Source: an uncultured bacterium
Lineage (GTDB): Bacteria > Chloroflexota > UBA5177 > JANWHV01
Reading direction: 5' to 3'
NCBI GenBank assembly: GCA_963729625.1
Contig: CAVSOU010000008.1
Location: 192,001 to 256,000 of the forward strand
DNA length: 64,000 bases
Program-made: the position numbers and the translations under genes
Shown here: positions 1 through 64,000 of the stretch, piece by piece
Layout: every line of letters begins with the position of its first letter
How positions within the stretch are numbered: the first letter of the stretch is position 1
The notes under the pieces: model-generated
Database searches by the model: none
The model's input: only the letters and a program-made list of their open reading frames with translations
What the model was told of the DNA's origin: nothing

Positions 1-380
1 GTCGCGGTAGCATTTGCCGCAACTTTAGTGGCGGTGGCATTTGCCGCGGCTTTGGTGGCGGTAGCGTTCGCGGCAACTTTAGTGGCAGTGGCATTCACGG
101 CAACCTGGGTAGCGGTGGCATTCGCGGCAACCTGGGTAGCGGTGCCATTCGCGGCAACCTGGGTAGCGGTGGCATTCGCGGCAACCTGAGTGGCGGTGGC
201 ATTCGCGGCAACCTGGGTGGCGGTGGCATTCGCGGCAACCTGGGTGGCGGTGGCATTCGCAGCGTCGGCGGTGGCGGTGGCATTCGCAGCGTCGGCGGTG
301 GCGCTGGCATTCGCGGCAACCTGGGTGGCGGTGGCATTCGCCGCGGCGGCCGAGGCGGTAGCGGCCGAGGCGACCTGGGT
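1..380 (-). repeat. Coding tandem repeat, 27-bp unit encoding ANATATQVA and variants
   Basis: Unit gcggtggcattcgcggcaacctgggtg repeated about a dozen times with variants, continuing past the window edge. Confidence 0.95.
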
Positions 381-3300
381 ATTCTTTGCGTTCACAGTAG
401 CCAGAATGTTCACGGTCGGATAGAAGGTCGCCAGCGGCGGCAAAGTCGACGTAGCAGTGGCGGTCGGGGCACCAGGAACATGCGTGGCGGTGGGCGTGGC
501 AGTGGGATAGCTGCGGATCACTATCTTGATTGGTACGGTCGTGGGCTTGGGCGGGATTGGCGTCGGCGTGGCCACCACTCGCGTGACGATCGTGCCGGTC
601 ATGGCGCCCGGAAGGTGCAGCCGCGCGACTTTCAGCGTGATGGTCCGCAGGGCCGACTGGCCGTCGGGCGCGGTGGCCTGCAGGGAGATGTGGTGCGTGC
701 CAAGCGAGAGGTTGCTCGTGGCCACCACGGCCCCGTAGCCGAGGAAGCCGTCGCGATCGGAGGTCCATGCCAGCTGCTTGCCGCTCAGCATGCCGGCACG
801 CGGATCGATCGCGAGGCCGGCCAGCGTCACCAGGGTCACGGGCGGCACCGTAGTGCCGTCGCCGGGACTGACCACGCCGATGCTGGGTGCACGCATCGCG
901 GAATGATAGGGTCCGGCGGTCCTGACCACGCTATCGAAGCCGTTGGAAGTGGCCACCCGCAGCAGGAAGCTGCCGCCACACGGCGTCGAGGGATCGAGTG
1001 CAAGAGATGTTGCCTTGAGATCTACCGCGAGCGATTGGTAGGTGGCGCCGCCGTTGCAGCTCAGCGCTATGTCATAGGGGTCCGAATCGCCTGACTTTCC
1101 AGGCACCGTCCAGGCAAGCGTGAGTGGCTTGCCCGCGGGGACGGAGAATCCCGCCTCGCCCGGCACGATGCTCATCGCGGGTGGCACTGCCGGTCTGCCC
1201 ACAACCGCGAGCACGGTGTTGTGTCCTTTACTTGTCTTGACCAGCAGCATCTGCTTCGCGCCCGGCTTGAGCGGAAGCTCAAAACTGAACGAGAGCCAGC
1301 CGGGATTGGACCGATTCGAGATCTCCCGCAGCACGACGGTCTGCACAGCCAGAATCGAGCCGGTGCCGGAGACAAGCACTCCGAGCAGCTCGGGCACGGA
1401 CGGCGCATTGAGCGCGATCGGCCTGGGCGACGTGAACATGGGGAATAGCGTCAGCGGCCCGGCATTGGAGATCGTCGGCACGGTCTTCGCTGTGGCCGAC
1501 ACACCGGGAGCGAAGACGCCCGAGATCTCCATGTAAGGCGAGGCCGGAGCGCCAAGGCTGCTGCCAGGACGACTGGAAGCGGACCGCAGCGCCGCCGGCA
1601 TGGTCTGGAGAGCGGCCGTATTGGACGCAGCATGTGATGCACCAGCAAGACCGGCGATCTGAGCCGACGTCAGCATGCCCTGCGAGCGCTTGCAGAAATC
1701 CGCGGCAGTGTCACCGGTTGGGGCGCCAAGTCCCGACAGGGTGAAAAAGGCGCGACAGTAGTTGATCGTGGAGATCCAGACGCCCAGGTCCGAGCAGCCT
1801 CCACTGCTGTCACCAGCAAACATCACATCGTGGTATTGCATCAGGCCGGCCTGCTTGCATCGCGCCGCGGGCTCCAGCCCGGCGTAGGGCGTATGAGCCA
1901 CAGGGTCTTTGACGACGGCTTGGCCCAGCGCGTCACGAGCGGCATTCCAGCTCGTGGCGCTGCCACGGGTGGGCGATGTGTCAAACGCCAGCGGGCGCGT
2001 ATCCGTCGCATTGGCGCTCTTGATCGTGGTATCCGGCGCTCCCGCGCATGTCAGCGCAAGGCCGCCCTCGCAGAATGGCCACGATTCGCCCCGCTCGCCG
2101 GCGACATTGCCCGCATTCTGCAGGCCGAGGTCGTGCAGAATCTCATAGGAAGTGGTTCTGGCGTCCTGCGGCGTGGCGGCAAAGGCGTGCCCGCCGATTG
2201 GCGCGGCGCCTTCGGTCGTGCCGGAGAACCTGCTGGGAAGCTGCACGTCGTAGAGCACGTAGGGTGATACGGGCGGCGCGTAAGCCAGACCGGGATCGAG
2301 TGCCGCGTCCCGCAGCCAATATGCCTGCGCCGTATCCAACAAGCTTCCGTACACGTCGGCGGTATTGCAGCCGCCCACGCAGGTCGAGATGGTGGGATTG
2401 GCCGGTGTCTTCACGGCAATGGATCCGTCCGCGACGGGCATGATGCTGTTCAGCCAACCGTTGGTAAACGCGGGATCGGCTGCGCCCAGGTATCTGCCGC
2501 CCGCGGCGGACGTCCTGGTCGTGCCGATTCTTCCCGCGAAGAGGTAGGGCCGGATCTGCAGCGACGAGGTGGCAAAGAAGGTGACACCCTTTACGGTGAA
2601 GTCATTGTCGGCGGGGGCTCCGGCCGGCTCAGGAATGGCTTCCCCGGGGTTGACAACACCGCGCAGGACAACGGTGCCGGCGTGAGTCCAACTTGGCGGC
2701 AGGACGAAGTTCCAGCTCTTGGCGGGGTTGAGCCTCTGCTGGATCAGTGTGTCTTTCGGATCGAGGTTGACACGCGCTCCCGCCGTTCCCAACGGCCCGG
2801 CGACGTCGACGAGGGGTGACCCCGGCAGATCCACGCCATGCGCGTCCTTTCCATACAGCAGCGCATCTACGCCTTTTACTACCCCGGAGCCCGGTGGAAC
2901 CGTGCCGTAGAGGCGCACGACGGTGCTCTTGCCGGCGACCAGCGGCTCGCCCGCGTAGGCCTCGGACTTGCCCGGCGTGAATGGATATGGAGAGGCAAGC
3001 GCTATGTTGAAGGCCTGCGTCACCTCGAGTCCTCTGGCGGCGATGTCGACAGGCTTCGCCGCGACGTCGACCGTGACCGGGATCACATCCTTAGCAAGGA
3101 TGCCGGATGGTCCCACCAGATCTAACTCGACGACATTGTTGCCGCCATCCTGCAATAGGGCCGTCGTGGTCAGGGTCAGGGTTGGCGCGCTGCCAGCTAT
3201 CGTACCGACACCCTTGGGACTGATGCCGGCCGACGCGTGCTTGCTACCGTCCGGCCAGGTATCAATCTCGTTAACGTGATAGCCGGAGCCGAAGCTGGGC

Positions 3301-3581
3301 GCGTGAACGCGCGCCACGATGTCGGCCGCGGCGTTGGTGAGCAGCGCCCCGTCTGCCGGTCGGAGTATGGTGATCGAGGGAGTGAAGCGCGCTGCCGAGG
3401 AGGCCGGCGCCTCGGCACGAGCAGTAGCAACGCCCTGTCCGCTCGCCGCTCCTGGGGCAAGCCACGATGTAGCCGACTGCAGAGTCTGGCGCACGGGGTT
3501 GAACGTGGAACCGAGAACGACCACGACCAACAGCCATCGACATGCTGCCCAGCGAGTGAGGCGGCCTGAGTACCGATTCAT
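1..3581 (-). CDS. Large secreted protein (partial, runs off window): Ig-like domains, degenerate M66/metzincin-like domain, Pro/Thr linker and Ala/Thr 9-aa repeats
   Basis: Not in the ORF track (no stop inside the window). Hand translation from ATG 3581 (GTG 3584 alternative; RBS GAGGAGGA at about 3591-3598) gives MNRYSGRLTRWAACRWLLVVVVLGS (signal-like), LEVTQ..LVAGKSTVVRLYG, TTSYEILHDLGLQNAG, YHDVM, WISTINY, WTSDRDGFLG, then (ANATATQVA)n. Confidence 0.85.
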   Translation of the reverse strand, partial: MNRYSGRLTRWAACRWLLVVVVLGSTFNPVRQTLQSATSWLAPGAASGQGVATARAEAPASSAARFTPSITILRPADGALLTNAAADIVARVHAPSFGSGYHVNEIDTWPDGSKHASAGISPKGVGTIAGSAPTLTLTTTALLQDGGNNVVELDLVGPSGILAKDVIPVTVDVAAKPVDIAARGLEVTQAFNIALASPYPFTPGKSEAYAGEPLVAGKSTVVRLYGTVPPGSGVVKGVDALLYGKDAHGVDLPGSPLVDVAGPLGTAGARVNLDPKDTLIQQRLNPAKSWNFVLPPSWTHAGTVVLRGVVNPGEAIPEPAGAPADNDFTVKGVTFFATSSLQIRPYLFAGRIGTTRTSAAGGRYLGAADPAFTNGWLNSIMPVADGSIAVKTPANPTISTCVGGCNTADVYGSLLDTAQAYWLRDAALDPGLAYAPPVSPYVLYDVQLPSRFSGTTEGAAPIGGHAFAATPQDARTTSYEILHDLGLQNAGNVAGERGESWPFCEGGLALTCAGAPDTTIKSANATDTRPLAFDTSPTRGSATSWNAARDALGQAVVKDPVAHTPYAGLEPAARCKQAGLMQYHDVMFAGDSSGGCSDLGVWISTINYCRAFFTLSGLGAPTGDTAADFCKRSQGMLTSAQIAGLAGASHAASNTAALQTMPAALRSASSRPGSSLGAPASPYMEISGVFAPGVSATAKTVPTISNAGPLTLFPMFTSPRPIALNAPSVPELLGVLVSGTGSILAVQTVVLREISNRSNPGWLSFSFELPLKPGAKQMLLVKTSKGHNTVLAVVGRPAVPPAMSIVPGEAGFSVPAGKPLTLAWTVPGKSGDSDPYDIALSCNGGATYQSLAVDLKATSLALDPSTPCGGSFLLRVATSNGFDSVVRTAGPYHSAMRAPSIGVVSPGDGTTVPPVTLVTLAGLAIDPRAGMLSGKQLAWTSDRDGFLGYGAVVATSNLSLGTHHISLQATAPDGQSALRTITLKVARLHLPGAMTGTIVTRVVATPTPIPPKPTTVPIKIVIRSYPTATPTATHVPGAPTATATSTLPPLATFYPTVNILATVNAKNTQVASAATASAAAANATATQVAANASATADAANATATADAANATATQVAANATATQVAANATATQVAANATATQVAANGTATQVAANATATQVAVNATATKVAANATATKAAANATATKVAANATA

Positions 3582-3695
3582 CACGCGTGCTCCTCCTCGA
3601 GCGGGGCTAATTCTCCGCACGACCATTCAGCACGGAAGGGGAAATCCTCTGTGGCTTGCCCCATTGTACGTCGCGCGAGTCTTGCCGTAGATAGG

Positions 3696-4670
3696 TCAAT
3701 TGGGCTGGGATGTTTGTTGCGCGTCGATCGCTGCCCATCCGCTTGCGTCGACACTCCAGAGCGGATAGACCGCGATGCCGGGCATCTGGCGATTGGAGAG
3801 GCGATCGCGCACGGCCGCGACGCCTGCCAGCCCAGATCGCAGATTCTCCACGCGATCGTCGAAGAAGCTGTCTCGTCCGGCAAATGCAGGCAGACCCGGT
3901 CGCACGGCGACGCCCCTTGCCGCCTGCGCCAACGCCCGGATCTGATCCGCCACGAACTCGGCGTAATCGCCCGGACGTTTCAAGCCGGTGTCGTACAGCA
4001 TTGCATCCACCTCGCCGGTCAGGACCGCCACCTGGGCATAGTATGACGCAGACCAGGGCGGCAGCGGCAGGTGCAAGTGGAAAAGCTGCTTGGCAGCCGG
4101 TGATGGCTGGATGGCCGGCCCAGCCACTGCCAGCAGGCAGCCCGGCATCGAAGCGCGGGATTGCCGGAGCAGCGCAAGAAAGGCGGGATCGCCGCTGGCC
4201 ACAGGCTCGAGGTCGTACTGCACTCCGTCGAAGCCGGCGCGGCAGAAACGGGTGGCTGCCTGCGCCAGGCCGGTGCGTACGGCGCTGCTTCGAAGGTCTA
4301 CCATGCCGTCCCAGCTCGGAAGCAACTGGCCAATCCAGGCGATCACGGTCACTGCGGGGCACGTGGCGTGCATCGACGCCACAAAGCGCGCCGCATAGGG
4401 AGATCGCGCCGCCGAGATATGGCCGGAGGCGTCCGCCGGACCCACATGTGCATACACGCTCACGATGCGGTGCGACGTGAGCTGCAGACACAGGCTGCCG
4501 ATCGCATTCTGTGTAGGGACGGTGCTCACCCAGTGATGATCGATCCAGGCAGCATTGCCGGGGATACCGCCGGGCGACGGCGCGCCGCGGCTTTCGGAGT
4601 GCCTCAGCACGATCAGGGCGCTTCCGAGGACGAAAGTCGCCAGAATGTATGCAACGATCAGCTGGCGCAA
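3696..4670 (-). CDS. Membrane-anchored or secreted GH18-like glycoside hydrolase (start uncertain)
   Basis: N-terminal hydrophobic stretch LIVAYILATFVLGSALIVL; FDGVQYDLEP resembles the GH18 DxxDxDxE motif; VDAMLYDT strand. Confidence 0.65.
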   Translation of the reverse strand: MRQLIVAYILATFVLGSALIVLRHSESRGAPSPGGIPGNAAWIDHHWVSTVPTQNAIGSLCLQLTSHRIVSVYAHVGPADASGHISAARSPYAARFVASMHATCPAVTVIAWIGQLLPSWDGMVDLRSSAVRTGLAQAATRFCRAGFDGVQYDLEPVASGDPAFLALLRQSRASMPGCLLAVAGPAIQPSPAAKQLFHLHLPLPPWSASYYAQVAVLTGEVDAMLYDTGLKRPGDYAEFVADQIRALAQAARGVAVRPGLPAFAGRDSFFDDRVENLRSGLAGVAAVRDRLSNRQMPGIAVYPLWSVDASGWAAIDAQQTSQPN

Positions 4671-4818
4671 GCAGGCGCATACCGGCTGCCCTCCCGCACT
4701 ACTGATCTTAAGAACGTGCGAGGAGCCTCGCGCGTTACGCGCCCGCCTCACGTTGTTCCGAGGGTTACTGCAGGAGAGGCCGGTGAAACTCTTTTCCGCT
4801 GCAGTCGCACGCACCAAC

Positions 4819-5130
4819 CGTTACTGGCACCTGCTGGACGGCTGGGGCAGCGTGGTCGGCCTGGTGGACGGCTCTGGCACCGAGGTGGACCAGTATGCCT
4901 ACGACCTGTGGGGCGCACCCACCCAGGTGAGCGAGAGCGTGCGGCAGCAGCTCCGCTATCGGGGCTACTGGTACGACAACGAGACAGGGTGGTACTGGCT
5001 GCGGATCCGGGCCTACGATCCCGTGCTCAAGCGGTTCATCGAACCCGACGCGAGCGGCCGGGACGGGCAGTTCAGCTACGCCTCCGCGGGGAACGACCCG
5101 ATCGACGGGAGCGACCCGACGTGGCTGGTC
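4819..5130 (+). pseudogene. RHS repeat-associated core remnant
   Basis: DGWGSVVGLVDGSG..YAYDLWG..RYRGYWYDNETGWYWLRIRAYDPVLKRFIEPD..GNDPIDGSDPTW; no upstream RHS body, and the terminal DPxG reads DPTW. Confidence 0.8.
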
Positions 5131-5155
5131 AACTACTCCATTGACTGCTCACTCT

Positions 5156-5431
5156 TTACGGCCACCGCTGCGATGTGTGTACCACACGATCAACCTCGAT
5201 TGTTTGGCCACGGATCTCGTACACGATCTTGTAGTGGTAGCGGGTTAGGATGCGTTCCCGTGTGCCGGGACCCACTCCCGTGCGACCGAGGAGCGGAAAC
5301 TGGGCCAGCCCAAGTATGGCGTCGTGAATGACCCGCACCATACGCCCGGCCGTATCGGGGTTGCGCTCGGCGTAGTGGTTGTAGACGGCATGGATGTCGT
5401 CACGTGCTGCCGGCGAGACGATGACCTCCAC
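5156..5431 (-). CDS. RelE/ParE family toxin
   Basis: 91 aa, MEVIVSPAARDDI..FPLLGR..GTRE..YKIVYEI..IEVDRVVHTSQ; directly downstream of the antitoxin. Confidence 0.9.
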   Translation of the reverse strand: MEVIVSPAARDDIHAVYNHYAERNPDTAGRMVRVIHDAILGLAQFPLLGRTGVGPGTRERILTRYHYKIVYEIRGQTIEVDRVVHTSQRWP

Positions 5432-5437
5432 GAGCGA

Positions 5438-5725
5438 CTAGGCAAGCACCTGATCAGCACCGGCATTCTCATCGCTGTCGCCGTCGGGCAGCATGCCCTT
5501 TGTTCGCAGCTCGGCCGCGAAATCAGCGAACGGAATACCCTCTCCAGCGCGGAACTGACGTTGGCCCTCCTGGATGAGTGCGATCTCATGCAAGCGCTGC
5601 TCGCCGACGAGGCGCAATGCCTCAACCATTAACTCATTGCGGGAGCGCCCGGTTGCCGCCACCAGGGTCTCATAAACATCCCGGAGATCGTTAGGTAATC
5701 GCAGACTTGTCGTCGTTGCGCCCAT
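5438..5725 (-). CDS. RHH/CopG family antitoxin
   Basis: TTSLRLPNDLRDVYETLVAATGRSRNELMVEALR ribbon-helix-helix pattern, upstream of the RelE/ParE gene. Confidence 0.85.
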   Translation of the reverse strand: MGATTTSLRLPNDLRDVYETLVAATGRSRNELMVEALRLVGEQRLHEIALIQEGQRQFRAGEGIPFADFAAELRTKGMLPDGDSDENAGADQVLA

Positions 5726-5743
5726 CGAATGCTACTCCTTGGA

Positions 5744-5770
5744 CCTTGTACTAGCTTCTCTAGTACAAGG
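5744..5770. promoter_or_regulatory. Inverted-repeat operator of the TA operon
   Basis: Perfect 11-bp arms CCTTGTACTAG-cttct-CTAGTACAAGG just upstream of the antitoxin RBS. Confidence 0.75.
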
Positions 5771-6041
5771 GTGTCAGAACTTGGGAGTCCTGTCAATGCT
5801 CGAGTGAAGGAGCATCACGCGCCGCGCGTGCAGGTGGTGCACCGCCGCAGCAGCTGAAACCATCGCGGTAACAGGACCAAGACTGTCATTTAGCCATTCA
5901 ATGTGTGAGGCAGAGTTCACTTCTGTTGTCCAATGATCCCGTGAACAGCAGCATGCCCAGCCTGAGCGAGCGGTGCCAGTAGGCCATGCCCGCTGCCGGC
6001 AACGCCCCGCTCCGCAACGGCCTGCCGAGCAGAGCCGATGA

Positions 6042-9000
6042 CTAGCGTACGGTGAAGTAGCTGCCGTTGCCGCGGCCGAATACCTCCGGGAAGTACTCTT
6101 GCTGCACGTATACCGGCAGGGTGTGGTAGACGCCCTGGGTGGTGCAATGGATCAGATAAGTGTATTGATAGCTCCCGGCCGGGAGATACGAGAGGAACAG
6201 CACCGTGCGGTTGTCGCGCAGGTCGGTGTGCGTGACATACCACGAGAGATCGCCTGTGCCCGCCGGTATCCTTGAGGTGCTGTTAATCCGGGCCAGCTGG
6301 CTGGTAGTCTGCAGACTGCTGTCCACTGCCTCAGCGCCGGCAGGCAGCGGATCCTCGAGCGTGACATAGAACAGATCCTGTGGAGCGTTCACGCGGATTT
6401 GCACGCGAATAGTACTGCCATTGGCCGCGCTCCGTCCGTCGGCAGTCAGGTATGCGCGGGTCACGGAGACACCCGCGCTGGCGGGCTTGATCCGATCGAC
6501 CGGCCGGTAATACTGGAGCCGGATCACGTAGTTTAGCGTTCCGTTGTTGGGCCGCACGTCGCGTGAAAACGCGATGGTCTGCGTGCTGCCCGCGGGTGCC
6601 GCAGCGCCAAGCGGTTCCGTGAGGGTCCGGTTCCGGGATAGGTTCGCGGAGTCTACCGCGCCCGATCCCCACAGGGATCCGTTAAGCCGGACGGTGTAGT
6701 GATAATCGGCGTTGAGCTCACCGCTGGCGAAAACATAGTCTACGAGGCCGCGCAGGCTGACTGCCGTGGCATAACTGCTTTCCCATGCGTTCGCTTTGCG
6801 CGCGGCCATTAACCAGCGCACTGCGCTCGGGATCAGCGGGCTATCCGGCTGCATCGTGGCGAGCGCGTCGACGACGGAGGCCGACGTGGCAATGTCGCTA
6901 TCCAGGCCGGCCCAATCGTAGCCCGGCTCCTCCCAGTGAACGGCGGAGCCGCTGGTTTTGGCTGCGCTGGTGAGATCCGCGAGCAGCCCGAGCACGCGGC
7001 TGTGAGCCGCGGAGTTGTCGAGCGGCACGAACACCGTCGCGAGCTCAGCCTTCGCGTAGTTGGCGAGCAGGTAGCGCACGTCGTAGAGCTGCACCGCGAG
7101 GTCGGCGATATCGCCGAACCGTCCGGCACGGGCGACCGTGTAGACGATCGACGCCTGCAGATTGGCATCGTAGTTGACGCCGGCGTTGGTGGCCGCCGGG
7201 CTCTGCAAGTTGGCAATCAGGTAGCTGACCGCGTTACCCAGTACCGACTGATTGACATCGTATCCGAGACTGCGCGCGGTGGTGAGTGCGTCCACGACAT
7301 AGACGGTGATGTAGGGGCTGGTGTACGGATCGTCGATCCACCAGCCGAAGCCGCCGTCGCCATGCTGGTTGTAGTACAGGCTGGTTAGCCGGCCGGCGAT
7401 GCCGGCAGACAGGTGCTTGCGCTCAGCGCTCGTGAGCACCGAGGCGCGCGCCGGCAGGCGCCCAAGCTCGCTCTCGCCCAGGATTTGCGACGCCAGATCG
7501 ACGCTGGAGTCGTAGGGATAACTTGCGAGGAAATCGGCGCCCACCCGCAACCCGGAGGCCAGCGTCGGCTCGAGCGTCACCGTTAGGCTGCCCTCGTTGG
7601 GCTCGACGCCGCTGGGGATTCGCACCTGCTCAAGCGTGTTGACGCCCGCCTGGCCGGACGTCGCCACGCTCTCCGAGGTGCTATTCTCCTGCACGGGCAC
7701 GGCAACCTGCACCGCATCGTTGGAAGCCGCATGGCTCGTGTCGACAGCCTCGACCAGTATGGTAGCGGTGCCCAGGGCAGTGAGCGTGATCGGCCAGGTG
7801 ACATCCAGCTCACCTCCGGCGCCGAGCTTGACGATCCTGTCGCCGGCAACGGCTGGCGTCAGGCCCGGCGGAGCATCTGCCAGCAGCAGGCGCAGGTGGG
7901 CGGTGATGGACTTGTTCAACGAGTTGTTGATGGTCGCGCCGACGCGGGCCTTGTCGCCAAGGTCGAAGAAGCGCGGCGCGATGGGCCGCAACAACAGGTC
8001 CTTGGTGGCCATCACGCTGTTCGAGGCGGCACCGACCAGCGTGGCAGTGGTAATGCCCTGACCGAGGATCTTCCAGGTGGTAATGTTGTCGGGCAGCGGT
8101 ACGCTGATGGTTGTATTGCCATCAGCGTCCGTTACCACCGCGGCATTCCAGTAGGCAGTGTCCTGGAAGTTCTGGCGGACGCTTGCCGCCGGGACCAGCG
8201 AGCTGCCGGCCGCGGACTTGGCGGCAAACGCTTGCCCAGGTACAGATATGGCCCCGTTGGCGGCGTGCGCAGGGACCGGCGCGGCAAGCTGCCCGCCCGC
8301 GCCATCCGTGGCGAAGTGCTCCACGTTGGAGGAAAGCACCCGCCTGGTCAGCAGTTGTTCGGGACTGAGGTTGAGCGTATCGGACGTGGTCACTCCCAGC
8401 TCGCGATCGCCATAGAAGGTGTCCAGGAAGTCGCTGCCGCTTCCGCTGTCGCCGGTGAGAGCGAGGTTTGCCTCGTCGACCAGGCTCAGGCCGATCTGCG
8501 CCCGCGCCGGCTTGCCGTTGCGATCGACCGCGTGGATCGTGATCGGAATGGTTTGCCCCGGGGCGACGCGCGATCTTGCCGGTGTCACGCTGATCCGGAG
8601 CGTGCGCTCAGCGGTGTCCACGTGGATGCGCGCGTAGCCGAGGCGCCAGTCAGGCGGGGCTCCGCCGGCCGTGGATCCGCGCTCGACCACCACGCTGATA
8701 TACGTATCCGGCAGATAGGAGGAGTCGACCGGGACGTCCAGGATCGTGGTTGTGCCGACGAGCCGGCGAACGCTGTAGCTCAAGATGCGCCCGCGCTCGA
8801 CCGTGATCAGCGCGGTCGCGTTCGCGTACGGCGTGGTGACCAAGATGTGCGCGACATCGCCGCTGTGGTAGGTGCGCTTGTCGGCGACCAGGCGAATATG
8901 GCCCTGTTGTTGGGCGCCCCAGTCGATAGGCTTCTCACCGCCGGAGTATATCTCCACCGAGCTCTCGGCCCTGTTGCCGTACGTGTCGTGGGCTAGAGCT

Positions 9001-11783
9001 TCAAGGTGATACTCGCCGCCCTTCGGCGCCGTGAAGGGGAATGACGCCTTGCCATGAGCATCGGTTGTGATGTCGAGCGACTGGACAAGGGTATCCCTGG
9101 GCACGTACTGCTGGCTCGTCGATCCGTCTTTGTTGGCGACAATCACGTTGTGGTAGACGCGGTTGTATATGCCGATATGTATCGGCAGTCCGCCCACGGG
9201 CTTCACGCCGTCGTCGGCAACGCTGACGACGTGGATGCGCTGTGCGATGCCTGGAGCAACTATCTGCTGGTCGGCTTGCAAGCCGATTTGCACGGCGCTG
9301 CTGAATACCGTGATACTCGTCCGGCCGGCGACCGGCTGGTTGTCGATGTCCGTGACGTTTGCCTCGACGGAGTACGTTTGGGCCTGCTGGCCTTTCGGCA
9401 GCTTCGCGGGAAGCCTGAGCAGCACGTTCCCTCCGGCGTCGGTCGTAGCGTCGCCCTGGTAGAGCGTGTAGCTTGCGCCGCACATCAGGCAGATTGGCGT
9501 GCCGAAACCAAGGTCGTCGGCGGCGGGATCGTACGAGCCAAACGCATAGTCGGCGAAGATGCCGGTATAGAACAGATAGCTGTAGCCAAGCACCGACCAG
9601 TGCACTTTCGCGTGCGCTACGGGTCCGCCAAAGTAGTAGTTGACGCTCACGGTCGCGGGAATAGTCTGGCCGAGGCTGTAGGTGGTGGCTGGAGTGTCGA
9701 TGGACACACTGTAGTTCGGCTTCTTGTATTCGGCCACCTGGAATGAGGCGCCGTTTGACTGTGTGCCGATGTTGGTACTGAGGTAGTAGCTGCCGAGTGA
9801 GGCGCCGGAAGCGAGCACGATATCAGCCTGAAATGCGCCGAAGCCATCCAGTTGGGCCGTCCTCCGGGCCACCGTCTTGCCCTGGCCGTCCGTGAGCACG
9901 ATCTGGACGCGGCCGGCAACAAGGCTGTAACGCCCGTCGTCGTCGGCGCGCGCCACGCCACGCACGTGGACGGTCTGGCCGGGGCGATAGATGGGCCGAT
10001 CGGTCGAGACATTCATCCGGATGGCAGGCTGTGACGGCGAGTAGCTGATGCCGAAATCGTAGGGATTGATGCCGTTGCTCCAGGATGGGCCGGCGACGAT
10101 AGCGTCGCCGGCCCTGTCCGCGACGACTTCCAGTCCGCCGTTCAGTTGAAGGCTTGACACCACGCCTCCGAGGTCGAGCATGGCGACACCGTGCGCATCG
10201 GTGGTCCTGGAGCTGAGTACCGTGTAGGTGTTCCACAGTCTGGGCAGGGACTTTCGCAGAGGCACGGGAGAGTTGGCGCCGGTTGCGAGGACGTGAATGG
10301 GCAGATTGGCCACGGGAACACCGCTTGCCAGATCCGTGGCCCACACCAGTACCTGGTCGTGTGAGACCTTCATCGTGATGCCGGTGTGGGTGACGAGCAT
10401 CAGCTGGACGTCGCGGGCATTGCCGGATCCGGTGGCGATGACGAGGTAGCAGCCGGGCTGCAGTGCCCTGTGCCCGGGCAGTAGGGCGAGAGCTTGCACC
10501 GGGACCGACTTGTTGAGCGGTGCGTTCGGCTGCACGGTGAAGCGACTTACAGCCTGGCTGCCGTCCGGCGCGCTCTGGGCTACATCATAGAGGTCGTTGA
10601 GATCGCCGACAAAAGCCTTTTGGTCCAGCTTGTAGACGGCGACGTAGATCGTGCCGGGGTTGATTGCCTGCATGCTGAGAGTGATGGGCCGGCTCGCGTC
10701 ATAGGTGGCCAGGCCACCGGTAACGAAGAAGAGCTGCGGCGGTAGCGGCGCGCTGATGAAGCGGAACTGGAAAGGAACGCCCAGGTTGTCCCCGGCCTGA
10801 GCACGAAGAGCTGCCGGCACGGCTACGGTGTAGGACGTGGAGGGTGCCCACTGACCGTAGATAGAGATTGAGAGCCCATTTTCCCCCAGGCTGATGTATC
10901 GATTGGGGAGGTCGGGACTGATACGTAGCGAGGCGAGGGCCGACTTCTCGTCGACCGGCGCGCTGAAGTCGATTCTCACGCCTTCATTCAGATCCGCGGC
11001 GGTCGCGTTGGGAGCGGGCGTGGTATCGACGACATGGAGGTAGGGAGCCACGACGAAGCTCCAGGCTGTCTGCCGGCGCATGGGAAGTGGTCCTTCGGCG
11101 GACCGCGCGCCGGAATCCAGCTGAGCGGTGTACGCGGCGGTGCGCGTCAACGTCCGCGCGGGTGTGAAGTGTAATGTGTTCCCGGTCCAGAAGAAGTCGC
11201 CGGGAATGTCGTCGCCCTGCGTATCTCGCAGGTGAAACGCGGCCTGCGTGCTGGCACGGTCCATGCGCTGGTTGAAGGTCAGCGAAAGGGTTGGACGCGG
11301 CATGGCGTATTGGTTTCCATCGGAGGGATAGACATTCAGCACGCGCGGCAGGATCGTGGTGAACGTCCACGAGTAGGCCAGCTGGAGGCGCGTGCCGTCG
11401 ATAGCCTTGAGTCCAGCGGCGACGCTGAGCTTGTAGGTCGTAGCGGCATGGAGATTCACGGCATTCCACGAGTAGATCGAGCTTGTTATCCATCTGCCCT
11501 GTCCAGCAAGCGACGGGTCGCTCAGCAGAGGGCTGGGCGCCGGTGTCTCGCCCGTGCCGGTGAGTGGCGCTACCGGGCGGTCGAACGCTACCAGTATCGT
11601 GGTTGCCGTGGCGACCTCGGTTGTCGACGGCGACGGCGAAACAGCGCGCACCGCGAGACCAGGAGAGGCTGCCGCACGGCTGGGCGACACGTGGCTTGGC
11701 GAGAAACCGCCGAGGAGCATGGTAGGAAGCAGCAAGAGCGCGACGAGGCGTCCGGCCGCCGGTTGCCCGTCCAGCGATGGCAT
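6042..11783 (-). CDS. Bacterial alpha-2-macroglobulin family protein with N-terminal Ig-like (Big_5-type) domains
   Basis: TDRPIYRPGQTV, FQVAEYKKP, VRQNFQDTAYW, LPDNITTW, EDPLPAGAE, YFPEVFGR; start set at ATG 11783 after GGGAGG with a signal-like N-terminus. Confidence 0.92.
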   Translation of the reverse strand: MPSLDGQPAAGRLVALLLLPTMLLGGFSPSHVSPSRAAASPGLAVRAVSPSPSTTEVATATTILVAFDRPVAPLTGTGETPAPSPLLSDPSLAGQGRWITSSIYSWNAVNLHAATTYKLSVAAGLKAIDGTRLQLAYSWTFTTILPRVLNVYPSDGNQYAMPRPTLSLTFNQRMDRASTQAAFHLRDTQGDDIPGDFFWTGNTLHFTPARTLTRTAAYTAQLDSGARSAEGPLPMRRQTAWSFVVAPYLHVVDTTPAPNATAADLNEGVRIDFSAPVDEKSALASLRISPDLPNRYISLGENGLSISIYGQWAPSTSYTVAVPAALRAQAGDNLGVPFQFRFISAPLPPQLFFVTGGLATYDASRPITLSMQAINPGTIYVAVYKLDQKAFVGDLNDLYDVAQSAPDGSQAVSRFTVQPNAPLNKSVPVQALALLPGHRALQPGCYLVIATGSGNARDVQLMLVTHTGITMKVSHDQVLVWATDLASGVPVANLPIHVLATGANSPVPLRKSLPRLWNTYTVLSSRTTDAHGVAMLDLGGVVSSLQLNGGLEVVADRAGDAIVAGPSWSNGINPYDFGISYSPSQPAIRMNVSTDRPIYRPGQTVHVRGVARADDDGRYSLVAGRVQIVLTDGQGKTVARRTAQLDGFGAFQADIVLASGASLGSYYLSTNIGTQSNGASFQVAEYKKPNYSVSIDTPATTYSLGQTIPATVSVNYYFGGPVAHAKVHWSVLGYSYLFYTGIFADYAFGSYDPAADDLGFGTPICLMCGASYTLYQGDATTDAGGNVLLRLPAKLPKGQQAQTYSVEANVTDIDNQPVAGRTSITVFSSAVQIGLQADQQIVAPGIAQRIHVVSVADDGVKPVGGLPIHIGIYNRVYHNVIVANKDGSTSQQYVPRDTLVQSLDITTDAHGKASFPFTAPKGGEYHLEALAHDTYGNRAESSVEIYSGGEKPIDWGAQQQGHIRLVADKRTYHSGDVAHILVTTPYANATALITVERGRILSYSVRRLVGTTTILDVPVDSSYLPDTYISVVVERGSTAGGAPPDWRLGYARIHVDTAERTLRISVTPARSRVAPGQTIPITIHAVDRNGKPARAQIGLSLVDEANLALTGDSGSGSDFLDTFYGDRELGVTTSDTLNLSPEQLLTRRVLSSNVEHFATDGAGGQLAAPVPAHAANGAISVPGQAFAAKSAAGSSLVPAASVRQNFQDTAYWNAAVVTDADGNTTISVPLPDNITTWKILGQGITTATLVGAASNSVMATKDLLLRPIAPRFFDLGDKARVGATINNSLNKSITAHLRLLLADAPPGLTPAVAGDRIVKLGAGGELDVTWPITLTALGTATILVEAVDTSHAASNDAVQVAVPVQENSTSESVATSGQAGVNTLEQVRIPSGVEPNEGSLTVTLEPTLASGLRVGADFLASYPYDSSVDLASQILGESELGRLPARASVLTSAERKHLSAGIAGRLTSLYYNQHGDGGFGWWIDDPYTSPYITVYVVDALTTARSLGYDVNQSVLGNAVSYLIANLQSPAATNAGVNYDANLQASIVYTVARAGRFGDIADLAVQLYDVRYLLANYAKAELATVFVPLDNSAAHSRVLGLLADLTSAAKTSGSAVHWEEPGYDWAGLDSDIATSASVVDALATMQPDSPLIPSAVRWLMAARKANAWESSYATAVSLRGLVDYVFASGELNADYHYTVRLNGSLWGSGAVDSANLSRNRTLTEPLGAAAPAGSTQTIAFSRDVRPNNGTLNYVIRLQYYRPVDRIKPASAGVSVTRAYLTADGRSAANGSTIRVQIRVNAPQDLFYVTLEDPLPAGAEAVDSSLQTTSQLARINSTSRIPAGTGDLSWYVTHTDLRDNRTVLFLSYLPAGSYQYTYLIHCTTQGVYHTLPVYVQQEYFPEVFGRGNGSYFTVR

Positions 11784-11975
11784 ATACCCGACCTCCCTTA
11801 TGGCATGGCGACCGCCGGCTGCATGTGCATTGCCAGGCGTACGCATTGCATCGATCAGGAAAACGCGGCGGCGGCGGCGAACGTAACAGGACCGGTGCTG
11901 ACTCGAACTGAATGGAGCAGACTGCAGCAGACCCCGACCCCAACTCCTGGCGATGCATAGCGGACAATGCAGTAG

Positions 11976-12005
11976 TTGATATGTGACTATAAGGTCACAT
12001 ATGAT
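11976..12005 (+). promoter_or_regulatory. Promoter with overlapping palindromic operator; probably leaderless mRNA
   Basis: TTGATA-N18-TATGAT ends 6 nt before ATG 12012; inverted repeat ATATGTGAC-tataag-GTCACATAT at 11979-12002. Confidence 0.65.
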
Positions 12006-12011
12006 CGAGAC

Positions 12012-12785
12012 ATGGATGCGGTGTTCAAAGCGCTCGCCGATCCGACGCGCCGGAGCCTCCTCGACGCCCTCTTCCAGGCGGATGGCCAGACACTCAGCGC
12101 CCTGGAAGCACGCGTGGCGATGTCCCGCTTCGGCGTGATGAAGCACCTGCGGGTGCTGGAGGCGGCTGGCCTGGTGGTGACCAAGCGACGCGGGCGGGAG
12201 AAGCTGCACTACCTGAACCCCGTGCCTATTCGGCTCATCCACGACCGGTGGGTGAGCAAGTACGCGGAGCCCTGGGTGGAAACGCTCACCGAGCTCAAGA
12301 TGAGACTGGAGGAGACGGTGGAAAAAGTGTACGAGATCTATATCAAGACCACCCCAGAGCGCCTGTGGGAGGTGATTACCACGACGGACCTGCGGGCCAG
12401 GTATAACTTCGGCGCGCGCGTCACCTCGGCATGGACGCCCGGCGCACGGATTGAGACCAGCGCGCCCGGCCGTCCTGGTTTGCTCGGCGAAGGAGAAACG
12501 CTGGAGGCCGATCCGCCGCGCCGGCTGGTCCACACGATGGTGGCGCTCTGGAGTGACGAGGTGAAGAGCGAGGGAACCTCCCGTGTCACCTGGGAGATCG
12601 AACCCATTGGGGATTCCTGTCGCCTGACCGTCACCCATGACCAGCTGCGCGAGGGTGCGAACGAGCAGCTCTATGGGGGCTGGATGATGATCTTGTCTGG
12701 GCTGAAGACCCTGCTCGAAACCGGCGAGTCGCTGACGACGCCAGGATCGCTGATGTACGGTAGCGGCCCCGCGATTGCGGGGTGA
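12012..12785 (+). CDS. ArsR family regulator fused to SRPBCC/AHA1 domain
   Basis: VFKALADPTRRSLLD..SRFGVMKHLRVLEAAGLV, then VYEIYIKTTPERLWE..SRVTWEIEP..GWMMILSGLKTLLETG. Confidence 0.9.
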   Translation: MDAVFKALADPTRRSLLDALFQADGQTLSALEARVAMSRFGVMKHLRVLEAAGLVVTKRRGREKLHYLNPVPIRLIHDRWVSKYAEPWVETLTELKMRLEETVEKVYEIYIKTTPERLWEVITTTDLRARYNFGARVTSAWTPGARIETSAPGRPGLLGEGETLEADPPRRLVHTMVALWSDEVKSEGTSRVTWEIEPIGDSCRLTVTHDQLREGANEQLYGGWMMILSGLKTLLETGESLTTPGSLMYGSGPAIAG

Positions 12786-12933
12786 GTCGCCGCGAGTTCC
12801 GTCCCGTTCGCCAGAATTCGTGCCCGACTACGTATGGTATACTTGACTGCCGATGACGCGCTCCGCCGTGCGAAGCGCGCCCGTGTCTACGTCTGCATCA
12901 TGCGCCCGAAGGTTGCATTGGAGGAGCACGTAC

Positions 12934-13245
12934 TTGGTTAGGATTCGTCTGCGCCGCATGGGCGCCAAGGGCCAGCCTTCTTATCGTGTCGTGGTAGCTG
13001 ATTCACGATCCCCGCGTGACGGCCGTTTCATCGAGATTATTGGCCACTACAATCCCCGCGTCGAGCCTTCGGAGATCGTTATCGACAAGGAAAAGGCGCT
13101 GGCGTGGATTGCCAAGGGCGCCAAACCGAGCGAGAGCGTTTTGAGCCTTCTCACTCGCAGTGGCATCGTGGAGCGACCGGCGGCGACGGCCGCGGCCGTG
13201 GAAGCAGCGCCTGCCGAAGCTCCGGCCGTGAAGGGCAAGAAGTAG
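12934..13245 (+). CDS. rpsP: 30S ribosomal protein S16
   Basis: [40 protein letters not shown]; TTG start after GGAGGA. Confidence 0.97.
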
Positions 13246-13289
13246 TAGCGGGCGGCCCAAGATGGCGCCGGTATCGAGGAGGTTGTCCA

Positions 13290-13517
13290 GTGCGAGATCT
13301 TATTGAGTACGTCGCGCGATCGCTCGTGACGCAACCCGACCAGGTACAGGTCACCGAAATTGACGACAACGGCGTGATGGTGTACCGATTGCAGGTTGCC
13401 CCCGAGGACATGGGCAAAGTCATTGGTCGCCAGGGCCGGATCGCCACCGCAATTCGCTCGCTACTGAAGGTAGCATCGGTCCGCCAGGGTCAGCGGGCCG
13501 TGCTGGAGATTCTCTAA
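13290..13517 (+). CDS. khpA: KH domain RNA-binding protein KhpA
   Basis: DMGKVIGRQGRIATAIR; conserved position between rpsP and rimM. Confidence 0.93.
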   Translation: MRDLIEYVARSLVTQPDQVQVTEIDDNGVMVYRLQVAPEDMGKVIGRQGRIATAIRSLLKVASVRQGQRAVLEIL

Positions 13518-13522
13518 CAGCA

Positions 13523-14044
13523 GTGAATGATCCAGGCGAATCTCCCGTCGAAGACTGGGTTGTCGTCGGCATCATTTCGGGAGCCTTTGGGGTGCACGGC
13601 GAGGTAAAGGTTGACCTCTACACGGACTTCCCAGATCGCTTCGCCAAGCAGCGCACAGTCTTCGTGGGCGACGACCACCGGCCCGTGACAGTGCTCGCGG
13701 CAAGGCCCATTGGAGAACGCGTGGCGCTCAGGCTGAATGGCGTGGCGGATCGCAACGCCGCGCAAGCGCTGTTCGACACGCCGATCTACGTGCGAAACTC
13801 GGACCTCATGCCGCTACCCGAGGGCCACTACTACCAGCATGAGATTATGGGGCTCGAGGCGTATACGACCGAGGGTCTATATCTCGGCGCCATCGTCGAG
13901 ATCCTCGGGACCGGCAGCAACGACGTCTACGTCGCACGCAACGGCACGGCAGAGGTGCTCATTCCGGCGCTCAAGGACATCGTTCGCAGCATAGATCTCG
14001 AGACCAAGAGGTTGGTGGTGGAACCTATCGAGGGACTGCTCTAG
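13523..14044 (+). CDS. rimM: Ribosome maturation factor RimM
   Basis: VGIISGAFGVHGEVKV..TDFPDRF..GSNDVYV..LIPAL; synteny. Confidence 0.96.
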   Translation: MNDPGESPVEDWVVVGIISGAFGVHGEVKVDLYTDFPDRFAKQRTVFVGDDHRPVTVLAARPIGERVALRLNGVADRNAAQALFDTPIYVRNSDLMPLPEGHYYQHEIMGLEAYTTEGLYLGAIVEILGTGSNDVYVARNGTAEVLIPALKDIVRSIDLETKRLVVEPIEGLL

Positions 14045-14060
14045 CCCCGGGTTGTGAGTT

Positions 14061-14870
14061 ATGCGCTTCGCCGTATTCACGCTCTTCCCCGAGATGTTTA
14101 CCGGACCGTTCAGCCAGAGCATCATCGCTCGCGCGGTAGCGCGCGGTCTCGTACAGATTGATCTGCTGAATTTTCGCGACATGGCCCTCGACCGGCATCA
14201 CACGGTCGACGACTATCCCTACGGTGGCGGCGCCGGCATGGTGCTGCAGCCCGGCCCGCTGTTCGCGGCGGTCGCAGCGTCCGGTCTGCCCGCGGGAGCG
14301 CCTATCGTATTGCTCACCCCGCAGGGGCGCACGTTTAGCCAGGCCGTCGCCCAAAGGCTGGCAGCGGAACAGGCAGTGGGATTGATTTGCGGCCACTACG
14401 AAGGCGTGGACGAGCGCGTGCGCGAACACCTGGCCACGGAGGAAATTTCACTGGGAGATTTTGTCCTCAGCGGCGGCGAGATCGCTGCCATGGCCGTGGT
14501 GGACGCCGTGACCCGACTGCTACCCGATGTCATCGATCAGCAGTCGACCGTTGAGGAATCACATCAGTCGGGTCTGCTCGAGTACCCACAGTACACGCGT
14601 CCGCCAGTCTTCCAGGGCTGGCCGGTTCCCGACATACTGCTGTCAGGCAATCACGGCGCGATCGCTCGCTGGCGACGCGAGCAGGCCCTGCGCCGGACGT
14701 GGGAGCGGCGCCCGGACCTGCTTGACTCGGTCGAGCTCAGTGCCAAGGAGCGCGTACTCGTGGCCTCATGGCAACCGGTCGACGCTGACAGACCGATGTC
14801 CGGCGAAGACGCGGCTGCGGGGCTAGAGAGTGCCGAAATCCCTCCAGCAGAGGGACTATCGGCCCTATAG
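14061..14870 (+). CDS. trmD: tRNA (guanine37-N1)-methyltransferase
   Basis: VDDYPYGGGAGMV, ICGHYEGVDER, SLGDFVLSGGE, LLEYPQYTRP, LLSGNH. Confidence 0.98.
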   Translation: MRFAVFTLFPEMFTGPFSQSIIARAVARGLVQIDLLNFRDMALDRHHTVDDYPYGGGAGMVLQPGPLFAAVAASGLPAGAPIVLLTPQGRTFSQAVAQRLAAEQAVGLICGHYEGVDERVREHLATEEISLGDFVLSGGEIAAMAVVDAVTRLLPDVIDQQSTVEESHQSGLLEYPQYTRPPVFQGWPVPDILLSGNHGAIARWRREQALRRTWERRPDLLDSVELSAKERVLVASWQPVDADRPMSGEDAAAGLESAEIPPAEGLSAL

Positions 14871-14881
14871 ATACGTGCCTA

Positions 14882-14965
14882 TTATCCACGCACCTGTGGA
14901 TAACTTGGCCATATTCTGGGGATAACTCACAATATACACAACAAAAGTGTGGATATTCTGGATAA
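14882..14965. promoter_or_regulatory. Cluster of six DnaA-box-like 9-mers
   Basis: TTATCCACG 14882, TGTGGATAA 14895, TGGGGATAA 14917, ATATACACA 14932, TGTGGATAT 14948, TCTGGATAA 14957, in a locally AT-rich patch. Confidence 0.8.
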
Positions 14966-15221
14966 CCGCGCCTACCGAGCTCGCTGCACGAAAGCCATCG
15001 CGCCATACGTGTGTATTGGCCGCAAAGAGCGCGCTGGAGCGAACCGGACCAAGCTACTCCTTAGCCGCTCCTTCTTCGAGGCCCGACAACGCGGAGGCGG
15101 CGGTGGACGGCAATCGAGAAGCCCCGGAGCTCGACCACGGGGTATGCTGCCGGAACGCTCGGCGCCCAGTCCCAGCATATGACAGCAACGACTCAATCTC
15201 CATCAAGGGCAGGACGGAGCC

Positions 15222-16232
<1,011 letters not shown>

Positions 16233-17198
16233 TCAGCTCAAGGCAATCGCCTCGGTCTGCCAGTATTCCAGTGTGTCAAGCACGGACTGCGTCGTCGAAA
16301 CCTCGGGTCTCCATCCCGTGGCGGCCTGCAGTGCCGCATAACTTCCAACCGACGCAGGCCGGTCTATCGGGCGGGTCAGCGCGGGATCCAGCTCAACGCG
16401 CACCTTGACCGCGCAGGCGTGGATCAGCGTGTCGAGCACATCGCCGATGCGCACCGCGTTGCCGGAGCACACGTTGTAGGGCGCGCCCGGTTCACCGAAT
16501 TCCAGCATCAGGCGATAACCACGAACGACGTCGCGCACGTCGGTGAAATCGCGAGCAGCGTTGAGATTGCCGACTCTGAGGACCGGAGGTAGCTCACCGC
16601 GCTCGATTGCCGCGATCTGCGCCGCGAAGTCGGGCAGCACAAAGCCGCGCCGCTGCCGCGGGCCGATATGGTTGAACGGCCGCGCGCACACGACATATGT
16701 ACCGTAGGAGTAGACATGCTGCCTTGCAAGCGTCTCACACGCGACTTTGCTTACCCCGTAGGGATCGACCGGGCGCAGCGGCTGGGTCTCCGCTATGGGA
16801 AAATCCGCCGGATCGACGATGCCATACTCCTCGCTGCTGCCAATGGTGAGCACGCGAGCCTCACGGGCTTCCAGGCGTACAGCATCGAGCACGCGCAGCG
16901 TCATGACGAGGTTGTCCGTAAGGGTCGCCGCTGGGTCAGCCCACGCGGCGGCGACCGAAGCCTGCGCGGCGAGGTGGTACACGCGGTCCGGCTTCACGTC
17001 CGCCACCACGCGTCTCACGGCTGCCGCGTCACGCAGGTCTGCCACGTGGGGCCTGAAACCGGGCCGCCTGGGGAGGTGCATCTCGGCGTCGACACAGGTG
17101 CCGTGCACCTCCCAACCGTCGGCCACGCACTGGTCGGTAAGGTGGCTGCCGGCAAACCCCATGGCCCCCGTGATCAATACGCGCACTCGACAACTCAC
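16233..17198 (-). CDS. rmd: GDP-4-keto-6-deoxy-D-mannose reductase-like SDR
   Basis: GAMGFAG, HLAAQASV, GSSEEYG, YGVSK, RPFNHIGPRQ, GNLNAARDFTDVRDVV; paired with gmd. Confidence 0.8.
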   Translation of the reverse strand: MSCRVRVLITGAMGFAGSHLTDQCVADGWEVHGTCVDAEMHLPRRPGFRPHVADLRDAAAVRRVVADVKPDRVYHLAAQASVAAAWADPAATLTDNLVMTLRVLDAVRLEAREARVLTIGSSEEYGIVDPADFPIAETQPLRPVDPYGVSKVACETLARQHVYSYGTYVVCARPFNHIGPRQRRGFVLPDFAAQIAAIERGELPPVLRVGNLNAARDFTDVRDVVRGYRLMLEFGEPGAPYNVCSGNAVRIGDVLDTLIHACAVKVRVELDPALTRPIDRPASVGSYAALQAATGWRPEVSTTQSVLDTLEYWQTEAIALS

Positions 17199-17346
17199 CA
17201 GACACTAGAAGCTCACGGTCCTGCCAGGTCGCCGATGCCGATCCAAGCGGACAACGCCGGCTCGTGACGACAACATGCGACATCCACAGCGTATGGCTCG
17301 CGCAGGGCTCCGCGCCGACGGCCAAATACTACCACATCCAGGTCGC

Positions 17347-17534
17347 GGCGCGCCGGAAACATTGCCGCTAAACTTAAACCACGGCGGGGCCAACAGGCGG
17401 TGCGCGGTAGCCTCGTGCACGCTCAAGCGGGTTGCATGGCGACCCGCGCCTGAAGGCGCATGGCAGGGCGACCCACCGGGGTATGGAGATCCCGCCTTGG
17501 TCCAGGTGTAGGGGGACGGCGCTCTCGGTGCACG
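17347..17534 (-). ncRNA. Candidate 6S-like structured RNA (about 190-nt rod hairpin with central bulge)
   Basis: Manual pairing: gcaccgagagcg/tgtttccggcgc, acctggacca/tggtttaagt, ggcggga/ccccgcc, a bulge, then an inner stem closing on cgggt/acccg; G-U pairs favour the minus strand; intergenic. Confidence 0.45.
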
Positions 17535-17832
17535 TGCCAGTGCCCGGGCTCTCCAGGCGCCACGGACACCACCCCGCAGCTGTGTTGTCTAATTTATGTA
17601 GAAGTTTGCGATTTGAGCCCACAGGATATAGACAAAACCTATACAGGTGTTGTACAGTAGGTACTGGAGCCAGCGCCGCGATCAAGCCATCCGATTCAGA
17701 TGGTTACGCGTAGTAACCAGAAGAAGGTCTGGGGGCACACGCCACGGAGCGCGAGTACTTTGTGCAGACCTGATTCTGATAGGGCGGTGGCGCTGGATGT
17801 AGTTACCGTCATACAAGAATAAGAGGTCTGTT

Positions 17833-18708
17833 GTGAGCACTCCCGCTTTGGATACGTCGAAGAACACGGGCTACGCCGAGGACGGTACGCTACTGTACCT
17901 GCGCGAGATTAGCCGTACTCCTCGATTGACTCCGCAGCAAGAGCTGGAACTGGGCGAGCGCATCGCCTCCGGAGACGAAGAGGCGCTGCAGATCATGGTT
18001 GAATCCAACCTACGCCTGGTCGTAAGCGTGGCGAAGAGGTATCGCAACGAGGGTCTCTCGTTGCTGGACCTCGTGCAGGAGGGCAACATTGGGCTCATCC
18101 GCGCCGCGAGCAAGTTCGACTACAGGCGCGGCCACCGGTTCTCGACCTATGCCATATGGTGGATCCGTCAGGCAGTGACACGTGCGATTGCCAATCAGGG
18201 CCAGACGATCCGGGTCCCGGTCCACATCACCGAAGGAATCTCACGGCTCAACCGGACCATGCGCCTGGTCGAGCAGGAAGAGAGCGAGTCGCCGGATAGC
18301 CACGAGAGCGAGCCGGTAGCACTGGCCGCCAACCTCCCCTCCAGCAAGGTCGTGGAGATGGTGAAAATGGTGGCGCAGCCCCTCTCGCTTGAGCGCACGG
18401 TGGGCGAAGACAATGACGCGTCCCTCGCGGAGGCGGTCGAGGATGTTGACGCCATCTCACCGGCCGCGGCGGCGGAGAACAGCATGCTTCGCGATCGGCT
18501 CGTGATGTTGGTAGGCTCGCTACCGGAACGCGAAAGGAAGGTCATCGATCTCCGCTACGGTCTCTCCGACGGGCGACCGCGTACGCTCAAGGAAGTGAGC
18601 GGCGCGTTCGGCCTGACCCGTGAGCGTATCAGGCAGCTGGAGACGGCGGCGCTCTGCCATCTGCGCGAGGTTGGCGAACAGGGCGGATTGCGCGAATATC
18701 TGAACTAG
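17833..18708 (+). CDS. RNA polymerase sigma-70 family factor (RpoD/SigA-like, no region 1.1)
   Basis: [65 protein letters not shown]. Confidence 0.95.
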
Positions 18709-18777
18709 GCGCCTGCATGCGCCAACGTACAGACTACCTGAGCGGCCGTGGATCGCAGGATCTGCGGCCGCTCATCG

Positions 18778-20214
18778 CTATTCGGCGCTTGATTCCGGGG
18801 CCGCTGGACCGCCCGGGAGCTCCCCGGCGTCCTCCCGCCAGCTGTTCACTGCGGCAAAGGCCTGGGCAAAGGCAGGATTGGCGAAGACCTGCCGGCGCTG
18901 GCTGAAGTTGTCGTCATTCTCATAGATCGCCAGCTGCCAGAGCATCTCAGGCGGCGCCAGCGGGTTGGGCGAGGCGCCTCCGGCGAGATGGAGTACATGC
19001 CGGAGGGCAGAGGGTGGAAGAGACGGATTCCCGGCAAGAGCATTGATCACCTCCGGAGATGGGTCGCCGGTAAGTGAGTCGAGCACATCTCGCGGCGTGC
19101 CTGGGTTCCGGGCAACTACCGCCCGCACTGCCGCGTGCTGCGCTATGGAACGAGCGCGGAGCAAGTGCGGCGGGCAGGATGGATTCACCAGGCAGGCTCG
19201 TTTCACTGCCTCCCCGCCGGCGTGGTACAGGTGTTCCAGCGTCCGCGGAGGGGCGGATGGATTCGCGGCCAACGCCGCATGAGCGTCAGAGTCCCACATG
19301 CGCGCAATGCGATCGAGCAGCGCCGGCGGTGTCGATGGGTTTCCGGCTACCTGCTCTGTGACCGCGCGCGATCGCACGTCGATGAGCCTGATCAGCTCGG
19401 CGGATGTCGACAGCGGATTCGCCGCGCGGACGGCAGGATCGGGGTCATACAGCAGACCCTCGAGGGTTTCTCGTGAGGTCGACGGGTTCCGGGTCACGCC
19501 AATGCGCACGATCGGCGACATATCGGCCGAAAGCCTCGAGAGCGTCGCCACGTCGAGCGACGGGTTGCGGGCAAGATCGGCGCGACAGCGGTCGGGTCCG
19601 GATTCGAGGATGCGCGCTACCACCTGTGGCGGCAGATCGCGCCGCCTGGCTACCAGCCAGCCGTCGCGAAACGGCACCAGCGCCAGCAGCATGAGGGCCT
19701 GAGCGGGAGCGCGCGGATGTTCCGCGATCGCCGCGAGATAGCTGTACGATTCGTTTCGCGCCACTGCCTGATGGGTAAGCTCCAGCAGCACCTCGGGCGG
19801 TGTAGCGAGATGAACGGCCACCTGCTCGCGCACGCATTCTTCGGGATCCAGCGCGAGCATGCGCAGCAGGGAAGGCTGCGACCAGGGGTGCGCGGCCGCG
19901 CCGCGGCGAACGAGCGGCACGGTGTCCTGCGCGAGATTTCTCAGGTTCTCCAAGGGCAATCCCGCGTTTCCGGCCACCGCGGCACGGATGCGCGCATCGG
20001 GATCGCGAGCAATAAGATTCAGAAATTCAGCCGGCGCCGACATCTCGCGAATGCGTCCAAGGAGAGCGGGCAACGAGTCCGACTCTCCCAGGCGCGGATC
20101 GTCAAACACAAAGCGGAATCCAGCCAGTAGCCGTCGATAGTATGCGCGATAGAAACCCCCGGGATCCTCGAGATCCCGGCAGCGCACGGTGAACATACCG
20201 GCAAACTGTGCCAC
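18778..20214 (-). CDS. LRV/HEAT-like helical repeat protein
   Basis: Recurring DxxxxVRxxVAxNPSTPxxxLxxL units. Confidence 0.85.
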   Translation of the reverse strand: MAQFAGMFTVRCRDLEDPGGFYRAYYRRLLAGFRFVFDDPRLGESDSLPALLGRIREMSAPAEFLNLIARDPDARIRAAVAGNAGLPLENLRNLAQDTVPLVRRGAAAHPWSQPSLLRMLALDPEECVREQVAVHLATPPEVLLELTHQAVARNESYSYLAAIAEHPRAPAQALMLLALVPFRDGWLVARRRDLPPQVVARILESGPDRCRADLARNPSLDVATLSRLSADMSPIVRIGVTRNPSTSRETLEGLLYDPDPAVRAANPLSTSAELIRLIDVRSRAVTEQVAGNPSTPPALLDRIARMWDSDAHAALAANPSAPPRTLEHLYHAGGEAVKRACLVNPSCPPHLLRARSIAQHAAVRAVVARNPGTPRDVLDSLTGDPSPEVINALAGNPSLPPSALRHVLHLAGGASPNPLAPPEMLWQLAIYENDDNFSQRRQVFANPAFAQAFAAVNSWREDAGELPGGPAAPESSAE

Positions 20215-20701
20215 CGGACATCTCCTGCCTGCTGCTTCTCACTTTGATTGTAAGGATCGCTACGCTACATGTCGCACTGTTCACATTCTCGCAGATGCCT
20301 CGACCACTGTGCGGCCCAGGCGCGGACAACCGCGTTGTCCGGCCCTGCGGAGGACTGTCACTCGATCGTCATCCGGCGTGCTTGGTTGGGAAACCCAGTT
20401 GCATCAGTATTATGTGCAGCAACCTGTGCTCTGGTGACGGCGCTTTCAGGACGAAAAAAGGCACTCCATACCCCTTCACGAACCACCAACGCAGCATGTA
20501 TGATTGCACAGGTGGGCGCGGGCTGTGGATAACCCTGCGAAACGCGGTACTGCACATATCTCTTCGGACGAGGATGCTCTGTCGGTCCAGCCCCTGACAG
20601 CCTGTCCGGCAGGCCGGCCTGCACGGCGCCGTCGACCAGGCTCGGTGACCTATGGATTCGCAGGCGTTCTATGCTGTATCGGAAGCAGGTAACTGGAAGA
20701 T

Positions 20702-21184
20702 ATGTACGCTCGCCAGGAGCTCCCTCGATTCGTTCCGAGCAACGAGCTCTGCCAGTGCAAAGACTCTCCCGTGAAGATGATGTCGACATTGAGCGCACAT
20801 CCCCTCCACTGCATGAACTGTCATCGCGAAGTTCCGCCCGAGAATCTCTCCCTGTCTGTCCGGACCGCGGACGCGCTGGCCGACTGGCGGCGCACCTACG
20901 ATGCCCTCGACTGGCTGTGGCTTGAAGCCGGCTCCTACGAACAATGGGCTCGCGACCAATTGTCGGACGTCTCGAGCATAGCCAACGTGCGCGGTCGCCT
21001 CGTACAACAGGCGATCAATCGCCTGCGTCGGTGCTACTATTGGTACTTTCAAGACCAGTCGCTACCGGACTTCCAGCCGATCACGGCCTGCCCGGTCTGC
21101 GGCGAACGAATGAAAACATACTCGAATGGCCTCTACGCGCAACGCGTGTGCGAGCGCGACAGTATCGTGACCATCGGCGACTAG
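20702..21184 (+). CDS. Zn-ribbon protein (DUF2310-like)
   Basis: CQC, PLHCMNC, WRRTYDALDWLWLEAGSYEQWA, YYWYF, CPVCG. Confidence 0.7.
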   Translation: MYARQELPRFVPSNELCQCKDSPVKMMSTLSAHPLHCMNCHREVPPENLSLSVRTADALADWRRTYDALDWLWLEAGSYEQWARDQLSDVSSIANVRGRLVQQAINRLRRCYYWYFQDQSLPDFQPITACPVCGERMKTYSNGLYAQRVCERDSIVTIGD

Positions 21185-21486
21185 CCGTGGCGCTGGCCTG
21201 CCGGTGATGCCCTGGAATTCCACTGTCGAGCGCCCGGCGGGCGCTTTCGTTTCGGTAGCTCTATCAGAACGGTGACTCGTGGCTGCGCTACGACGAGTCA
21301 AGGTGCGACTGCCCTGCTACTTCGGCGCACCCACATGGAGCACGAGCGTCTCGCCGGGTTGTGCGCGGAGTCGTACACTGAGGGCGGGGCGACGGCATGT
21401 GACCGGAGCAAGAGCATCGGCGCCTGCTGAGCCGGTGCGGGTCCCAGGCGTAGAGACGCACGTATGCGCGAGTGCAGGAGGGTCTC

Positions 21487-22530
21487 ATGGCAGGTACATT
21501 GGGTCGGATCTCATCGATGTTCAAGGCCAAGATGAACGCGACTCTCGACTCGGTGGAAAACCCCAACGAGATGATCGACTACTCGTACCAGCAACAGGTG
21601 GAGCAGCTGCAGAAGGTTCGGCGAGGCATCCTCGACGTGGCGGCTGCCAAGGCCCGTCTGCAGATGCAGCTCGCGCACCTGCAGCAGGACTCCGCAAAGT
21701 TCGATGCTCAGGCCCGCCAGGCGCTCGCCGCCAACCGGGAAGACCTTGCTCGTCTGGCCCTCTCCCGCAAGTCCGACGCTGCACAGCAGCTCCAGAGCAT
21801 GCAAGCGCAGATCGAGGCGCTGCAGAGCCAGCAGGAGCAGCTACAGGAAGGCGAGAAACGACTCGGCGCCAAGATAGAGTCCTTCAATTCCGGAAAGGAG
21901 GCGATCAAGGCGCAGTACACCGCCGCGCAGGCGCAAGTGCAGATCAGCGAGGCGGCATCGGGACTCTCCGAAGAGATGGCCGACGTCAACGCGGCCATTC
22001 AGCGGGCCGAGGACAAGACGCAGGCCATGCAGGCGCGGGCAACCGCCATCGACGAGCTAACGGCCGCGGGCACCCTTCCCGACCTGCTGACTTCCAGCGG
22101 CGACGATGTGCAGGCCCAGCTAGACCAGCTCTCCACGAGCAGCAGCGTCGACGCGGAGCTTGCCGCCCTGAAGGCGCAGCTTGGTCAGGGTGCGCCGCCT
22201 CCGGCGCGGATCGGCCCGGCGCCGGCATCACCGGGACTGGTCGTACGCGTGCAAGGAAGCGGCCAGTACCGGCTGGCGCAGCCCGAGATCGATGACCTGC
22301 AGCGCCTGGACCAGCAGCTCACCGACGCGGTGCATGCGCACGACGACCAGCGCGTCCACGCCGTGCTGAGCCAGATGATCGCGCTGGTGCAGACGCGGGG
22401 CACAAGCGTCGATCACGCGGAGGTGGTGGCCTCGGAGACGATACTGCCGCCCAGTACGATCAGCATCGAGGAGGTGCAGTCGCTGATGCACGACGACGGC
22501 CTGATAGAGGGCAACCCGCCGCCTGCTTGA
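21487..22530 (+). CDS. pspA: PspA/IM30 family protein with fused C-terminal PspAA-like domain
   Basis: Coiled coil with ENPNEMIDYSY, REDLARLAL, ARATAIDEL, VDAELAALK; C-terminal VVRVQGSGQYRL..SETILPP..EEVQSLMHDDGLIEG. Confidence 0.88.
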   Translation: MAGTLGRISSMFKAKMNATLDSVENPNEMIDYSYQQQVEQLQKVRRGILDVAAAKARLQMQLAHLQQDSAKFDAQARQALAANREDLARLALSRKSDAAQQLQSMQAQIEALQSQQEQLQEGEKRLGAKIESFNSGKEAIKAQYTAAQAQVQISEAASGLSEEMADVNAAIQRAEDKTQAMQARATAIDELTAAGTLPDLLTSSGDDVQAQLDQLSTSSSVDAELAALKAQLGQGAPPPARIGPAPASPGLVVRVQGSGQYRLAQPEIDDLQRLDQQLTDAVHAHDDQRVHAVLSQMIALVQTRGTSVDHAEVVASETILPPSTISIEEVQSLMHDDGLIEGNPPPA

Positions 22531-22568
22531 GCGCCACATACCTGCCGGAAGCGCGCGGATGCCGGAGG

Positions 22569-23591
22569 TCAGCGAACATCTTGTCCGCGACGGAAGTCGG
22601 TCGGATTCGGGCGATCCGGGCTCGCGACGAGGTTGCGCGGCGTGCCTGCCACAAACGCTTCGATGTTCCCGACCAATTGCTCGGCCAAGACCTCCAACGA
22701 CTGAACGCTCGCCCAGGCCATATGCGGCGTGACGATCAGGTTGGGAAGCTGCAGGATGAGGAGAGGGTTGCCGTTCTTGGGTGGCTCCTCGGAGAGAACG
22801 TCCACGCCGGCGCCGCCGATGGCGCCTCCGGCAAGTGCTGCCGCGAGCGCTGCTTCATTCACAATCCCGCCTCGCGCACAATTGATGAGCAGCGCGTCGC
22901 GGCGCAGCAGAGCCAGCTCGGCCGTGTCGATCAGGTTCCTCGTCTGATCATTCAGCGGACACAGGACCGCCAGCACATCGCTTTGGGCCAGCACGTCTTC
23001 GAACGGTGTGCGGCCTTCACGCACATGCGCCGCGCCTTTGCGCTCGGCCACCAGCACGGGCATGGCGAAACAGCGTGCCAGCGCCTCCACGCGCCTGCCC
23101 AGCGCTCCATAGCCGATCACGCCCAACGTCGATCCCGCCAGCGCTCGGGGCAGCGGATCGAGCAGCACCCCGTAGGTAGCGGACGCTTGCCATGTTCCGA
23201 GACCAACGGCCGCCTGATAGGCGGGCAGCTGTCGTCGCAAGGCGAGCGCAATGGCAAAGATGTGTTCGGGAACCGATACGGCCCAGTCGTGCACATTGCA
23301 GACGGCGACACCGCGATCCTGGCAGGCTGTGACGTCCACGTGATCGCATCCGGTCGCGGCCACTGCCACCAGTCGCAACGAAGGCACCTCATCCAGAATT
23401 GTCGCACCGATCGGCGCCCGATTCGTGATGGCCACGGTCGCGCCGGCGCTATCGACGTCCCGCAGCCGTTCCACGGTCAGCTCGGGAGGCGTGTAGGGGT
23501 ACTCCTGCCAAACATGAGGGAAGTTGGGTCTCCGCAAGGGAACACGGATGGCGTTGCGATCGAGAAAGACGATTCGCTGCCGCTCCATCAT
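22569..23591 (-). CDS. D-2-hydroxyacid dehydrogenase (glycerate dehydrogenase-like)
   Basis: ATGCDHVD, GVIGYGALG, LINCARGGIV, DVLSEEPP, TPHMAWAS. Confidence 0.92.
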   Translation of the reverse strand: MMERQRIVFLDRNAIRVPLRRPNFPHVWQEYPYTPPELTVERLRDVDSAGATVAITNRAPIGATILDEVPSLRLVAVAATGCDHVDVTACQDRGVAVCNVHDWAVSVPEHIFAIALALRRQLPAYQAAVGLGTWQASATYGVLLDPLPRALAGSTLGVIGYGALGRRVEALARCFAMPVLVAERKGAAHVREGRTPFEDVLAQSDVLAVLCPLNDQTRNLIDTAELALLRRDALLINCARGGIVNEAALAAALAGGAIGGAGVDVLSEEPPKNGNPLLILQLPNLIVTPHMAWASVQSLEVLAEQLVGNIEAFVAGTPRNLVASPDRPNPTDFRRGQDVR

Positions 23592-23772
23592 GTTCTCTTC
23601 CCACGGTTGGTTACCGGTGCCACGCGCGATATCGTAACTGCGGACGAAACGCGCCAAACCGATATTGACTCCACACGACAACCTGAGTCCCGCGCGGCAT
23701 ACATGATAAAGCAAAGAGGAGGTGCGCGAGAATGGCGCTGCATTGCAGCCTGGCACGGTGGGATTTTGACGA

Positions 23773-23994
23773 ATGGCAGCCTATTATGGCGTGATGCGAG
23801 ACAAACACGTGGAGTTCGAGGGGGACGTACCGCTCGCGGAAGGCACACAGGTCGAAGTCTGGCCGCGCCGACCGGCAGAGGAGCAGGCGGAATGGGTAGT
23901 CGATACCTGGGTTGCGCCTGGCCTCAACCCAACTGCCGCCGCTGCAGACTCCTCTACCCCAAGTCTCAACAGCTCGTACGATGACGCGCAATAG
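23773..23994 (+). CDS. Small protein, DUF104/AF2212-like antitoxin fold (orphan)
   Basis: YYGVMRDKHVEFEGDVPLAEGTQVEV pattern. Confidence 0.5.
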   Translation: MAAYYGVMRDKHVEFEGDVPLAEGTQVEVWPRRPAEEQAEWVVDTWVAPGLNPTAAAADSSTPSLNSSYDDAQ

Positions 23995-24073
23995 CAGTGG
24001 CTTGTGTAAACTACTAACCCTGTGGCGTGTCCCAAGCGGGGTGTGGTCCGGGCAGGATGAAGGGAGCAGTGGC

Positions 24074-25477
24074 GTGACAACTTCCATGGGTGCCGGCGTA
24101 GCTGAGGCGACTATTCAGCAGTTCAAGAGCGGCTTGCGGGGTCCATTGCTGCAGCCTGGCGACGCCGGCTACGATGATGCGCGGCGAGTCTGGAATGGGA
24201 TGATCGACCGCAAGCCGGCGATGATCGCCCGCTGTAAGGGCGTTGCCGACGTGATGAGCGCCGTGCAGTTCGCACGGGCAAACAACCTGCTGGTGTCCGT
24301 GCGGGGCGGTGGCCACAATGTGAGTGGCAACGCGGTGTGCGACGATGGCCTTATGATTGATCTATCGCCAACGAAGGGCATTCGCATCGACCCGGCACGG
24401 CGCGTCGCGCGGGCACAGGCCGGCGTAACATGGGGTGAGCTCGACCACGAGACGCAGGCGTTCGGTCTGGCGGTGACCGGCGGGCAGATCTCCACCACCG
24501 GAATCGCCGGCCTCACGCTTGGCGGCGGCATCGGCAATCTCATGCGCAAGTGCGGGCTCAGCGTCGACAACCTCCTGTCGGTGGACATAGTGACGGCGGA
24601 CGGGCGGCTGCTGACCGCCAACGCCACCGAGAACGAAGACCTGTTCTGGGGCGTACGTGGCGGTGGCGGCAACTTCGGCGTGGTCACGTCCTTCCAATAC
24701 CGGCTGCACCCGGTGGGTCCATTAGTTTTGGGCGGCATGGCACTGTATCCGGCCGCCATGGCGCGCGAGCTTCTGCGCTTCTTCCGAGACTGGGCCGGGT
24801 CGGCCCCCGACGAGCTGACGCCGACGCTGGCCTTCCTCACCGCTCCGCCGGCGCCGTTCGTGCCGACACATCTGCACTTCCAGCCGATGGTCGGCGTCCT
24901 CGTGTGCTATGCCGGTTCCATTGACGAAGGCGAGCGAGTCGTGGCGCCGTTGCGCGCGTTTGCACAGCCCGCGGTCGATCTTATCGGCCCGGTACCCTAC
25001 ACCGCGGTTCAGCAGATGCTTGACGGCTCGGCACCCTGGGGCATGCAGGTGTACGTGAAATCGGCCCATCTCACGGGGATGCCCGACGAGGCGGTTGACA
25101 CCATCGTGCGCCACGCAAGCACCGTGACCTCGCCCCTCAGCGTCATACCGATCAGTCCACTTGGCGGCGCCGTCGGGCGCGTTGGCGAGCATGATACGGC
25201 ATTTGGTCACCGTGGCACGGCGTTTGACATCCAGATCCTCGCGTGCTGGACGGATCCTGCAGAGCACGAACGGCATGTGGCGTGGGCACGCGACTTTTCG
25301 ACGGCGTTACGCCCATTCTCGCGTGGCGTATACGTGAACGAGCTCGGCAACGAGGGGGAGGATCGGGTCAGGGAAGCCTATAATCCCAGGACATATGAGC
25401 GGCTGGTCGCACTCAAGACCAAGTACGATCCCGAGAACCTGTTCCGCCTCAATCAGAACATCAAGCCGGCCCGGTAA
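24074..25477 (+). CDS. FAD-binding oxidoreductase with BBE domain
   Basis: VRGGGHNV, GLTLGGG, DLFWGVRGGGGNFGVVT, KYDPENLFRLNQNI. Confidence 0.95.
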   Translation: MTTSMGAGVAEATIQQFKSGLRGPLLQPGDAGYDDARRVWNGMIDRKPAMIARCKGVADVMSAVQFARANNLLVSVRGGGHNVSGNAVCDDGLMIDLSPTKGIRIDPARRVARAQAGVTWGELDHETQAFGLAVTGGQISTTGIAGLTLGGGIGNLMRKCGLSVDNLLSVDIVTADGRLLTANATENEDLFWGVRGGGGNFGVVTSFQYRLHPVGPLVLGGMALYPAAMARELLRFFRDWAGSAPDELTPTLAFLTAPPAPFVPTHLHFQPMVGVLVCYAGSIDEGERVVAPLRAFAQPAVDLIGPVPYTAVQQMLDGSAPWGMQVYVKSAHLTGMPDEAVDTIVRHASTVTSPLSVIPISPLGGAVGRVGEHDTAFGHRGTAFDIQILACWTDPAEHERHVAWARDFSTALRPFSRGVYVNELGNEGEDRVREAYNPRTYERLVALKTKYDPENLFRLNQNIKPAR

Positions 25478-25710
25478 TCCATAAGAAGGCATATCTTTGA
25501 TCCGATTAGCCTTGCGCGGCGTACAACCTGTAGCTGCCTGATACGGCAGCCGGCGCCAAGCTCCGCAACGCAGCTCGCGGAAACGGCGTCACTGCCCGGA
25601 ACGGGCAGGGTGGAGAACAGCCTGCATGGTCTCCTGGTCGGCGAACCATGGCGCCGTCCAGCTGGGTGGACTGATGCACGGCTCGCAGCCATAGGAAGGC
25701 AAGGTTCAAG

Positions 25711-25980
25711 ATGGCCGGTTTGTCACGCAAGAGCTTCATCGAACACGCGTCGGTTGGCGCCGCGGCGGCGGCTGCACTCGTCACCGTGCCGGGCTACACG
25801 TTCGCGCGCGAGACGGCGCACGCGAACGCGGCGGGCGCCAGAACGGCTGCTCATGCCGGGCCAATTCTCGCGCACGTCCGCAACGCGGCGACAGGCGAAA
25901 TCGCTGTACTGTTCGGCACTCGCGAGGTGATCATTCACGATCGGGAAGTCGCCGCCCGTCTGCTCCGGGCCGCACAGTAG
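25711..25980 (+). CDS. Small Tat-signal protein
   Basis: LSRKSFIEHASVGAAAAAALV Tat-like leader; upstream of the DUF4331 gene. Confidence 0.7.
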   Translation: MAGLSRKSFIEHASVGAAAAAALVTVPGYTFARETAHANAAGARTAAHAGPILAHVRNAATGEIAVLFGTREVIIHDREVAARLLRAAQ

Positions 25981-26098
25981 CACTCCAGACGTGCCGCCGT
26001 CCGGTCATTCGTAGATCGAGCGGACGCCTCATGCGGGCCGCGTGTCAGACGGCCCAACAGACTCAGCGCTCGCACTCAGCCAGAGAAAGGGAACACAC

Positions 26099-27445
26099 GT
26101 GTCATCTCATCGCGAGGCACCGGGCCTCTTGAACGATCCGGCAGCCGACAGCACCGACCTCTATGCTTTCGTCAGCCCCGATCAGCCGGACACCGTGACG
26201 ATCATCTGCAACTACGTACCGCTCGAGGCGCCGGACGGCGGCCCCAACTTCTTCCAGTTCGGCGACGACGTCCTCTATGAGATCCGCATCGACAACACCG
26301 GCGACGGCGTCGCCGAGGTCGTCTACCAGTTCACGTTTCACACCGAGGTGCGGAACCCGAACACGTTTCTCTATAACACGGGACCGATCACCGCGCTCGA
26401 CAGCGCCAACTGGAACCGGCGCCAGTTCATGAAGGTCACCAAGGTGGTGCAGGGCAAGTCGACCGTTCTCGGCACCGAGCTCGCCTGCCCGCCATGCAAC
26501 ATCGGTCCGCGGTCCACGCCCAACTACGCCACGCTGGCTCAGGCGGCCGTGCACACGCTGCCTGGAGGCATGAAAGTCTTCGCCGGCCAACGCCGCGAGG
26601 GCTTCTACATCGACCTGGGCGCGATCTTCGATCTCGGCGACTTGCGGCCGTTCCAGAATCTTCACCTGATCCCATCGCCGGCAGCCCTTGGGGTGGATGC
26701 GACCAAGGCGGCAAACGTGCATTCCATCGCCATCCAGGTACCGATGACCGACCTCACCCGCGGCGGGGTGAAACCGACCAATGCCTCGGATTCCCGCGCG
26801 GTAGTCGGCATATGGTGTGACGCGCGGCGCCAGAGGGCTGCGGTACAGGGGGAAGCGGTCGGGCCCTGGGGCCAGGTTTCCCGCCTTGGCAACCCGTTGA
26901 TCAACGAGGTCATCATCCCGATGGGGCGGAAAGACGAATGGAACATCAAGGATCCCGCGCAGGACTCGCTGTTCCTCAGCTACGTGCAGCATCCTGAGCT
27001 GGCCGGGCTGCTGCCCGTGCTGTACCCCCACGTGTTTCCGAACCTTGCCGCCTATACGAAGCCGCGCGCGGACCTTGCGGCCATCCTGATGACCGGCATT
27101 CCCTCCGGGATCGTACCCGGTTTCCAGAACTTCACGGGCGCCAAGCCCGCCGACATGCTGCGGCTGAACGTAGCCATCCCGCCGGCATCGACCCCCAATG
27201 TGCTCGGCGTCGTAGGCGGCGATCTTGCCGGGTTCCCCAACGGCCGCCGCGTGATGGACGACGTCTTCACCATCGAGCTTCGTGCCGTGGCAGGTGTGAC
27301 TATTCCGCTCGTCGACAAGTCCTTCACTCCGGACGGGGCGGCAAGCAAGGTATCGGACAATCTCACGCCAGCCGGCAATCGCTTCATGAGCACCTTCCCC
27401 TACCTCGGCACGCCGCTCGACGGCTACGGCACACCCGCCTCCTGA
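26099..27445 (+). CDS. DUF4331 domain protein
   Basis: SSHREAP..DSTDLYAFVSP, QVSRLGNPLINE, DMLRLN, GFPNGRR, FPYLGTP. Confidence 0.9.
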   Translation: MSSHREAPGLLNDPAADSTDLYAFVSPDQPDTVTIICNYVPLEAPDGGPNFFQFGDDVLYEIRIDNTGDGVAEVVYQFTFHTEVRNPNTFLYNTGPITALDSANWNRRQFMKVTKVVQGKSTVLGTELACPPCNIGPRSTPNYATLAQAAVHTLPGGMKVFAGQRREGFYIDLGAIFDLGDLRPFQNLHLIPSPAALGVDATKAANVHSIAIQVPMTDLTRGGVKPTNASDSRAVVGIWCDARRQRAAVQGEAVGPWGQVSRLGNPLINEVIIPMGRKDEWNIKDPAQDSLFLSYVQHPELAGLLPVLYPHVFPNLAAYTKPRADLAAILMTGIPSGIVPGFQNFTGAKPADMLRLNVAIPPASTPNVLGVVGGDLAGFPNGRRVMDDVFTIELRAVAGVTIPLVDKSFTPDGAASKVSDNLTPAGNRFMSTFPYLGTPLDGYGTPAS

Positions 27446-27610
27446 TTTCGACGGCAGCCGCCAGGGAGATTTCGGACCCACGTAGCCCACCACGGCGGGG
27501 CAGGCCTATCTCGCAATTCCACCGCCGCACACGCGGAAGACGACGGCACCCTGGGGTGGAGCGTGCTGTTGCCAACGCAACACGGCAGCTGGGTCCACCA
27601 GAATCCGAAA

Positions 27611-27646
27611 GCGCGGAGGGCGGGAGCCGGCTCCCGCCCTCCGCGC
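27611..27646. repeat. Perfect 36-bp palindrome (REP-like element or terminator between convergent genes)
   Basis: gcgcggagggcgggagcc followed immediately by ggctcccgccctccgcgc. Confidence 0.75.
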
Positions 27647-27819
27647 GCCGTTTGACGGGACCAGGGCCGCGGCGGCGTCACCGCACGGCGTCGACCGTCC
27701 CACGCTGCGTCGCTACGACACGCGACGACCGCTGGACGAAAGGCTCTCTACTTGTTGGCCGCTGCCCTGGCCAGGCCCGTCACGAGCGCGTGCAGGCCGA
27801 GCTCGAGTTGTAAACTCGG

Positions 27820-28047
27820 CTATCCAGGGACCTTTCGCCTGGCTCCGGCGGCGGTTCTTTTGCCGGTATTGGAGGCCCCGAGCAGGGGAGACCCCGCGCC
27901 CAGCAGGAACCCCAACTCATACCAGTTGTCAGCTCTGGCAGTATCGAAGAAAGGGTACTCGTGCCAGCCGCCAAAAACGTGGACGATCAGAATAATCAAT
28001 GCGGTGATGCCGTTCCAGAATCCCCAGAGCAGGTCTTGCCACCACAT
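27820..28047 (-). CDS. Small membrane protein
   Basis: MWWQDLLWGFWNGITALIILIVHVFGGW..WYELGFLLG; RBS GGGAGAG. Confidence 0.65.
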   Translation of the reverse strand: MWWQDLLWGFWNGITALIILIVHVFGGWHEYPFFDTARADNWYELGFLLGAGSPLLGASNTGKRTAAGARRKVPG

Positions 28048-28265
28048 GATGCTCTCCCGTGCCATGGCCAGAACATAGCATGGCCGATCCGGTTCAGCAA
28101 GGATCGCCGGGGTGCGTCTCCGACCTAGAACCGCTCCGCCTGGATCGCGTCAAGAATCTCGTCGCAGACATAGACACGGGGGTGCGTGTGGCCCGGGTCG
28201 AGGCGCAGGACGACGAGCGGGGGAGGGTACGTCACGTCAGACCTCCCATCCGCAGCGTCCATGGA

Positions 28266-29159
28266 TCAGATATCCGCAAACCATTTGCCGTCTACTGCCA
28301 CCTTTTCGATCATCTCAACACCCACGCCGAGACGCAGTTCCTTAAGCTTCTCCATCAGGCGATCGCCGTCAACCAGGTCAACTGGGGGAGCGCCGTCGCG
28401 CGCCGCTTCAGCCCGCGCATCGCGCGTGAAGGTGCCCGTGGTCAGCACAAGGCCGCGGTCGGCGCGTCCGATCATGGCGCCGCGAAAGTCACGGATCTCG
28501 CCTGCTCCGACACTGCCTCGGTAGCGTTTGCACTGGAAGAGTACAGGGAAGCTGAGCAGCCCGCCGAGTTGTACGAGACCAACGCCATCGACACCGCCAT
28601 CACCGGATCTGCCGGTCACCTTGACCTGGGTAAATCCCGATTCTCGAAGAAGGCGCTGGCACAATCGCTCGAAAGCGCCGGGCTCCAGTGCAAGCAACAC
28701 ACGCATAAGCTGACTCTGCCAGGACTGGTCCTGCTCGACTTCGGCGACGGCCTCCGTCACTGCCATGTCCCGGTCCCCATCAGCGTCCAGTCTCATCGCG
28801 GACGCCTGCGTGCCCTCGGTCTGCTCACCAAACCGTTGTGCTTTGATCCGCGAGCGCACGAAGCGCACGACCTCTTGTTCGTTCACGTGTTTGCAGTCTT
28901 TGCCGGCAGGCGTGAGCACCCACACTCCGCGCGAAGTATTGTCGAGCAGGCCGAACGCCTTCAGGTAGGTCCGCGCCCAGGCGAGTCGGTATTCGACTTC
29001 AGTGCTGTGGACACCATGCTGCTGCGCAAGGTCGGCCGGAGAGATCTGCAGGCTGCCAATAACCTCGTCTTCCATCTCGGCGATCGTCGCGGAGCCACCC
29101 AGCCGCTTCATCGCTTCCAGCACGGGGTTGAACAGCTGATGGTACTTTGGAACCGCCAT
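28266..29159 (-). CDS. mrr: Mrr family (type IV) restriction endonuclease
   Basis: Mrr_N (VPKYHQLFNPVLEA..RLAWARTYLK) plus catalytic FERLC..SGDGGVDG..QCKRY..LVDGDRL. Confidence 0.92.
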   Translation of the reverse strand: MAVPKYHQLFNPVLEAMKRLGGSATIAEMEDEVIGSLQISPADLAQQHGVHSTEVEYRLAWARTYLKAFGLLDNTSRGVWVLTPAGKDCKHVNEQEVVRFVRSRIKAQRFGEQTEGTQASAMRLDADGDRDMAVTEAVAEVEQDQSWQSQLMRVLLALEPGAFERLCQRLLRESGFTQVKVTGRSGDGGVDGVGLVQLGGLLSFPVLFQCKRYRGSVGAGEIRDFRGAMIGRADRGLVLTTGTFTRDARAEAARDGAPPVDLVDGDRLMEKLKELRLGVGVEMIEKVAVDGKWFADI

Positions 29160-29428
29160 TTCTGCTCCCTACAGAGTAGGTGAAGGCCAGACCGCGCAGT
29201 GTCGCGCGGCGGTCATGCCCGGGATACCACAGCTACTTTATCACCAAGCTGATCGGGAGAACAGCGTCAGCAATGCAGGAGCGATCGCCTGCTTCAACTC
29301 GGTAGGCGGCTGCTGCAGCCCAACGCTCCGCCGGATCTTGCGCGCCCGGGCAAGCCAAGCGCTACTGAGAGGAGGTGCGGCATTGGCGTGTCCGTCAGCC
29401 TCGCGTCGTGGCGTGCCGGGGCTGCCCG

Positions 29429-29851
29429 CTATAGCGTTTGGCGTGTGGCCAGGAAAAGCTCGACCCGATCGGTGGTCCAGGTGGCGAGACCGCTGCCAAA
29501 GAAATCGGTGTCCTCGGTCCAAATGGGACAGTCGAGGGCCAGCGCTGCGGCGAGGATAGGCCAATCGTCCTCATCCCGGAACCGCATGCGCTCGCGCGCA
29601 GGTTGCTCAAACGCTGCGTAGATTTCCTCGTCAACGCACTCGATGGCTAGGGTGAGTGCTTCAAGGACCGCAAGGGCTGCCGCCGCATCGATCCCGTGCT
29701 TTGGCACGATGCGCGGCAGGTGCTCACGCGCGTCTGCAAATGCGATGTCCGGCGCAAAGAACCGGACTGTTGCTGCATACTGTTCCAGGATGGTTCGCAC
29801 ACGCTTCCCGAACACGGCGCGGATGAGGATGTTGGCGTCGAGTACCAACAT
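29429..29851 (-). CDS. PIN domain toxin
   Basis: MLVLDANILIRAV..RDEDDWPILAAALALDCPIWTEDTDFFG. Confidence 0.9.
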   Translation of the reverse strand: MLVLDANILIRAVFGKRVRTILEQYAATVRFFAPDIAFADAREHLPRIVPKHGIDAAAALAVLEALTLAIECVDEEIYAAFEQPARERMRFRDEDDWPILAAALALDCPIWTEDTDFFGSGLATWTTDRVELFLATRQTL

Positions 29852-29852
29852 G

Positions 29853-30119
29853 CTACGATCTGGCTTTGCGGCTACGGCGCGATGCTTGGAACTCGCGTAG
29901 CAGTTCATCCTCGCTTACACCGGCCGCGGTGATCTGTTCGTCGAGCACGGTTGCGGCAGCCCGAAGTGGTTCGAGGTCAACTGGCTTTGGGCGTGGGCGT
30001 GCCGGAATAAAGAAGCCGACCGTTTCGCCGTGGCGCGTGATAGCAATGGGATCAGCGCGGTCGAGAAAGCTGGCAAGCCTCTCGCGAAATTCGCGGATTC
30101 CGACTCTTTGTGCTTGCAT
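29853..30119 (-). CDS. Phd/YefM family antitoxin
   Basis: RVGIREFRERLASFL..PIAITRHGETVGFFIP. Confidence 0.88.
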   Translation of the reverse strand: MQAQRVGIREFRERLASFLDRADPIAITRHGETVGFFIPARPRPKPVDLEPLRAAATVLDEQITAAGVSEDELLREFQASRRSRKARS

Positions 30120-30131
30120 ATGATTCTCCTT

Positions 30132-30146
30132 TGTGTACACATGCTA
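30132..30146 (-). promoter_or_regulatory. Phd-type operator and extended -10
   Basis: Palindrome TGTGTACACA (30132-30141), same core as the P1 phd/doc operator, next to TGgTAGCAT on the minus strand. Confidence 0.6.
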
Positions 30147-30272
30147 CCATATCTGACGCTTCGTGGCCTGGCTGTTGGCGGCGCGTGGTGCTATACCGAA
30201 GCCACGACGGGATCTACATCACGTTGTGCTGGTGAGCCGCGCTTCACTTGCAGGTTTCATCGTGGCCTCACT

Positions 30273-31955
30273 TTAGGGGATAGAGCCGTGCAAATCGGTG
30301 CGCGTGAGAGCATAGACCTCGACTAGTCCGGTTGGGCGGGTTACGGTGACCAGCCGATACTCGCTCGCCAGATCGCCCAGCACTCGGACGGTACCGGGAG
30401 CGCTCAACACGTCGGGCGTCGCGTGCCGTCGCCCAAGCACGAACACGTAGTCGACCTCGCCGCCGCTCGTGCTGTTGTAGCCCCGCAAGTCCACGTCCGG
30501 AGGCGTACTGCCCATGCCGTCAGGATGGAACTGGAGATGGAAGTATGGATCCAGGCGCGGCCGAAAGTGAAAATCATAGTAGGGAGTCCAGCCTTGAGCG
30601 TTGCCGAGGTCGATGCCGTGTCGCTCGGCGGCAATCCGGCTAGCTTCGTTGGAAAGCGGGTGGCTGTGCGGGTTGTCACGCACGCCATCCGGCCACAGGT
30701 TGATCTGCAGCATCGTGGACCCGGGACGGATGCTCGTGGCAATCGAATCGTATTCAGCCACCTGATCGCTGAAGGACTGATAAAAGGGTAGGCGGATCGC
30801 CAGCAGGACGATTTGAACCGCGATGGCCACCGCAACGGTCAGAGCGGAAAGCCGCTCCACGACAGGCTGGGAGGCAATCCACAGCACGAGCGCGTAGAAG
30901 GGGAACAAGGCCAGGCGTTCCGTGCTAAAACCACCACCGCTCGCGATCTTTTCGGGGGCGAGCACGATGGTGACAAGCGAGACGAGAGCAGCGGCGCCAA
31001 ACGCGTCCTCGCGGCGCAGTCTCAGCTGAGGGAGCCGGGAGCGCACGGCAGCGATGACAAGAATGGCGAGGAGTACTGCCAAGGCAAGGCAAGGAAGCTT
31101 TTCCCAGGCAGAGTACGAGAGGATGCCCAGCGAGAGGTCGAATACGCTCACCAACTGCCTCCATTGGCCTGGCGACAGGACGTTGGAGCCACTCGTGCCA
31201 TTGGCAAGCACGTAGGCGACGGTGAGGATAAGGCATGGAGTGGCGGCAATCGCGAACGGCGCCATGCGGCGAAGGTGGTCTTGAATGGCGACGCGCGGAG
31301 TACTCCCCCGCTTGTGCGCTTCCCACGCGTCGAAAGCCATTTCCCAACAGTACACCGTCCCGATGAAGATCACGGCTTCCAGGAAGGGCAACAGGTGCGT
31401 GGTGTAGGTGAGCAGCAACAGCAGCAACAGGACAAGCGTGTGCTTTGGATGCATTTCATTGCGGTGGCGGAACGCATAACCAACCGCAAGGAGGAAGACC
31501 ACAACCCCATAACTGAAACCGAAGAAGCCGAGCTGCAGTGTGGCGGTGAAGGTGAAGGGAAACGCAAGGAAGGCAAGCCAGCTGCGGCCCGGTCGCACGG
31601 CATTGACTGCGTAGCGCAAGGCGAGAGGCAGCGCTACGATGTAGCCGCCAAGCATGATCTTTTCGGCGACATTGGGCGTGAACACCTTTACCAGCGCGGC
31701 CAGCAGATACTCAGTACTGAGGTTCGGGGCTGTGTAGTTGGTGAGAACGTAATACCGGCTGTAGATGCCGCCGAAGTTGCCCAGCAGCACCGCAGCCTGG
31801 AGGTGCAACGGTCCGTCTTCCAACACGGGATAGCGGAACGTCGCGATGAGTGCCAGTTCACCGACAATAGTTGCAAGGAACAGCATGCCGGCAAGGGTCC
31901 GGGGCTGCAATCGTGTCCGGAGATTGGCGTCCACTCTCGAGCTCAGGTCAATCAT
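30273..31955 (-). CDS. Polytopic membrane protein, probable GT-C-fold glycosyltransferase
   Basis: About 11 hydrophobic segments, first loop PVLEDGPLH, soluble C-terminal domain. Confidence 0.6.
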   Translation of the reverse strand: MIDLSSRVDANLRTRLQPRTLAGMLFLATIVGELALIATFRYPVLEDGPLHLQAAVLLGNFGGIYSRYYVLTNYTAPNLSTEYLLAALVKVFTPNVAEKIMLGGYIVALPLALRYAVNAVRPGRSWLAFLAFPFTFTATLQLGFFGFSYGVVVFLLAVGYAFRHRNEMHPKHTLVLLLLLLLTYTTHLLPFLEAVIFIGTVYCWEMAFDAWEAHKRGSTPRVAIQDHLRRMAPFAIAATPCLILTVAYVLANGTSGSNVLSPGQWRQLVSVFDLSLGILSYSAWEKLPCLALAVLLAILVIAAVRSRLPQLRLRREDAFGAAALVSLVTIVLAPEKIASGGGFSTERLALFPFYALVLWIASQPVVERLSALTVAVAIAVQIVLLAIRLPFYQSFSDQVAEYDSIATSIRPGSTMLQINLWPDGVRDNPHSHPLSNEASRIAAERHGIDLGNAQGWTPYYDFHFRPRLDPYFHLQFHPDGMGSTPPDVDLRGYNSTSGGEVDYVFVLGRRHATPDVLSAPGTVRVLGDLASEYRLVTVTRPTGLVEVYALTRTDLHGSIP

Positions 31956-31958
31956 CCA

Positions 31959-33614
31959 TCAGGCCGCGGTCGCGGCGGCCGCCTCCTGCTCGTGCACCAT
32001 GTCCTTCCGTCTGATCATGGTGAAGGCCGACACGGTGCCGATTCCCAGCATGGCCGCGGCCAGCCAGAGGACGAAGACCGTGCCATCCACGAACGACTGC
32101 CGGGCAATGTGCTGGATGAGCGGGAAGGCAGGGGAGTGCGCCATGGGATTGGGCTGCGCCGGGTTCACCGGCAGCCCCAGACTCGCCGCAACCGTTCCGG
32201 CGTGCTGCGCCTGGCCGATCGCGCCGGCCCTGGCGCTCGCCGGGAGCTGGGCGAGCGCTGAGATGCGGTCCGAGACGAGCCCGTTGTAGTGGCTGGTGAG
32301 CATGGCGCCAAGGAAGGCGATGCCGAAGGCAGAGCCGACCTGGCGGCACATACTGTTGACGCCCGAGGCCATGCCGGCGCGCGCGCTCGGCACTGTTCCC
32401 ACGGCTACTGTCGAGATGGGTGGCTGCGCCAGCCCCATGCCCAACCCGCCCAGAATGAACGCGGGCAAGAGCACCACCCAATCGCTTTTCACGTCGTGCG
32501 GCGAGATGCGCGTCATCAGCACGACGGAAAGGGTGAGGAGCGCCATGCCCAGCGTGAGCACGGGGCGCGCGCCGATACGATCCATGACGATGCCGCCGAT
32601 AGGAGCCGAAACCAGGATGAAGCCGCTCAACGGCAGAAAACGCACGCCGGTTTCCATGGCACTGTAGCCCAGAAAGTTTTGAAAGTAGAGGGTCAGGAAA
32701 AAGAACACGGATAGTATGCCCGCGCTCAGCGCGAATACCGTGATCGCGGCGCCGGTGAAGCTCACGTTCCTGAACAGTCGCAGGTCGACCATGGCATTCT
32801 TGATCCGCGGCTCGCCGGCGAGGAATGCCGCCATCGCCACCACAGCCACGGCGAACAGCGTGAGAATGTACTGCGAGGTCCAGCCCTTGTCGTTGCCCTG
32901 AATGAGCGCCAGGGTCAGGCAGAACAGGCTGATGGTGATCGTTGCCAGTCCGAACACATCGATCGAACGCGGCGCGCGCTCATCACGCGACTCGGCGACG
33001 GCCCAGGCCGCCACGAGCACGGCAACGATGCCGATCGGCACGTTGATGAAGAAGATCGACTGCCAGCCCGCGTTCTCCACCAGGAACCCGCCCGCAAGCG
33101 GCCCTATGGCGGTAGCCAAACCACTCACACTGCCCCAGATGCCGATGGCCCGCCCGCGCTCCGGGCCCTCGAATGTTGCCGTGATGATCGCCAGCGTCAT
33201 AGGGAACATGATCGACGCGCCGAGGCCCTGGACGCCGCGCGCGATCAGCAGCACGTTCATGTGCGAGAGGCTGACGAGCGTGATGCCGCCCGAGACGCCG
33301 CAGAGCAACGAGCCGAGTGTGAAGATGGCGAGCCCCGCCATGAACACGCGTTTGCGGCCGAAGATGTCGCCCAGCCTGCCGGACGTTACCAGGAAGACGG
33401 CCAGCGTGAGGGCGTATGCGTTGATCACCCATTGCAGGTCGGATAGATCCGCGTGCAGGTCCTTCTGGATCGTGGGAAGCGCGACGTAGACGATTGTCAT
33501 GTCCAGCAGGGCCATGAAGATGGTGAAGGCCATTGCCAGCAGTGTCCACCACTTATGAGCGCGCGCGACGGCGCTGCCAGTGCCGATCGTGCCCGCTTGG
33601 TTCTCGGAAGCCAC
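31959..33614 (-). CDS. DHA2 (EmrB/QacA) MFS efflux transporter
   Basis: LDMTIVYVALPTI, WVINAYAL, GRLGDIFGRKR, WQSIFFINVPIG. Confidence 0.95.
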   Translation of the reverse strand: MASENQAGTIGTGSAVARAHKWWTLLAMAFTIFMALLDMTIVYVALPTIQKDLHADLSDLQWVINAYALTLAVFLVTSGRLGDIFGRKRVFMAGLAIFTLGSLLCGVSGGITLVSLSHMNVLLIARGVQGLGASIMFPMTLAIITATFEGPERGRAIGIWGSVSGLATAIGPLAGGFLVENAGWQSIFFINVPIGIVAVLVAAWAVAESRDERAPRSIDVFGLATITISLFCLTLALIQGNDKGWTSQYILTLFAVAVVAMAAFLAGEPRIKNAMVDLRLFRNVSFTGAAITVFALSAGILSVFFFLTLYFQNFLGYSAMETGVRFLPLSGFILVSAPIGGIVMDRIGARPVLTLGMALLTLSVVLMTRISPHDVKSDWVVLLPAFILGGLGMGLAQPPISTVAVGTVPSARAGMASGVNSMCRQVGSAFGIAFLGAMLTSHYNGLVSDRISALAQLPASARAGAIGQAQHAGTVAASLGLPVNPAQPNPMAHSPAFPLIQHIARQSFVDGTVFVLWLAAAMLGIGTVSAFTMIRRKDMVHEQEAAAATAA

Positions 33615-33632
33615 GATTCTTCTCTCCTTCGC

Positions 33633-34376
33633 TCAGCCCGATGCCGGTTGGTCGTCGCCCGCGGTCGTCGCCGAGAAGACGGCATGGTAGATGAGGTCGG
33701 CTAACGCGTCTCGCTGACGGTAGAACTCTGTCTCCGTCAGCAGCTCCGGCCGAAGCCGATGATGCCAGACATGGTCAAGCAGCGTGGTGATGGTCCAGGC
33801 GGTGCGCTCCGCATCGAGATCGGGCCAGGCGCGGCCTTCGGCGACACCTCGGCGGATGGCGAGCAGCACCTGGTGATAGAGCCAGCGCTGGACCTCCACG
33901 GCGTACGCGGCGATCTCGGGGTCGCCGGCCTCGAGCGCCATCCAGGCACGCTGCAATTGATAGTGCGCCCGGTCGTACGGCAGCGCCACGGCCAGCGCAT
34001 GCCGGATCGACTGGCGCCAGTCGGGACCAACCAGCGTGGCGCCGAGATTCAGCGCGCGCAGCATCGCCGCCGTGCCCTCAAGCAGCGCCAGCAGAATCTG
34101 CCTCTTGTCGTGAAAGTAGCTGTAGAGCGTGCCGATGCTCACGCCGGCGGCGGCGGCTATGTCCGGTGTCGTCGCCGCGTGGTACCCGCGGTCGGCAAAG
34201 AGCGCGGCGCCGGCCCTGAGCAGCGCGTCGCGCTTGGCGCGCGCCCGCTCCTGGCGTGGCACGCGCGGCACGTCTCCCGAGCTCGGCACGGCCGGGAAGT
34301 CGGCGCGTCCCTCGTCGGGCGAGCCTTGCAACGGCGCGCCGTCACTCGGCTGCGAAGCCTGCGTTCGACCGGGCAA
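33633..34376 (-). CDS. TetR/AcrR family regulator
   Basis: PRQERARAKRDALL..FADRGYHAATTPDIAAAAGVSIGTLYSYFHDK; TTG start after GGAGGT; upstream inverted repeat TATGAAT..ATTCATA at 34402-34425. Confidence 0.9.
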   Translation of the reverse strand: MPGRTQASQPSDGAPLQGSPDEGRADFPAVPSSGDVPRVPRQERARAKRDALLRAGAALFADRGYHAATTPDIAAAAGVSIGTLYSYFHDKRQILLALLEGTAAMLRALNLGATLVGPDWRQSIRHALAVALPYDRAHYQLQRAWMALEAGDPEIAAYAVEVQRWLYHQVLLAIRRGVAEGRAWPDLDAERTAWTITTLLDHVWHHRLRPELLTETEFYRQRDALADLIYHAVFSATTAGDDQPASG

Positions 34377-34564
34377 GCGACCTCCGCGCACCACGCTCGT
34401 GTATGAATACGAATATAGATTCATATATCTAGCGCCAGTATATGCCGTACCCGAGACGCCTGTCAATTGACCCGATTAGCTAGGCAAGAACCTGGGTGGC
34501 CTGACCGTGAACGGTCATGGCAAAGCAATGATCCCTGAAGGGGCTTGAGAGACTACACTGAACC

Positions 34565-34761
34565 TCCGCGAGTACTTGATTCTCGACAATCGGCGACCCC
34601 TGGCAACGCTCTACAGGAGGACGGACGACGGTCAATGGATCGTCACCGCCTTCGCCGTCGGCTGCACACTTCCACTCGCCAGCATTGGACTCGATCTCCC
34701 AGTCGGGCAGATCTACGACGGCGTGACGCTCGATCCGGATCCGGCGGTCCGGGCTGAATGA
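34565..34761 (+). pseudogene. C-terminal fragment of a Uma2 family endonuclease
   Basis: REYLILDNRRPLATLYRRTDDGQW..LASIGLDLPVGQIYDGV parallels the C-terminus of the intact Uma2 at 47665-48234; N-terminus absent. Confidence 0.75.
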
Positions 34762-34951
34762 ACGACGAACCGAATTGCAGTCATCTCACTCACGGAGTAA
34801 CCCGACCCGCGGACCGGCGACCGGGCGTGTCGGGAGATTGTAATCGCCGGGATCCTGGGAGCATCCGGGACCCGCTCGCGGGTGTCGCGTCCGCCCGCAC
34901 TGGGCGCCGACACGGAGGGTCACAGTGACGGACGCCGCGCTTGACGCCTGC

Positions 34952-35341
34952 TCACCAGATGCGATTCGTGGAATACGTTGAGAACACCGTGTCCGCGCTC
35001 ACGATAGGCACTTGTTCAACGATAGCTTGTGCTACAAGCAAGCGGTCGAACGGGTCACGATGGTGGAATGGCATGCTCACGACCTGATTTGTATGGTCTA
35101 CAGAAATACCCAGGAGTGCGATCCCATTGCGGCGTAGTTGTGCTGAGATGAAAGTGTGGAACGGGGCATCGATGGTCAGCTTGCCGAGACTGATCTTGAT
35201 TGCCATTTCCCAGACGCTCGCGATGCTGAGCAACGGCTCCGTAGTCGGATCGGCGATCAAGGCCTGTGCTCGCGGGCTCAGTTGCGCACTTCCGCTGACA
35301 AACCACAGAAACGCATGGGTATCGAGCAGGACCCGCGTCAT
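34952..35341 (-). CDS. VapC/PIN toxin
   Basis: LLDTHAFLW, SIASVWEMAIKISLGKL, HHRDPFDRLLVAQA. Confidence 0.93.
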   Translation of the reverse strand: MTRVLLDTHAFLWFVSGSAQLSPRAQALIADPTTEPLLSIASVWEMAIKISLGKLTIDAPFHTFISAQLRRNGIALLGISVDHTNQVVSMPFHHRDPFDRLLVAQAIVEQVPIVSADTVFSTYSTNRIW

Positions 35342-35571
35342 TGGTACTCAGAGAAGTCCGTCAATGGCGCATCGAAGTCGTCCGCCATCCTGATCAGGCC
35401 GCGAGCACTGCCAAACTCGGGGGCGCGCTTTGCTTGCCCCACCGGTACCAACTGCACCACAGGGTGTCCTTGAAGACTATCCGCCGTGATCAGGACCTCC
35501 TCGCCGCGCGTCGCAGCCTCGATAAGCTCTGGCAGATGTAGCTTTGCGTCCTCGATATCGGTCTGGGTCAT
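35338..35571 (-). CDS. Phd-like antitoxin
   Basis: DAKLHLPELIEAATRGEEVLIT..FGSARGLIRMADDFDAPL; 4-bp overlap with the toxin gene. Confidence 0.88.
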   Translation of the reverse strand: MTQTDIEDAKLHLPELIEAATRGEEVLITADSLQGHPVVQLVPVGQAKRAPEFGSARGLIRMADDFDAPLTDFSEYQ

Positions 35572-35837
35572 CGGCAGACAGTCCTCTCGCCCACGGTGTG
35601 CAATTCAGTGTACGACAACGGCAATCGTGCTGGTATTCTCGGTTCGCTCGTGGATCGTAGCCCAGCGTGTGACTTGGGGTTTCGGGCCTGGGTGGGTCCA
35701 TCACGGTGAGCAGCAAGAACGGTCAGTGCACCGTTGCGCTGGGCATCACTAGCGCGGGTGGTGGTGGCGCAAGCGGCCTCCCGCCGGCGCCCGCGGTGGG
35801 CGCCGGTGTGGGAGTCGAGAACGCGTGTGTCCTAGCG

Positions 35838-36299
35838 CTACGCGTGCCTGCCGTATACATCCAGGAGTTGCAACTGTGTGGCTCTGAGCTGCCCAGCCAT
35901 GATCGACGCGAACCGCTTGTGCAGCGCGTAGCCAAGGTTGTGGTCCTCTTCGCACTTGCCTCGCAGGCATGCGCCGTCGAGGGCCACGGCTCTGGTGAGC
36001 TCGAGCGCCACCGCGTCGTGGCTCCAGGTATAGGGAGGAACCAGCCAGGCCCATCCCAGGATGTCGCCTTCGCCGAGGGTTTGGATGGCGATCGACCCTC
36101 GTCCCAGAGCGGAGATTTCCAGTCGCACTGTACCGGCACGGATGAGGTAAAAGCGGTTAGCCCCTTCACCCTCGCGCAGCAAGTACTCGCCGGCGCTGAA
36201 TCGCACGTTTGAGGCGCAACCGACAAGCAGCTCCAGGTAGTGCTCGTCCATTTCAGCGAAGAAGGGATGTCGCTCGAGGATGGGTTCAAGGGTATGCAT
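35838..36299 (-). CDS. Stand-alone cyclic nucleotide-binding domain protein
   Basis: HPFFAEM..REGEGANRFYLIRAGTV..GDILGWAWLVPPY. Confidence 0.88.
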   Translation of the reverse strand: MHTLEPILERHPFFAEMDEHYLELLVGCASNVRFSAGEYLLREGEGANRFYLIRAGTVRLEISALGRGSIAIQTLGEGDILGWAWLVPPYTWSHDAVALELTRAVALDGACLRGKCEEDHNLGYALHKRFASIMAGQLRATQLQLLDVYGRHA

Positions 36300-36589
36300 C
36301 TGACGTCCTCCCAGCACGTAGAGCGGTGGTAACCGGCCGACGAGAGGCTCGTTTCGATCCGGACTATCGGAAGCTGCGCAGACACGCTCACTTCGCAGCG
36401 GTCAGGCAGATTTCATGCCCTCCCTTCGTAGTCCCGACCGCGCACCGTGCGAAACGCCGTGCGCACGAAGCGAGCCGTTAGAGACCGGGCGTCCGCGCCC
36501 ACTGATCCATGGGCACACGCTGCACCCCCACCTGATAACGGTCAAGGGCCGTTCGGCCTGAACTGCGGCGCAGAGTGTACGTACGGCGC

Positions 36590-38341
36590 TCATTGTGCTG
36601 TCGCCTGTCGCACCTTGCCAATGCAATGAGCGACATCCTCGTTGTTCGGGGCCAGTTGCGCGGCAATGGCGACGGCGGCCCGGGCATCCTCCAGCCTGTC
36701 GTTGCGCAGCAGACAGAGCGTGAGCGCACAGAGAATCGACACGCTTCGCGGGTCCAGCTCGCGTGCGCGCACCAGTGCCTCCAGCGCATCGCCGTCCATA
36801 TTGCTCGCCATGAGTGCTATCCCCAGGCCATACAGCGCTTCCGGCAGATCGGGCTTCGCGCTGGCGACGAGGGTATAGGCCTCCAGGGCCCCCGCGATCC
36901 GTCCCTGGTTGAGCGCGGCATAGCCAACGGCCAATGCGGCAGGCCAGTAGCTCGGAAGCAGCTCGAGCGCGCGTTTGTTGTGCCAGTCGGCGGCGTCATC
37001 CCGGCCAGCCCGTACGTAGCAGCGAGCCGCCATGATGTGCAGGTATGGAAGGTCATCAGTGAGCTCGATTGCCGCTGTGAGCGCCCCGATCGCTTCGTCG
37101 ATGCGGCCAAGCCGGTACGCGGCAACGCCGAGCTGGTACAGCGAGTCAGCGGTGGAGGCTCCCATTGCGTCGACATGCTTGAGGACATCGAAGGCCCGTT
37201 GGTGCTCGCCGGCCGTCGCCAGATACGAGCCGAGCCGTAGCAGCACTTTCGGCTGGTCGGGATCAAGCTGGAGAGCGATTTCCCACTGAATCGCGGCGCC
37301 GGCAATCCGGTTCGCGGCGGCGAGAAGATTGCCCTGCAGAACATAAGCCGTGGGATGTTCAGGGTCGATGTCCAGCAGGCGCTGAACGATTCGCCCTGCG
37401 CGCGCGAAGTGGCCCGCGCGGTAAGCCTGCAGGCCGGCAAGCGCCAGCGCATGCACATTGTCTGGCTGTTGGCCAAGGACGGCGGAAGTCAGAACGGCCG
37501 CCTGCACGTTGAATCCGTCCTGCTCCAAGATGCGCGCGACTCGCTCCAACGCCACGACCCCTTGCTCGCCCCAGAATTCCATCGCTTCGATAAGCTCGTC
37601 CGCAGCGGTGTCGCCAGCGGCGTTCGCGGCGATCTCCGCGGCAAGGACCGCGGCTGGCGCTTCGAAGTCGGGATCCAACGCCAATGCCTCGAACAACTTG
37701 GCGCGCGCCCCCAGCGGGTTCGCGCGGGTGATGCCGTGCTGCGCGCGCATATCCGCCCCGTTCAGGTAGGAGAGCAGGGCGTCAAGACGGCCAGTTTCGC
37801 GGCTCTCGATCTGTTCGAGCTGGTCGTCGCTGAGCTGCAGCCCTAGGGCGTTGGCCATGGTGATGGCTACGTCACCCGCGGCGTCCAGCAGGTCCTCCGG
37901 ATCGCCGATAAGCGCATCCTCGAACAGCGTGATTCTTCGCGCTGCCTCCCTGAGCGTCAGATTCCAGCGGAGCGCCGGGTTCAGCGTGATGGCCCCTGAG
38001 AGGACATAATCGGCGCGCCAGCTCGCGCTGCACGAGTATGCTTGCTCGTCCGAGAGCGGCGAATAGATCGGTACATAGCGCCGTCCCTCGGGACCGGTAG
38101 CCACGAGCAAGCCGTGGCCGGTTGTGAGATCGGAGACCGCGCTCATCCGCCGCTGGACAAGTTCCCCGACCCTGCGTCCAATCGCTTCCTCGCCCTGCGG
38201 CGTGGAGAACGGCAGGATGAGCAGACTGAGGCCGTCGGTCGATGGGCCGTCCACTACCATGGACAGCTTCTCGCTCACCGCGTCCCGCCTCGCGGACGCG
38301 CTCGCGCCAAGGTCGCGCAGGCCGGATTCCTGCGTGGCCAT
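36590..38341 (-). CDS. Tetratricopeptide repeat protein
   Basis: Multiple TPR-like units (ALQLDPDQPKVLLRLG, PDLPEALYGLG, ARELDPRS). Confidence 0.85.
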   Translation of the reverse strand: MATQESGLRDLGASASARRDAVSEKLSMVVDGPSTDGLSLLILPFSTPQGEEAIGRRVGELVQRRMSAVSDLTTGHGLLVATGPEGRRYVPIYSPLSDEQAYSCSASWRADYVLSGAITLNPALRWNLTLREAARRITLFEDALIGDPEDLLDAAGDVAITMANALGLQLSDDQLEQIESRETGRLDALLSYLNGADMRAQHGITRANPLGARAKLFEALALDPDFEAPAAVLAAEIAANAAGDTAADELIEAMEFWGEQGVVALERVARILEQDGFNVQAAVLTSAVLGQQPDNVHALALAGLQAYRAGHFARAGRIVQRLLDIDPEHPTAYVLQGNLLAAANRIAGAAIQWEIALQLDPDQPKVLLRLGSYLATAGEHQRAFDVLKHVDAMGASTADSLYQLGVAAYRLGRIDEAIGALTAAIELTDDLPYLHIMAARCYVRAGRDDAADWHNKRALELLPSYWPAALAVGYAALNQGRIAGALEAYTLVASAKPDLPEALYGLGIALMASNMDGDALEALVRARELDPRSVSILCALTLCLLRNDRLEDARAAVAIAAQLAPNNEDVAHCIGKVRQATAQ

Positions 38342-38515
38342 ACACTGCTCCCCTCAGGATCTGTCCTGTGATGACAAACGCACGCCCGACTCCCGGCGAC
38401 TGCTTCGTGCGGGCACAAGCATACATCCGGTATTCAAAGAACGTTCATACCGTCTGGTAAGAATCAGTATGGACCGTGGAATGCGCGCTCGCAAGCAGTG
38501 CTTTCGGGTGAGGAG

Positions 38516-39532
38516 CTACTCCCTGGGATCAACGTCTCCCTGATCGGGAGCCGCCGGATCGGGCGCGCCGGCCTCTTCCTGCCCGTCCGCGCCGACCGCA
38601 CTGCTCGACGTGATCGTTGAGGTCTCGCCGGCGCTGTCGGAGATCTCCGCTTCCTCGCCGTCCTCGTAGTCCTCGTCATCTCCCTCGAACTCTTCATCCT
38701 CGTCGATGTCGTAGGCCGGATCGAACACCCAGGGCTTGAGCAGCATGAAGTACGCGCCGAGCACCAGTAGCGCCTGCACGGCCACCGCCGTGATCTGCGC
38801 CTGCTTGAGGCCGAGCGTCACGATTTCGTTATCCCGCCATATGAAGAGCACGAATTGGCCGACGCAGTAGAGGCTGAGATAGAGGACGAACAACATGCCG
38901 GCCGGCTTCAGCCGGTTGCGAAGCGGCCATAGCACGGCAAACAAGCCGATGCAGAACAGGAACTCGTAGGCGCCGGCCGGCTGCACGGGTACGGGATTGT
39001 CGTGCAGTGACTGCGGAATGAAGGAGTTGTTAGGATTCGTGTACTTTACCGCCCACGGAAGGTTGCTCGGATAACCGATGATATCGCCGTTGATCAGATT
39101 GCCGATTCGCCCGACTGCCTGCGCCAGAGGCGCGAAGATAGCTACGCAATCCAGCGCTACGCCCAGCGGCACCTTCTCCACGCGGGCAAGCACCAGTAGC
39201 ACCGGCACGCCGAGAAAAACGGCGCCGAAGAAGGCCATGCCACCCTGCCAGAGCGCGATGATGTCGCCGGGATGATTCGCGTAATGCCCGGGATCGTTCT
39301 GCACGACATAGTAAAGGCGGCCGCCGATAAGTCCGGCAATCACGACACCCGCGGCAACGTTCCAGATCTGTTCACTGGTGATGCCTCGACTGCGCGCATA
39401 AGGAACCATCACCAGCATGCCCACCACGATGGCCAGCAGATACATCAAGGCGTACCAGCGTAGGGAGAATGGTCCAACTTTTACCAGCACGGGGTCTACG
39501 TTGATCGTGAAGTAGCCGAGCAGTGCGAGCAT
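38516..39532 (-). CDS. lgt: Prolipoprotein diacylglyceryl transferase (divergent) with acidic C-terminal tail
   Basis: LRWYALMY, GGRLYYV, WQGGM, QAVGRIGNLING, LPWAV. Confidence 0.85.
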   Translation of the reverse strand: MLALLGYFTINVDPVLVKVGPFSLRWYALMYLLAIVVGMLVMVPYARSRGITSEQIWNVAAGVVIAGLIGGRLYYVVQNDPGHYANHPGDIIALWQGGMAFFGAVFLGVPVLLVLARVEKVPLGVALDCVAIFAPLAQAVGRIGNLINGDIIGYPSNLPWAVKYTNPNNSFIPQSLHDNPVPVQPAGAYEFLFCIGLFAVLWPLRNRLKPAGMLFVLYLSLYCVGQFVLFIWRDNEIVTLGLKQAQITAVAVQALLVLGAYFMLLKPWVFDPAYDIDEDEEFEGDDEDYEDGEEAEISDSAGETSTITSSSAVGADGQEEAGAPDPAAPDQGDVDPRE

Positions 39533-39835
39533 CGCGCCTCCAAGTCCACTGGCATACGGGAAATACGTTGTTGATGGCAGCCGCGCCACATGACAGTAAA
39601 GACACGTCCAGGCAGGCTCGCGTGGCGAGGATAGTATGCTGGATGGGCCGCAAAGAGCATACCACGCAGAGCCTTTCGTGCGGTATGCTCACGCTAGAAG
39701 CATCTCATGCCGCACGTGTTGCCGTGTTGCCCGTAGCAGGACGGGTGGGGCGAAAAGTGGCACACTACTATCGACGTGTGGTGAATCGCAGTTCGTGATA
39801 TGTGTCGCGCGTAACCAGACCGGAGGTTTCGTCGG

Positions 39836-40108
39836 ATGTTGCTCTTCTTGTTCCTTGTGGCGCTTGCCGTGGTCGGCTTCGCCGCGGGTCGCCTGCGCAA
39901 GGCGCCTGCCTTCCTGGATGGGGCTGCGCTGGCCGGTCTGGCAGCCGTCACGTTCGTAGTAACCGGCTTTGGATTTCACGTCATTGCCCTGGTCGTGGGT
40001 GTCCTCTGCCTGGCCGGCGGCTTCATTGGCGGCGCTACCAGCGACGTGCGCAATATGAATAGAAAGAGGCTTGGCGGCGGTGGACGCGGCGGCCTGCTTG
40101 GCCGCTAG
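39836..40108 (+). CDS. Small membrane protein
   Basis: Three hydrophobic segments; RBS GGAGG. Confidence 0.6.
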   Translation: MLLFLFLVALAVVGFAAGRLRKAPAFLDGAALAGLAAVTFVVTGFGFHVIALVVGVLCLAGGFIGGATSDVRNMNRKRLGGGGRGGLLGR

Positions 40109-40114
40109 GAGACC

Positions 40115-41377
40115 ATGCCGCTCCGGGCGGTCGAACGCGCGATTCACGATGCGATTGACGAGCATGAGATCGTCGACATGCTGTGCTCCCTTGTGCGCAT
40201 TCCCAGTGTCACCGGCGACGAGCGCGCCGCGCAGGAGTATCTCGCGCAGCGGATGCGCGCGGCTGGGCTCGACGTCGATCTCTGGCCGATAGATCTGCAG
40301 GCTATCCGCGCCGATGCCGCCTATCCCGGCGAGGAGACCGAGCGAGGGGACGCGTACGGGCTCACGGGCGCTTTTGGCGCCGGCAATGGGCCGCGACTGA
40401 TCCTCAACGGACACATTGACGTCGTGCCTGTCGGCGTGAGAGAGAACTGGCACGTCGATCCGTGGGGTGGCGATCTGCGCGACGGCTGCGTCTTCGGGCG
40501 AGGCGCCTGCGACATGAAGGGGGGATTGGCGGCCGGTTTCGCCGCAATCCGCGCCGTGCAGCGGGTGGGGGTGGAGCTGCGCGGCCGCGTGCAGCTGCAG
40601 AGCGTGGTGGGCGAGGAAGACGGCGGAATCGGCACGCTTGCCACGATCCGGCGCGGGCACACCGGCGACGCGGCGGTGATCGTCGAGCCGACTGAGCTGA
40701 GCATCATTCCGGCGCAAGCTGGAGCGCTTGGATTCGCGTTACATGTGCAGGGCCGCGCCGCGCACGCGTGCGAGCGATTGGCAGGGGTAAGTGCGATCGA
40801 GAAATTCTTGCCGCTGTTCCGCGCTCTCGAGCAACTCGAGCGGCACCGCAACACGGGGGTCGACCACCCGCTGCTCGGCCGGCAGGCCCTGCCGTATCCC
40901 CTCGGCATCGGCATATTGCGCGCGGGAAACTGGCTGTCCACGGTACCCGAAGAGCTCGAGGCCATCGGTCGTTATGGCGTGGCGATTGGCGAGGATCTCG
41001 CCTCGGCGCAACGCGACCTAGAGGAAGCGATCGCCGAGGCGGCCGGGGACGATCCGTGGCTTGCGGAGCACCCGCCGCGCGTAACCTGGGTGGGAGGACG
41101 GTTTGCGCCCGCCGAGACGCCGCTCCCTCACCCATTCGTTGACCTGTTGGCTGGGTGCGTCGCCGACGCTCACGGAACGAGGCCGGCCATTGAAGGCGCC
41201 ACGTATGGCTCCGACCTGCGCCATTTCGTCAACGAGTCGCATGTTCCGGCCGTGCTGTTTGGCCCAGGGGGGGCGCGCACCGCGCACATGCCCGATGAGT
41301 TCGTGTCCGTGGCGCAGGTAGCGGCCGTGGCACGAAGCCTCGCGCTGTTGATCATCCGCTATTGCGGTATCGAGTGA
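40115..41377 (+). CDS. M20 family ArgE/DapE-like deacylase
   Basis: LNGHIDVVP, GRGACDMKGG, VGEEDGG, EPT, AHMPDE. Confidence 0.93.
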   Translation: MPLRAVERAIHDAIDEHEIVDMLCSLVRIPSVTGDERAAQEYLAQRMRAAGLDVDLWPIDLQAIRADAAYPGEETERGDAYGLTGAFGAGNGPRLILNGHIDVVPVGVRENWHVDPWGGDLRDGCVFGRGACDMKGGLAAGFAAIRAVQRVGVELRGRVQLQSVVGEEDGGIGTLATIRRGHTGDAAVIVEPTELSIIPAQAGALGFALHVQGRAAHACERLAGVSAIEKFLPLFRALEQLERHRNTGVDHPLLGRQALPYPLGIGILRAGNWLSTVPEELEAIGRYGVAIGEDLASAQRDLEEAIAEAAGDDPWLAEHPPRVTWVGGRFAPAETPLPHPFVDLLAGCVADAHGTRPAIEGATYGSDLRHFVNESHVPAVLFGPGGARTAHMPDEFVSVAQVAAVARSLALLIIRYCGIE

Positions 41378-41728
41378 GGCGGAATCGCCCCTGGACTAGC
41401 TGCATAAACTTGCCCTCGCCTGCATGATCACTGATCCGTGTCTGCCTCGATGCTGTATCATCCCTCACAACATTCGTTGCGACGGTGGCGTTGCCGAGCA
41501 GGTCTGGTCAAAGGAGGTGCGATAGGTCGGGCAGTTATCTCGAGCACATGCGGCCTGGTACCGTGGCCTTATTCCCGAAAGTCACGCGCTGATACCTGAA
41601 GGCCGGTTCGGCAGACTCAGGGCAGACTCCGCCGAACCGAGGATTCGATGCCGAATCTAGGACTCCACGTTCTTTCTTGCTTCCAGCGCCTGTAATCCAG
41701 AGCCTTATTGACCTTCAAGGAGTCTCTT

Positions 41729-42556
41729 GTGAAGCGAATTCGTCTGATTATCGCCGGCATCGCCATTGTGAGCCTTCTGCCGTTCTATGGCTCCGCGCAC
41801 GGCGCCGCGCCGGTGGTTCCACCGCCTGGACTGATCTCGAGTGGCACGCTCACCTTTGGCACGAACTTCGGTTACCCTCCCATGGAGGAGTTGGTAGGCA
41901 AGAACAGCACCGATCAGTCCGGCGCCGACGTCGAGCTGGGCCGGGCTATTGCCGCGAAAATGGGCCTGAAAGCCGCTTTCATCAACATCACGGACTTTGG
42001 CACGATCATTATCGGCCTGCAGAGCCACCATTACGATGCGATCATCTCCTCGATGAACATCACAACCGCGCGTGAGAAGACGCTGAGTTTCGTGCCATAT
42101 TTCCTTGCCGGCCAGAGCATGGTGGTGAAGAAGGGAAATCCTTTCCACATCAAGAGTCTGGCGGACCTCTCTGGCCGGACCGTCTCCATCCAGTCGGGGA
42201 CGGTGGAGATTGACTCGGCCAACGCGGAGAATGTCGTGCTGAAGAAGCAGGGCAAGTCCCAGATGACGATAAAGACCTACGATCTGGACGCCGTGGCCCT
42301 GCAGCAGGTTGGCCTTGGTCGCGCGGCTGCCGAGCTGACGGATTACCCGGTCGGCGTGTACGACTCCACGCAGTATGCCAACAGGTACGAGATTGCCGGC
42401 CAGCAGTGGGGCGCCAGTCCGTACGGCATCGGCATTCGCAAGGCAGACAACGCGCTGTTCAAGGCGATGACCGTTGCTTTCAACCTCGTAAAGAGTGACG
42501 GGGAGTACGCGCGGATCTTCATCAAGTACCATCTTGGCCAGGGCCTGCTGAAGTAG
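41729..42556 (+). CDS. Polar amino acid ABC transporter substrate-binding protein
   Basis: YPPME, GADVELGRAIA, YDAIISSMNIT, YGIGIRK. Confidence 0.92.
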   Translation: MKRIRLIIAGIAIVSLLPFYGSAHGAAPVVPPPGLISSGTLTFGTNFGYPPMEELVGKNSTDQSGADVELGRAIAAKMGLKAAFINITDFGTIIIGLQSHHYDAIISSMNITTAREKTLSFVPYFLAGQSMVVKKGNPFHIKSLADLSGRTVSIQSGTVEIDSANAENVVLKKQGKSQMTIKTYDLDAVALQQVGLGRAAAELTDYPVGVYDSTQYANRYEIAGQQWGASPYGIGIRKADNALFKAMTVAFNLVKSDGEYARIFIKYHLGQGLLK

Positions 42557-42573
42557 AGCGGGTCGTGCCTGAT

Positions 42574-42611
42574 TCGGGGAAGGCTGTGCGCGGGCACGCG
42601 GCCTTCCCCGA
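42574..42611 (+). terminator. Intra-operon stem-loop after the binding-protein gene
   Basis: tcggggaaggctgtg...cgcggccttccccga inverted repeat; no U-tract, so it may stabilise mRNA rather than terminate. Confidence 0.55.
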
Positions 42612-42661
42612 GACGGTGGGAAAGGGGGCCAACGATTTTCAACCTACCCGTATCTCTGGAC

Positions 42662-43390
42662 TTGCAGTGGAGTTGGCCGGTCTTCCGAGAATACGTGTTT
42701 GACGGTACGCTCCTTGACGGCGCCAAGATCACGCTCGAGCTGACAGTTGTCGCACAGTTTCTGGGTATAGTGCTGGGCGTACTTGCCGCGCTAGGAAAAA
42801 CCTCGAAGCTGATCCCGTTCCGTGTCGTGGCCGAGCTCTACATCTGGCTGTTCAGGGGTACCCCTGTGCTCGTCCAGATACTCCTCTGGTGGCAGATACT
42901 ACCGGCGTCGACGCCCGAATTCGTCACCGCCTTCATCGCGCTCGGGCTGAACGAGGGCGCCTACATGGCAGAAATCGTGAGGGCCGGCCTGGAAGCGGTT
43001 GACAAAGGGCAGACAGAGGCCGCCCATTCGCTCGGCATGCGCTACACCCAAGTTATGGGGCGCATCGTGCTGCCGCAGGCCATGCGGGTGATCATCCCGC
43101 CGACGGGTAATGAGTTCATCAGCATGCTCAAGACGACGTCGCTTGTGTCCACTATCGCGCTGGCCGAGCTCCTCAGAAGTGCGCAGAACATCTACGAGTG
43201 CACGGCGTGCGATGGCGCCCTCTCGATCGTTCCACTGCTGGTAATCGCGGCTCTTTACTACCTGTTCCTGTCAACGGTGTTCACGTTTGTCCAGATGTAT
43301 ATCGAAAGCCGCCTCGGCGACCGGCGGGCGCAGGATCCCGGCTGGTTCCGCACGCTGATGGGTCGAGGTCGGTTGCTGTTTATCTCATAA
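42662..43390 (+). CDS. Amino acid ABC transporter permease
   Basis: FRGTPVLVQ, AYMAEIVRAG, GQTEAA..LGM, NEFISMLKTTSL. Confidence 0.95.
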   Translation: MQWSWPVFREYVFDGTLLDGAKITLELTVVAQFLGIVLGVLAALGKTSKLIPFRVVAELYIWLFRGTPVLVQILLWWQILPASTPEFVTAFIALGLNEGAYMAEIVRAGLEAVDKGQTEAAHSLGMRYTQVMGRIVLPQAMRVIIPPTGNEFISMLKTTSLVSTIALAELLRSAQNIYECTACDGALSIVPLLVIAALYYLFLSTVFTFVQMYIESRLGDRRAQDPGWFRTLMGRGRLLFIS

Positions 43391-43412
43391 GGTGAAGTAG
43401 GCGCCCAAGAGG

Positions 43413-44228
43413 ATGATGACAGTGGCCGATCGACAGACGGTGCCCGGGGGCGCCAACGGCTCCTGGCCGATGGTGTCCGCGCAGGACGTGCACAAGCATT
43501 TTGGGCGAAATCACGTGCTGCGAGGCGTAAACCTCACGGTACCGAAGGGCCAGGTGCACGTGATCATTGGTCCCAGCGGTTCCGGGAAGAGCACCATACT
43601 CCGCTGCCTCAACCACCTGGAGAAGATCCAGCAGGGTGAGATCCGCATCGACGGCGAGCTGATGGGTTACCGCGAGGTGAACGGGAGACTCAAGGAGGAT
43701 ACGTCGAAGAACATCGCCCGCATGCGCTCGGAAGTGGGCATGGTGTTCCAGCGGTTCAATCTTTTTCCACACATGACCGCGCTGGGGAACATCATCGAAG
43801 CGCCCATCCGGGTGCGCGGGATGTCCAAGAACGAGGCGACAGAGCGCGCGAACGTGCTGTTGGAGCGCGTGGGCATGATGGAGAAGTCCAACCACTTCCC
43901 CTCCCAGCTCTCAGGCGGCCAGCAGCAGCGCGTGGCTATCGCCCGCGCCCTGGCGATGGAGCCCAAGGTCATGCTGTTTGACGAAGCGACGAGCGCGCTC
44001 GACCCCGAGTTGGTGGGCGACGTGCTGAACGTGATGAAGCAGCTGGCGATGGAAGGGATGACCATGGTGGTCGTCACGCACGAGATGGGCTTCGCCCGCG
44101 ACGTCGGCGACCACGTGGTGTTCATGGACAACGGCGTGATCATCGAGGAGGGTGTGCCGAGCGTTATCTTCGAGAATCCGCAGCACGAGCGCACGCGCGC
44201 GTTCCTGAAGTCGGTGTTGCGGGGATAG
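43413..44228 (+). CDS. Amino acid ABC transporter ATP-binding protein (GlnQ-like)
   Basis: [34 protein letters not shown]. Confidence 0.96.
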
Positions 44229-44683
44229 CTGGCTGAATGCGAGCTGACCCTCGCCGGCACATTGGTCCAGAACAAACATCTTGAAGGCCTCGGTAGCGGG
44301 CGAGAGCAGTGACAATCCGGCTCAGCCGGACAGCTTGATCGCGGCGGAATATCCGCATAGAGACTCACGATGCCGAATCGGTCAGCCACTGTTCACGGGA
44401 GGCAGCCGAGACTGCAGGGCTGCGGGTAGCCGGCTGCCGGATAGATCGCCGGGCCGAACGGCCAGAACCGACTCGTTCCGCGACTCTGTCTGTTACTGGG
44501 CACTTCATGATCAACGCCCCCGGTGTCAAACCCCTCGCGCCGAACGGATAGCGGCGGCAGTCGGCGCCGCGGTCGCGCACGCCGAACGATCGTGGCGGCA
44601 TGGCCCAGCGGCACACGGGAGTACAATGACTGATGAGGCGATTGCCAGGCGCAATCGCTCGCCCGAGTGAAAGGAGCGGCAGC

Positions 44684-44992
44684 GTGTACATTGTCCACGT
44701 GCACGTGCGCGTCAAACCGATGTCCGTGCAGGCCTTTCGCACGGCAACTCGAGAGAACGCGCGCCAGAGCGTGCAGGAACCCGGCATCGCGCGCTTTGAC
44801 GTGCTCGAACAGGCCGACGACGAGACCCGCTTCGTACTGGTCGAGGTGTATCGGACGGCGGATGACGCGGCCAAGCACAAGGAGACGGCGCACTATCAGA
44901 CCTGGCGCGACACGGTTGCCGGCATGATGGCCGAGCCGCGCACGAGTGTCAAGTACGGCAACGTCTATCCTGACGATGCGGATTGGGGATAA
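44684..44992 (+). CDS. Antibiotic biosynthesis monooxygenase / LsrG-like protein
   Basis: [35 protein letters not shown]. Confidence 0.88.
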
Positions 44993-45037
44993 GGACCAGC
45001 GGCATGTACCGGTCCTCGCGAAGCAAGGAGGGAATGC

Positions 45038-46186
45038 GTGCGCTTCGAGTTTGCCACAGCTACGCGCATCGTCTTTGGCGCCGGCACTCTGGAGCAGGCC
45101 GGGCCGCTCGCCGCGACAATGGGAGGCCGCGCGCTGGTAGTCCTGGGACAGTCCGCGGAGCGCGCCGCGCCGCTGCTCGCGCTGCTGGCCAGACACGAAG
45201 TTGACGTTATCACCCTTCCGGTCGCCGGAGAGCCCACGACGCACCTGGTGCTTCGCGGCGCCGCCCTGGCGAGGGAGGAGCGTTGCGATCTCGTGGTCGG
45301 CTTCGGCGGTGGCAGCGTGCTTGACACGGGCAAAGCAATCGCCGCCATGCTCGCGAACCCCGGCGATCTGAACGATTACCTGGAGGTGATTGGCTGGGCA
45401 AAGCCGCTCGTGCGGCCGTCCGTGCCATATATCGCCATCCCAACCACGGCCGGCACGGGCACCGAGGTCACGCGCAACGCGGTACTGGCATCGACCGAGC
45501 ATCGCGTGAAAGTGAGCCTGCGCAGCCCGCTGATGTTGCCGCGCCTGGCCATTGTCGACCCCGCGCTCACCTACAGCCTGCCGCCCCAGGTCACTGCCGC
45601 TACCGGTTTGGACGCGTTCACGCAGCTGATCGAGCCGTTCGTAAGCAGCAAATCCAACCCGATGACCGATCCCCTGTGCCGGGACGGAATTGGCCGTGTG
45701 GCTCGCTCCCTCCGGCAGGCCTTTGCCCACGGCGACGACGTGTCCGCGCGCGAGGATATGGCGCTGGCAAGCCTGTTCGGCGGACTGGCGCTGGCCAATG
45801 CCGGATTGGGCGCGGTGCACGGCTTCGCCGGACCGCTGGGAGGAATGTTCCCAGCCCCTCACGGCGCGATATGCGCGCGCCTCCTGCCGCACGTCATGGC
45901 CACCAACGTGCAGGTGATGCAACAATCCGCGCACGAGGCAGTGCACCGCTACGACGAGATCGGGCGCATCCTGACCGGGAATCCGCATGCCGGGGCGCTG
46001 GATGCGGTGGCCTGGGTACGCGAGCTTGTCGAGGACCTGGCGATCCCTCCGCTGGCAGCATACGGCGTAACATCTCGCGATATTCCTGAGCTGGTCGAAA
46101 AAGCCGCAGTCGCCAGCAGCATGAAGGCGAATCCGGTCACGCTCACGCCCGCGCAGATGCGCGAGATTCTGGCGCAGGCCCTATAA
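45038..46186 (+). CDS. Iron-containing alcohol dehydrogenase
   Basis: GGGSVLDTGK, PTTAGTGTEVT, GLDAFTQLIE, GLGAVHG, HG. Confidence 0.94.
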   Translation: MRFEFATATRIVFGAGTLEQAGPLAATMGGRALVVLGQSAERAAPLLALLARHEVDVITLPVAGEPTTHLVLRGAALAREERCDLVVGFGGGSVLDTGKAIAAMLANPGDLNDYLEVIGWAKPLVRPSVPYIAIPTTAGTGTEVTRNAVLASTEHRVKVSLRSPLMLPRLAIVDPALTYSLPPQVTAATGLDAFTQLIEPFVSSKSNPMTDPLCRDGIGRVARSLRQAFAHGDDVSAREDMALASLFGGLALANAGLGAVHGFAGPLGGMFPAPHGAICARLLPHVMATNVQVMQQSAHEAVHRYDEIGRILTGNPHAGALDAVAWVRELVEDLAIPPLAAYGVTSRDIPELVEKAAVASSMKANPVTLTPAQMREILAQAL

Positions 46187-46353
46187 TCACCTGTACGCGC
46201 GCTGCCCTGGAGTATCAGCCTTGACGTGGCAACATACGCCCGGACCGGTGTACCGTGACCCTAACGCCCCCTCACGCGTTCAGACTGCAGGTTGCCGCTG
46301 CCTGGCAGCTCGCACTCGATCGGCCTAATGTGATCATGCTGAGGAGTCTGAAC

Positions 46354-47658
46354 ATGCCGCATAACCACTCGGACCTTGCACGGCGCCACTCGCGCAAGAC
46401 CGTTCTCCGTACCAGCCTGATGGTCGCCGGAGGCATCGGCGCCGGCCTCGCGATCGGCGCACGGTTCGGAGACGCCGTGCCACCGGTCGAAGCAGCTTCC
46501 GCCGCGTCACGGTCGTACACGCTCGCGACGGGAACGTCTTCCCTGGATCTGCTTGTGGCAGCCAACCTCGACTTCGCATTTCGCCTTCAGAACACGCTGC
46601 TAAAGAACGCCGGTGGCCAGAACCTGTTCTTCTCCCCACTGAGCGTCGCAACCGCGCTGGCAATGGTCTTCAATGGCGCCGCGGGATCGACGCAGAAGGC
46701 GATGGCGGCGACACTTGCCTACAAGTCGCTCAGCCAGGCGCAAATCAATACGGCGACATTTGGCCTGCTAACCGGCCTGCGGCAGCGCGATTCGGCCATC
46801 AAGCTGAGTATTGCCGACTCGCTCTGGGTACGACTGGGAGTGTCCGTGGCGCCCGCGTTCACCGCCACATTGCGCAACTCCTATAACGCCAGCCTTCAGG
46901 CGTTGGACTTCAAGAATCCGCATGCGCCCGACACGATCAACGCCTGGGTCAAAGAGCAGACACACGGCCTGATCCCGTCGATCGTGAAGTCGATTGACGC
47001 GGATACCGTGATGTTCCTGATCAATGCCCTTTACTTCAAGGGCGCGTGGAGCGCGCAATTCCGCGCGCCGGCCACCCAGCCCGGGCCATTCACCACGGGC
47101 TCAGGCAAGCGCAAGACGTTGATGATGATGGAACAGACCGGAACATTCGCCTATGCCAAATCCGCCGCGGCAGAGGCCATTCGCCTGCCCTATGGTGCAG
47201 GGAGAATCTCCATGTACGTGGTGTTGCCCGCTTCGAACACGAGCCTGCCGGCCTTCCTCAGCCGGCTCAATCCCAGCACGTGGAATGCTCTCCTCGCCGG
47301 TCTCGCGCCCCAGCACGGCAGCATCCAGATGCCCAAGTTCTCGGTGGCATACGGTAGCAGCTTGAAGCCGGCGCTGTCCGCGATGGGCATGGCACAGGCC
47401 TTCGATCCCAATACCGCTTCCTTCACCGGCATCCTCGAGAAGCAGCGCGCTTTCATCACCGACGTACAGCATAAGGCGGTCATGGATGTCGACGAGAATG
47501 GGACTCAGGCAGCGGCGGTTACCTCTATCGGCGTGGGGGCCACGGCTGTGATGGTCGATTCCTTCCACATGGCCGTCAACAGGCCGTTTTTCTGCGCGAT
47601 TCGTGACGACGCAACGGGTACCCTGCTGTTCGCAGGCGCGATCGTGGATCCGAGCTAG
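46354..47658 (+). CDS. Serpin with Tat-like signal
   Basis: NLFFSPLS, INAWVKEQTHGLI, NALYFKGAW, hinge and RCL DENGTQAAAVTSIGVGATA, NRPFF, LLFAGAIVDP; leader SRKTVL. Confidence 0.95.
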   Translation: MPHNHSDLARRHSRKTVLRTSLMVAGGIGAGLAIGARFGDAVPPVEAASAASRSYTLATGTSSLDLLVAANLDFAFRLQNTLLKNAGGQNLFFSPLSVATALAMVFNGAAGSTQKAMAATLAYKSLSQAQINTATFGLLTGLRQRDSAIKLSIADSLWVRLGVSVAPAFTATLRNSYNASLQALDFKNPHAPDTINAWVKEQTHGLIPSIVKSIDADTVMFLINALYFKGAWSAQFRAPATQPGPFTTGSGKRKTLMMMEQTGTFAYAKSAAAEAIRLPYGAGRISMYVVLPASNTSLPAFLSRLNPSTWNALLAGLAPQHGSIQMPKFSVAYGSSLKPALSAMGMAQAFDPNTASFTGILEKQRAFITDVQHKAVMDVDENGTQAAAVTSIGVGATAVMVDSFHMAVNRPFFCAIRDDATGTLLFAGAIVDPS

Positions 47659-47664
47659 CGGCCT

Positions 47665-48234
47665 CTAGAGGTCGGTGTCTTCATAGATCGCGGCGATAGG
47701 GATAACGGCGTTGATGGTATCAACGTGAATGTCGTCTGCGCCGCTATACGTCGTCGACGTCCATCCGCCGGTATCATCTCTACGACGTACCTCAACCCAA
47801 CGCGTGGTGACGCTGTCTATAAGCACGTACTCTCGCAGCGTTGCTATCTGCCGATAGAGTTCGAACTTGTCGCTCCGGTCATACAGCGCCGTGGAAGGCG
47901 AGAGCACTTCGACGACAAGTGTCGGATAGGCAATCACGCGGCGGCGCATGTCCGCCAGATCGCGAGGATCGCACGTTACCGACACGTCGGGGTACACGTC
48001 GTCCTTGAGCGTTGCGCGCACCCGTACCGCCTCGGTGAAAGCTTTGCAGGCGCTTCCCCGTACCGCGGCACGCACCAGCGCATACACGTTGCCACCGATC
48101 TGGCTATGATTCAGCGAGCCGCCAGACATGGCGAACACATAGCCACCGTGGTATTCGTGCCGTTCGTGCGCGCGCTCCTCGAATTCCTGGTATTCGTCGT
48201 ATGAAAACAACGGTCCCTGCTGTTGCGCGACCAC
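47665..48234 (-). CDS. Uma2 family endonuclease
   Basis: HEYHGGYVFAMSGGSLNH, YPDVSVTCD, VEVLSPST..DRSDKFELYR. Confidence 0.93.
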   Translation of the reverse strand: MVAQQQGPLFSYDEYQEFEERAHERHEYHGGYVFAMSGGSLNHSQIGGNVYALVRAAVRGSACKAFTEAVRVRATLKDDVYPDVSVTCDPRDLADMRRRVIAYPTLVVEVLSPSTALYDRSDKFELYRQIATLREYVLIDSVTTRWVEVRRRDDTGGWTSTTYSGADDIHVDTINAVIPIAAIYEDTDL

Positions 48235-48293
48235 GCGAGGATCCCTCCCACCATATTCTAGCGCGGCTCGGGCATTGCCCCGCACGCAAGCCG

Positions 48294-48959
48294 CTACCGC
48301 CGCGCCTGGAAGACGGTTCGATCCGGCAGCCGGACAGCGCTCAGCACGCCTGTCTCGTAGGCGTGCGTGTCGAGTCCGATCTTATTCGGCTGAATCAACG
48401 GCTCATGCAGCTGCCAGTGACCGAAGACGACCGGCTTGCCCCAGTCATAATCGCTCTCGAGGAACCCGCCCGCGCCCCAGAGCTTTTGCAGCGCAGGCGT
48501 GCGCCCGAACGGCTGCCCCGGCACGACGCCCGCATGCACGTAGAACGCGTGATAATCCTCGAAATCGATCCGCGTTTGCTCGAGCCACCGCCCGAGCTCT
48601 GAGGGCGGCTGGCCACCGAAGTCCCTCCAGGCCTTTCGGGCTCCGCCGATAGCAGGCTGGCGCGAAAACGAGGTGCCGGTCCATTCCGCGAGCCAGGCGT
48701 CCTCGTGATTTCCGCGCAGAAAGACGCAGCGATAGGCCTCGGCCAGGGTGCGCAGCTCGCCGATTGTGGCGGCCGAGTTTTCACCTCGATCGAGATAGTC
48801 GCCAAGGAAGACCAGCGTATCGCCGGCCTCAAGGGGAAGAGCGTCCACCAGGAGGCGCAACAACGTCACCTCGCCGTGGAGGTCGCCAACCGCGAACGTG
48901 CTGTGATGAACCTGTCGGATCGCCGCCGTCATTCCGGCGACTTCCGGCTTGTTCGACAT
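48294..48959 (-). CDS. Metallophosphoesterase (PPP/PphA-like)
   Basis: GDLHG, GDYLDRG, RGNHE, VHAG, VFGH, GLDT. Confidence 0.93.
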   Translation of the reverse strand: MSNKPEVAGMTAAIRQVHHSTFAVGDLHGEVTLLRLLVDALPLEAGDTLVFLGDYLDRGENSAATIGELRTLAEAYRCVFLRGNHEDAWLAEWTGTSFSRQPAIGGARKAWRDFGGQPPSELGRWLEQTRIDFEDYHAFYVHAGVVPGQPFGRTPALQKLWGAGGFLESDYDWGKPVVFGHWQLHEPLIQPNKIGLDTHAYETGVLSAVRLPDRTVFQARR

Positions 48960-49198
48960 GTTCTGACAGATAGAGCACGCAGGGCGTGTTTACGGTGAAG
49001 AGGCACCCTATGAGTGTACCGCTCCTGACGGCTTCGCTGCGTGGGGCTTCCTTTCCACTCTGCCTTTCCATCCGCTGTGTGGCGACAGCTCATGACCATT
49101 GCGGCCACCCTTTTACCATAGGCATGACACCACAGGTGCCACGTACTTGCCAGCCTCAGGGCCCAGGCGGCCAGATCGTGCCCACCGAGTGGGGACGC

Positions 49199-49271
49199 TT
49201 GACACCAGTGTGATCCCGGTTCATAATAGGTGCCAATCGATTGCTACCAATCGACTGGCACCAAACGATTT
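49199..49271 (+). promoter_or_regulatory. Sigma-70 promoter with tandem LacI-type operators
   Basis: TTGACA(49199)-N17-CATAAT(49222), then CAATCGATTG (49234), CCAATCGACTGG (49247) and CAAACGATTTG (49262). Confidence 0.8.
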
Positions 49272-49300
49272 GTATGGCCCAAAGGGAACGGAACGCGTCG

Positions 49301-50404
49301 ATGTCGCGGGTGACGCTCAAGGAGCTGGCGCAAGCAGCCGGTGTATCGACGACCACGGTGTCCCATGCACTTAACGGTACGCGGCATGTGAGCGCACGCA
49401 CCAAGGCGGCAATCAAGGACCTCGCGGAGCGCATGGATTACCGTCCGGATCCGGTGGCCCGCATGTTGCGCGGCCATGATTCCCTGCTGATCGGCCACGT
49501 CGTGTCCAACCTGATTAGCAATCCCTTTTTCGCGCTCGTGGCGCGGGGCGCCGATCTTCGCGCCCAGGAGTCCGGGTTTGCCACGGTCCTGGCCTGCACG
49601 GAGGACTCCGCGGAAGCCGAGGCTCGCGCGGTCGATCTGCTGCTGGAGAAGCGCGTCAACGGGATCATCTTCACCACGCCACTCGCCGAGGCGAACGTCG
49701 CACGCGTCGTGGCCGCCGGTGTGGCGGCGGTGATGATCGAACGCCCGCTTGCCGTGCCTGGTGGACATTCCGTGGTCGTCGACCATCTTCGCGGCGTCTA
49801 CGATCTGACGCGCATCCTGATCAACGAAGGCCACAAGCACATTGCGTTTATCGGCGGCAACTTCCAAATTGCAGGAAGCGAGCACGTCGAACGGCAGCGC
49901 CTCCGCGGTTTCCGCGCAGCCATGCGCGATGCCGGGTTGGCCGTGCCCACCTCCCAGGTCGTGCTCGTGCCCTATGGTATCGAAGGCGGCGGCACGGGCG
50001 TGCAGGCTGTCCTCAGCACGGCGCGGCCGCCGACCGCGCTGGTGATCGGTAGCGACCTCCTCGTCGCCGGAGTCTTGCAGAGCCTGCACCACCGTGCCGT
50101 GCGGGTCCCCGACGATCTGTCCGTCGTCAGCTACGACGACACGCTCGGAGCGTTCATGACGCCGCCGCTCACTGAAGTCGAGCCGCTGACGGAGGACATG
50201 GGCCGCACGGCTGTGGACCTTATTGTGCGGCAGTGTCAGGAGCGGGAGACATCTTCCGCGGTGCGTAAGGGTCAGCGCATCGTCTTGCAGCCGCGCCTTC
50301 ATCGGCGCGCATCGACCCGCAGTCCAGCAAACTGCGGAGGAAAGGAGGGAGAAGGCTCGCGAGACTACGGACTGTACGCGCCGGCTAGATGCACGGCGTT
50401 CTGA
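49301..50404 (+). CDS. LacI family regulator
   Basis: TLKELAQAAGVSTTTVSHALNG; VPDDLSVVSYDD; PPLT. Confidence 0.95.
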   Translation: MSRVTLKELAQAAGVSTTTVSHALNGTRHVSARTKAAIKDLAERMDYRPDPVARMLRGHDSLLIGHVVSNLISNPFFALVARGADLRAQESGFATVLACTEDSAEAEARAVDLLLEKRVNGIIFTTPLAEANVARVVAAGVAAVMIERPLAVPGGHSVVVDHLRGVYDLTRILINEGHKHIAFIGGNFQIAGSEHVERQRLRGFRAAMRDAGLAVPTSQVVLVPYGIEGGGTGVQAVLSTARPPTALVIGSDLLVAGVLQSLHHRAVRVPDDLSVVSYDDTLGAFMTPPLTEVEPLTEDMGRTAVDLIVRQCQERETSSAVRKGQRIVLQPRLHRRASTRSPANCGGKEGEGSRDYGLYAPARCTAF

Positions 50405-50435
50405 TCGTCTAGCAGAACATGGAGTTACGCGAACG

Positions 50436-51746
50436 ATGAAACGACGAGAGTTTCTCGGTGCCGCCGCGGGGACCGCGGCCGCAGCACTCGGCATGCCGAC
50501 GCTCCTGGACACGCCAAAGACCGAGGCGGCCAGAAGTGCAGCCCGCGCGACGGTAACTTTCTGGGAATTCAACACTGACACCCCCTCGCTGACCATCTGG
50601 CACAAGCTGATTTCCGCCTTCGAGGCGAAGAACCCCGACGTCAACGTCAACATGGTGATCGTGCCGTGGGGGGAGCAGGCGCAGAAGCTGACCACCGCAA
50701 TCTCCACAGGCGCCGCGCCCGACGTGTCCATGATGGGCAACGACATCGTGGCCGAATATGCCGCCATCGACGCCCTCGCTCCGATGGACTCGTACTTCCA
50801 GGCCTGGTCCAAAGAAGTCGGCAAGGATATCACGCAGGACATCTACCCGGGCGACCATGCCTACTATCAGTACAACGGCCACTGGTACGCCAGCCCGCTC
50901 TGTGAAGAGACCCGGCTGATCTACATGCGCACCTCGATGCTCAAGGCCGCCGGCATCGACCCCACCAAGCCGCCGCAGACCTGCCAGGACATGTTGCAGC
51001 TCGGTATGAAGCTCAACAAGAAGGGCGTCTATGGCTGGGGTATCCCGGGCGGCATCAACTACTTCACCGTGCAGACCTTCATGACCTTCTACCTGGCCTG
51101 GGGCGCGCAGTACATCAACGCTAAGGGCTTGTGCGGCTTTGACTCGCCGGAGTTCCGCGCGGCGCTGCAGTTCTACACCGACATCTACCTCAAGTACAAG
51201 CTGACGCCGCCCGACACGCCGATCTATGACAACTCCAAGCTCGAGCCACTGTTCGAGGCCGGCAAGATCGCCATGATGATCGACGGCCCTTGGCTGCTGA
51301 ACGGGATCACCGACCCCAAGCTGAAGGCGGACATCACCCTGGCGCAGCTGCCGCGCGGCCCGAAGATGCGCGCCGCGTTCCTGGGCGGCTGGCCGCTGGT
51401 CATGTGGGCGCAGAGCAAGAATAAGGACGCTACCTTCCGCTTCATCCGCTACATCACGGATCCGGCCCAGGGACTCTCCCCATTCTGCCAGGGAGCGGGC
51501 CAGCTCCCCGGTCGGAAGAGCGTGTCCGTGCAGGCCCCGTGGAACGCCATGCCAACGAGCATTTTCATCAACCAGCTCAACTTCGCCTACCCCTACCAGT
51601 ATCCTCACCAGGAAATCCCGCAGATGGGCGCGCTCGAGACGGACGCAGTCCAGACGCCTGTGCAGAACGTGATGCTGGGCAAGGCGACCGTCGACCAGGC
51701 GACCAAGGCCCTGGTGGCGCACATCAACTCGGTGTTCCAGCCGTAA
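50436..51746 (+). CDS. Sugar ABC transporter substrate-binding protein (Tat signal)
   Basis: MKRREFLG leader, FEAKNPDVNV, APDV, FEAGKIAMMIDGPW. Confidence 0.92.
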   Translation: MKRREFLGAAAGTAAAALGMPTLLDTPKTEAARSAARATVTFWEFNTDTPSLTIWHKLISAFEAKNPDVNVNMVIVPWGEQAQKLTTAISTGAAPDVSMMGNDIVAEYAAIDALAPMDSYFQAWSKEVGKDITQDIYPGDHAYYQYNGHWYASPLCEETRLIYMRTSMLKAAGIDPTKPPQTCQDMLQLGMKLNKKGVYGWGIPGGINYFTVQTFMTFYLAWGAQYINAKGLCGFDSPEFRAALQFYTDIYLKYKLTPPDTPIYDNSKLEPLFEAGKIAMMIDGPWLLNGITDPKLKADITLAQLPRGPKMRAAFLGGWPLVMWAQSKNKDATFRFIRYITDPAQGLSPFCQGAGQLPGRKSVSVQAPWNAMPTSIFINQLNFAYPYQYPHQEIPQMGALETDAVQTPVQNVMLGKATVDQATKALVAHINSVFQP

Positions 51747-51825
51747 ACCGTCGTCATCTACTGTCGCGAGAGAGGGCGAGCAGCGGCGCCGCCCTCTCTC
51801 AGCTCAGTTTCCTGTGAGGTCAAGC

Positions 51826-52851
51826 ATGCGTGTTGAGCAAGTGTATTTCGAGGCACCTTATCGGGCCGCCTGCCGCGAGACAGACGTGCCGCCTCCGGGA
51901 CCTGGAGAGGTTCTGCTGCGCTCGCAGCTGTCGGGCATCAGCCACGGCACGGAGATGAACGTCTACCGGGGGTTCGCACCCCAATGGTCGCAGACGTATG
52001 ACCCGAAGCTCCGTCTCTTCCTCAAAGGCGGGAAGAGCAGCTGGGACTATCCAATGGCCTACGGCTACGTCAGCGTCGGCGTAGTTGAGAGCGTAGGCGA
52101 GGGCGTGAGCACGGAACTGCTGGGAGCGCGCGCCTTCTGCTACCAGCCACACCAGGGCGCGCACGTCTTGCCCGCGGAACAGCTGGTGCTGCTGGGCGAC
52201 CTGCCCGCTGAGAAGGGCATCTTCTTCGCGAACGCCAATACCGCGTTCAACGGCACGCTCGACGCCACGCTGCACTACGGCGACGTGGTCGTGGTCTTCG
52301 GGCTGGGCGTGATCGGCCAGATCCTCGCCCAGGTTTGCTCCGCGAGTGGCTGTCGCGTCGTCGTCGTGGATCCGCTGGCGGCACGGCGGGAGCGCGCGCG
52401 GCGCTGGGGTGCCGAGCTGGCGATCGACCCGCGCCAGACGGACGACGTGGCACTCGCGGTGCGGGAACTGAGCGACGGCCGTGGCGCCGACGTTACCTTC
52501 GATGTCACCGGGAACCCGAAGGCCTTGCACGAGGCCATCCGCACGACCGCGCCGGACTGCAGCGTGGTAGCCCTCTCCTGGTACGGGAAACCGATGAGCG
52601 ATCTGGTGCTCTCCGGCGAGTTTCACCATAATCGCGTGCACATCCGCTCCTCGCAGGTCGGACGCACTAATCCGCTGCTCGTGAACTGGTCGGTGGCGCG
52701 ACGACAGCAGACGGTGCTCGGCCTGCTCAAGCGGCTCGCCGTCGAGGAGATGATCGAGGCGCGGTTCACGCCCGAACAGGCCGCCGACGCCTACCAGGCG
52801 GTCGACCAAGGGGACACGCCGCCCCAGCAGGCGGTGTTCGCGTATCCATGA
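51826..52851 (+). CDS. MDR/zinc-binding alcohol dehydrogenase-like protein
   Basis: SGISHGTE, YGYVSVG, GLGVIG, EFHHNR. Confidence 0.88.
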   Translation: MRVEQVYFEAPYRAACRETDVPPPGPGEVLLRSQLSGISHGTEMNVYRGFAPQWSQTYDPKLRLFLKGGKSSWDYPMAYGYVSVGVVESVGEGVSTELLGARAFCYQPHQGAHVLPAEQLVLLGDLPAEKGIFFANANTAFNGTLDATLHYGDVVVVFGLGVIGQILAQVCSASGCRVVVVDPLAARRERARRWGAELAIDPRQTDDVALAVRELSDGRGADVTFDVTGNPKALHEAIRTTAPDCSVVALSWYGKPMSDLVLSGEFHHNRVHIRSSQVGRTNPLLVNWSVARRQQTVLGLLKRLAVEEMIEARFTPEQAADAYQAVDQGDTPPQQAVFAYP

Positions 52852-53762
52852 GCGCGGCCGTCCTCCTGCGGGACCGATCCTCGCGTGGCCGGTCTTGGCG
52901 CAAGCAGGTATTGCCCTATGCGCTGGTGGCGCCGAGCGTGTTGCTCGTGGCTATCCTGCTCCTGTACCCGCTGGTCGACGAGATCTACCTGAGCCTGACC
53001 CACTACAACCTGCTGGTCGAGCCCAATCCGATCTTCGTCGGCGTCAGCACGTATACGCGCCTGTTCAACGACCTCGTGTTCTGGGGCAGCCTTGAGCGTA
53101 CCTGCTGGTGGACCCTTGGCTCGGTCGCAATCGAGTTCCTTATCGGCGCTCCGCTCGCGCTGGCGCTCAACCACCGCACGCGCCTGACCGGCCTGGCCAT
53201 CGGCTTAACCTTGCTGCCGTGGGTCACGCCCACGGTGGTCGTGTCCTATGCCTGGGTCTGGGTGCTCGACTCCCAGGTCGGGATCGTGTACGCAGTGCTG
53301 CACTGGCTGCACCTCACCGGCAGCGTGTCACCGCTGGCGACGTACGGCGGCGCGCTACCCGCCGTCGTCGTCGCAAGCGGCTGGAAAGGTACGCCCTTCA
53401 TGGCCATCCTGCTGCTTGCCGCGCTCAAGGGCATTCCGGCGGAGCTGTACGAGTCAGCACAGATCGACGGGGCAAGCTGGCTGGCGCGGCACCGGTACAT
53501 CACGCTGCCGGGGGTGCGCAAAACCGCGCTGATCGCGGCGATGCTGCTGAGCATCTGGGCCTTCTACAGCTTCGACTTTGCCTGGTTGATGACCCAGGGC
53601 GGCCCGGACGATGCCACGGAGCTGGCAAGCATCTACCTGTTCAAGACATTCCAGTTCGCCTTGAACTGGGGGTACGCGGCCCAAATTGGCGTGGCGATGT
53701 TCGTCATTCTGCTCGTGGCTGTCACGGTCTACCTCACCGTAGCGCAGCCGAACAGGGAGTGA
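52848..53762 (+). CDS. Sugar ABC transporter permease
   Basis: LPWVTP, ELYESAQIDGA, ITLP, MTQGGP. Confidence 0.94.
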   Translation: MSAAVLLRDRSSRGRSWRKQVLPYALVAPSVLLVAILLLYPLVDEIYLSLTHYNLLVEPNPIFVGVSTYTRLFNDLVFWGSLERTCWWTLGSVAIEFLIGAPLALALNHRTRLTGLAIGLTLLPWVTPTVVVSYAWVWVLDSQVGIVYAVLHWLHLTGSVSPLATYGGALPAVVVASGWKGTPFMAILLLAALKGIPAELYESAQIDGASWLARHRYITLPGVRKTALIAAMLLSIWAFYSFDFAWLMTQGGPDDATELASIYLFKTFQFALNWGYAAQIGVAMFVILLVAVTVYLTVAQPNRE

Positions 53763-53769
53763 GGAGACT

Positions 53770-54606
53770 ATGGCACGGCGCGCGCGACTGATCGATCTGG
53801 CCTGGTACGTCGGCATGAGCCTGTTTCTGCTGGTCTTTCTGAGCCCGATCATCTGGGTGTACCTGGCCTCAGTGACGCCAAGCGGCAACCTGGCTGGGTC
53901 CCCGTTTTCCGTGCTGGACGTGCGGCACTACACCTTCACCGCCTTCCCGCGCGTATGGAACGGCTTCGCTTTCTCGCAGGCGTTTGCCAACAGCCTCATG
54001 GTTTGCCTGGCGGCGGCGATCTGCGTGGTGGTGATCTGCTCGCTTCCCGCTTACGCGCTCTCGCGCTACAGCTTCCGGGGGCGCAATCAGTTCGCATTGA
54101 TCGTCCTGATGGGTCAGCTAGTGCCGGGGATCGTGGTGGTGGTGCCCATCGTTCTGCTGTTGCGGCATATCCAGCTGACTGACAACCTGGTCGGGCTCGC
54201 GGCCGTCTACATCATCAGTGGGATCCCGCTCGGGGTGTGGATGCTTCGCGGATTCCTGGACGCCATTCCCCGGGAGCTGGACGAGTCGGTGCTCGTGGAC
54301 GGCGGCGGTCTCCTTGCCGTGCTGCGCTACGTGATCTTCCCGCTGGCTCAGCCGGGGATCGTGACGGTGGCCGCGTTTACGTTCATCTCCGCGTGGGGCG
54401 AGTATCTGCTGGCCCTCTCGCTGATCACCTCGAATCAGAATTGGACGCTGCCGCTCGCGCTGCAGGAAGCGTTCAGCCGGAACACCGTGGACCTGGGCGC
54501 GCTCACCGCCGGAGGCGTGATCGCCTCCTTGCCGGTCGCGTTGCTCTTCATGTTCGTGCAGCGCAGCCTCGTTGCCGGCCTAGCAGCCGGCAGCGTCAAG
54601 GGCTGA
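53770..54606 (+). CDS. Sugar ABC transporter permease
   Basis: [29 protein letters not shown]. Confidence 0.94.
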
Positions 54607-54659
54607 GGCGCCGCGATGAGGCGGGCAGGGGCCCGACGCCTAGTGCATGGAGGATGAGG

Positions 54660-55427
54660 ATGACGGCCATCAAGCAGACGATATCCTGGTGGTGTTACGA
54701 GCGCAGCGGCCCGGCGCCGGAGCAGTTGGTCAAGCTGGCGGCGGAGATCGGCTACCGCGGGTTCGACCTGGTTGACCAGCAGCACTGGCCGCTGATCAAG
54801 GAGCATGGGCTGGAGATCGCAGCGGTCAACGGCCACGCCTCCATCGCCGACGGGCTCAATCGTCGCGCCAATCACGATCGCATCGAGCGCGAAATCACCG
54901 CCAACCTGGAGCTGGCCGGCCGCTGGGGCATTGCCAACCTGATCGTGTTCAGCGGCAACCGCGGCGGTATCGACGACGAGGCCGGTGCCGAGGCGACGGC
55001 CGCTGGCCTGAGGCGCGTGGCCCGCGCGGCCGAGCAGGCAGGCGTCACCCTGGTGCTCGAGCTGCTCAACAGCAAGGTGGATCACGCCGATTACCAGGCG
55101 GACCACACGACATGGGGTGTGAAGGTCTGCCAGATGGTCGGCTCGGCCCGCGTGCGTTTGCTCTACGACATTTACCACATGCAGATCATGGAAGGCGACA
55201 TCATTCGCACGATACGTGACAACAGCGCCTACTTCGGTCACTATCATACGGGCGGTGTGCCTGGGCGGAACGAGATCGGTGCCCAGCAGGAACTGTATTA
55301 CCCGGCGATTATGCGGGCCATACTCGCCACCGGCTACCAGGGCTATGTCGGGCAAGAGTTCGTACCTGCCGGAGATCCGGCCGCCGGCCTGCGGGAGGCC
55401 TTCGCCGCCTGCAACGTCAGCGCATAA
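54660..55427 (+). CDS. Hydroxypyruvate isomerase family TIM-barrel protein
   Basis: [44 protein letters not shown]. Confidence 0.9.
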
Positions 55428-55504
55428 GGCCGGTACCGGCAACGTGCCATGGACGGTCGCCAACATCGCGGCGTTTCGCGTTGCTCAGTCATGTAGTAGA
55501 AAGT

Positions 55505-56290
55505 ATGCGAGAAGTGACCTTGCCCAACGCTGACCCCAATATTCCGGTTGCATTACAGATGTACAGCGTGCGCGAGGAGGCCGCGCGCGATTTCACCGGC
55601 ACGTTGAAGGCCGTCGCCGCGGTTGGCTATAAGGCACTCGAGCTAGCAGGCTTTGGAGACTTAACGGCGCCCGAGCTCCGAAAGGTGCTGGACGGACTCG
55701 GCCTGTCGGCGCTCTCCAATCACGTCGGTCTGCCCGTCCTGCGCTCCGCACTGGACCGAACGATTGACGACTGCTTGTCCTTGGGCTGCCGCTATCTGGT
55801 GTGCCCGTGGCTGCCCCCCGAGGAGCGTGGCGACGCGTCCGCCTACCGCCGGCTCGCTGCCGAGCTCACGAGTATGGGCCGGCGCTGTCGAGAGCGGGGG
55901 TTGGGCTTCGCCTACCACAACCACGATTTTGAGTTTGCGCGGCTCGACGGCCAGTTCGCGCTGGACGTGCTCCTCGAGTCCGCCGATGTCCAGGCAGTGA
56001 AATCCGAGCTCGATATGTATTGGGCAGCCTATGCCGGCGTCGATCCCGCGCAGTTTCTCCGTCACCTGGGTCCGCGCTGCGCGATCGTGCACCTCAAGGA
56101 CATGGTCAAAGACGATTCACGGGCGTTTGCCGAAGTGGGCGAGGGCCGCCTGGACTTTCCGTCCATCTTCGCGGCTGCCAAGGCGGTCGGCGTCGAGTTG
56201 TACGTGGTGGAGCAGGACTTCTGCCAGCGTCCGGCGCTCGACAGCATCGCCATCAGCCTGAAGAACCTGCGTTCGTGGGGAATCGCTTGA
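55505..56290 (+). CDS. Sugar phosphate isomerase/epimerase (xylose isomerase-like TIM barrel)
   Basis: LQMYSVR, YHNHDFEF, ELDMYW, HLKD, EVGEG, VEQD. Confidence 0.9.
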   Translation: MREVTLPNADPNIPVALQMYSVREEAARDFTGTLKAVAAVGYKALELAGFGDLTAPELRKVLDGLGLSALSNHVGLPVLRSALDRTIDDCLSLGCRYLVCPWLPPEERGDASAYRRLAAELTSMGRRCRERGLGFAYHNHDFEFARLDGQFALDVLLESADVQAVKSELDMYWAAYAGVDPAQFLRHLGPRCAIVHLKDMVKDDSRAFAEVGEGRLDFPSIFAAAKAVGVELYVVEQDFCQRPALDSIAISLKNLRSWGIA

Positions 56291-56691
56291 GGAGGGCGCG
56301 TCTCGAGATCGTTGTCGGTCAGGCTCAGCACCTGTGCGAGGCGCCTTCCTGTCTACGCTGAGCGTATAACTGCCCGACTCATGGTTCTGCGCACGCGGGA
56401 AAATCCTTGCGCGGTACCGCAACCGAGACAGCCGTGTGCATTGTCCGCACATCGGTGCTCACCGTCGTTCGCCATACAAGCGATCGGCACGTGCCTTCTC
56501 GTACCTGTGCGCTGCCGCTACGCCGCTGGTCGAGAACGCCCGGCATCGTCCGATCGCAGGGTACCTGCAAGGCATCTACGTATGACGAAGTGAGCGGGGT
56601 GCGTGACAACCGCCACGCACCCCGCCAAGAAGCACACTGTCGCCGGCGTGAGTATCAACCGCACCGGCCGCCGTATGGCGCGATCAGCAGA

Positions 56692-59600
56692 TCACCGCCA
56701 GGTCACCGCTACCGTGTTTGATCGTGGCCCGCCTCCCGTGATGCTGGAGCCCGACGTGCTCAGCCATGCCGTGTACTGGTGCGTCACAGCGGTGTTGGAA
56801 GAGGCAGTTGTCGTGCAGCTCGAGCCAGTGCCGCAGGCCGCAAGAACCGATCCACTTTCGTTCACGATGTCGATATACCAGACAGTGAGCCCGACGTCGA
56901 CGTTTGTCGAGGCGGTCAGCGTCACGCTCGAGTTCACGGACGGCGACCCGTTGCTGGCCGTGAGACCGCTGAGGCATGTGCCGTCTGACGCGCAGCTACT
57001 GCCTGACATGGGCGTGCTGGTAGCCGTGGCGCCGGTTCCCGTCCAGCTCACCGTCACGGTTGCCGTATGCGGCCCGCCTCCGGCGATGCCGCTGCCCGAC
57101 GTGCTCAGCCATGCCGTGTACTGGTGGCTGGCCGCGACGCTGGATGTGACGCCGGCAGCACAGCTCGTGCCGGTGGGGCAGCTGCTCACGATGGCGCCGG
57201 ATTCGTTCACGATGTCGATGTACCACACGGTGGGACCGACGTCCTGATTGGTGGTGGCCGTGAGGGTGACCGCCGTGTTCAGCGGCGCCGAGGTCGCGCT
57301 GGCGCTCAGGCCGGTGAGGCAGGTTCCGTCAGTCGCGCAGGTCGTACCGGACGCGGGTGTGGCCGTGCTGGTCGCGCTGGGCGCGACCGGCGTGTTCGTC
57401 CGCGTGGCGGTCGCGGGAACCGGCGTGTTCGTGCGCGTCGCGGAAGGCGGCGGCGTGCCAGTGCTCGGCACGGCTGTATTCGTACGCGTGGCCGTGGGCA
57501 GCACGGGCGTGGTCGTGCGTGTCACGGTCGGCGGCGCGGGCGTAGGCGTGCGCGTGGCCGATGGCGGTACAGGCGTGCTGGTAGCCGTGGCGCCGGTTCC
57601 CGTCCAGCTCACCGTCACGGTTGCCGTATGCGACCCACCCCCGGCGATGCCGGTGCCCGACGTGCTCAGCCATGCCGTGTACTGGTGGCTGGCCGCGACG
57701 CCGGATGTGACGGCCGCGCCGCAGCTTGCCCCAGTGGGGCAGCTGCTCACGATGGCGCCGGATTCGTTCACGATGTCGATGTACCACACGGTGGGACCGA
57801 CGTCCTTATTGGTGGCGGCCGTGAGGGTGACCGCCGTGTTCAGCGGCGCCGAGGTCGAGCTGGCGCTCAGCCCGGTGAGGCAGGTTCCGTCACTTGCGCA
57901 GCCGGTGCCGGACGCGGGTGTGGCCGTGCTGGTCGCGCTGGGCACCACCGGCGTATTCGTCCGGGTGGCGGTCGCAGGAACCGGCGTGCTCGTGCGCGTC
58001 GCGGTTGGCGGCGGCGTGCCGGTTGGCGTAGCAGGCACAGGCGTGCGTGTGGCCGTTGGCGGCGTCGTGTTGGTTGGGTAGCAGGCACAGGCGTGCGCGT
58101 CACGGTGGGCGGCACGGGCGTAGCAGTCGCCGTGTTGCCGACGCACCCGCCGACGGCGCCGACGATATCGCACAGGTAGTGCGATACGTCGATACTGCCC
58201 CATCCCGTCGCCCGGTCCCAACCGGGACCGGCACTGTAGGAAACGGATCCGTAGGTTGTTCCCGACGTCACATCGTGGAAGTCGGCCGCATACTTTGCTG
58301 CGTTCTCGGCCAGCGCGTAGATCTTTGGGTTAGCCCAGCCGATGCGCGCAAGACCGTTTACCTGTGCGTAGCGATCGGCTACCGCCGCCATACCCGCCCA
58401 TAGGGGGGCTGCCAGGCTGGTACCGCCGACAACCACGTTGGCACCGTTGACATACACGTCGGCGCCGGTGTTCGGGTTTGCGTCCGCGGAGACGTCCGGC
58501 TCCGCTCGTCCGCTGCAGCTCGTGGATACGCTGTTCTGGTAACTCGGCTTGGCGAACACTGACGAGCACCCCGCTCCACCGCCGCCGTTGCCAGAGACAT
58601 TCCAGGTGGTCTCGCCGGAATAGGTGGTCGAGCCGCTCGTGGAAAGCGTGGTTCCACCGACCGAGACGACGTTCGGACTGTCCGCGGGATAGCTCGGTTG
58701 CCCGGTGCCACCGGAATCGGTGCCCGCGTCGCCTGAGGAAAAGTAGAACGTCGTCCCTTCCGCTGCTGCCTGCAAGAAGTCGCTTTCGAGGGCCGTGCCG
58801 AAGGCGTCGAGCGGAGAAATCTCCTCGCCGCCGCCCCAGCTATTGCTCACCACATGAATGGCGGAGTTGTTCACGGCCATGGAGATGGCGTTCTCCAGGC
58901 CAACTTCACTGCCGCCGCACCCGGAGGAGTCGCAGATCTCGTTGCCTAGGTAGTACACGAGGTGGGCATGTGGGGCCATCCCATGCGCGTACTCCACGTC
59001 CATCGCCGTCTCAATCCATGCATCCGTGTGGGTATCGGCGCCGTTGGAATAGACCCACTCGATCTGGTCTGCCCCGCTGTTGGTCGGCGTCGTCACCACC
59101 TGTCCGGACATCGCCGTATCGCCGGTCGCAGTGGCGAAGCCGCTCAAGTCGCTGTTCTGCAGGGCATTGCCCCACAGGGTAAAGCCAATAACCTGGTTCG
59201 TGCCGTCATAGCTGCTGCCGGAGTCGTAGATACTGCGGAAGTTCGCCGGCGTGTAGCCGTTTGCCGGTCTGGACGCCGCATGGCTCATCGCGTGGAAGCG
59301 CACGATGCTGTTGAGACCGGTCACGGCCAGGATGCCGAGGTTTGCCGGCACGACCGGATCTGCCGACGCGGCGAAGTACGTGCCGTGCGCCGGCGAGCGG
59401 TACGAATTGACCTGGACCGCGAGAGCGCGTTCTACCGCGGCCGTCGTTCCCTGTAGCGTGATGGTTGTTCCATCGGCGCTGACGTATGTGCTCGACAGTC
59501 CATTCTGCACAGCCCAGGCCTGTACGGCGCCTACTTGGTCGGTTGTCGGCGCGAACTGCGCGTCGAACTGATCGTGTGTAAGATAGATTCCCTGGTCGGC

Positions 59601-59870
59601 CTGGTTCGCGATAAACGACGCCAACACGGCCTGGTTCCGATACGGGAGCAACACGTCGATGGTCATCGGCGCCGCGACATCGGCGGCGCCTATAAGCTGG
59701 GCGACGCCGGACCTCACTTCCGTCGGCGTCTCGCCGACCAGGATGACGCTGCCAGTCGACGGCGCCGCGCGCGACACGCCGCGTGCGGGCAGTCCGGCCT
59801 CTCCCGTCAGCAAGCCAAGCAGCAGTGTTCCTGCCAGGCTGCCGGATAATAGCGTGGTGCGAAGACTCAC
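56692..59870 (-). CDS. Secreted S53 (sedolisin/kumamolisin) peptidase with Pro/Thr linkers and three Cys-containing Ig-like domains; frameshifted near 58077
   Basis: GTG 59870 after AGAGGG; prodomain FAPT..V..W; ETAMDVE, SNSWG, SSGDAG, SVGGT, PDVSADA, GGTSLAAP, FHDVTSG, GWDRATGWGS; C-terminus continues in a second frame (ORF 56692..58221). Confidence 0.85.
57011..58000 (-). repeat. Internal direct repeats (offset 561 bp) encoding duplicated domain and linker
   Basis: ggcgtgctggtagccgtggcgccggttcccgtccagctc at 57011 and 57572; a more diverged third copy lies at about 56695-56995. Confidence 0.9.
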
Positions 59871-60201
59871 TTGTACGTCCCTCTTTCTGCGTTCCGAACA
59901 CCGTGAGGGAAGTGACCGGCTCGCTGCTTGTGCGGCGCGCTTCGACGTTCTGTCCCCGTTTGTGACGCGAAACTTCACCCTTACGCACAGTGTGTGCATC
60001 GAGGTGCGGAACATGCAAAGTCGTCCGTCCTCGCTGTGGTGTGCCCGGTCGAGCTTTGACAGATCGGGCTACACTCGGTTCGTCCTCTTGAACATGTAGA
60101 TGCTCACTCCGCGAGGAGTCCAGGCCGATCGGACTCCGTGAGGGTGCGGAAACGAGGGATCTGCTGAGCAGTATAGCGCACTGTAGCAATATGTCTATAG
60201 C

Positions 60202-61485
60202 TCACCACGGTTTATTTGCCTGCGAGCGCGGCGGGATGATGGTGCTGCAGGGCGGCGGCGGCGCGAGTGCAGCCGCATGAGAGCAGAGGGCCAGGCTCAT
60301 CAGGAAGTCATCGTGCCCTTCGCTCGCCGGTACAAAGAAGCGCATCTGCTCGTTGACGCCCAGGTCATACCGCGCCGACTCGATTTCGCGCCGCGCCTGC
60401 CGCCAGGCTTCGCTTCCGTCCTGCCTGTAGAGACGGCAGCGGCCGGTACCAGCCAAGGCCAGCAGCGCGAACCCCAGTCGCGATTTCGACGGCGCGGTGA
60501 AGACAAACTGCTCCACCACCGCGCCCCCGAGGACGCCTTCGAGCCAGGAGGCGACGCCTGCGCCCAGGCCTGTGGCATCCACCACGACCTTTGTGCAGGG
60601 AAAGACGTCGGCCAGCAGGTGGCGAAGCGCATGGTGTTGGGTTGGATGGTCCGCCCCCGACCACTGGTAGTGTTGCACGACCTCCAGCGAAGGCTCGAGC
60701 TCCTCCGTCCAGTGCAGCCGTGCTATCGTGGTCACGGTGCTGTCGCGGCCACGGTCCGCCGCTGCCGGTGCCAGGAGTCCTGGAATTGCCTGAGCGTCCT
60801 GGCCGGCTACGTCTATCCCCGCCACGTAGGTTTCGCCTGCGATGCCCTCGGCCAGTCGCGCGTGTCTGCCTGAGAGCAGCAATGAACGCGTCGCGAGCGA
60901 AAACAGGCGTCCCATCTCCTCGAGCGGCTGCAGGCAGTATTGCGTCTGCACGATCGGATGGTCTGAGCCGAGCCTGGCTATCTCGGCTTCCACGAACATG
61001 CGATAGGCCGGCGAGATTTGTGCCAGCACCTGCCAGTCGTACTCGAAGTGGCGACGTATGCCGTCGCGGTGCTCAAGGGCTAGGTTCACCTGCTTCTGGC
61101 GCTCGAGTGGGTTCGTTGCGTCCCACGCGGTGCCATAGAGCACGATTGGCGCGTTAGTCGAGCTGGCCATGGGGCGGAATTCGCGCTGCACCTTGTCTTC
61201 CTGCAGGTCCTGCGCCTCGTCAAGCTCCAGAAGCACGTCGGCAGTTCCGCCAACGACATGGCTGGCGGGAGCGCCCGAGAGAAAGCGTACGCGGGCGCGG
61301 CCCAGCTCGATCGCATCCTGGCTGGTGCGCACGCAGCCGCGGTTCAGTGGATTGTCAAGCACGCTCAAGAGGCGCTGTCTGCTGATCAGTGCCTGCGGGC
61401 GGAGCGTCGGGGCCGCTTTGACCAGCGTGCCGCCGGTAAACCGGTAGATATTGAGCAGGTACGCTTCGAGCTCCGCTGAAAGCTC
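60202..61485 (-). pseudogene. Terminase large subunit-like gene, 3' portion, truncated at Walker A
   Basis: Frame reads ELSAELEAYLL..LVKAAPTLRPQ..LLELDEAQD (Walker B)..VLYGTAW..AGIDVAG..VVDATGLG..HDDFLMS (RNase H-like nuclease); in-frame TAA at about 61507-61509 and no start codon or GK motif before ELSA. Confidence 0.75.
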
Positions 61486-61661
61486 AATATAGCTGCGTTG
61501 TGTTGTTTATGATATAGCGCAGGACTGCCCCACGGGGGGTACGACTTCGCAACGAGCGCTGTTCAGTACTGCTCACGAGCAGGGACCATCGCCCACATGC
61601 AATTCTCGTGCGCCCTGGCGCATCCTAGAGGCTATTGCACAGCGCAATTGTTCACACTATC

Positions 61662-61750
61662 GGGCCGTCCTCGCGCGCGGGGAGAGCGAGTCATCCAGGA
61701 TATGGGAAGCACGGCGACGACTGGGCCGTCCTCGCGCGCGGGGAGAGCGA
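61662..61750 (-). CRISPR. Type I-E-like mini-array without cas genes: two identical 28-bp repeats and a 33-bp spacer, with degenerate flanking repeats spanning 61521-61790
   Basis: gggccgtcctcgcgcgcggggagagcga at 61662-61689 and 61723-61750 (period 61); its reverse complement TCGCTCTCCCCGCGCGCGAGGACGGCCC resembles I-E repeats such as GTGTTCCCCGCGCCAGCGGGGATAAACCG. Confidence 0.65.
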
Positions 61751-61805
61751 AGCGCCGGATCTGCTGGGAATCCGGGGCTTGATCGGGCGACGCGCTTATG
61801 GCCGG

Positions 61806-62015
61806 CTAGTCGGGCTCTACCTCGCCGTCGATCACGTAGCTGCGATGGGTGCGGCGGATGTGGTAGACACTGCGAATGACCGCCAGGTCCTTGTCTATCT
61901 GCCGGCTGCTCATGCCGTAGTGCTCCGCCAGCGTCGCGCGGGTCCAGACGCCCGGCTCACGCAGGATGCGATGGGCGATCTGAACGCGGCGCTTGAAGGC
62001 GGACTTGACGCTCAT
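61806..62015 (-). CDS. Small HTH protein (HTH_11-like)
   Basis: RRVQIAHRILREPGVWTRATLAEHYGMSSRQIDKDLAVIR; start overlaps the upstream stop. Confidence 0.8.
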   Translation of the reverse strand: MSVKSAFKRRVQIAHRILREPGVWTRATLAEHYGMSSRQIDKDLAVIRSVYHIRRTHRSYVIDGEVEPD

Positions 62016-62254
62016 CAGCGCAGCTCAACCAGATAGTCATCAACTGCACCGTACTGTCGGTCGGCATTGACGGCGCGGAATGCGCGGTAGTTGTAGGGTC
62101 CCCAGCCCATGACTTCGGTCACGGCGATCTCGCCAACCTGATAGCGGTGGTCGAGATACTCGAGGTCTTGTCCCGTGACCTTGCTCTGCGGTGCGATTCG
62201 GTCGGTTGTCGCGTTGTAGTCGATGTACGCTGCTGCCCTGATATGCTCGTCCAT
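62015..62254 (-). CDS. Hypothetical protein (79 aa)
   Basis: RBS GAAGGAG; tightly coupled in the operon; acidic and aromatic composition. Confidence 0.7.
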   Translation of the reverse strand: MDEHIRAAAYIDYNATTDRIAPQSKVTGQDLEYLDHRYQVGEIAVTEVMGWGPYNYRAFRAVNADRQYGAVDDYLVELR

Positions 62255-62302
62255 CGTTCTTCCTTCTGCCCGGTTTCGCCGCCGGGCCCGGCACTGCCTT
62301 GG

Positions 62303-62914
62303 TCAGGCTCGCTGGACGCTCCCATTCCGGGACTGAGCATTGAACACCTTCACCAGCTCGGCGATCTCCGCGGCCGCCTCTTCCTGGGTGACGTTTGGCA
62401 CGATGGAGACAGGGCGGCCGAGGGCAGCCTGCAACTTGCCGATCTTGCTCAGTTGCTCCTGGGTGGCCACCCCTGACGGTACAACACTCGGCTTCGGCGC
62501 CGTGTGCGCGGTAGCCGGCGAAGCGCCTATGGCGGGATACGTGGGCATGTCGTCGTCGCCCAGCTCCTCGAGCGCGGCGCCGCCCACGTTCAGGGCGTCG
62601 CGCAGCGCGCGGGCCTTGGCGCGCGTCTCGGCCATGCGGATGTAGTGGGCGGCGACCATCTTGCCGGTGTTCTGCACATTGGCGTCGCCGATGCCGGTGT
62701 AGGTGCCGGCCTCGGTCGTCACTTCGGCCCAGACAATGGCCGTCCAGGCGTTGACCTCGGTCGGCGCCTGCTCGAGCTGCGTCCGGATGGCCTTCAGGCC
62801 CGAGCGGTGCGCCAGGTCGAGCAGGCCGGCATAGAGCACGAACTCTTTGCCGGCACGCTCGATGACGTAGCGGTGGTCGATCTTCTTGATCGTGCTGATG
62901 GCGTCGCCGTTCAT
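62303..62914 (-). CDS. Rad52/22-like single-strand annealing protein candidate
   Basis: GKEFVLYAGLLDLAH..AIVWAEV..TYTGIGDA..IRMAETRAKARALRDALNVG..EEL; C-terminal ATQEQLSKI. Confidence 0.65.
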   Translation of the reverse strand: MNGDAISTIKKIDHRYVIERAGKEFVLYAGLLDLAHRSGLKAIRTQLEQAPTEVNAWTAIVWAEVTTEAGTYTGIGDANVQNTGKMVAAHYIRMAETRAKARALRDALNVGGAALEELGDDDMPTYPAIGASPATAHTAPKPSVVPSGVATQEQLSKIGKLQAALGRPVSIVPNVTQEEAAAEIAELVKVFNAQSRNGSVQRA

Positions 62915-62916
62915 GG

Positions 62917-63141
62917 CTACCACCGTCCCTTTGCCGCCAGAGCGTGATACTCGTAGGTGTGGCCATCGTAGGAGTAGTCTAGATCGTGCCGGCGCGCCTC
63001 CGCGAACTGGGCCAGTGTCTCGCGTGCCAAGCAGTCCGGGCAGTGCATGCGTTCCTGCCAGGTGTCGCCGTCCGTGTACGGGTAGCGCTTCTGGCAACGC
63101 AAACACGTTGCCGTGGGATGCCAGGCTTCCTGTGCTACCAT
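62917..63141 (-). CDS. Small zinc-finger protein
   Basis: CLRC...CPDC; RBS GAAAGGA; first gene of the leftward operon. Confidence 0.7.
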   Translation of the reverse strand: MVAQEAWHPTATCLRCQKRYPYTDGDTWQERMHCPDCLARETLAQFAEARRHDLDYSYDGHTYEYHALAAKGRW

Positions 63142-63242
63142 AGTGTCTGAGTCCTTTCGACTCGGTGAGCGGCTCCCTAACTTTTCCAGGGTGGGGGAGC
63201 CGTTCGGCGTTTCAGGAGAGCTCATGCGCTCTGCCTGCTACC

Positions 63243-63318
63243 ATTATCTCATAGTGCGCGCGCACTTACAATAGTGTAAACGCACTATCTTGAAAGTGCG
63301 CGCGCGGTGTGCTATCGT
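63243..63318. promoter_or_regulatory. Divergent promoters with three related operators
   Basis: Leftward TTGTAA-N17-GATAAT; rightward TTGAAA(63290)-N17-TATCGT; operators AGTGcgcgcgCACT (63253), AGTGtaaacgCACT (63273) and AGTGcgcgcgCGGT (63295). Confidence 0.75.
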
Positions 63319-63337
63319 AGTCTCAGGAGGAGTTGCG

Positions 63338-63553
63338 ATGATGGCCGCAGCAAAGCGCGAGATGCCGCGTGGCGGGAAGCGCGCCAGGAAGGGTACCGGC
63401 CGCGCGCGCTCGAGCGGGCTAAACTTGCTCTTGAGCCCCGACCACAAGGCGTGTTTGACCGCTCTCGCCGAGGCGGAAGGCATCACCCGCACCGCCCTCA
63501 TCGAGCGCTGGATCGACGAGCACAGCTCCCAGCCCACGCAGGCGCCCCAGTAG
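63338..63553 (+). CDS. RHH/CopG family regulator
   Basis: LNLLLSPDHKACLTALAEAEGITRTALIERWI; RBS AGGAGG. Confidence 0.8.
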   Translation: MMAAAKREMPRGGKRARKGTGRARSSGLNLLLSPDHKACLTALAEAEGITRTALIERWIDEHSSQPTQAPQ

Positions 63554-63759
63554 GCGAATTTCGCGCTAGGGCCTCGAAAGCGGCCTCAGCGTGCCCTAGG
63601 ACCAACGTCACCGGTTCCTATGGTACACCAGGCGTCTGAGTAGCCCGCCTGCGAGGCATTCCTGGTTGCCCGCATTTGCTATTCGCCCTCGTACGGATCT
63701 TCGGCCTCCACGGATGAAGCCGCGCCTGCCACGACTTGGTGTGCGTGCTACGCGATAGG

Positions 63760-64000
63760 TCAGGGCAGAGGCATCTTGGTTTGACCGAGTACCTGAGGCG
63801 CCTCGATCCGAATCCCCGGTATCTGAACCTTACTCAGATCATCGTCCCAGGTTAGCAGAACATCGCAGCGAGCCCGCAAAGCGCAGGCTATATGCAAGGC
63901 ATCGAAAGGCCTTACACCGTAGTTTCGGCATAACCTGTTGGCGTCGATGCCTATCTGCATGTCCACCACAATCCATTGGAACAGCCGTCGCTGAAAGAAG
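63760..64000 (-). CDS. PIN domain protein (partial, starts beyond the window)
   Basis: GVRPFDALHIACAL..DVLLTWDDDL. Confidence 0.85.
   Translation of the reverse strand, partial: FFQRRLFQWIVVDMQIGIDANRLCRNYGVRPFDALHIACALRARCDVLLTWDDDLSKVQIPGIRIEAPQVLGQTKMPLP

Follow-up and report, generated by a model that had tools for sequence, protein, structure and literature searches.

To our knowledge, integrative elements inside a late gene of another phage were first described in 2022-23. According to the report on helper-embedded PICIs (HE-PICIs; Tommasini, Mageeney & Williams 2023, PMC10111431), these elements use 14 sites, one of them in a large terminase gene (A:Terminase_1:245); their attP has no replacement sequence, the late gene staying broken until excision, and they belong to a single tyrosine-integrase clade with AlpA, in Gammaproteobacteria with lambdoid helpers. 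HE-PICIs are the closest precedent of the element described here, which splits a large terminase gene (terL) in an uncultured bacterium (genome G000). As in HE-PICIs (PMC10111431), a small integrative element with an integrase and replication genes occupies a late gene of a phage-like locus resident in the genome, and is co-oriented with the gene that it interrupts. It departs from the HE-PICIs described there in its enzyme, a large serine recombinase (LSR) using a 2-bp core, and in its host, which is of Chloroflexota type; it has entered a terL of a different lineage, at the Walker-A helix; it carries a two-ORF terminase of its own; early genes are not recognisable in its putative helper; and the element at the same site in a sister species is anti-oriented. 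It lacks the HE-PICI combination of a tyrosine integrase of that clade and a neighbouring alpA. Our literature search for helper-embedded or HE-PICI elements with serine integrases returned PMC10111431 alone, and that paper makes no mention of a serine integrase. Since the integrase here is a serine recombinase, the element is not a member of the HE-PICI family, though it may work like one.

Excision of the elements skin, SPbeta and gin is developmentally controlled through a recombination directionality factor (RDF) and takes place in the terminal mother cell. These gene-intervening elements of spore formers, skin (sigK/SpoIVCA), SPbeta (spsM/SprA and SprB) and gin (gerE) (PMC5499854, PMC5595907), resemble our element in having an LSR at the end of a gene-splitting element and a short-core recombination that restores the frame exactly, and differ from it in interrupting host sporulation genes. 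In our case the gene that is split is itself a phage gene. Among phage satellites that have serine recombinases or packaging genes of their own, PICIs and P4-like elements share with our element a size of 10-20 kb and a content of integrase, regulators, primase-helicase and packaging genes with no full virion module, and they occupy chromosomal sites rather than the inside of a helper. The same likeness and the same difference apply to the PLE of Vibrio cholerae (PMC6002521). Our element, in turn, would depend on a helper in which it resides.

In serine-integrase phages the sequence of the 2-bp crossover sets orientation. With the temperate phages phiC31, Bxb1, A118 and TP901-1 (PMC3783163) the element shares a resolvase-recombinase-zinc ribbon enzyme, such a 2-bp crossover, the lack of long direct att repeats and an integrase gene beside attP; those are complete phages, usually in host genes, whereas the element here has capsid-less cargo and has landed in another phage-like element.

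Results

A large terminase gene split at the P-loop

The window is the whole 64,000-nucleotide stretch analysed, from contig C8; positions on the extended locus L003 become window positions by adding 58,000. The original prediction was of a terminase-like frame of about 430 codons starting abruptly at ELSA behind an AT-rich stretch with an in-frame stop. Translation of 60202-61560 (minus strand) reads CAIS, a stop and TTQRSYIELSAELEAYLLN, and then 427 sense codons up to the stop at 60202, and all these features were confirmed: the 3' part of terL occupies 60202..61485 (minus strand; 427 codons plus stop, residues 63-489 of full-length relatives), an in-frame TAA lies upstream at 61507-61509, and G+C at 61486-61530 is 44%, against 64% for the contig. 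This part contains Walker B (LLELDEAQ) and an RNaseH-like nuclease domain and lacks the P-loop, and its first start codon is an internal TTG at 61368.

The break had been placed between N and E of RQxGKNELSA, the text expected from Chloroflexota homologues. Alignment of 12 relatives bears this out: they read MARQ[MTA]GKN(E/Q)(L/T/M)SA, and the window frame enters at ELSA. GKN[EQ] falls inside the first 140 residues in 114 of the 120 top database relatives. The other six comprise four fragments or variants and two proteins cut short as in G000, of which P0001 begins MSNSELSA and P0002 begins at an internal Met shared with a 388-aa ORF of the window. P0002 (388 aa), from a 3.9-kb ENA contig, probably represents a third case of the split. 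A 5' fragment ending in GKN was expected beyond the window, and it is there: the missing residues 1-62, ending MARQMGKN, are encoded at C8:268693-268878 (minus strand), 15.2 kb upstream of the 3' part (tblastn with 11 full-length relatives, E 1e-11 to 1e-19). From GKN the fragment reads on into ELFTC and a stop. Together, 62 and 427 codons make 489, the length of the relatives P0003, P0004 and P0009.

The window fragment itself gave no Pfam match and no match in a sequence search of PDB, and a profile search of PDB with the TerL alignment returned 0 matches, so that a fold search was needed. The structure model of the full-length relative P0003 (pLDDT 91) matched solved large terminases with E from 4e-18 to 3e-12, including HK97 (6z6d, E 3.8e-18), T4 gp17, Sf6 gp2 and D6E; by domain, TMt was 0.66-0.78 to the P74-26 ATPase and the G20c nuclease. 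As modelled in this relative, the protein has the two-domain TerL fold (an ASCE ATPase with Walker A and B, and an RNaseH-like nuclease), with GKN as the P-loop between strand 50-55 and a helix beginning at residue 61. Terminase_6C was detected in 22 of 65 relatives, and at least 194 TerL relatives are on IMG/VR contigs.

The interrupted gene had been attributed to a resident phage-like or GTA-like locus (GTA, gene transfer agent), and it is indeed the end of a portal-capsid-tail cluster, whose other genes encode a portal (phrog_10963, 2e-42), a protease-capsid fusion (Phage_capsid_4, 1e-42), and tail and adaptor proteins. The association of terL with portal and capsid genes, seen in the genes upstream in G000, recurs in three of the seven distant genomes examined: terL adjoins both homologues in G060 and G044, and in G005 a capsid homologue is no more than about 10 kb away from it. 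No integrase, repressor or replication (early) genes were recognisable around the cluster, and host-type genes come after the portal; the resident cluster may for these reasons not be inducible.

The inserted element and its recombinase

Between the terL halves lies a 15,205-bp element (minus strand), running from 61486..64000, the 2.5 kb inside the window, on to C8:268690 (L003 18690), in agreement with the proposal that an element had integrated into the packaging ATPase gene. The recombinase that this proposal called for directly adjoins the 5' fragment, at the element end beside junction J1. It is an LSR (L003 17172-18623, minus strand, with a frameshifted tail to about 16919) that matches Resolvase (4e-27), Recombinase (5e-18), Zn_ribbon_recom (3e-6) and the phrog_95 integrase (9e-76), and has the catalytic motif YIRVST. 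The LSR domain set, a Resolvase domain with its Ser nucleophile, a Recombinase domain and a zinc ribbon, is thus present despite the 3' frameshift. Relative to the LSR of the sister species G001, the frame shifts after codon 473, near L003 17207, the annotated product ending at 483 aa; the final ~97 residues lie in the +1 frame and are 58% identical to G001, a level of conservation equal to that elsewhere in the protein, so that the lesion is recent or an error. The frameshift, which may be real or due to assembly, argues against a switch working today in this strain, and because of it the element in this strain may be recently immobilised.

Upstream of the LSR gene, inside the element arm, there is a promoter-like site (sigma-70-like; 10 of 12 matches, TG-extended -10), and the LSR start is 122-123 nt from the core in both the G000 and the G001 element. 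Members of the LSR clade were found in 2 of the 401 phylum genomes searched (E<=1e-40); further searches yielded 2 distant matches on genome contigs (26-28% identity, Chitinophaga) and 3 on metagenome contigs (22-26%). We know of no RDF family that could be used for searching, and no RDF was identified in the element; an HTH_17 ORF (L003 15508-15732, minus strand) is a weak candidate.

A matching att core had also been predicted. What the junctions share is a 2-bp core flanked by inverted element arms. The GA dinucleotide of junction J2 (61484..61485, minus strand) covers positions 1 and 2 of the codon for the Glu that comes after GKN, and its twin at J1 is at L003 18691-18692, outside the window. 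In register, J1 reads AAC[GA]ACTATT and J2 reads TATATT[GA]GCTTTC, and GA is the sole in-register dinucleotide common to both junctions in G000 and G001. A crossover at CT (Leu codon), possible in G000 alone, was rejected, as it is not common to the G001 junctions and its arms are less symmetric. The relatively AT-rich element-side arm of J2 (61486..61521, minus strand), half of attP, holds one copy of a 17-nt inverted repeat (61500-61516), whose partner is at the opposite element end (L003 18659-18675), the copies lying 14-15 nt from the core. No direct repeat was found at the two junctions, and the sites are of the LSR type: a shared crossover of 2 bp, imperfect inverted arms and no long direct repeat. 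Rejoining the left side of J1, ..GGTAAGAAC-GA (..GKN), to the right side of J2 (ELSA..) gives an in-frame terL of 489 codons. Since the joint is the GA in the Glu codon after GKN, recombination there would restore the terL frame exactly, the reconstitution on excision that characterises regulated gene integrity.

Available reads comprise 3 runs of one study (16, 63 and 58 contig pieces); DNA of the locus is in run X1 only (share 0.11), and no RNA run containing the locus was found. Excised, circular or empty-site forms were not seen in X1, whose contigs are just 180-260 nt long at depth 2-4, none crossing L003 3485 or 18691, and which is uninformative either way. The joints listed in the reads have sides of 20-21 nt at 85% likeness, none of them at the junctions.

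The element carries its own two-ORF terminase, consisting of a nuclease ORF (L003 7243-7932; phrog_27743, 5e-44) and an ATPase ORF (L003 7943-8725; phrog_7579, 2e-58), and a PIN toxin pair. The PIN-domain gene encodes 170 aa (L003 5760-6272); its window part is 63760..64000, the 3' part being cut by the window end. Beside it, an 87-aa ribbon-helix-helix-like ORF (63290..63553, plus strand; weak RepB-RCR_reg match) is a candidate antitoxin or regulator. The other genes described here are on the minus strand; besides those of the terminase and the PIN protein they are a primase-helicase (L003 12971-15100; primase-polymerase and AAA_25), a methyltransferase-like gene (L003 10288-10923) and a radical-SAM gene (L003 9264-10373), and, towards J2, a 102-aa Cys-rich ORF (62917..63225; weak RNHCP zinc-ribbon match), a 267-aa ORF (62303..63106; phrog_22961, a phage family of unknown function), a 79-aa ORF (62015..62254; no family match) and, as the last gene of the element, a 69-aa HTH protein (61806..62015; weak matches to HTH_11, PafC-HTH and WYL-regulator HTH). 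None of the 26 element ORFs scanned matches capsid, portal or tail families, PADLOC on 15 element proteins gave a weak HTH match alone, with no defence cargo recognised, and no DNA common to the element and the resident cluster (a possible cos or pac site) was found.

Two exact 28-nt direct repeats (61662-61689 and 61723-61750, plus strand) with a 33-nt spacer between them have a CRISPR-like geometry. We do not class them as CRISPR, no cas genes and no shared repeat family having been found. Only 2 copies of the repeat occur in G000, and a search of the other 300 phylum genomes that allowed up to 3 mismatches found none. Cas1, Cas7e and Cas6e models gave no match in G000 (87% complete), and a crude array finder detected no other arrays there. 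The spacer had no counterpart in the genome even with 7 mismatches allowed, nor an exact one in viral contigs; the repeats had no Rfam match, and a hairpin at them is no stabler than shuffled sequence (z -0.1).

Comparison with related genomes

In the sister species G001, terL is split identically, with clean junctions and the same GA, by an insert of 16,716 bp. The split is not a misassembly, because the 5' part is on the same contig and the same split is present in this independently assembled genome. The LSR of G001, 58% identical to that of G000, is at the opposite element end and inverted, and the G001 element is oriented opposite to terL. The two cargoes are unrelated, with no protein-level similarity besides the LSR; the DNA that the elements have in common besides the LSR gene is one 49-nt stretch, at the 5' end of the 62917..63225 ORF. 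The uninterrupted orthologues that the original prediction called for do exist, since terL is intact in two species of the same genus (G003 and G004), which have no LSR homologue, and uninterrupted in all 80 kept viral contigs. A one-phage reading, in which the element would be the prophage's own early region, was rejected because of the intact terL without LSR in G003 and G004 and the unrelated cargo at the same site in G001.

The resident cluster is at a syntenic locus in G000 and G001. Amino-acid identity between these species is 76-77% for terL, 80% for an S53 peptidase, 80% for an M20 peptidase and 65% for a serpin. For the terL 3' part, dN is 0.141 and dS 1.02 (ratio 0.14), close to the values for the flanking S53 peptidase (dN 0.133, dS 1.03). 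The ratio is not above those of the pairs of G000 or G001 with G003 or G004 (0.126-0.147), and the low-divergence G003-G004 pair has 0.095. Purifying selection acts on both terL halves, and from these sequences they appear to have diverged like the flanking host gene. A GTA would be expected to be a structural-only, vertically inherited cluster; what bears on this here is that no early genes were seen and that the locus is syntenic, with host-like divergence, in one species pair.

Discussion

That the 15.2-kb element was inserted by its own LSR into terL at the GA is almost certain. The fuller reading, in which this element in the resident terL is a helper-embedded, satellite-like parasite, is the one that we favour, if by a little. 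The LSR would have inserted the element at the GA of the Glu codon next to the Walker-A GKN. As long as the insertion lasts, no TerL could be made by the cluster, which would thus be unable to package DNA. The LSR and a putative directionality factor would excise the element as a circle, restoring terL. The freed element, with its own primase-helicase and two-piece terminase and no recognised virion genes, would replicate and then be packaged in capsids of the resident cluster. This satellite-like, excision-dependent lifestyle is the tentative part of the reading: it may well hold, and we stop just short of calling it probable.

A decaying prophage remnant might instead have become stuck in terL of an already defective prophage, a harmless place to land, with no excision and no gain for either, the intact halves of terL just signifying a recent event. 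Such a dead end seems unlikely, though it deserves serious attention. The frameshift in the G000 LSR is consistent with it, as are the decayed look of the G001 element (tape-measure pieces and a 273-aa helicase fragment), the cluster's lack of recognised early genes, the absence of any sign of excision in the sparse reads, none of which reaches across the junctions, and the state of the G001 capsid gene, which is also broken, by an insertion of ~47.6 kb (C9:1045428-1092992, within which tyrosine and serine recombinase models gave no match). However, the two terL halves contain neither stops nor frameshifts in either species, their dN/dS being 0.14 at a dS of about 1; by a back-of-envelope estimate, stops should have arisen if more than a few percent of this divergence had been neutral drift. 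Two different elements are found at one dinucleotide in sister species, which requires repeated targeting or turnover by excision, and the conservation of the LSR tail marks the lesion as recent or an error.

A structural-only cluster, syntenic in two species and of host-like divergence, together with a terminal LSR gene and a frame that would be restored exactly, on the skin/SPbeta pattern, would also fit a host developmental switch, in which programmed excision in a subpopulation turns on packaging by a domesticated GTA-like cluster. We regard this form of regulated gene integrity as improbable: two congeners lack the element and the 80 viral contigs are uninterrupted, so that the interruption is not fixed; the elements of G000 and G001 have unrelated cargo and opposite orientations; and particle production and regulated excision are both hypothetical here. 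It is similarly a long shot that domestication has turned the portal-to-terminase cluster into a GTA-like particle system, inherited vertically, on which LSR elements in the Walker-A codons act as excision-gated locks, particles and the element's ride coming only after excision, with a flip of the GA core letting different elements sit in either orientation. An assembly artefact, conceivable in a draft genome of 21 contigs, or a terminase whose natural start is at ELSA or which is naturally made of two polypeptides, is hardly credible given the same architecture with clean junctions in an independent assembly, Walker A in one chain in 114 of 120 relatives, the ELFTC-stop end of the 5' fragment and the internal TTG as first start of the 3' part.

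On the favoured reading of a helper-embedded, satellite-like parasite, the locus suggests an independent origin of this strategy, based on a serine recombinase, in a phylum that is distant and has been little studied. The insertion strikes the catalytic P-loop of the packaging motor, in a rare layout of a parasite inside a phage, and two unrelated cargoes have used one 2-bp target in opposite orientations. A natural attB/attP pair becomes available for a new LSR lineage, along with a variant whose core is apparently flipped, and the phage particle cluster of these Chloroflexota, evolving like host genes, may be a GTA candidate.

Identity of the interrupted gene

On the minus strand of the window, a frame opens past a TAA at 61507-61509 and reads ..TTQRSYIELSAELEAYLLN... 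From the Glu codon at 61485-61483 to the stop at 60202 it holds 427 sense codons, and the abrupt frame of about 430 codons beginning at ELSA in the original prediction is thus real. The first possible start codon (ATG, GTG or TTG) is an internal TTG at 61368, which is why ORF calling yields just 388 aa. A database search (8,000 candidates scored) returned 1,498 relatives at E<=0.001; the best full-length ones have 485-493 aa, several being labelled at source as Chloroflexota or Chloroflexi MAG proteins. Twelve aligned uninterrupted relatives read ..VMMARQMGKN-ELSA.., and the frame enters at ELSA, matching the N|E break point of the original prediction. Homologues do not naturally start here: 114 of the 120 relatives listed, out of the 1,498, have GKN[EQ] within their first 140 residues; of the other six, three are fragments, one is a variant and two are truncated like our frame.

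Pfam gave no match to this 3' fragment and PHROGs only weak terminase matches, and we therefore modelled a full-length relative instead (65-sequence alignment, pLDDT 91). Its top structural matches were all large terminases (HK97 6z6d, E 3.8e-18, then T4 gp17, Sf6 gp2 and D6E), and by domain the P74-26 ATPase and the G20c nuclease; Terminase_6C was found in 22 of the 65 relatives. In the model, GKN (residues 60-62) forms the P-loop between the strand at 50-55 and the helix starting at residue 61, so that the break in this large-terminase gene (terL) falls in the first turn of the Walker A helix.

The lineage of this terL is truly a viral one. IMG/VR contigs contain at least 194 relatives, and all 80 loci retained from them match from residue 28 or earlier and are therefore uninterrupted at residue 62/63, a count biased by the use of an intact Walker A as one of the two search patterns. 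Among seven distant genomes examined, terL lies beside homologues of our portal and capsid genes in two (G060 and G044), and a capsid homologue lies ~10 kb from terL in a third (G005). The family is present in 28 of the 61 related genomes searched (26/59 without the unpublished G018 and G055).

The 5' part and the inserted element

The missing part ending in GKN, predicted to lie beyond the 64 kb, is present on the same contig (C8), of which the window covers 192001-256000. A tblastn search of the whole genome with 11 full-length relatives located their residues ~1-64 at C8:268887-268687 (-), with E-values of 1e-11 to 1e-19, and found no second terL copy. The corresponding ORF (18878-18675 of L003, the segment C8:250001-270000, whose positions plus 58000 are those of the window) starts at AGGAGG-GTG and has 62 residues ending ..TVMMARQMGKN, followed by ELFTC and a stop. 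Fifty bases past it begins an ORF of 483 aa whose Resolvase, Recombinase and Zn_ribbon_recom domains and match to the phrog_95 integrase (9e-76) mark it as a large serine recombinase (LSR), in line with the recombinase anticipated further along the contig.

Set in register, the junction at the 5' part reads ..AAGAAC[GA]ACTATTTACC.. and the one inside the window ..GCTATATT[GA]GCTTTCAGCG.., with 15,205 bp between the two GA copies (L003 3486-18690). A 17-nt inverted repeat lies at the two ends of the element (window 61500-61516 and L003 18659-18675), 14 and 15 nt from GA, and there is no long direct repeat. Such features without a long direct repeat are the signature of serine-integrase att sites of the phiC31/Bxb1 type, and the shared GA with its inverted repeats supplies the att core that had been sought. 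When the left of the first junction and the right of the second are joined at GA in silico, the sequence becomes AAC GAG CTT TCA (N-E-L-S), in frame, and the rejoined terL has 62 + 427 = 489 codons.

All but one of the likely element genes lie on the terL strand. The LSR gene is first, and a promoter-like site (TTTACC-18-TGxTATAAT, 10/12 matches) lies just upstream of it within the element arm. It is followed by a 336-aa and a 133-aa ORF with no function assigned, an excisionase-like HTH_17 ORF, a 709-aa primase-polymerase/AAA_25 helicase, small ORFs, a methyltransferase-like ORF, a radical-SAM protein and a 182-aa ORF without assigned function. Next comes a terminase in two ORFs (L003 7243-8725; C8:257243-258725), a 260-aa ATPase (phrog_7579, 2e-58) and, 10 nt further in a different frame, a 229-aa nuclease (phrog_27743, 5e-44). 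The split seems to be natural and not the result of a frameshift, as the two ORFs align over their full length with separate PHROG families. A PIN toxin with a divergent RHH-like ORF, a Cys-rich ORF, a phrog_22961 ORF, a 79-aa ORF and a 69-aa HTH complete the gene list. None of the 26 element ORFs scanned matched capsid, portal or tail families, PADLOC recognised no defence system in the element, and no recombination directionality factor was identifiable. The genome has no further copy of the element, and element and neighbouring structural cluster have no DNA in common.

Between the last gene, the 69-aa HTH, and the att arm lies an exact pair of 28-nt repeats, 33 nt apart (window 61662-61750 (+)). 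Their period, 61 nt, is typical of type I-E CRISPR units, and the HTH weakly matches WYL-type CRISPR-associated regulators; we found no cas genes, no spacer target and no further copies in 301 genomes. The pair could be a stranded mini-array, a protein-binding site pair or something else.

The resident structural cluster

Upstream of the terL 5' part, on the same strand, lie in order a portal gene (phrog_10963, 2e-42), a C1-type peptidase, an 808-aa fusion of protease and capsid (Phage_capsid_4, 1e-42), two GDSL-domain tail proteins, one protein that is tail-fibre-like and one that resembles adaptor or head-closure proteins, and 719-aa and 190-aa ORFs. Together with both terL parts and the LSR, this cluster supports the prediction of an element integrated into the packaging ATPase gene of a resident phage-like locus. 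Between the tail genes and terL is a 600-aa Y-family (ImpB/MucB) polymerase (106-1908 of L004, the segment C8:270001-290000; C8:270106-271908), likely a later insertion or moron since the syntenic cluster of the sister species (G001) has no counterpart. Directly upstream of terL, a 78-aa membrane protein resembling Flp/Fap pilins below the Pfam cut-off (L003 19069-19305; C8:269069-269305) precedes a terminator-like hairpin. The protein, 85% conserved in G001, may by its position be no pilin but a holin or something similar.

The ~25-kb structural cluster showed no integrase, repressor or replication gene of its own. Past the portal gene (region L020) the genes are of host type, namely an ion transporter and STAND regulators with HTH-AAA-TPR architecture. 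Two of these, HTH-AAA_16-TPR (STAND/MalT-like) proteins of ~1,050 aa (L020 6179-9376 and 10657-13767), are in opposite orientations just past the portal, and an Hcp (T6SS_HCP) homologue lies near them (17242-17778). The gene directly downstream of terL encodes an S53/sedolisin-type peptidase of 715 aa with a pro-kumamolisin activation domain and a subtilase domain, and the ORF after it is Thr/Pro-rich, contains three long internal repeats and matches nothing in Pfam (window 56692-58221 (-) and 57867-60014 (-) for this region).

The same site in the sister species

In G001, of the same genus, terL is split alike: the 5' part ends GKNEI-stop and the 3' part starts ..SNSELSA. Its insert measures 16,716 bp, and its two junctions share a single in-register dinucleotide, GA. 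Alignment with uninterrupted orthologues was also available within the genus, in G003 and G004, where terL is intact across the site and no homologue of our LSR was found. The LSR clade occurs in 2 of 401 genomes of the phylum (E<=1e-40).

The G001 LSR is intact (581 aa, 58% identical to ours) and lies inverted at the opposite element end, with nearly all genes of that element oriented against terL. Counted from the core, LSR-coding similarity sets in at nt 122 of one and nt 123 of the other element; a TATAAT lies at almost equal distance from the core in G001, and the six bases beside the core are in both ACTATT on the LSR side and TATATT on the far side. Along the direction of the LSR gene, the core reads GA in G000, the genome under study, and TC in G001. 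Because the central dinucleotide sets polarity in serine integrases, a flipped core would explain the opposite orientations, ungapped arm identities (23/36 flipped vs 21/36 unflipped) being alone no proof of it. Outside the LSR, the two elements have no protein-level similarity; the G001 cargo includes tape-measure pieces, a virion protein and a helicase fragment. Traces of earlier elements are present at other loci of G001: a second LSR copy broken by stops (G001:C9:431045-432530) and a further piece of terL (residues ~307-483, likewise with a stop; G001:C10:1042161-1042690).

Selection and age

The structural cluster and both its flanks are syntenic between G000 and G001, with cluster proteins roughly 45-89% identical (tblastx segments), the S53 peptidase 80% identical, and a serpin past terL at ~12.5 kb and ~6 kb, respectively. 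For the terL 3' part, the two interrupted copies gave dN 0.141 and dS 1.02 (Nei-Gojobori). The resulting ratio, 0.14, does not exceed those of pairs with one interrupted and one intact copy (0.126-0.147), and G003-G004, a pair of low divergence, gave 0.095. Since the flanking S53 peptidase is similar (dN 0.133, dS 1.03) and the LSR pair much more diverged (dN 0.386, dS 1.74), terL has evolved under purifying selection as the adjacent host gene has, and it is not co-inherited with the elements.

Neither half of terL has a stop in either genome, although, by a back-of-envelope estimate, stops would be expected in a terL that had been broken and useless over more than a small part of this divergence. 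One reading is that the two insertions happened recently and independently, in which case the LSR lineage targets this site repeatedly; the other is that terL is still in use because the elements can leave. In G000 the LSR gene runs out of frame past codon 473 relative to G001. Its remaining ~97 residues are readable in the +1 frame (58% identical to the G001 tail; a separate 127-aa ORF, L003 16919-17293, C8:266919-267293), and there is no homopolymer at the site; the frameshift is either a real recent lesion or an assembly error. The predicted excision is possibly disabled in this strain. The resident cluster may also be defective; in G001 the protease-capsid gene is itself split by ~47.6 kb (G001:C9:1043351-1045427 and 1092993-1093214). 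Models of tyrosine and serine recombinases gave no hit within that insert; by eye, an ORF close to one of its ends resembles a transposase.

Relation to known systems

Skin, SPbeta and gin are intervening elements that interrupt host sporulation genes. The G000 element is likewise LSR-borne and intervening, but the gene hit is a phage-like terL. Its closest precedent is the helper-embedded PICIs (HE-PICIs), of which Tommasini, Mageeney and Williams (2023, PMC10111431) describe a further 491 satellites. These occupy 14 sites within late genes of lambdoid prophages, and one of the sites is in the large terminase; all have tyrosine integrases, and their attP carries no replacement sequence, so that the late gene is silent until excision. 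By analogy our element, whose excision is predicted, would work alike; its integrase, however, is a serine recombinase rather than the defining tyrosine integrase, which places it outside the HE-PICI family. 'Serine integrase' occurs zero times in the text of PMC10111431, whose supplements may list further sites or hosts. Literature searches found no report of helper-embedded satellites or HE-PICIs with a serine integrase and, among the matches listed, nothing relevant on Chloroflexota prophage terminases or gene transfer agents.

The gene break of the original prediction is confirmed, and its reading as an insertion is supported by both terL parts, the junctions and the LSR. The locus has a serine-recombinase element embedded in the Walker A codons of the terminase of a resident phage-like cluster, of relevance to specialists in phage satellites and serine integrases.

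Follow-up and report, generated by a model that had tools for sequence, protein, structure and literature searches.

Two identical 28-bp repeats lie close behind the last gene of an operon on an integrated mobile element. Do they form a type I-E CRISPR mini-array, or did the pair arise in another way? The repeats occupy positions 61662-61689 and 61723-61750 of the window, the whole 64,000-bp stretch that was analysed (C8:192001-256000 of an assembly in 21 contigs). They follow each other with a period of 61 bp and enclose 33 unrelated bp. A preliminary description had reported a Cas-less pair with this spacing, in the same orientation as a small HTH gene and placed where an operon of a mobile element ends (3′ side), and on all these points it was confirmed.

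The repeat pair and the non-coding tail

On the minus strand, copy 1 begins 55 nt past the stop codon of a 69-aa HTH ORF and has the same orientation. Both copies fall within a 310-bp non-coding tail of the integrative element, after the last operon gene. The features of the tail and the operon are as follows.

61517..61661, minus strand: non-coding sequence of ~145 bp, from repeat copy 2 to the att arm; no Rfam match (low sensitivity)
61662..61689, minus strand: 28-bp repeat copy 2, identical to copy 1
61690..61722, minus strand: 33-bp intervening sequence (single spacer), with ~30% identity to both flanks in register
61723..61750, minus strand: 28-bp repeat copy 1, the first downstream of the HTH gene on the minus strand, identical to copy 2
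61806..62015, minus strand: 69-aa HTH protein, last operon gene upstream of the repeats; HTH_11, HTH_PafC and HTH_DeoR matches, all below cut-off
62015..62254, minus strand: 79-aa protein, function unknown; one-base overlap between its stop and the start of the HTH gene
62303..63106, minus strand: 267-aa protein, phrog_22961, of unknown function; central part conserved in many class genomes
62917..63225, minus strand: 102-aa zinc-ribbon-like ORF at the operon head; RNHCP match (E 8e-4, below cut-off); runs into the listed start of the 267-aa ORF
63243..63318, no strand assigned: divergent promoter-like region with palindromes ATAGTG-N6-CACTAT
63290..63553, plus strand: 87-aa ribbon-helix-helix-like (RHH) protein; RepB-RCR_reg and RHH_1 matches, both below cut-off

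The operon is thus ordered, on the minus strand, from the zinc-ribbon-like ORF through the 267-aa protein (phrog_22961) and the 79-aa protein to the HTH gene. The HTH protein is recorded on two contigs, and a word-indexed search of 5.8 billion proteins returned no homologue of it other than itself. Between 61300 and 63800, the only sigma-70-like sites were the divergent pair at 63243-63318; none was found on either strand from 61300 to 63240, as judged by a sigma-70 model from which the promoter type of the host may differ.

The unit has the structure repeat-33-repeat, with one spacer only. A partial third repeat had been proposed near 61784, and with it a second spacer. Within ±6 nt of one period, the best identity reached 14/28 towards the HTH gene and 13/28 away from it, values equalled by 21% and 43%, respectively, of sampled random window positions. 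The proposed third repeat is therefore at chance level, and the second spacer is flanking sequence. Aligned in register, the 33-mer shared ~30% of its bases with each of the 33-bp flanks of the unit; since the insert resembles its flanks so little, a diverged 61-bp tandem duplication is ruled out.

Searching the whole assembly (5,411,702 bases, 21 contigs) at up to three mismatches returned the 28-mer at these two places only, and no match was obtained at this threshold in any of 100 shuffles of the window. The genome-wide scatter of a REP-like element, which had been named as an outcome that would count against an array, was not seen, and a dispersed element of that kind is ruled out. A dif/Xer-like 28-bp site was also set aside, as the 28-mer is without the A+T-rich centre of the dif consensus.

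The self-complementarity of the 28-mer was maximal at shift 0, where 9 of the 14 centred pairs were complementary, placing the dyad exactly at the centre. The inner 16 bp form a near-palindrome, self-complementary at 14/16 positions. Because each copy is nearly palindromic, pairing between the two copies is possible. The folding energy of the 103-nt repeat unit was not better than that of shuffles (z −1.46 on the minus strand, −1.41 on the plus), nor was that of the whole non-coding tail (z −0.74), and a search around the repeats found no intrinsic terminator. On the plus strand, two ORFs of 61 and 133 aa overlap the repeats; they have no family matches, and the two copies are read in different frames. 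Also on the plus strand, the 33-bp insert starts with G, a base that is also usual at position 29 of the 29-nt repeats in I-E arrays of the phylum; this lends weak support to an I-E-type insertion.

Comparison with type I-E repeats, arrays and cas genes

Type I-E arrays of the same phylum provided the reference. Cas7e was found in 34/401 phylum genomes searched, and 21 loci around cas7e genes yielded 22 I-E arrays. A period of 61 was modal in 20 of the 22, so that the 28+33 geometry is an exact match and the I-E period that had been claimed holds. The consensus of 21 oriented repeats from these arrays was GTTGTCCCCACGCnCGTGGGGGTGAACC.

A covariance model built from the same 21 repeats, and thus specific to the phylum, gave the two 28-mers 2.3 bits when they were searched alone, in an alignment that left one stem position mispaired and 2 nt of the loop deleted. 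Run without filters, the model marked 16 places in the window at E ≤ 10, and the 28-mers were not among them. Folding of the 28-mer gave −8.0 kcal/mol (z +0.55), with 138/200 shuffles as good or better, in line with the imperfect hairpin noted earlier. Two true I-E repeats of the phylum folded at −14.4 and −15.4 kcal/mol (z −2.8 and −3.5), and only 2/200 and 1/200 shuffles, respectively, were as good. The fold and the 2.3-bit score leave unsupported the proposal that the repeat is I-E-like in a sense that would let it borrow Cas6e/Cascade or act as a crRNA mimic. The I-E repeat of another genome of the class, G012, was unrelated to the 28-mer, and with two copies at up to three mismatches there is no series of three or more repeats with different spacers. 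No CRISPR family of Rfam matched the tail, in a search that also missed a true I-E array used as positive control and to which we therefore give no weight. By these sequence comparisons, the repeats are not a recognisable I-E repeat, and the geometry alone is I-E-like.

Seven Cas families (Cas1, Cas6e, Cas7e, Cas5, Cas3-HD, RAMP and Cas6; PF01867, PF08798, PF09344, PF09704, PF18019, PF03787 and PF01881) gave 0 matches in a six-frame search of the whole host genome, which is 87% complete. This agrees with the earlier remark that the window holds no cas genes, and a k-mer scan of the host genome found no array of more than two copies. Across the genus, 0/5 genomes had Cas1 and 0/5 had Cas7e. In the class, counting as negative the unpublished genome G018, on which no positive statement depends, Cas1 was present in 7/21 genomes and Cas7e in 3/21, all three in another family (3/12 there) and with an unrelated repeat. 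The preliminary description had named the lack of an I-E system in the host or its relatives as an outcome that would count against its reading; as far as this could be tested, none was found in the host or the genus, and within the class Cas7e was found in that other family only.

Neither the repeat nor the spacer led to a related array or a target. At up to three mismatches, the 28-mer was found in 0/400 other phylum genomes, those of the class and genus included. A 24-nt core of the repeat had single three-mismatch matches in two other class genomes; a reversed-pattern control also gave matches. Public scans for the core, which need an exact match to 21-24 bases and so miss arrays that differ at a specified base, gave 0 matches in IMG/VR, 1 single match in JGI metagenomes with no second copy nearby, and 34 loci in a set of one genome per species. 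None of these 34 was an array: 33 were single matches and 1 was a self-overlapping pair on opposite strands. For the 33-mer, no protospacer turned up: its own genome held no second match (best 18/19, E 0.086), the other 20 class genomes none at up to three mismatches, and IMG/VR none when it was searched as two exact 22-mers.

These results bear on whether the unit is a working mini-array or a Racr, transcribed with the HTH operon and using Cas6e/Cascade supplied in trans by the host. We consider this unlikely. The repeat is unlike the I-E repeats of the class and phylum and forms no stable hairpin; no sigma-70-like site was seen within 250 bp upstream, and no protospacer was found; the seven Cas families are without a match in the host, as are Cas1 and Cas7e in the genus. 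What speaks for such a device, besides the I-E geometry and the 13% of the genome that is unassembled, is its position on a mobile element, after a small gene of unknown function and an HTH gene that overlap by one base. This gene pair resembles acr-aca pairs. The HTH protein also shows a weak similarity (E 1.8e-5, 39% over 44 residues) to the N-terminal part of an ORF of 339 aa on the I-E contig of G012; that ORF lies ~6 kb upstream of the cas7e match. Racr candidates are reported beside acr genes (PMC10651486). According to the same study, ~90% of proviruses with solitary repeats are in CRISPR-Cas hosts and 83% match the host subtype, and a Racr candidate is required to resemble a known repeat significantly, with a promoter no more than 250 bp upstream; the present locus falls short on each of these points that could be tested. 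That the repeats function with Cascade in this host is very improbable.

A related conjecture makes the unit an active RNA device of the element, transcribed by read-through from the HTH operon and processed or bound by some as yet unseen Cas or Cas-like protein, encoded either in the 13% of the genome that is unassembled or in a different host of the element; we hold this to be improbable. The forms that the device might take, a guide or decoy on a repeat family unlike the sampled arrays, or a newborn CRISPR locus on a satellite-like element, appear just as remote. More generally, a 28+33 geometry by itself is weak evidence for a working I-E mini-array, as hairpin stability, repeat similarity and host cas content all failed here.

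The integrative element and the gene that it splits

The tail that carries the repeats belongs to a serine-integrase element that is newly delimited here. It measures ~15.2 kb (~15,192 bp between borders) and extends beyond the window into L003 (C8:252001-272000). Its borders, the gene that it splits and the element gene at the window edge are as follows.

60202..61506, minus strand: terminase-large-subunit-like gene, C-terminal four-fifths, cut by the element; weak PHROG terminase matches
61500..61516, no strand assigned: 17-bp terminal inverted repeat, left att arm; perfect 17/17 partner on the opposite strand at L003 16659-16675 (76659-76675 in window numbering, outside the window)
63760..64000, minus strand: PIN-domain gene, by domain match; continues past the window edge (L003 3760-4272)
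L003 16687-16881, minus strand: N-terminal piece of the terminase-like gene, ending just past the Walker A motif; outside the window

The integrase is a large serine recombinase encoded near one end of the element (L003 15172-16623, minus strand), with Resolvase (PF00239), Recombinase (PF07508) and zinc-ribbon (PF13408) domains, all above cut-off, and a match to the integrase family phrog_95 (E 9e-76). Between its arms, the element encodes this recombinase, a 74-aa excisionase-like HTH protein, a 709-aa primase-helicase and a radical-SAM protein, and further a terminase large subunit read as two ORFs, the PIN gene, the RHH gene and the HTH-ended operon. No scanned ORF matched a capsid, portal or tail family, and for this reason the element looks like a phage satellite.

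The target gene is uninterrupted in two relatives of the genus, G002 (L056) and G003 (L057). In a third, G004, an element of ~16.7 kb interrupts it at the same position, in the opposite orientation, with an integrase that is 58% identical and cargo that is otherwise different; homology to G004 ends at window position 61494. The split falls within a few bases of the codons that follow the Walker A motif. Assignment of the split gene as terminase-like rests on weak PHROG matches (E 3e-4 to 5e-3) and motifs, and PDB contained no sequence relative. The gene stands among ordinary host genes, with a sedolisin-type peptidase on one side. On the other side is a small, putative Flp-pilin-like ORF, identified by inspection.

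A promoter-like site for the integrase, TTTACC-18-TATAAT (10/12), is located inside the right att arm. In the predicted excised circle, the order would be HTH gene, repeat-bearing tail, attP and integrase gene. In the set of 5.8 billion proteins, the single relative of the 79-aa protein differs from it at one residue (99% identity) and is encoded on a contig of 15,197 bp. This contig may represent the element in free form or as assembled on its own; between its borders the integrated element measures ~15,192 bp. Contigs from two public DNA runs that matched the element were short and contained no joints, and left its ends and the repeats without cover; the listed sequencing runs included no RNA runs for the host.

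Relatives of the element were few. In the class genomes, the sole close relative of the integrase was that of G004, in the same genus, and no homologue of the repeat-bearing tail was found. In IMG/VR, the integrase had relatives of 28-29% identity only, the 267-aa protein identified no related element, and the left flank with the start of the repeat gave 0 matches.

Origin of the pair and comparison with known systems

Our preferred reading, which we hold tentatively, is that the unit is the relic of one ectopic insertion by an I-E-type Cas1-Cas2 integrase at a non-CRISPR site and has no CRISPR function now. We infer both this mechanism and the loss of function from the form of the unit: an exact 28-bp duplication, centred on a dyad, around a 33-bp insert unlike its flanks, with no third copy. 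To our knowledge, the only process that duplicates a target of such length around such an insert is I-E-type spacer integration by Cas1-Cas2. The insertion would have begun in a cell with an adaptation module, where two-fold symmetric Cas1-Cas2 would make a staggered cut on either side of the dyad. Integration of a 33-bp spacer would then leave the exact 28-bp duplication around the insert, and the unit would be carried passively on the mobile element in a Cas-less background. Off-target insertion would explain how a repeat sequence that is not a CRISPR repeat comes with exact I-E geometry, and since the repeated sequence itself is not a CRISPR repeat, an off-target site fits better than a captured array. 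The sites of off-target integration tend to be palindromic and need not closely resemble the repeat. Papers that refer to Nivala et al. 2018 describe how the I-E Cas1-Cas2 of E. coli, when overexpressed, integrates into non-array sites and spawns new arrays there. The place of the unit, in non-coding sequence after the last gene, is a neutral one on the element.

Against an ectopic insertion, Cas1 was found in 0/5 genomes of the genus, to which the one close relative of the element belongs as well. One has to assume that a former host bore Cas1 or that a cas locus lies in the 13% of the genome absent from the assembly. A further consideration is that a centred near-palindrome would be equally expected of the site of a dimeric DNA-binding protein.

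Exact pairs of repeats are also found elsewhere in the genome. Counting the 28/33 pair, a scan found 11 exact non-tandem direct-repeat pairs (repeats no shorter than 22 nt, spacers of 15 nt or more, periods up to 200), among them a tRNA pair. Other geometries (repeat/spacer) included 27/35, 39/35 and 22/53, the last of which continues past a 1-nt indel; the 39/35 pair adjoins, just upstream, a gene for a PLP-dependent enzyme. As a fixed I-E ruler would not give 27/35 or 39/35, some non-CRISPR process makes such pairs here. It follows that the unit might be a functionless by-product of non-CRISPR duplication or templated insertion, its 28/33 geometry a coincidence, and a host without cas genes in our searches would suit this origin. 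Though a close rival of the insertion, it seems less likely to us: the geometry equals the I-E period exactly and the duplicated segment is centred on the dyad. Moreover, we know of no non-CRISPR mechanism that yields an exact 28-bp duplication around an unrelated insert.

The dyad would have a different meaning if the copies were paired operators or iteron-like sites, bound by a dimeric protein of the element (the 69-aa HTH protein, the RHH protein, the excisionase-like HTH protein or a replication protein). This is a close rival of the insertion, though short of probable. The sites are about six helical turns apart, and binding could control read-through into the integrase gene or serve as a replication origin. 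Several small DNA-binding proteins are encoded on the element, whose promoter region has GC-cored palindromes as likely operators. Circular order puts the tail just before attP and the integrase gene, with the promoter-like site within the att arm. The 16-bp core, self-complementary at 14/16 with its dyad exactly centred in the 28-mer, had 7 matches at up to three mismatches in 20 kb, compared with 1.14 expected, and 4 of the 7 are the two repeats on both strands; the motif occurs nowhere else in the element, and the promoter palindromes have different arms. Since a further exact pair is found immediately before a metabolic gene, the genome may contain regulatory pairs of this kind. The repeats, however, lie downstream of the operon and not at its promoter, and the tail of the G004 element (~470 bp, same position) is without them. 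Selection for binding sites would not require the six non-palindromic bases on each side to be identical as well, and no simple mutational route duplicates 28 bp at a distance of 33 bp. If operators they are, the pair marks the control region of a little-known serine-integrase family that targets a conserved terminase-like gene.

If the unit is instead the relic of a spacer insertion, it would represent natural off-target CRISPR adaptation fixed on a mobile element. It would then show directly that repeat-spacer units can originate away from arrays and can travel into Cas-less lineages.

The unit and the element around it share features with five kinds of known system. Like type I-E arrays, it has a 28-nt repeat and a 33-nt spacer with a period of 61, is G+C-rich with a central dyad, and occupies a non-coding site; unlike them, it has only two copies and no stable stem-loop, and neither cas genes in the genome or genus nor a leader or promoter-like site were found. 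With neo-CRISPR loci from off-target Cas1-Cas2 activity, as outlined in the papers citing Nivala et al. 2018, it shares a spacer-sized insert, an exact duplication of repeat length and a non-CRISPR site. That work used E. coli and overexpressed Cas1-Cas2, whereas no Cas1 was found here and the unit is on a mobile element.

Racrs and viral mini-arrays (PMC10651486, PMC11656645) are similar in being Cas-less, repeat-like sequences in intergenic positions on mobile elements, near small genes. They differ in that a Racr is a solitary repeat that matches a known repeat of the host subtype, while the repeats here are a pair with no such match and no promoter-like site seen nearby. Operator pairs and iterons of phages, satellites and plasmids resemble the unit in their near-palindromic core, in having two copies in approximate helical phase, and in lying next to attP and the integrase gene. 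Here, in contrast, identity is perfect over 28 bp, including the non-palindromic flanks, there are no further copies, and the sites are downstream of the operon.

The element as a whole compares with the gene-splitting elements of large serine recombinases, such as skin/SpoIVCA and the prophages found in sporulation or heterocyst genes. Like skin/SpoIVCA, it has a recombinase at one end and inverted-repeat arms, and splits a conserved chromosomal gene. It differs in its satellite-like cargo, with no capsid genes, a primase-helicase, its own terminase and a toxin-antitoxin pair, and in its target, a lone terminase-like gene.

The serine-integrase element and its insertion site

A conserved, lone terminase-large-subunit-like gene is interrupted, right after its Walker A codons, by the serine-integrase element of ~15.2 kb that carries the first orphan repeat pair in its non-coding tail.

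Window 60202-61516, continuing to L003 16623-16881 (L003 being numbered over C8:252001-272000): element and split gene

The same gene is uninterrupted in two genus relatives, G002 and G003. In a third, G004, it is split at the identical point by a related element, which lies in the opposite orientation and encodes an integrase 58% identical to the one here. The 79-aa protein of the element (window 62015-62254, minus strand) has a sole database relative, P0002, to which it is 99% identical. P0002 is encoded on a contig of 15,197 bp, about as long as the element (~15,192 bp), and this contig may be the excised or a separately assembled form of the element.

The small HTH operon and its promoter region

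Between the operon and the RHH gene, the divergent promoter region (window 63249-63310) contains two ATAGTG-N6-CACTAT palindromes and a partial third, which probably serve as operators. Repeat copy 2, too, is directly adjoined by an ATAGTG half-site (61650-61659, minus strand). The 69-aa HTH protein shares 39% identity over 44 residues with the N-terminus of a 339-aa ORF in a class relative (L066, G012:C154:18583-18714); this ORF lies ~6 kb upstream of a cas7e match, on a contig bearing type I-E genes. The similarity may reflect merely the general likeness of the HTH_11 family. A module of zinc-ribbon protein, 267-aa protein homologue and HTH recurs in G004 (L068, G004:C16:41-3184), where it adjoins a tyrosine integrase that reads as several pieces. 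The module thus travels with more than one kind of integrase.

Other repeat pairs in the host genome

A second orphan repeat pair was observed in the host genome (G000). Its copies, ~32-33 nt long, differ by a 1-nt indel, both end in GGATTGAAAC and are separated by ~43 nt; a third, degenerate copy may be present. Next to the pair lies a small, putatively MazF/PemK-like ORF. Two further exact, non-tandem pairs have CRISPR-like spacers.

Repeat pairs observed elsewhere in the host genome
C7:647718-647830 (L126 6719-6830): second orphan repeat pair
C21:8836-8924: 27 nt repeat, 35 nt spacer
C10:854354-854466: 39 nt repeat, 35 nt spacer

The C10 pair lies directly upstream of two genes, the nearer for a PLP-dependent enzyme and the next for a hexapeptide transferase. 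Inspection by eye revealed no apparent palindromic character in the C21 or C10 repeat, and no Cas families were found in G000. Even a 38-repeat I-E array adjoining cas genes (L017 13200-13700) matched no CRISPR family of Rfam release 15, and negative results from Rfam for CRISPR-like repeats are therefore given no weight.

Cargo of the element

The element also encodes a terminase of its own.

L003 5243-6725, minus strand: terminase large subunit, in two adjacent ORFs

The ATPase part comprises 260 aa (phrog_7579, E 2e-58) and the nuclease part 229 aa; the gene is either naturally split or frameshifted. Together with this terminase, the cargo includes a primase-helicase and a PIN/RHH pair, without capsid genes, and in this content it looks like that of a phage satellite.
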